This document shows, piece by piece, positions 1 through 10,504 of a stretch of DNA of 10,504 bases. Positions within the stretch are counted from its first letter, which is position 1. Each line of letters starts with the position of its first letter. The position numbers and the translations under genes are program-made. The notes beneath the pieces were generated by a model, which saw only the letters and a program-made list of their open reading frames with translations, had not been told where the DNA came from and did not search any database. The stretch comes from an archaeon. GTDB lineage: Archaea; EX4484-52; B79-G9. The stretch covers positions 1 through 10,504 of the forward strand of contig JBDRKP010000047.1 in the NCBI GenBank assembly GCA_043813875.1, in the 5' to 3' direction.

Positions 1-188
1 TGTTCATGACAGGCATAAAATGCGAGAACCACTCGGCATCAATAATCCTCCTGAAAAAGATATACTCTATCGACAACACAAAAATATCCCATGCAAAAAA
101 AGAGCGCATCGACAAGCAATATTACATAGATTTCAGGATAACAAAAGACGATGCAGAAGACATCATACGCTTGAGCCAACAAAAGTGA
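1..188 (+). pseudogene. 3' part of a HEPN-domain toxin gene (MNT-HEPN type); runs off the left edge and is probably C-terminally truncated
   Basis: Translation GIKCENHSASIILLKKIYSIDNTKISHAKKERIDKQYY has the K-x-E-N-H and R-x4-Y pattern of archaeal HEPN proteins. It stops early (RLSQQK*) where it collides with the convergent AlbA-family remnant. Confidence 0.65.
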
Positions 189-689
189 CATACCCTCTTT
201 TTTCCATATCTTTCAAGTCAGATCTTGCTGTTTTATCCGAAACATCAAACAATTTTCTATAATCTCTCGGCGCAAGCTTATTGGTTCTCAAATACGCAAC
301 TGCCCTCCTCTGCCTGTCATTCAAATCCCTCAGGACTTCTTCAACCGGAAGCTTTTCTGCCCTGGCGGGTCCCTTGAATTCAATAACAAAATAATCGTCT
401 TTCTCTGCATAATGCGGCTTTTCAAGACCCCATTTACTCATTGCATCCTCCATCCTCAAAATACCGCTCCCTCTCTCATCCATAACTCCTTTTCTAAGCA
501 GGACCTTTGTAATGATCTTGTTGCGACTATTGGGCTTATAGTCATGCTGTTGAATCTTTTCAACAGTCAATGGCCTCAAAAGCCCGCCCGGGCTGCTAAT
601 CTATATCCTGTCATCAAACATCCTGATAAGAACATCTTTTCCATACTGGTGGTAATCCCTATGAACCGCAGATTGATTACCGCTTCTTT
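163..689 (-). pseudogene. 3' remnant of an AlbA_2/HATPase_c_4 (RecG C-terminal-like)/wHTH gene
   Basis: Minus strand reads KEAVIN, then a 1-nt frameshift at ~670, then AVHRDYHQYGKDVLIRMFDDRI, an in-frame TAG at 601-603, then ISSPGGLLRPLT...DERGSGILRM...LNDRQRRAVAYL...TARSDLKDM. Colinear with the intact gene at 1301-2689; 5' half absent. Confidence 0.85.
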
Positions 690-844
690 ATGACTTTAAA
701 AACAGTTTGGCGCAAATTGATACCTCGAGAAACATATTCATACAACCGGACTGTACTGAATCCTCTACTCATCAACCCTAAAACAGAATGATGTTGCACG
801 AGATTTACTTTTGAGCTGCAGCACGTCTGTTCTAACGGGCTATC

Positions 845-863
845 TTAAAAAACAATTTTTAAA
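845..863 (+). promoter_or_regulatory. Putative TATA-type promoter with overlapping inverted repeat upstream of hicB
   Basis: TTTTTAAA at 856-863 about 35 nt before ATG 899, inside the inverted repeat TTAAAAA-N4-TTTTTAA (845-862). Confidence 0.4.
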
Positions 864-898
864 TGGTTTGGCATGTATTTAATATGCGTGGTGGTTAT

Positions 899-1138
899 AT
901 GGTACCAAAAGAAAAATTGCAGTTCCCGGTATTTATAGAAAAAGATGAAGATGGTTTTTTCGTCGCTGAATGCCCTGTTCTTGAAAGCTGCTTTACGCAG
1001 GGGCAAACTTTGGATGAGGCACTCAAAAACATAGAGGAAGTTACAGGATTGTGCGTAGAAGAAAAAAGAGATGAAGTTCTGTCTCACATGCGAAAGGCAC
1101 AAGACTTTGGATTTCATACAGTGGCGATTAATGTATGA
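899..1138 (+). CDS. hicB: HicB-family antitoxin (short form, no DNA-binding domain)
   Basis: FPVFIEKDEDGFFVAECPVLESCFTQGQTLDEALKNIEEV is a typical HicB pattern. ATG 899 follows GTGGT; stop overlaps the hicA start (ATGA). Confidence 0.88.
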   Translation: MVPKEKLQFPVFIEKDEDGFFVAECPVLESCFTQGQTLDEALKNIEEVTGLCVEEKRDEVLSHMRKAQDFGFHTVAINV

Positions 1139-1230
1139 AGCTTCCTGTTCTTTGCGGCAAAGAAATCATAAGGCGCTTTGAAAAGCTAGACTATGAAGTT
1201 GTGCGACAGAAGGAAAGCACATTCGAATGA
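1135..1230 (+). pseudogene. hicA: HicA-family toxin, frameshifted and truncated
   Basis: MKLPVLCGKEIIRRFEKLDYEVVRQK, then AAG GAA AGC AC ATT CGA ATG. The expected G-S-H-I-R-M motif has G->E and lacks one C of the His codon, giving a stop at 1228-1230; no C-terminal half follows. Confidence 0.85.
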
Positions 1231-1267
1231 TGCAAAAAAACAATATTATTGAACAGCAATCATATTC

Positions 1268-1303
1268 ATGACCCGTTTAATGACCCGTTTAATGACCCGT
1301 TTA
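1268..1303. repeat. Perfect 12-bp tandem repeat x3 (ATGACCCGTTTA)
   Basis: Units at 1268, 1280 and 1292. On the minus strand this is (TAAACGGGTCAT)3 and the first TAA is the stop codon of the AlbA gene. Confidence 0.95.
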
Positions 1304-2689
1304 ATTTATCAACTCGTAATACACTCCTCTACCGGTTTTCCCGATTCTTTTAATTACGCCCTTGGACAATAAGCCCGCAATATCACGTTTAGCTGTTACA
1401 GCAGAGCACGCACAAATATTTGCATATTCTTCCCTCTTAATTGTTCTATGTTCAGCTAAATACCCGACAGCCTTTCTTTGCCTGTCATTTAATTCAGCTT
1501 TAATTTCAGGCGCTTTAGTATAATAATCCGGGTTCCTGAACACAATCCCGAAATAACCGGTCTGCTCCACAAACACAGGATGCGGCAGGTTATATTCGTC
1601 ACAAAATTTATTCATCCTCAATATTCCTGTCCCTCTTTTATCCATAAGTTTCCTTCTGGAAAAAACAGTTGCAATAGTCTCATTTCTGCTTTTAGGGCTA
1701 TAAGTTAAATCCAGTAACTGGCTGATTGTCAGCGGCCTCAAAAGCTCTCCGGGACTCCATATCTCCACCCTGTCATCAAACATTTTAATAAGAACAGATT
1801 CCCTGATATGATAATCCCTGTGAACAACAGCATTTATTATTGCCTCCTTCAAAGCCTCAATAGGGTATTCTGTCTTAATTTCTGTTTTAAACCCCTTTGG
1901 AGTATACGAAGTTCTCATGTTTCTTAGCATAAATTTCCTTGCATCATCAACCAATGCAAAAGCATCGCCCTCGAGATCAGCCCTGTCAATCCACATAGAG
2001 ACATCCAGTCCTTTATACCTGTCAGCCCTTATGATTGTAGACGGCATCTCTAAAGAAGGATGCTTCCCAAACAAAATAAGTCCTGCGATTGTTGGAATTA
2101 ACTTTCCGTTTTCCCTGGCAACAAGATGCTCTTTCTCTATTAACTTAAAAAAATCATCCTCATCCAGCTTCCCGGTCAATTTGCTCTCACTGAAATACTC
2201 CTTAACCTTCACAAGATCAACATCATCAAGAGTCGCATTTTCAACAGGATACGCATCCTGCGACTTCTGCGACCCTTCCCTATATAACCGTGCAATCTCC
2301 TCCTTATTGGCAGGCATATTAGAAGATCCGATCCTCACCCTTGGAACATGCTCCCCTCGAACAAAATAAGGCGTATTCTCACCCTTTGGGCAATGAGCCA
2401 CAACAAAATCCCTGCCCTCGAACTTCACAAACTCAATCTCCGGCTCACGGTCAAGCTTACACCAGTGCCTGATTATCTGCACAAACTTATGCTCTGTCTT
2501 CTCTGCATCATCAAGCCCGATTGGCTTTCGGGATTCATCCTCAACACCAACAACAATCTTACCGCCCCTTGAATTATAAAACGCTAGAACAAGCTGCGCA
2601 ACCTTCTTTGCATCAGGCAGCTCAGACTTAAAATCAAGATCCTTATTTTCCTTTTGTGAAAGCATCAGTTTAAATTCATTTTCATTCAT
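1301..2689 (-). CDS. Schlafen/AlbA_2 domain + HATPase_c_4 (RecG C-terminal-like) + C-terminal winged HTH protein, ~462 aa
   Basis: N-terminal ENKDLDFKS..LAFYNSRGGKIVVGVED (AlbA_2), central EYPIEALKEAIINAVVHRDY..FDDRVEIWSPG..RGTGILRM, C-terminal LNDRQ..TAKRDIAGL..GKTGRGVYY. Start moved to ATG 2689 because a TATA box lies 24 nt upstream. Confidence 0.9.
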   Translation of the reverse strand: MNENEFKLMLSQKENKDLDFKSELPDAKKVAQLVLAFYNSRGGKIVVGVEDESRKPIGLDDAEKTEHKFVQIIRHWCKLDREPEIEFVKFEGRDFVVAHCPKGENTPYFVRGEHVPRVRIGSSNMPANKEEIARLYREGSQKSQDAYPVENATLDDVDLVKVKEYFSESKLTGKLDEDDFFKLIEKEHLVARENGKLIPTIAGLILFGKHPSLEMPSTIIRADRYKGLDVSMWIDRADLEGDAFALVDDARKFMLRNMRTSYTPKGFKTEIKTEYPIEALKEAIINAVVHRDYHIRESVLIKMFDDRVEIWSPGELLRPLTISQLLDLTYSPKSRNETIATVFSRRKLMDKRGTGILRMNKFCDEYNLPHPVFVEQTGYFGIVFRNPDYYTKAPEIKAELNDRQRKAVGYLAEHRTIKREEYANICACSAVTAKRDIAGLLSKGVIKRIGKTGRGVYYELIN

Positions 2690-2720
2690 GCGAATACATA
2701 ATGCATGCGAATTATTTAAA
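2687..2720 (-). promoter_or_regulatory. TATA box and direct-repeat pair at the AlbA gene start (likely leaderless)
   Basis: Minus strand TTTAAATA at 2713-2720. 9-bp direct repeat CATGCGAAT at 2687-2695 and 2704-2712, one copy overlapping the start codon. Confidence 0.5.
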
Positions 2721-2746
2721 TCAGGCGCTGCATGAACCCGCGCACA

Positions 2747-3376
2747 CACTCCGGCAAAGCCGCATGGGTGGAACCCGCCAAAATAGAGAGCAGGAGAAGC
2801 GGGAATATCCTCCGGACGCTATAAGAGAAGCTGTTGTAAATGCTTTGATACATAGGGACTATCGCGAACCTTCGGAAGTGAAGATGTTCATATTCGACAA
2901 TCGTCTGGAGATTACAAATCCAGGCACTTTTCCAAAAGGCGCAACACCCGATAATCCGGTACATAAACCCAGGAATCCGCTTCTATGCGAATATATGAAG
3001 GACATCCATTACATAGAGAAGTATGGCTCAGGAATCTATCTGATGCAGAAGCTTTGCAAAGAGTGGGGAATCGGAAAGCCGGAATACACACTTGACAGGT
3101 ACTGGACAAAAATCGTTTTTAAGCCAAGTAAGGCAGGCATCTTATTGTCCGTTATAAGGAAGGAAGGAAGGGATAGGTATAAACGAAAGGCAGACTGCTG
3201 CCGTAAATTATGTGCTTGAACATAATTCGATTACAAACGAGGAATACCAGAAAATAAACAATATTGGTCGGACAACTGCAAAGCTTGATCTGAAAGATTT
3301 GGCTGAAAAGGGCCTGCTTGAGCCCAAAGGCAGGGGAAAGGGCACGTATTATGTGATAGGCGCGACCATAAAATGA
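2747..3376 (+). pseudogene. Second 3' remnant of an AlbA_2/HATPase_c_4/wHTH gene, two frameshifts
   Basis: HSGKAAWVEPAKIE, shift at ~2789, QEKREYPPDAIREAVVNALIHRDY..FDNRLEITNPG..PRNPLL..IEKYGSGI, shift at the (AAGG)4 tract, GINERQTAAVNYVLEHNSITNEEYQKINNIGRTTAKLDLKDL..GRGKGTYY, TGA 3374-3376. AlbA domain missing. Confidence 0.88.
3156..3171. repeat. (AAGG)4 microsatellite at a frameshift
   Basis: Removing one unit gives VIRKEGIGINERQ and rejoins the HATPase and wHTH frames. Confidence 0.85.
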
Positions 3377-3393
3377 CCATAAAATGACCATAT
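3364..3393. repeat. 11-bp tandem repeat (GACCATAAAAT) x2 plus partial third unit
   Basis: Units at 3364, 3375 and 3386, spanning the TGA stop of the remnant gene. Confidence 0.9.
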
Positions 3394-3409
3394 TTGATGA
3401 AAAGACTGT

Positions 3410-3627
3410 AGGCAGGGATTGAATGAGCGGCAAGTCAAGGCCGTACTGTATGTGAAGGAGAAAGGGAGAATAACAAACAGGGAGTACCAGAAATCGAACT
3501 ATGTTTCAAGGCAGACCGCATCAAGAGAACTGTCATCCCTTGTTCAGGCAGGCGTACTTAATCAGGTAGGCATGACCGGGAAAAGCACATTTTATGAACT
3601 ATCTCAAATGCCTCACAAACGCCTCAG
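3410..3627 (+). pseudogene. Isolated C-terminal winged-HTH remnant of a third AlbA-family paralogue
   Basis: GLNERQVKAVLYVKEKGRITNREYQKSNYVSRQTASRELSSLVQAGVLNQVGMTGKSTFYEL. Ends in two 11-bp units (AAATGCCTCAC 3606, AAACGCCTCAG 3617), then joins unrelated DNA without a stop. Confidence 0.82.
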
Positions 3628-4574
3628 ACTGACATTCCTCATCCCTTCACGCGCCCGCGAAATACTTCGGCGCCCTCCTCTACGCCATAAACCCGTTCGT
3701 CTACGCGCGCTTCCTTGCCGGCCACATCAACCTCCTGCTCGCCTACGCAATAACCCCTCTGGCTGTCATCTATATCATGCGCTTCGCAAAGGCGCCGGAC
3801 AAAAAGAACACCATCCTGACCGCCCTCATAATCACCGCAACAGGCATCCTCAACATCCACAACCTCTTCCTCACGCTCGTCATATTCTTCGCCATTATCT
3901 GCGCAAGACCAAAAAAACATCACATCATCCCCGCCCTGAAAGTCCTCGCCATCGTCCTTCTCCTCAACTCCTACTGGCTCCTGCAGGAGCCACAGCAAAA
4001 AATATCGACAATCACAGAAGACGACATCTCCGTCTTCCGCTCAAGGCCCACGGACGGCTTCAACGCCGCCTTCACCCTCGCATCCATGCACGGCTTCTGG
4101 AGAGGCGGCTACAGCTACGCAAAAGACCGCATCCCGTACTGGCCCATCCTCTTCATCATCATCCTCTTCCTCTCGGTCCACGGCTATGTCATCTCAAAAG
4201 ACGAATACAGGAACGCCTTCATGATGCTGTGGATAATATCGCTCATAATCGCCGCAGGAGTCACCATAGGATACACAAAAGGCATATATCTCTTCCTCTA
4301 CGACAACATATTCTTCTTCAGGGGCTTCCGCGAGCCCCAGAAATTCATCGCCCTTGCGGCTTTGGCCTACGCCTACCTCGGCAGCCTCGGGACAGAAAAG
4401 CTGGGGAAAAAAGGCTACATCCTCATCATCCTCCCCGTCATATACTCGTACACCATGTTCTTCGGCTTTTCAGGCGCCCTCCCCGCCCAGGACTACCCAC
4501 AAGACTACTACGACATAGACGCCTACTTAAACAACGACAAAAGCGACTTCAACACCCTAGTCCTCCCCTGGCAC

Positions 4575-4632
4575 CAATATCCTCAAGCAGACCTGCCTTG
4601 AGGATATGGCAAAGCCATTGGCTTTGACAATA
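4575..4632. mobile_element. Miniature palindromic insertion: 48 bp between CAATA direct repeats (53 bp net)
   Basis: CAATA at 4575-4579 and 4628-4632. Stems ATATCCTCAAG/CTTGAGGATAT (4577-4587/4597-4607) and CAAAGCCA/TGGCTTTG (4610-4617/4619-4626). Deleting 53 bp restores WHQYMDYSWN. Confidence 0.75.
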
Positions 4633-4784
4633 CATGGACTACTCATGGAACAAAAACAAAGACAAGAGACTGGCAAACGTAGCCCGCTCATTCTTCAAAA
4701 AACCCATGATAACAGGCGACAACATGGAAACAGGAGGAATCTACACAAGCAGCAACAACCCGGGATCAGGATACATAGAATCGA

Positions 4785-5239
4785 TAATAACCCGGAACAC
4801 AACCAGTTTAGGCCAATCACTCGCAAAAATAAACGTAAAATACATCCTCCTGAAAAAAGAAGTAGACTACGAGCCCTACAAAAATCTTTTAAACAACCAG
4901 ACAGACATCACATTGATAAAAAACACCACAAACCTCCTGTTATACATCAACATCATCCCCACCTACAAAATCTACCAGACAGGCGGCGAGGACATAACCC
5001 CATTAGCCTACGAAAAGATCAAAGACAACCACTACACCATCACCCCGCCCGAAAAAAAATACGTAGTCCTCGCAGACACATACAGCGACTCATGGACCCT
5101 TGGCGCATCAAAGAAACTCGATAACCACCCCACAAACATCTGGGAATACAGTAAAGACACGGAAATAAAAAAGACATCCGGCGACATCGGATACGTCATC
5201 TCGATAATGACGCTCCTCATCATCATATCATTCTCCTGA
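4785..5239 (+). repeat. Copy A of the dispersed direct repeat (3' end of the membrane protein gene)
   Basis: 50 bp identical to copy C (4903-4952 = 7539-7588), 49 bp identical to copy B (5102-5150 = 6477-6525), and colinear with copy D. Confidence 0.95.
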
Positions 5240-5282
5240 TCACAAAACAACAGCTTTAGTCTTTATGTTCCGCCAACAAAGC

Positions 5283-5328
5283 CGCAAAAGGTTTATATAT
5301 GTACGGGCAAATGAATATTTGCAGGTGA
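5283..5328 (+). promoter_or_regulatory. Archaeal promoter (BRE + TATA) and SD for the antitoxin/RelE operon
   Basis: CGCAAAAGG followed by TTTATATA (5292-5299); AGGTGA at 5323-5328 before ATG 5333. Confidence 0.7.
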
Positions 5329-5332
5329 TAAT

Positions 5333-5545
5333 ATGTCAGAAGCAGATACATTAAAAGATATCAAAGAAGACCTGAATTTCCTTAAAACTAAGATACTGGA
5401 GATAGAAATAACAGTAAACGAGATTGATTCAGATATGCATAAAACACCGAATCCGGATTATATAAAGAGACTGGAAAATATTGAAAAAGAAGACAAACGC
5501 ATTCACTTCAAAAATATAGCCGTATTCGACAAGCATTTCGAATAA
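5333..5545 (+). CDS. Putative antitoxin paired with RelE-type toxin (coiled-coil N-terminus, DUF2683-like C-terminus)
   Basis: 70-aa charged protein with SD, directly upstream of the RelE-type toxin; PNPDYIKRLENIEKE segment resembles archaeal RelE partners. Confidence 0.65.
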   Translation: MSEADTLKDIKEDLNFLKTKILEIEITVNEIDSDMHKTPNPDYIKRLENIEKEDKRIHFKNIAVFDKHFE

Positions 5546-5562
5546 TATTCCGGTGACTCTTT

Positions 5563-5823
5563 ATGCCTTATGAATTTGAGATCACAGAAACCCTGGACCG
5601 GAAATTCAAAAAAATCAAAAAAAAGAACCCCGTCTTGTTTTCAACATGCCGCAAAAAAATAATCGAAATAATAGAGAATCCGCACCATTATAAGCATCTG
5701 AAATATGAGAACCGTTTCAGGGTGCATGTCGGCGGCTCATATGTCATGACTTACAGGATTCATGAAAACAGGCAGGTTGTCGAATTTCTTGATATAGAGC
5801 ATCACGATTATGCTTACATGTAG
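5563..5823 (+). CDS. RelE/ParE-superfamily toxin (mRNA interferase)
   Basis: 86-aa basic protein with IIENPHHYKHL..FRVHVGGSYVMTYRI..VEFLDIEHHDYAY; SD GGTGA at 5552-5556. Confidence 0.85.
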   Translation: MPYEFEITETLDRKFKKIKKKNPVLFSTCRKKIIEIIENPHHYKHLKYENRFRVHVGGSYVMTYRIHENRQVVEFLDIEHHDYAYM

Positions 5824-5911
5824 TCCGGCATCGGCAATCGCGTGACATTAGCAGTAACATTTTGAACAATAATGCTTGTTAGCTAAAAATCAGACATTAT
5901 CCGTTCTCACG

Positions 5912-6075
5912 AAAAAAAGTGCGATAGAGCGCATAGCTCTCTCGTTCGGCCTCTCCATCGCGATAGTGCCGCTAATCGTATTCTACCTGAACTGGCTCTT
6001 TTCAATAAAGATAAACCTCATAAACTCATCAGTCACCATACTCGCAATCTCAGCAATTGGCTACTATCTCTCAAG
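5912..6075 (+). pseudogene. Fragment of a DUF1616-like archaeal membrane protein gene
   Basis: IERIALSFGLSIAIVPLIVFYLN followed by a second hydrophobic helix. No convincing start; the rest of ORF 5876-6292 appears to be read-through. Confidence 0.6.
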
Positions 6076-6193
6076 AAATCAGTCTGCCCTAAAGGATTAT
6101 ATCAAAAGGATCAAAAAAAGCCTAAAAATCAAAGCGATAAAATCCCATTTGCTTGGGTATGAAGAGCAAGCAAAGCTTGCCACCCCAAGTGGC

Positions 6194-6272
6194 ATGATTC
6201 GACGACCGCACCATCGAAAAGCAGATAGAAGAGACCAAAAAGCGCCTCATGAAGCACGACAAGAAGAGATAA
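6194..6272 (+). repeat. Copy F: small remnant resembling the extended C-terminal tail of copy C
   Basis: MIRRPHH, frameshift, IEETKKRLMKHDKKR* aligns with ILRMPHHPSKEARNRIMAHDEENR (7849-7920). Confidence 0.5.
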
Positions 6273-6427
6273 ACTCCTCCTATTTTCTGTGATTTAACTA
6301 GCTCCCACGCTCAAGTAAAAACAATCTGCAAGAAATCCTGTAAGATTAAGCCCGATCATACCGCAAAATCTTCAATCGCCACAAATAAAAGACAAAAAGC
6401 AGACAAAAGATGTGTATATATCTTCCG

Positions 6428-6602
6428 GGAAAAGTACATCGTCCTCACAGACACCTGCAGCGATGCATGGACCCTCGGCGCATCAAAGAAACTCGATAAC
6501 CACCCCACAAACATCTGGGAATACACAGGAGACACAGAAATAAAAAAGACATCCGGCGACACCGGCTACATCATCTCGATAGCAACACTCCTGCTCATCA
6601 TC
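6428..6602 (+). repeat. Copy B (short) of the membrane-gene 3' repeat
   Basis: EKYIVLTDTCSDAWTLGASKKLDNHPTNIWEYTGDTEIKKTSGDTGYIISIATLLLII matches the last ~58 codons of copy A. Confidence 0.95.
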
Positions 6603-6637
6603 CCCCGCAAGAGAAAATGATCGCCATCACATATTTA

Positions 6638-6907
6638 TCAGGAATCTTCAGAATCAAGATATAGTCAATCCAATAACTATTAGATTATTGGATTGAGTAT
6701 CCTGAGCTATTTTGAAAACTTGTTTTTCAAAATAAGCAAGTTTTCAACCTCAGTTGAAAAGCTTCGAACGCTAGTGAGATGATTTTCAATTTCGCAAATA
6801 AACTTGCGAAATGCTCGGGAGCTTGCCACATAGTGGCAAAGATATGGGAATCCAACATGAGTTCAAAAGTTGTTGGATTCACTGTAAATCATCAAGAATA
6901 TCTGATG
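6638..6907. repeat. Array of ~9 abutting and nested inverted repeats
   Basis: Stems: 6638-43/6700-05, 6644-48/6656-60, 6665-76/6685-96, 6708-18/6724-34, 6741-48/6753-60, 6789-97/6804-12, 6813-16/6819-22, 6823-29/6833-39, 6848-57/6871-80, and a bulged stem at 6890-6907. Confidence 0.9.
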
Positions 6908-6910
6908 CAT

Positions 6911-7141
6911 CTATTTCATAAGCTCTATGAATTTATCCACAGTGATATCTGCATCCTTAAGAATGCTCTTCAAAAGCTTAGGATGCAGTATTTTTTCCGA
7001 ATGATGTGGGACAGTGACTCTTTTACCATCTTTATTTTTGTATATCTTGTGGCTGCCGCTCTGCCTTACCATAGAAAAACCCTGACTGATCAAAACCTTG
7101 ATGACCTTGCTCGCAGACACCCTCGGAAGCTTCCCAATCAT
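6911..7141 (-). CDS. hicA: HicA-family toxin
   Basis: KLPRVSASKVIKVL..GF..VRQSGSHKIY..VTVPHH..LLKSILKDA; catalytic GSH intact. Confidence 0.93.
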   Translation of the reverse strand: MIGKLPRVSASKVIKVLISQGFSMVRQSGSHKIYKNKDGKRVTVPHHSEKILHPKLLKSILKDADITVDKFIELMK

Positions 7142-7362
7142 ACCGTCACTTCCAGTGTAGTCAGGCTGACAGACTCAACCGGAGTAAATTCCTCCTTATC
7201 CTCTATCCTGTCCTCGATATGAAGGCGGATAGCATCCTTGATATTCTCCATGGCTTCCTCATAACTATCCCCCTGGGAATAACAGCCAGAAAGCTCAGGA
7301 CAGAATGCAAAATAACCATCAGCATCCTTTTCAACAACTACCGAAACACGGAATTGGCTCAT
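7138..7362 (-). CDS. hicB: HicB-family antitoxin (short form)
   Basis: VVVEKDADGYFAFCPELSGCYSQGDSYEEAMENIKDAIRLHIE; SD AGGTGA (7367-7372, minus); ATGA overlap with hicA. Confidence 0.93.
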   Translation of the reverse strand: MSQFRVSVVVEKDADGYFAFCPELSGCYSQGDSYEEAMENIKDAIRLHIEDRIEDKEEFTPVESVSLTTLEVTV

Positions 7363-7403
7363 AATTTCACCTTTTACTCTCTACAAATATCCATATCTAT
7401 TCA

Positions 7404-7416
7404 AAAATATAAACCT
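7404..7416 (-). promoter_or_regulatory. TATA box for hicBA
   Basis: Minus strand AGG-TTTATATT (7406-7413), same form as the RelE-operon promoter. Confidence 0.6.
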
Positions 7417-7420
7417 ATCT

Positions 7421-7870
7421 ATGACAAAAAACACAGCCGCATTAGGCCAATCACTCATAAAACTCAACATAACATACATCCTCCTAAAAAAAAGAAGTAG
7501 ACTATCAAACCCTGCGAGCAACTCCTGAACACCCGGCAAGACATCACATTGATAAAAAACACCACAAACCTCCTGTTATACATCAACAACAACCCCACCT
7601 ACAGGATCTGCCAGACAGGCGGCGAAGACATAACCCCCCTAGCCTACGAAAAGATTAAAGACAACCGCTACGTCATCACCCCGCCGGAAAAAAAGTACAT
7701 AGTCCTCGCAGACACATACAGCGACTCATGGCCCCTCGGCGCATCAAAGAAACTCGATAACCAGCCCATAAACATCCGGGAATATACAGAAATACAAAAG
7801 AAATCCGGCTACGTCATCTCGATAATCACATTCATGTATCTTCTTCTCATTTTGAGAATGCCTCATCATC
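7421..7870 (+). repeat. Copy C of the membrane-gene 3' repeat (pseudogene fragment)
   Basis: MTKNTAALGQSLIKLNITYILLKK, two +1 shifts (A8 run at 7486-7493 and ~7506), then DITLIKNTTNLLLYINNNPTYR..GYVISIITFMYLLLILRMP. Confidence 0.95.
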
Positions 7871-8090
7871 CATCGAAAGAGGCCAGAAATCGCATCATGG
7901 CACACGATGAGGAAAACAGGCTTCAAGGAGGCGAACTTCTCATGCCACAGCAGCAGCAAGTGATGTCTCAGTCGCGATTGGTATTGACACGTCCTTCTCA
8001 GAATCTTTGAGATCAAGATGTATTCTGACAAGTATCATGTTCGGCTTATTATATATATATAATAGTATATATAAAACATCCCGGAACACG

Positions 8091-8149
8091 CCGCATACAT
8101 CACATCGGCAATCACATACCTATACCTTCTCATGATCTTAAGGCAGCCC
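8091..8149 (+). repeat. Copy E: remnant of only the C-terminal TM-coding segment
   Basis: AYITSAITYLYLLMILRQP aligns with GYVISIITFMYLLLILRMP (copy C) and AYIISIMT (copy D). Confidence 0.6.
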
Positions 8150-8309
8150 CGCGCAGGAACCCGCCCCATGGCCCGCGGCAGAATGCGGACGATTCTGCGC
8201 CGGCGTCCCGCGCAGTCTGGGCGCTGCGTGGAACATAAGGAAAATTTCGGCAATGCATCATCCGCATGTTAAGATAAATTGACGGCTGTATAAAAAATTT
8301 AACAGAAGC

Positions 8310-8340
8310 TTTATAAATATGTAAACATAATTTTACATAT
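8310..8340 (+). promoter_or_regulatory. TATA box plus palindromic operator for MNT-HEPN (likely leaderless)
   Basis: TTTATAAA 8310-8317; perfect inverted repeat ATATGTAAA-N6-TTTACATAT (8317-8325/8332-8340) overlapping ATG 8339. Confidence 0.72.
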
Positions 8341-8851
8341 GTTAAAACTTTTTGACGATTTGGAGCCGTTTTTCACGGACAATTACAGGAGAATCAATGT
8401 ACGCGAATATGCAAGGATCATGAAAACAACACCCCCGACAGCGTCAAAATTACTTGCATACTACCACGAAGAAGGGCTCCTCAACAAAGAGGAAGACAGG
8501 AATTATATATTCTATGCGGCAAACAATGAAAGCTTTATGTTCATACACCTCACCAGGGCATACTGGCATCTTAGACTTGAAAAAGCAGGCATCAAAGACT
8601 ACCTCGAAAAAGAACTCATATCCCCGCTCGTGATACTCTTTGGCTCCTGCTCCAAGGCAGAGATAAAAAAAGATTCTGACATAGATATTGCGATATTTGC
8701 ATCATCACAAAAAAACATCAGCTTAGAGATTTTTGAGAAAAAACTTAACAGGAAAATACATCTCTTCCAGTTCAAAAAAAGAGATGATATAGGAAACCCG
8801 GAATTACTGAACAACATATTAAACGGCTTCATACTCATGGGAGGATGGTAA
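8339..8851 (+). CDS. Minimal nucleotidyltransferase (MNT) antitoxin with N-terminal winged HTH
   Basis: INVREYARIMKTTPPTASKLL (HTH) and LFGSCSKAEIKKDSDIDIAI (GS-x10-DxD, Pol beta NTase motif). Confidence 0.9.
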   Translation: MLKLFDDLEPFFTDNYRRINVREYARIMKTTPPTASKLLAYYHEEGLLNKEEDRNYIFYAANNESFMFIHLTRAYWHLRLEKAGIKDYLEKELISPLVILFGSCSKAEIKKDSDIDIAIFASSQKNISLEIFEKKLNRKIHLFQFKKRDDIGNPELLNNILNGFILMGGW

Positions 8852-8852
8852 T

Positions 8853-9263
8853 ATGGACTGGACAGCATGCGTAAATAAATCCCTTGCAAAAAAAGCAAAA
8901 ACAGATACAAATCTATTGATATCTCTTAAAAAATCATCCGCAAAAAAGCTTGAAAGCGAGAGGCTGCTCGTGCTAAATGACACAACTGCGGCATCAAAAG
9001 TAAGCCTCGCTTACGATGCGCTAAGAGAGATACTGGAATCTCTTGCAATAAAAAACGGTTACAAGATATACAACCATGAATGCTACACGGCGTTCCTCAA
9101 GGAGATAATGAACGAATCGGCGATTGCAGACAAATATGACAGATTCAGAAAAATAAGAAATGCAATCAACTACTATGGCAAAGACATCACACCAGGCGAG
9201 GCAGAACCTGTTCTTGCAGAAATCCGCGAACTTGTTGAAAAAATAAACAGCCTCCTTGTTTAA
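8853..9263 (+). CDS. HEPN-domain toxin
   Basis: AYDALREILESLAIKNGYKIYNHEC..YDRFRKIRNAINYYG; starts 1 nt after the MNT stop. Confidence 0.85.
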   Translation: MDWTACVNKSLAKKAKTDTNLLISLKKSSAKKLESERLLVLNDTTAASKVSLAYDALREILESLAIKNGYKIYNHECYTAFLKEIMNESAIADKYDRFRKIRNAINYYGKDITPGEAEPVLAEIRELVEKINSLLV

Positions 9264-9282
9264 GATGAACACATAATGTAGT

Positions 9283-9703
9283 GAATCCACACTCGAACAG
9301 AACACGACAGGACTTGGAAAACTCCTTGCCCCGCTCAACATAAAATACATCCTCCTAAAAAAAGAAGCAGACTACGAGCCCTGCAAAAATCTTTTAAACA
9401 CCCAGGAAGACATCACGCTCATAAAAAACACGACAAACCTCCTGTTGTACATCAACAACAACCCCACCTACAGGATCTACCAGACAGGCGGCGACGACAT
9501 AACACCCTTAGCCTACGAAAAGATCAGAGACAACCGCTACACCATCACCCCGCCCGAAAAAAGATACATAGTCCAGACAGACACATACGACAACACATGG
9601 ACACTTGGCGCATCAAAAGACCAGCCGACAAACATCTGGGAATACAGTAGAGACACAGAAATAAAAAAGAGATCCGCATACATCATCTCGATAATGACAC
9701 TTC
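9283..9703 (+). repeat. Copy D of the membrane-gene 3' repeat (open frame, no natural start)
   Basis: ESTLEQNTTGLGKLLAPLNIKYILLKKEADYEPCKNLLNTQEDITLIKNTTNLLLYINNNPTYRIYQTGG..AYIISIMTL; in-frame TAA at 9274-9276 just upstream. Confidence 0.95.
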
Positions 9704-9813
9704 AACTCACTGGCAAAGATAGCATGGAAAAACAGCCATATCCCCGCACAAAAATATATCGGTTCTCATCGCAGGCATAGAAATAAAAATAACGCAGTCA
9801 TATATACTTCCAG

Positions 9814-10368
9814 GTGGTAACTACGGTGGATATAATAGGGATCACAGACGACCTGTATATAACGCCTGTCGGCGGATTCTACAGCGAGACTGATATTGAG
9901 CACCTGGATGGCCTGGCATTTGAAAAGTACCTGACAGACCCATTCACAGGCGAAAAAAAATATGCGGTCATGGTAGCCGCGATGGACGTAGTCGGGATAA
10001 ACAAGCACATATTAGACTCATTCAATGCTGGCATAAAAGAAGATAACCGTTATATTCTTGAACACGGCATCAGGAAGACACCTCAAAAGACACTTGATCC
10101 CGGTGCGATCGTATATGTCCGGGACAACCGTCCATTCTTTTTTAGGAAACCCCTCGAGCTGGTAGAGATATGTCCGGACGCAGCACATTATGATCAGTCA
10201 TTTTCCGGCGCAATCCTTCCATATAATTACAGTGACCTTTACAAGGTGGACGGCGATATCACAATCAACGCGACATTACCGCATTTGCTGGAGAGATCCG
10301 CTGCCAGTCTGCCTCCTCCTTTCAGTGATATCGGCATCAACACACATATCCACAAGCCAGACATCTAG
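9814..10368 (+). CDS. Hypothetical protein, probably 3'-truncated by IS630
   Basis: 184-codon ORF with globular composition, no recognised motif and an uncertain GTG start. Its TAG stop is formed by the TA target plus the first base of the IS end. Confidence 0.55.
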   Translation: MVTTVDIIGITDDLYITPVGGFYSETDIEHLDGLAFEKYLTDPFTGEKKYAVMVAAMDVVGINKHILDSFNAGIKEDNRYILEHGIRKTPQKTLDPGAIVYVRDNRPFFFRKPLELVEICPDAAHYDQSFSGAILPYNYSDLYKVDGDITINATLPHLLERSAASLPPPFSDIGINTHIHKPDI

Positions 10369-10504
10369 TGACTCAGCAGTTTAATTGACTTACATAATGT
10401 TTAGATAACTTTCTATCTGCGTCTTTTCTGGTGAATCTCCAGTCGATTTTCTTTTTTTGTTCGTTTCTCTTATTAGTCCATGCTTCTACCTCTTCAATCA
10501 AAAA
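10368..10504 (-). mobile_element. Right end of an IS630-family insertion sequence
   Basis: Transposase C-terminus ends a few bases before CTAG (10365-10368), which contains the TA target typical of IS630/Tc1/mariner. Confidence 0.78.
10373..10504 (-). CDS. IS630-family transposase, C-terminal 43 aa (partial)
   Basis: FLIEEVEAWTNKRNEQKKKIDWRFTRKDADRKLSKHYVSQLNC* has the AW-x3-RN-x5-I-x-W-x-FT-x2-DA-x2-KL-x3-Y tail of IS630 transposases. Confidence 0.85.
   Translation of the reverse strand, partial: FLIEEVEAWTNKRNEQKKKIDWRFTRKDADRKLSKHYVSQLNC

Follow-up and report, generated by a model that had tools for sequence, protein, structure and literature searches.

An interrupted glycosyltransferase gene and its setting

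The window analysed here, the whole 10,504-nt stretch of the archaeal contig JBDRKP010000047.1, carries on its plus strand a protein-coding gene that is split by a short palindromic insert. The upstream part of the gene (3633-4579, plus strand) lies in frame 0; homology sets in near 3651, opposite residue 88 of P0001, an intact homologue. The downstream part (4634-5239, plus strand) lies in frame 2, where it opens with ATG 4634, the conserved Met of the family's YMDY sequence, and runs to the natural stop. Frame 0, read from 3633 to the TGA at 4599-4601, and frame 2, read from ATG 4634 to 5239, are halves of one gene. The preliminary description had claimed that exact removal of the insert restores this gene, and the claim holds: computed deletion of 53 nt gives ...VLPWHQYMDYSWN... 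and restores the LPWHQYMDY motif. The insertion point is between the Tyr and Met codons of the conserved LPWHxYMD motif.

The motif, in the form LPWHxYM(D)(F/Y), is unbroken and free of any extra residue in each of the 10 full-length homologues (10/10) and in the 8 of 8 returned by a second search; the homologue alignment, which had been set in advance as a test of the insertion, shows no extra residues at the site in any homologue examined. Among the 169 proteins collected, the motif is present in 146, and homology is lost directly past the Tyr in P0067 only, and possibly in P0086. An alignment of 70 family members has P383 and W384 invariant and H385 and Y387 nearly so. These alignments show that the insert truly interrupts the reading frame, and does so within the motif that the family conserves best.

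Full-length homologues are 591-725 aa long, and precomputed annotation assigns PF11847 (GT-C_AftD) to five of the ten that are listed; a Pfam scan confirmed this domain for P0001 and P0005. The AlphaFold model of P0001, the closest intact homologue, has a mean pLDDT of 95.6, and its best match among solved structures is the mycobacterial arabinofuranosyltransferase AftD (6W98; E 4.6e-10, TM 0.62), followed by oligosaccharyltransferases of the AglB/PglB type. The Pfam assignment and the structural match to AftD together identify the host gene as that of a membrane GT-C (AftD-like) glycosyltransferase. In the P0001 model the break falls in the beta-strand 387-389, inside the C-terminal domain. 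A functional split of the enzyme into two polypeptides was considered and is unlikely, with the break at no domain border and beside the invariant P383 and W384; as a separate polypeptide, the downstream half would presumably be made without an export signal.

The gene copy in the window is damaged at a second place. A tblastn search with P0001 shows that the copy spans residues 88-586 only, and the first ~87 codons were found nowhere in the window by the same search. On its 5′ side the copy adjoins a fragment of a helix-turn-helix (HTH) gene that is read in another frame. Because these ~87 codons are missing and the remainder abuts an unrelated fragment, the window copy cannot encode a working enzyme as it stands. 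This truncation, like the second interrupted copy described below, is new relative to the preliminary description. The abutting HTH tail occupies 3419-3632 (plus strand) and, near 3633-3650, meets the glycosyltransferase copy where its 5′ end is cut short. The GC content at 3400-4600 is 52-54%, with a strong C-over-G skew, against about 40% elsewhere in the window. An open reading frame of 402 aa (frame 2, 3419-4627) overlaps the real frame in this region and appears to be a by-product of composition.

The 3′ end of the same GT-C gene occurs four times in the window, at 4628-5239, 6417-6626, 7414-7875 and 9283-9702. These copies are nested, running from P0001 residue 88, ~527, ~436/470 and ~436, respectively, to the end of the gene; their DNA identity is 63-89%, homology stops at the gene end, and cassettes of 0.8-1.6 kb lie between them. 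Such an arrangement resembles the outcome of serial integration or recombination at the gene's 3′ part more than that of duplication in place. The cassettes between the gene-end copies hold pairs of the toxin-antitoxin type (863-1138, 5333-5823 and 8339-9263): a HicB-like antitoxin at 863-1138, a ParE-family toxin at 5563-5823 preceded by a small open reading frame, and a nucleotidyltransferase at 8339-8851 followed by an open reading frame of 136 aa with no Pfam match. An intact AlbA_2 / HATPase_c_4 / HTH gene lies on the minus strand at 1301-2749, and three fragments of similar genes are found at 163-579 (minus strand), 2701-3219 (plus strand) and 3419-3632 (plus strand), the last being the HTH tail noted above. 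Clusters of adjacent AT-rich palindromes with arms of 9-16 nt are present at 6661-6760, 8042-8083 and 8292-8354; they are intergenic, follow gene-end copies 2 and 3, and share no sequence with the insert. A weak Rfam match to the C/D-box sRNA sR11 at 6551-6605 on the minus strand (23.3 bits against a gathering threshold of 39, E 0.74) is most likely due to chance.

Anatomy of the insert

Two direct copies of CAATA mark the junctions. The left copy (4575-4579, plus strand) consists of the codon CAA and the TA of the Tyr codon, the right copy lies at 4628-4632 (plus strand), and 48 bp separate them; about 0.001 such 5-bp junction repeats would be expected by chance. The insert proper is 53 bp long and is placed here at 4580-4632 (plus strand), which is one of six equivalent registers whose first base falls anywhere from 4575 to 4580.

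The 48 bp had been described as made up almost wholly of two adjacent palindromes, the first starting within the target bases ATA, and both statements proved exact to the base. Palindrome 1 (4577-4607) starts within the left CAATA and has fully complementary arms of 11 nt (4577-4587 and 4597-4607; 100%) around a 9-nt loop in which two to three additional pairs are possible. Palindrome 2 (4607-4629) has a perfect core with 8-bp arms at 4610-4617 and 4619-4626, extendable to arms of 11 nt (4607-4617 and 4619-4629; 91%, one mismatch). The two palindromes abut and tile 4577-4629, exactly 53 nt and identical with the insert in one register, and their arms have no sequence in common.

As single-stranded DNA, 71 nt of the plus strand fold at -17 kcal/mol, against -7.67 +/- 2 for shuffled sequences (z -4.67), and 0 of 200 shuffles fold as well; the minus strand gives z -4.39, and the RNA fold over 101 nt gives z -3.71. 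Terminal inverted repeats (TIRs) are absent in all six registers, with a matching terminal run no longer than 2 nt and agreement at 6 of 12 positions at best, which bears out the earlier statement that the unit is not a standard MITE. By hand count the insert has 50% GC and no strand skew, whereas the GC skew of the host gene is -0.24 to -0.47, and its composition is thus foreign to the gene in which it sits. An in-frame TGA (4599-4601, plus strand) lies within the 3′ arm of palindrome 1, and the upstream frame stops there after reading six foreign residues (PQADLP). Rfam searched at E <= 1 has no match at the insert site.

Excision at the RNA level, as an archaeal bulge-helix-bulge (BHB) intron, was also considered. 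Archaeal mRNA introns are small, the length of 53 nt is comparably small, and the exon sequences UAGUCC and GGACUA can pair, but this pairing lies 12-17 nt away from the junction. In none of the 16 registers tested (0/16) do flanking helices enclose two 3-nt bulges with a central helix of 4 bp between them; the best register reaches three of four central pairs and one of five outer pairs. Removal as a BHB intron, taken together with the assembly artefact considered below, is given next to no weight.

The same break in a second, diverged copy

An all-against-all protein search returned P0067, a protein of 85 aa that is 88% identical to the end of the upstream half and whose terminus, ...LPWHQYPQADLP (WHQYPQADLP), is the same six-residue read-through into the insert. 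A second protein, P0165 (209 aa), is 84% identical to the downstream half, and its first residues are exactly MDYSWN. P0165 comes from an NCBI record named 'MAG: archaeon' (ABIG84_04110) and presumably shares one 11,198 bp contig with the intact paralogue P0001 (ABIG84_04040), since both are listed at 11,198 bp and carry locus tags of one series. P0165 and the window copy are alike about 73% identical to P0001, and the interrupted copies therefore form a lineage of their own.

The occurrence of the same read-through and the same break in a different, diverged sequence excludes an artefact of assembly and shows that the insert is not confined to this contig. With the second copy at 84-88% identity, the insert is real and older than the divergence of the two copies. 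Comparison of the predicted proteins suggests that a related genome seems to carry the insert at the same spot, where its first 21 nt only are attested, at the protein level.

Two further proteins end or begin close to the site. P0166 (211 aa, 59% identical) starts with MYMDYSWN, two residues before the break site, and P0086 (439 aa, ~33% identical) has a complete N-terminus and ends 11 residues past WHMY. Either could represent another break at this residue, or simply an open reading frame that is truncated or lies at a contig end.

The substitutions that separate the interrupted copies are unevenly distributed. Between the window copy and P0067/P0165, 43 of 276 comparable positions differ, and these differences number 4/92 in the most conserved third of positions, 16/92 in the middle third and 23/92 in the most variable third, so that conserved columns are avoided (Mann-Whitney p = 5e-5). 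To score column conservation, 148 other family members with a length of 450 aa or more were used, columns of less than 50% occupancy being dropped and P0067, P0165 and the window's own P0168 and P0169 being left out of the set. A shared insertion in a copy that has been dead ever since would lead one to expect an even spread of differences. The plainly dead 3′ fragments of the same gene in the window served as a control, and they too show dN/dS values of 0.30-0.37 against copy 1 and mostly also among themselves, with a value of 0.62 for copies 2 and 3 that covers 52 codons only. Selection-like divergence can therefore predate the arrival of a fragment in this region.

The pattern is compatible with three readings, namely recombination with functional alleles, an insertion that is recent or occurred independently, and expression that has been retained. 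A mosaic or gene-conversion signal was not detectable around the insert, in a stretch that is conserved in all comparisons; of the 60 residues around the site, 54 match the intact paralogue. Recurrent site-specific insertion would place the same small element in both diverged copies, either independently or by homing-like transfer. Two recent insertions would account more easily for the selection-type pattern of the 43/276 differences, the target is the family's most conserved motif, as homing elements prefer, and P0166 and P0086 may be further breaks at the same residue. These two proteins could equally be contig-end or truncated open reading frames, however, and the comparison is at the protein level only; endonuclease and transposase genes are absent nearby, and the dN/dS values of 0.30-0.37 in dead 3′ fragments mean that a selection-like pattern need not indicate a recent event. 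On balance, repeated insertion at this site is improbable.

Origin of the insert and comparison with known systems

The reading preferred here, at a probability of roughly 45%, is the inherited insertion of a very small, structure-defined hairpin element of 53 nt, including one CAATA. The unit could be a new kind of TIR-less miniature element, or a terminal-only remnant of a larger hairpin-ended element or insertion sequence (IS). A non-coding unit of two abutting hairpins would have entered the GT-C gene between the Tyr and Met codons by one of two routes. A 5-nt staggered cut followed by fill-in would leave a true CAATA duplication, whereas strand-specific integration on the 3′ side of a CAATA target would leave an apparent one if the element itself ended in CAATA. 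Either way, the outcome would be a +2 frameshift, with the frame closing at TGA 4599-4601 and the rest of the gene remaining as a separate open reading frame from ATG 4634. A single insertion would have preceded the split between the window lineage and the second archaeal MAG and would have been inherited since, now residing, in the window, in a gene copy that has lost its 5′ end. The sequence also allows a two-step reading, in which hairpin 2 entered with duplication of CAATA and hairpin 1 (24 nt) followed with duplication of ATA.

Directly observed are the insertion and its anatomy, the lack of it in homologues and the matching break in a second, diverged copy; arrival as a mobile unit, the mechanism of cutting and inheritance from a single event are what we infer from them. 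The exact tiling of the insert by its two palindromes points to a process that handles hairpins as units, and not to random filler. Against inherited insertion of a hairpin element stand the single known site, the lack of a transposase gene in the window and the failure to fit any defined transposon class, and the avoidance of conserved columns needs an extra assumption, whether recombination, independent insertions at the same site, or retained function.

Searches for further copies bear on the question of mobility. Within the window, hairpin 1 matched only itself when up to three mismatches were allowed, and the sole matches of hairpin 2 were itself and its own reverse strand; of the insert's k-mers of 9-12 nt, one 10-mer and nine 9-mers recur in the rest of the window, which is the level expected by chance. 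An exact 21-mer of hairpin 1 was found at one locus only in 185,579 species genomes, a set to which the source genome evidently does not belong, and this locus lies in a bacterial coding region, has no hairpin and matches by chance; as an exact match was required and the set lacks the source genome, the scan is weak evidence. A blastn search of plasmids and phages gave only matches at E values of at least 4, and the window holds no transposase, endonuclease, tnpA or tnpB gene. With one site known, the insert is at most a candidate mobile element.

The preliminary description had proposed either a tiny mobile element or a scar of snap-back synthesis. The precise 53-bp insertion relative to every homologue examined is upheld, and the collections searched gave no second site of a mobile element. 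Snap-back synthesis is weakened and, given arms that do not replicate the flanking sequence, can be rejected as the only origin. The suggestion that the hairpin arrays of the region were built by insertion found no support, as the other hairpins (6661-6760 and 8042-8083) share no sequence with the insert. At the paralogous gene ends no empty site could be reconstructed, and the regions downstream of the four gene-end copies do not align.

A one-off repair scar would have formed when a break was mended with captured or templated filler, the repeat reflecting a staggered break or microhomology, and the result would be non-mobile. That only one insertion site is known and that the unit matches no transposon class are consistent with such an event. 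The intergenic DNA of the window is also rich in adjacent palindromes of similar size, for example at 6661-6760, and a captured 48-bp piece could therefore look like the insert. Yet end-to-end tiling by palindromes is unexpected of random filler. Snap-back repair in particular should copy the flanks, but the flanks account for no more than 3 nt (ATA) and 2 nt (CA) of the arms, and there is no source for the remaining arm sequence within the 10.5 kb. A repair scar is accordingly regarded as a doubtful alternative, albeit one of some weight, to the inherited insertion of a hairpin element.

Small hairpin repeats are common in prokaryotic genomes, but one seldom sees how they arrive. In this case the site, which lies within a conserved protein motif, can be restored to its empty state with single-base accuracy. 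No standard transposon class fits a TIR-less unit of two hairpins with a 5-bp flanking repeat. If further copies exist, the unit would be among the smallest mobile DNA units known in archaea and a model for the growth of hairpin clusters; should the interrupted gene still be expressed, archaea would have their first candidate for translational bypass; and if neither is the case, what remains is an inherited scar in a decaying copy of the gene, with no more than local interest. Clean and unusual in its anatomy, the insert gains weight from being shared across two genomes.

Several classes of small elements offer themselves for comparison. Like MITEs, which depend on a DDE transposase, the insert is short and non-coding and has a short direct repeat (CAATA) on both sides, as a target-site duplication would leave, but MITEs are defined by TIRs related to those of a parent transposon, and the insert has none in any of its six registers. 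Repeats of the REP / RAYT type carry a GTAG or CGTC tag at one end of the palindrome. The insert region differs in having no such tag; GTAG, CTAC, CGTC and GACG all have 0 occurrences within 4575-4632. Double-hairpin elements in the mitochondria of Allomyces were reportedly described by Paquin in 2000, and sponge mitochondria are likewise said to hold repetitive hairpin-forming elements. The GC clusters of yeast mitochondria, GC42 among them, form hairpins roughly 42 nt in length, with AG or ACT repeats on either side (PMC4478555, in excerpt). According to the excerpted sources, mitochondrial hairpin elements are, unlike the insert, organellar and GC-rich, with 5-25 identical copies per mitochondrial genome; the insert has an archaeal host, one known site and a 5-bp flanking repeat.

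The 50-nt cassette of phage T4 gene 60 and the byps of Magnusiomyces (27-55 nt) are frame-breaking inserts that are bypassed by ribosomes and are thought to have spread as miniature mobile elements, and a take-off codon in the 5′ side of a stem is presented as a key requirement for bypass (bioRxiv 10.1101/2022.08.31.505936, in excerpt). With these cassettes the insert shares a length of about 50 nt, the breaking of a frame, location in a conserved gene, matched end codons and a take-off position in the 5′ side of a stem. It differs in that no stop or unreadable codon follows take-off, its Shine-Dalgarno-like sequence is misplaced, and the host copy is truncated.

If bypass were programmed here, ribosomes would leave the message at CAA 4575-4577 or UAU 4578-4580, land at CAA 4628-4630 or UAC 4631-4633, and make an uninterrupted protein. 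The take-off and landing codons would be matched (CAA/CAA or UAU/UAC) at a distance of 53 nt, which falls within the 27-55 nt of mitochondrial byps and near the 50 nt of gene 60 in the excerpted account (bioRxiv 10.1101/2022.08.31.505936). Take-off would lie in the 5′ side of the strong stem, at 4577-4587 (UAU and the third base of CAA), and the gene makes little use of the codons that follow, UAU (3 of 38 Tyr codons) and CCU (1 of 23 Pro codons). The selection-like substitutions between the two interrupted copies would fit as well. UAU and CCU are nonetheless ordinary sense codons, with the stop seven or eight codons later, and the only Shine-Dalgarno-like sequence, GAGG, lies 24 nt before the landing codon and not at ~6 nt. 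The window copy, without its first ~87 codons and abutting an unrelated fragment, yields no working enzyme here, and the intact paralogue P0001 is apparently on the contig of the second interrupted copy. A review of archaeal recoding, as excerpted, describes hopping only in phage T4 and yeast mitochondria (PMC8211752). Programmed bypass at this site is thus very improbable. By analogy with byps and gene 60, the insert might conceivably be an archaeal counterpart, a miniature mobile hairpin element tolerated through ribosome hopping; the odds of this are long, and hopping, if true, would explain the selection-like pattern in both diverged interrupted copies.

The remaining comparison is with elements of the IS605 family type. 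IS608 is cleaved 19 nt 5′ (left) and 10 nt 3′ (right) of the feet of two similar hairpins, with no duplication (PMC3201880, in excerpt). The stem of palindrome 1 contains the left junction of the insert (4579/4580), the right junction falls 3-6 nt past palindrome 2, and these junction positions, together with the unlike hairpins, exclude an end geometry of the IS608 kind. A loose comparison of hairpin 2 with guide sequences of the IS608 kind gave no fitting pairing between guide and cleavage site.

In Haloquadratum, repeat-mediated deletion is reported to reduce IS605-type transposons and palindrome-associated transposable elements (PATEs) to terminal-only elements of 52 bp, such haloarchaeal forms being those of HqIRS46 and ISHwa23, and six strain-specific insertions of the 52-bp form suggest that mobilisation is possible (PMC3119063, in excerpt). 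PATEs make no target duplication and integrate next to a targeting oligonucleotide of 4-6 nt that can be mistaken for part of the element (PMC3119063, in excerpt). As far as the excerpted account goes, the palindromes of PATEs, unlike the unrelated hairpins of the insert, resemble each other and those of IS605-type elements. The insert further differs from PATEs in its flanking 5-bp repeat, which may reflect either a genuine duplication or a target next to an element end of identical sequence, and in having neither tnpA nor tnpB in the window nor a known further copy. Like the PATEs of that account, it is archaeal, about 52-53 bp long and TIR-less, with near-terminal palindromes and too little length to encode anything. 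By this analogy, the 52-bp PATEs are the nearest archaeal precedent for the insert in size and in absence of TIRs.

Follow-up and report, generated by a model that had tools for sequence, protein, structure and literature searches.

A co-oriented row of glycosyltransferase gene ends and toxin-antitoxin genes in a DPANN-type archaeon: a possible accretion array

On a 10.5-kb contig (C47) of the metagenome-assembled genome (MAG) of a tiny DPANN-type archaeon from groundwater, the 3' end of a gene for a GT-C-type membrane glycosyltransferase is present in five copies, all 5'-truncated and facing the same way, with toxin-antitoxin (TA) modules between them. The entire contig (10,504 nucleotides) is the window analyzed here. 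Our preferred reading, to which we give an even chance, is a displacement (accretion) array at the 3' terminus of the GT-C gene, built by homology-anchored insertions. The locus resembles a trail of scars left by successive insertions at a gene end, not a novel type of integron.

Gene ends in the window

The tail repeats with TA modules between them, which an original prediction had described from the sequence, were confirmed by a repeat search and by BLASTN against the genome, and Pfam annotation of the ORFs across the window gave the same order of elements (Table 1). The tails (A, B, C, D and the short E) are real and 3'-complete by repeat search, BLASTN and alignment, and all five lie on the + strand as predicted. 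At the DNA level repeat A spans 4778-5239. Repeats B (6430-6601), C (7414/7430-7862) and D (9283-9709) are 86.6%, 83.3% and 84.6% identical to A over 172, 418 and 383 nt, respectively; the C-D pair shares 81.2% identity. Two 1-nt insertions interrupt tail C near 7480-7500, and the frame of this tail continues past the usual stop position. Tail D lacks the C-terminal membrane anchor and has no stop or frameshift across 143 codons. Piece E, left unresolved by the original prediction, is 84.5% identical to the remnant on C63 (23741-23823, BLASTN). The flank copy F lacks a tail of its own.

Table 1 Features of the window
Feature	Position	Strand	Evidence
5'-truncated tail (C-terminal 138 aa), AlbA_2/HATPase_c_4/HTH family gene	163-579	-	Pfam HATPase_c_4 1.2e-12, profile positions 24-88 only
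HicB-like antitoxin gene, no adjacent hicA	863-1138	+	Pfam HicB_lk_antitox 1.1e-6
Full-length AlbA_2 (Schlafen-like)/HATPase_c_4/HTH gene	1301-2749	-	Pfam 7.8e-23 and 4.5e-19
Stacked 5'-truncated AlbA_2-family tails	2701-3640	+	Pfam; census row C47 2803-3355
Copy A, GT-C glycosyltransferase, without residues 1-87	3651-5239	+	tblastn with intact paralog, three-frame reading
53-nt insertion, two hairpins, flanking CAATA direct repeat	4575-4627	+	Alignment
RelE/YafQ/ParE-type TA module	5333-5823	+	Antitoxin candidate 5333-5545, toxin 5563-5823
DUF1616 membrane-protein gene, internal fragment	5876-6292	+	Pfam 1.4e-9, profile positions 63-150 of 307
F, copy of flank just downstream of intact GT-C paralog (C44 2104-1972)	6258-6390	+	BLASTN 73% over 134 nt
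Tail B, last ~60 codons of GT-C gene (from ~residue 527)	6421-6617	+	Repeat search, BLASTN, tblastn
Small hairpin repeat cluster, MITE-like	6657-6892	.	Inverted repeats
hicAB module (HicA 6911-7141, HicB 7138-7362)	6911-7362	-	Pfam 1.1e-19 and 1.2e-12
Tail C, ~residue 436 to end	7414-7862	+	Repeat search, BLASTN, alignment, frame reading
DUF2283-type antitoxin gene, C-terminal fragment	7931-8062	-	tblastx 61% to C37 242-373
Tail remnant E, last ~25 codons plus flank	8078-8180	+	BLASTN, alignment, translation
MNT-HEPN pair (MNT 8339-8851, HEPN-like partner 8853-9263)	8339-9263	+	Pfam Polbeta, PADLOC, Atlas structure
Tail D, open frame from ~residue 436	9280-9709	+	Repeat search, BLASTN, frame reading, tblastn
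ORF184, no assigned function	9814-10368	+	tblastn to C44
IS630-like insertion sequence, right end	10365-10504	-	100% identical to C62 12856-12995

The intact 591-aa paralog scores 35.1 bits with Pfam GT-C_AftD (cut-off 26) and 1e-41 with NCBIfam MmpA, under the cut-off of that model. Copy A is itself 5'-truncated, its tblastn homology to this paralog beginning at residue 88 (~3651). It is split into 3651-4580 (residues 88-387) and a tail ORF at 4634-5239 (201 aa) by a 53-nt insertion (RNA fold z-score -3.7), which introduces a stop and a frameshift where the membrane domain meets the tail domain. The insertion is also found in copy C44b, and the genome has no further full copies. One contig from another groundwater run (X4) omits precisely these 53 nt.

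Truncation has a single polarity. When the intact paralog was used as the tblastn query, residues 1-87 were found at one place in the genome and the 3' end at seven. These seven places, with the short remnants E and that on C63, make nine tail-derived pieces versus one intact gene head. At the DNA level the tail likewise has seven matches in this genome. No head-only GT-C fragment was found in the genome by tblastn or fragment census; every fragment retains the 3' end. The genome-wide census counted 19 tail-only versus 13 head-only fragments, and removal of four GT-C and two AlbA_2 rows left 13 versus 13, indicating that the tail bias is specific.

The tails diverged under purifying selection, with dN/dS of ~0.3-0.4 among those in this genome (dS 0.3-0.75; 0.38 for C versus D over 111 codons). 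Because of these ratios and the open frame of D, the orphan tails probably belonged to working genes until recently. They group together, apart from the tails of other species, and thus are not imports from distant donors; outside donors are not demonstrated. Exchange between tails is only weakly signalled: the 44 informative sites display nine of the ten possible two-against-three splits, a PHI-like test gave p 0.15, and a run test gave p 0.001, which became 0.20 once contiguous nucleotides were collapsed.

A second gene family with the orphan-tail pattern, AlbA_2, occurs in the left half of the window. Its stack consists of a HATPase_c_4 piece (2701-3219) and two HTH pieces (3212-3376 and 3419-3640) and contains direct repeat D8 (3230-3265/3470-3505); the piece at 163-579 was entered in the census as tail-only. 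The full-length AlbA_2 gene matches PADLOC pAgo-associated models (1.9e-22). At the right end, ORF184 gave no match in Pfam, NCBIfam, PADLOC or Atlas, and its last ~50 aa are similar to the ORF next after the intact paralog on C44 (45% over 51 aa, C44 1816-1959, tblastn E 0.002). The terminal insertion sequence (IS), which we take to be of the IS630 family from its C-terminal sequence (an unscored assignment), has a complete copy on C62 with a frameshifted transposase. Copies of the hairpin repeats, 73-98% identical, lie on C13, C17, C28, C30, C33, C44, C53, C61, C69, C77 and C87.

Toxin-antitoxin cargo and its recurrence in relatives

The module that follows A pairs a weak DUF2683-like antitoxin candidate (Pfam 0.0018) with a toxin matching Pfam ParE_toxin (6.1e-7, 30.4 bits, cut-off 23) and NCBIfam YafQ (3.1e-12, under its cut-off). 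The MNT nucleotidyltransferase has an N-terminal HTH (Pfam Polbeta 6.3e-9; PADLOC PDC-M05A 8.5e-12). Its partner has no Pfam match, and its Atlas structure (TM 0.94, PF05168 cluster) and PADLOC PDC-M05B match (6.1e-9) suggest that it is HEPN-like. The C37 counterpart of the DUF2283-type fragment is Pfam DUF2283 (6.7e-10), and the HicB-like gene at 863-1138 has an 80% identical DNA copy at C63 16175-16551, which adjoins hicA there.

Each module had been predicted to sit close to a repeat, and direct reading of the sequence bore this out. A BRE/TATA-like stretch of the RelE operon begins ~44-53 nt past the A stop, 52 nt separate the hicB start (7362) from the beginning of C, and the HEPN stop (9263) lies 17-20 nt ahead of D. 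TA genes are strongly associated with tails: eight of the nine pieces in this genome, and four of the five tails in relatives, have a TA gene within 600 nt. Genome-wide, three TA families gave 28 matches in 1.64 Mb, of which five are on C47 and C44.

The tail is present in five of the 42 genomes of the order and six proteins were matched in a set of 5.8 billion, so comparators are few. Relatives have at most one full GT-C copy each, and their cargo varies rather than keeping an identical order. The lone tail of G004 (~60 codons) lies at a distance of 481 nt from a DUF2683/ParE pair, and in G006 ParE/RelE-like genes follow the tail. Two metagenome contigs, with tails 58-59% identical to A, run from the tail through a convergent HEPN/MNT pair to a second GT-C piece that begins at ~residue 203. 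Within the genome studied, C44 holds a pair of GT-C copies spaced 6.4 kb apart; TA genes lie in the interval, and the downstream copy is intact, head included.

Junctions and continuation of the row

Depth in the four public runs was only 2-3x, and none of the pieces covers the stretch from end to end. Exactly matching (0-mismatch) Logan contigs connect B with the hairpin cluster, the C end with the DUF2283 fragment, E with MNT, HEPN with D, and D with its flank. Independent contigs cross five cargo-tail junctions, including that from HEPN to the truncated start of D, showing that the truncated tails are real. The prediction that direct repeats would leave hybrid junctions and circles fared less well. 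The same four low-depth runs yielded one hybrid contig (5' part of D, 3' part of C) but no deletion-type hybrid between tails, and that contig joins at the only 31-mer common to C and D, where k=31 assembly would also mis-join, so circle formation is unproven. TA cargo might, as the original prediction proposes, penalise the loss of cassettes.

As the original prediction had noted, no integrase, attC-like site or tRNA was found in the window, which also lacks Rfam families. No integrase is encoded on C47, C44, C37 or C63 and no conserved attC-like motif was seen at the unit borders, which argues against the integron-like part of the original prediction; three tyrosine-recombinase matches lie elsewhere in the genome. 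No reverse transcriptase was found.

Contigs of two other groundwater runs (X3 and X4) join window position 10369 straight to C63(-) 23898 without the IS. They extend 63 and 45 nt beyond 10369, and their 30-nt consensus has a single place in the genome, C63(-) 23898-23869. C63 bears a sixth remnant of the row (G), after which come a 171-aa ORF and the gene for a 438-aa CARDB-like secreted protein. This protein weakly resembles the secreted protein encoded immediately after the sole intact gene of relative G005 (31% over 123 aa, E 1e-10). The stack thus appears to separate the GT-C gene from its likely original neighbour on the downstream side, as the accretion model predicts.

Possible origins of the array

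In the accretion model DNA carrying the conserved 3' region of the GT-C gene plus neighbouring genes would have recombined into the locus several times, with that region as the sole homologous anchor at each event. Either homology-facilitated illegitimate recombination or a single crossover that inserts a circular piece (Campbell-type) could be the route, with no dedicated recombinase involved. Each event would add a new gene end plus cargo and shift the previous end downstream as a promoterless, 5'-truncated orphan, giving the co-oriented row A-B-C-E-D and then G on C63, with one or two small self-contained genes between successive tails. TA and defence-type modules make up most of the cargo; these are the most mobile, self-retaining small genes in these genomes and already lie beside the GT-C gene in relatives. 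The tails would be by-products rather than working genes. The predicted role of the tail as a homology arm stands as the simplest mechanism yielding only 5'-truncated copies, but without the integron-like machinery. Besides the C44 pair, the grouping of the tails within the genome, the weak signal of exchange, the lack of a deletion-type hybrid and the small number of comparators, two further observations count against accretion. Copy A, the 'main' gene of the array, lacks its own head, leaving no working recipient gene on C47. Moreover, the 5' ends of C and D lie no more than ~30 nt apart, those of the B, C37 and G004 tails no more than ~10 codons apart, in both cases with unrelated upstream flanks, which neither recombination route predicts.

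The main rival, possible though rather unlikely, is a decayed tandem paralog array, in which the whole GT-C gene would have been amplified several times, TA modules, MITEs and an IS inserted between copies and 5' parts deleted, tails surviving preferentially since head fragments keep a promoter and would express harmful truncated membrane proteins. The C44 pair shows that real tandem paralogs exist, so simple decay could yield fragments; the in-genome copies form a lineage-specific group, their dN/dS fits recently functional copies, the truncation points are graded (residues 88, ~203, ~436, ~527-538 and ~551), and the AlbA_2 debris is of the same kind. However, every one of six or more full 1.8-kb copies in a row would have had to be trimmed on the same side, by at least 0.27-1.7 kb, in a group whose relatives have no more than one full copy, and head-only pieces are absent beside eight 5'-truncated ones (A, B, C, D, E, C37, the C63 remnant and that of G004), against the parity in the rest of the genome. 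Also against decay, cargo genes lie, by their coordinates, within 16-52 nt of tail starts with little older debris between.

Such tight packing would suit tandem accretion of small site-specific integrative elements, tycheposon-like or integron-like, with an att site in the last GT-C codons, a recombinase elsewhere (for which the three tyrosine-recombinase matches are candidates) and partial gene copies as element-borne att arms. The apparent 5'-end classes with differing flanks (C and D; B, C37 and G004) fit this, as does a ~24-nt stretch (GYIISI.T codons) retained in all nine pieces, just after which homology falls. Those 24 nt encode residues invariant across species, however, so protein constraint explains the stretch. 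The repeats are long (75-450 nt), 13-25% diverged and without an identical core, the borders share no motif or palindrome, the units of 0.4-1.5 kb are too small for autonomy and no relative was found on viral contigs. Together with the lack of an integrase on the contigs named above, these points make such elements improbable. Very little probability attaches to a silent-cassette store, in which orphan tails would be gene-conversion donors that vary the glycosyltransferase in its outward-facing C-terminal domain, as pilS and the MgPa repeats do for their genes. Orphans with open frames and conserved residues, conflicting groupings of informative sites and the 53-nt insertion that sets off the tail as its own ORF in two paralogs favor it, but dN/dS gives no sign of diversifying selection, the recombination tests are non-significant after conservative correction, C is frameshifted, D lacks its anchor, B and E are very short and the sole longer copy on C47 is itself broken. 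Equally hard to credit is an assembly or binning artefact, with alleles of one locus from several strains strung together or foreign contigs binned in. The MAG comprises 90 contigs built from short reads, the repeat-rich region ends in an IS, and the runs are shallow with no spanning piece. Against this, the longest exact match between any tails is 50 nt, short versus a typical final assembly k-mer (the k of this assembler is not given), exact contigs cross the five junctions, IS copies and contig-end overlaps connect C47, C44, C62 and C63 into one assembly graph, and contamination is 0.55%.

Under the accretion reading, the closest likeness is to the orphan Rhs and type VI secretion (T6SS) arrays of displaced gene ends, for which the same logic has been published, at least as outlined in PMC5361080. 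Tycheposon islands, as far as sketched in bioRxiv 10.1101/2020.12.28.424599, offer the same picture for the site-specific reading, having partial tRNAs and older elements displaced inward.

Tails and heads of a glycosyltransferase gene

The direct repeats noted in the original prediction were recovered as families by a repeat search of the window, with BLASTN identities of 81.2–86.6% and with every copy on the plus strand, in line with the claim that all face one way. Copy A shares 86.6% identity with B over 172 nt, 83.3% with C over 418 nt and 84.6% with D over 383 nt, and C and D are 81.2% identical over 382 nt. An intact 591-aa paralog (C44a, on contig C44) scores 35.1 bits on the GT-C_AftD N-terminal domain PF11847 (cut-off 26) and matches NCBIfam MmpA at 1e-41 with 143 bits, under the cut-off of 210. 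By these matches it is a multi-pass GT-C-type glycosyltransferase. The last ~200 residues of the paralog form a C-terminal domain with a hydrophobic anchor at its end; an AlphaFold2 model of the 201-aa tail domain, built from 5 sequences, had a mean pLDDT of 36.8. The window's two GT-C pieces matched no Pfam family and were assigned from their 70–73% identity to the intact paralog.

When the intact protein was searched against the whole genome by tblastn, residues 1–87 occurred once, whereas the 3' end was found at seven places: C44a, C44b (a second copy on C44, which runs off the contig end), A, B, C, D and a tail on the 3-kb contig C37. There are two additional short remnants, E and one on C63. 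All GT-C fragments in this genome retain the 3' end and none is head-only. On the plus strand a longer copy (A, from residue 88) is followed by the co-oriented 5'-truncated copies B, C, E and D, and then by the C63 remnant. Homology in A starts at ~3651, where a fragment of an AlbA_2-family gene, unrelated to the GT-C gene, has just ended. A contig from public run X1, 93% identical to A (15 differences over 210 nt), extends upstream of 3655 and reads YALVPTTST; because this resembles residues ~80–88 of relatives' genes, an A-like copy with an intact head is present in that sample.

A fragment census of 979 ORFs of at least 200 aa against their own genome, in which internal positions outside long ORFs were counted, gave 19 tail-only and 13 head-only fragments. 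Without 4 GT-C rows and 2 AlbA_2 rows the counts were 13 and 13, and the tail-only polarity is therefore specific to the GT-C family and to the AlbA_2 family of the window's left half. The latter (AlbA_2/Schlafen-like, HATPase_c_4 and HTH) shows the same pattern, a full gene at 1301-2749 alongside three tails truncated at the 5' end, of which two form a tandem immediately before A. On C37 a full AlbA_2-family gene (1287-2672) has the GT-C tail directly upstream. The first and last 120 nt of C37 (1-120, 2922-3041) are identical to each other and to C38 1-120 and C24 10519-10638; these ends may be an assembly-graph node or repeat, and C37 itself may represent a bubble or a small circle.

The 5' ends of the tails are clustered. 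Those of C and D fall within ~30 nt (7414-7430 / 9268-9283), and those of B, C37 and the tail of the relative G004 within ~10 codons (6421-6430 / C37 1003-1009 / L012 ~1671), in both cases with unrelated upstream flanks. None of the simple models explains this clustering. C and D have a 9-nt deletion in common, and a Tyr-to-Cys change is found in both B and C37.

Within A, the reading frame is shifted and meets a stop because of a 53-nt two-hairpin insertion (4575-4627), which lies just ahead of the Met codon at the start of the 201-aa tail ORF and splits the gene exactly between its membrane domain and tail domain. The insertion is bordered by a CAATA direct repeat and its hairpins are stable. 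C44b (C44 ~10915-10967) has the same insertion, with 3 differences over 71 nt against ~12% divergence elsewhere; no further full copy was found in the genome, and one contig from run X4 lacks it. The gene may be split yet functional, or the insertion may be a very small mobile one or a mark that gene conversion has spread. A bulge-helix-bulge intron was rejected, as the fold is two plain hairpins with no such motif.

The in-genome copies differ by dS of 0.3–0.75 at dN/dS of ~0.3–0.4 (A-D 0.38, A-C 0.39, C-D 0.38), and dS between these tails and other species of the genus exceeds 1.2. D retains 143 open codons, and C retains 120 after two 1-nt insertions. A 111-codon tree leaves A, C, D and C44b unresolved (supports 30–43), with a very short A branch, C44a as the longest in-genome branch and the outgroup sequences as one clade (support 91) attached beside C44b. 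From the dN/dS and dS values, the open frames and the tree, most of the divergence arose while the tails were parts of working genes, in this lineage or close relatives, so they are neither old dead copies drifting in place nor imports from distant donors. The 44 informative sites among the tails support 9 of the 10 possible splits, with heavy conflict; a PHI-like test gave p 0.15, and a run test gave p 0.001, or 0.20 once contiguous nucleotides were collapsed. Exchange between tails is suggested.

Features of the window, tail pieces in this genome and its relatives, and junctions crossed by public contigs
Feature	Position	Strand	Support	Nearest TA gene
Direct-repeat family	4778-5077 / 7414-7713 / 9283-9582		repeat search of window	
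Direct-repeat family	5055-5226 / 6430-6601 / 7691-7862		repeat search of window	
AlbA_2-family tails	163-579; 2701-3640	-; +		
ParE/RelE toxin	5563-5823	+	Pfam ParE_toxin, 30.4 bits (cut-off 23)	
DUF1616 fragment	5876-6292	+	Pfam	
HicA + HicB	6911-7362	-	Pfam, 70.8 bits (27) and 48.5 bits (27)	
MNT nucleotidyltransferase	8339-8851	+	Pfam Polbeta, 36.3 bits (cut-off 26.9)	
Tail A				RelE operon, 94 nt
Tail B				hicA, 294 nt
Tail C				hicB, 52 nt
Tail E	8078-8180			DUF2283 fragment, 16 nt; MNT, 159 nt
Tail D				HEPN, 17 nt
C44a	C44 2093-3871	-		MNT, ~340 nt
C44b				Doc, ~150 nt
C37 tail				DUF4258 toxin, 118 nt
C63 remnant	C63 ~23713-23880			none found within 600 nt
G006 tail				ParE/RelE-like genes beside
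G004 tail				DUF2683/ParE pair, 481 nt
L021 tail				HEPN, 5 nt, then MNT
L022 tail				HEPN-like fragment, then MNT
G005 tail				no TA gene beside
B to hairpin cluster	6507-6787		exact Logan contig	
End of C to DUF2283 fragment	7859-8093		exact Logan contig	
E to MNT	8077-8394		exact Logan contig	
HEPN to D	9230-9447		exact Logan contig	
D to flank	9508-9808		exact Logan contig	

Toxin-antitoxin cargo and the setting of the row

Pfam backs the earlier gene calls for ParE/RelE, the DUF1616 fragment, HicA, HicB and the MNT nucleotidyltransferase; the RelE partner gave a weak DUF2683 match. Judged by sequence, the cargo modules are adjacent small toxin and antitoxin genes of the RelE/ParE, HicAB and MNT-HEPN families, with toxicity predicted. 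Of the proposed MNT/HEPN pair, the MNT half stands by Pfam and the HEPN half (8853-9263) rests on PADLOC and a structure match. The latter protein had no Pfam match at E < 0.01 and PDB E-values of 0.3 or worse, and its Atlas model aligns to the PF05168 HEPN cluster with a TM of 0.94, the nearest Atlas clusters being from Woesearchaeota/Nanobdellota. Together the pair (8339-9263) matches both parts of the PADLOC candidate defence system PDC-M05 (A 8.5e-12; B 6.1e-9). No similarity was found between this HEPN-like protein and the HEPN of C44, and the orphan ORF184 (9814-10368) had no match in Pfam, NCBIfam, PADLOC or Atlas.

Of the 9 tail pieces in this genome, 8 have a TA gene no more than 600 nt away. 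The whole 1.64 Mb holds 19 Polbeta, 5 HicA and 4 ParE matches, and 5 of these 28 fall on the window and C44, together 1.3% of the genome. The TA association with tails is clear, in a comparison that is post hoc and among neighbouring pieces that are non-independent. The expectation that TA genes would be enriched beside other copies of the tail is borne out here and in relatives, where 4 of 5 tails have one; the cargo beside tails varies among genomes, so its order is not identical in all relatives. In the metagenome contigs L021 and L022 a second GT-C piece, starting at ~residue 203, lies past a convergent HEPN/MNT pair, and in L021 this piece is fused to a C-terminal anchor remnant. G004 has a lone ~60-codon tail, and no full gene was found in this MAG (81% complete). 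The search for comparators gave 1 locus in genome contigs, 3 loci in metagenome contigs and 6 matches in a protein database; the order-level HMM search covered 42 genomes, and viral contigs gave none. No description of such arrays in DPANN archaea was found in the full-text literature searched.

Other small elements lie in the window. A HicB-like gene (863-1138) has no hicA partner there, and a DNA copy 80% identical to it in the region 16057-16551 of C63 has hicA beside it. The hairpin-repeat cluster (6657-6892) looks like a MITE family, with copies at 73–98% identity on at least 10 other contigs and no Rfam match; in a variant on contigs from X2 and X4, 19 other letters stand in place of 162 nt.

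The window ends in the right end (10365-10504) of an IS element, which we take to be IS630-like. A complete copy with a frameshifted transposase lies on C62 (~11787-12996), and the left end of the same IS closes C63 (23900-24037). Contigs of two runs, X3 and X4, are identical to the window as far as 10369 and go on with 63 and 45 other letters, whose 30-nt consensus has one genomic occurrence, at C63(-) 23898-23869. In those samples the window therefore runs directly into reverse-complement C63 without the IS, so the insertion is polymorphic. In the direction of the join, the features of C63 are a tail remnant, then an ORF of 171 aa and then a CARDB-like secreted protein of 438 aa. In the relative G005 a single intact 627-aa gene is directly followed by a 444-aa secreted protein, 31% identical to the C63 protein over 123 aa (E 1e-10). 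On this weak similarity, the row A-B-C-E-D-ORF184-remnant appears to separate the gene from what was probably its ancestral neighbour. Upstream of its intact gene, G005 further carries an MNT/HEPN pair with 67–90% protein identity to the C44 pair. The insertion point of the IS coincides with the stop codon of ORF184 (TAG within CTAG), and C46 and C82 also terminate in the same IS end.

Origin of the row

The host of the array is a DPANN archaeon. Its MAG has 1.64 Mb in 90 contigs, one of which (C47, 10,504 nt) is the window in full, and is 91.5% complete with 0.55% contamination; genomes of relatives of the same order are ~0.5–2.2 Mb. That the stack stems from an assembly artefact is highly improbable. 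Five cargo-tail junctions are crossed by exact Logan contigs, and the tails match one another exactly over 50 nt at most; these contigs have 2–3x depth, no single piece spans the whole stretch, and the stretches they leave uncovered include A stop to 5282 and F (6258-6390) to B. The public runs with parts of the window are groundwater metagenomes, and some that supplied junction contigs may be the source sample of the MAG. Two apparent joints were discarded: 7676 to 5052 was read as a mis-laid paralog, its 11 inserted letters matching C44b, and 6700 to 6863 reflects a further hairpin-repeat copy.

We see about an even chance that the stack is a displacement array built by one-sided homologous anchoring, which would always place new DNA ahead of a co-oriented gene copy truncated at its 5' end and could proceed by HFIR or by the insertion, through a single crossover, of a circle with part of the gene on it. 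The main rival, that an array of tandem paralogs decayed, is unlikely; C44 holds a genuine tandem pair, but an extra reason would be needed for the complete absence of heads. Site-specific elements served by an integrase acting in trans would account for the clustered 5' ends with unrelated upstream flanks and for the ~24-nt core, the one stretch common to all nine pieces among repeats that are 75–88% identical, but this core also codes for residues invariant across species, and we consider such elements quite improbable. The earlier claim that the window has no integrase, attC or tRNA agrees with the PF00589 search, the reading of the borders and a tRNA search, and no Rfam family was found there either. 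Beyond the window, where a recombinase had been thought worth seeking, none was found on C44, C37 or C63; the genome has three PF00589 matches, on C65, C55 and, broken, on C40, in a search that covered the 91.5% complete MAG, an integrase copy in the unassembled part being possible. No motif shared by the flanks of all tails was seen by eye, and the one inverted-repeat pair of at least 30 nt in the window is unrelated to the unit borders. A retro-copy origin of the 5' truncation was rejected, as the genome has no RVT_1 match, hence no reverse transcriptase by this search, and hicAB lies on the strand opposite to the tails.

A further reading, distinctly unlikely, makes the conserved GT-C 3' end a reusable DPANN docking site for defence and TA cassettes, with the integrase absent or in trans; recombination between adjacent tails would release units of tail plus cargo as circles, which would re-dock at any paralog, and the clustered 5' ends would mark a fixed left end. 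If true, this would be a homology-based functional counterpart of the integron in organisms without the usual mobile-element machinery. A 507-nt X1 contig joins 9230-9447 to 7579-7867, the D5'/C3' hybrid junction that would arise if the MNT-HEPN unit had formed a circle or been duplicated in tandem. The join falls exactly within the sole 31-mer common to C and D, where a k=31 graph mis-join would fall too (k=31 presumably being the assembly k of Logan contigs). Because of this position and the short, low-depth contigs, the hybrid is evidence neither for nor against circles. No deletion-type hybrids between tails were seen in these short, low-depth contigs.

Accessory gene gain and shuffling are poorly understood in DPANN archaea, which have genomes of ~1–1.6 Mb and few recognisable mobile elements. 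The locus keeps a record of several successive changes at one site. TA and defence-type modules have accumulated where one cell-surface glycosylation gene ends, and related organisms show the same. If homology-anchored insertion is true, the displacement-array logic of bacterial toxin loci would reach an ordinary enzyme gene and the archaea, and the locus would offer a concrete target for PCR measurements of gene flux in uncultured archaea. If there was only paralog decay, this would be an ordinary junkyard island, the exclusive survival of 3' ends still needing explanation.

Comparison with known systems

The integron-like array proposed in the original prediction does not hold. Integrons too are one-directional rows of small cassettes parted by a repeated element, and TA modules are among superintegron cassettes. 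In contrast to integrons, IntI-type recombinase, attI and attC-like folded sites or border palindromes were not found here, the repeat is a gene fragment, and the cargo modules seemingly have promoter-like sequences of their own. Campbell-type integration yields the same order of complete gene, inserted DNA and 5'-truncated direct repeat; it is reversible by loop-out, and most known cases are plasmids and laboratory constructs. Here no tail-bearing circle or plasmid was found.

Tycheposon islands, an example of integrative elements stacked in tandem at the 3' ends of tRNA/tmRNA genes, also hold partial 3'-end copies of the target gene, scattered in the island that grows there, and newer arrivals push older ones inward and leave degenerate remnants (bioRxiv 10.1101/2020.12.28.424599). 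Partial target-gene copies flank each unit at our locus as well, but the target is protein-coding, the copies, unlike near-identical att sites, are long and diverged, and each unit has 1–2 genes. Tycheposons move with integrases; here there is no mobility gene in or beside the units, and no integrase, integrase fragment or near-identical att core was found on the window, C44, C37 or C63.

The likeness to orphan Rhs loci, the other part of that proposal, stood for the co-oriented 5'-truncated copies and fell for distinct toxin tips with cognate immunity genes. Rhs, CDI and T6SS orphan arrays have a longer copy, then co-oriented 5'-truncated copies that alternate with small gene pairs. The same one-sided anchoring, by which older 3' ends are shifted downstream, has been proposed both for immunity arrays of T6SS and for 'strings of orphaned 3' regions' at Rhs loci (PMC5361080). 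The repeated piece here is a conserved glycosyltransferase end (57–83% aa identity) and not a core fragment preceding a variable toxin domain; no orphan had a distinct C-terminal toxin domain with a cognate immunity gene, and the tails have no Pfam toxin domain. Their neighbours are self-contained, complete TA pairs of unrelated families rather than immunity genes matched to an orphan's toxin tip, the host is a DPANN archaeon, and no functional gain from tail switching is evident. What this archaeon carries is a real stack of displaced gene ends, unusually clean, with TA modules as its cargo. Without the defining toxin-immunity features of those families, it is in its working most like an orphan or displacement array.
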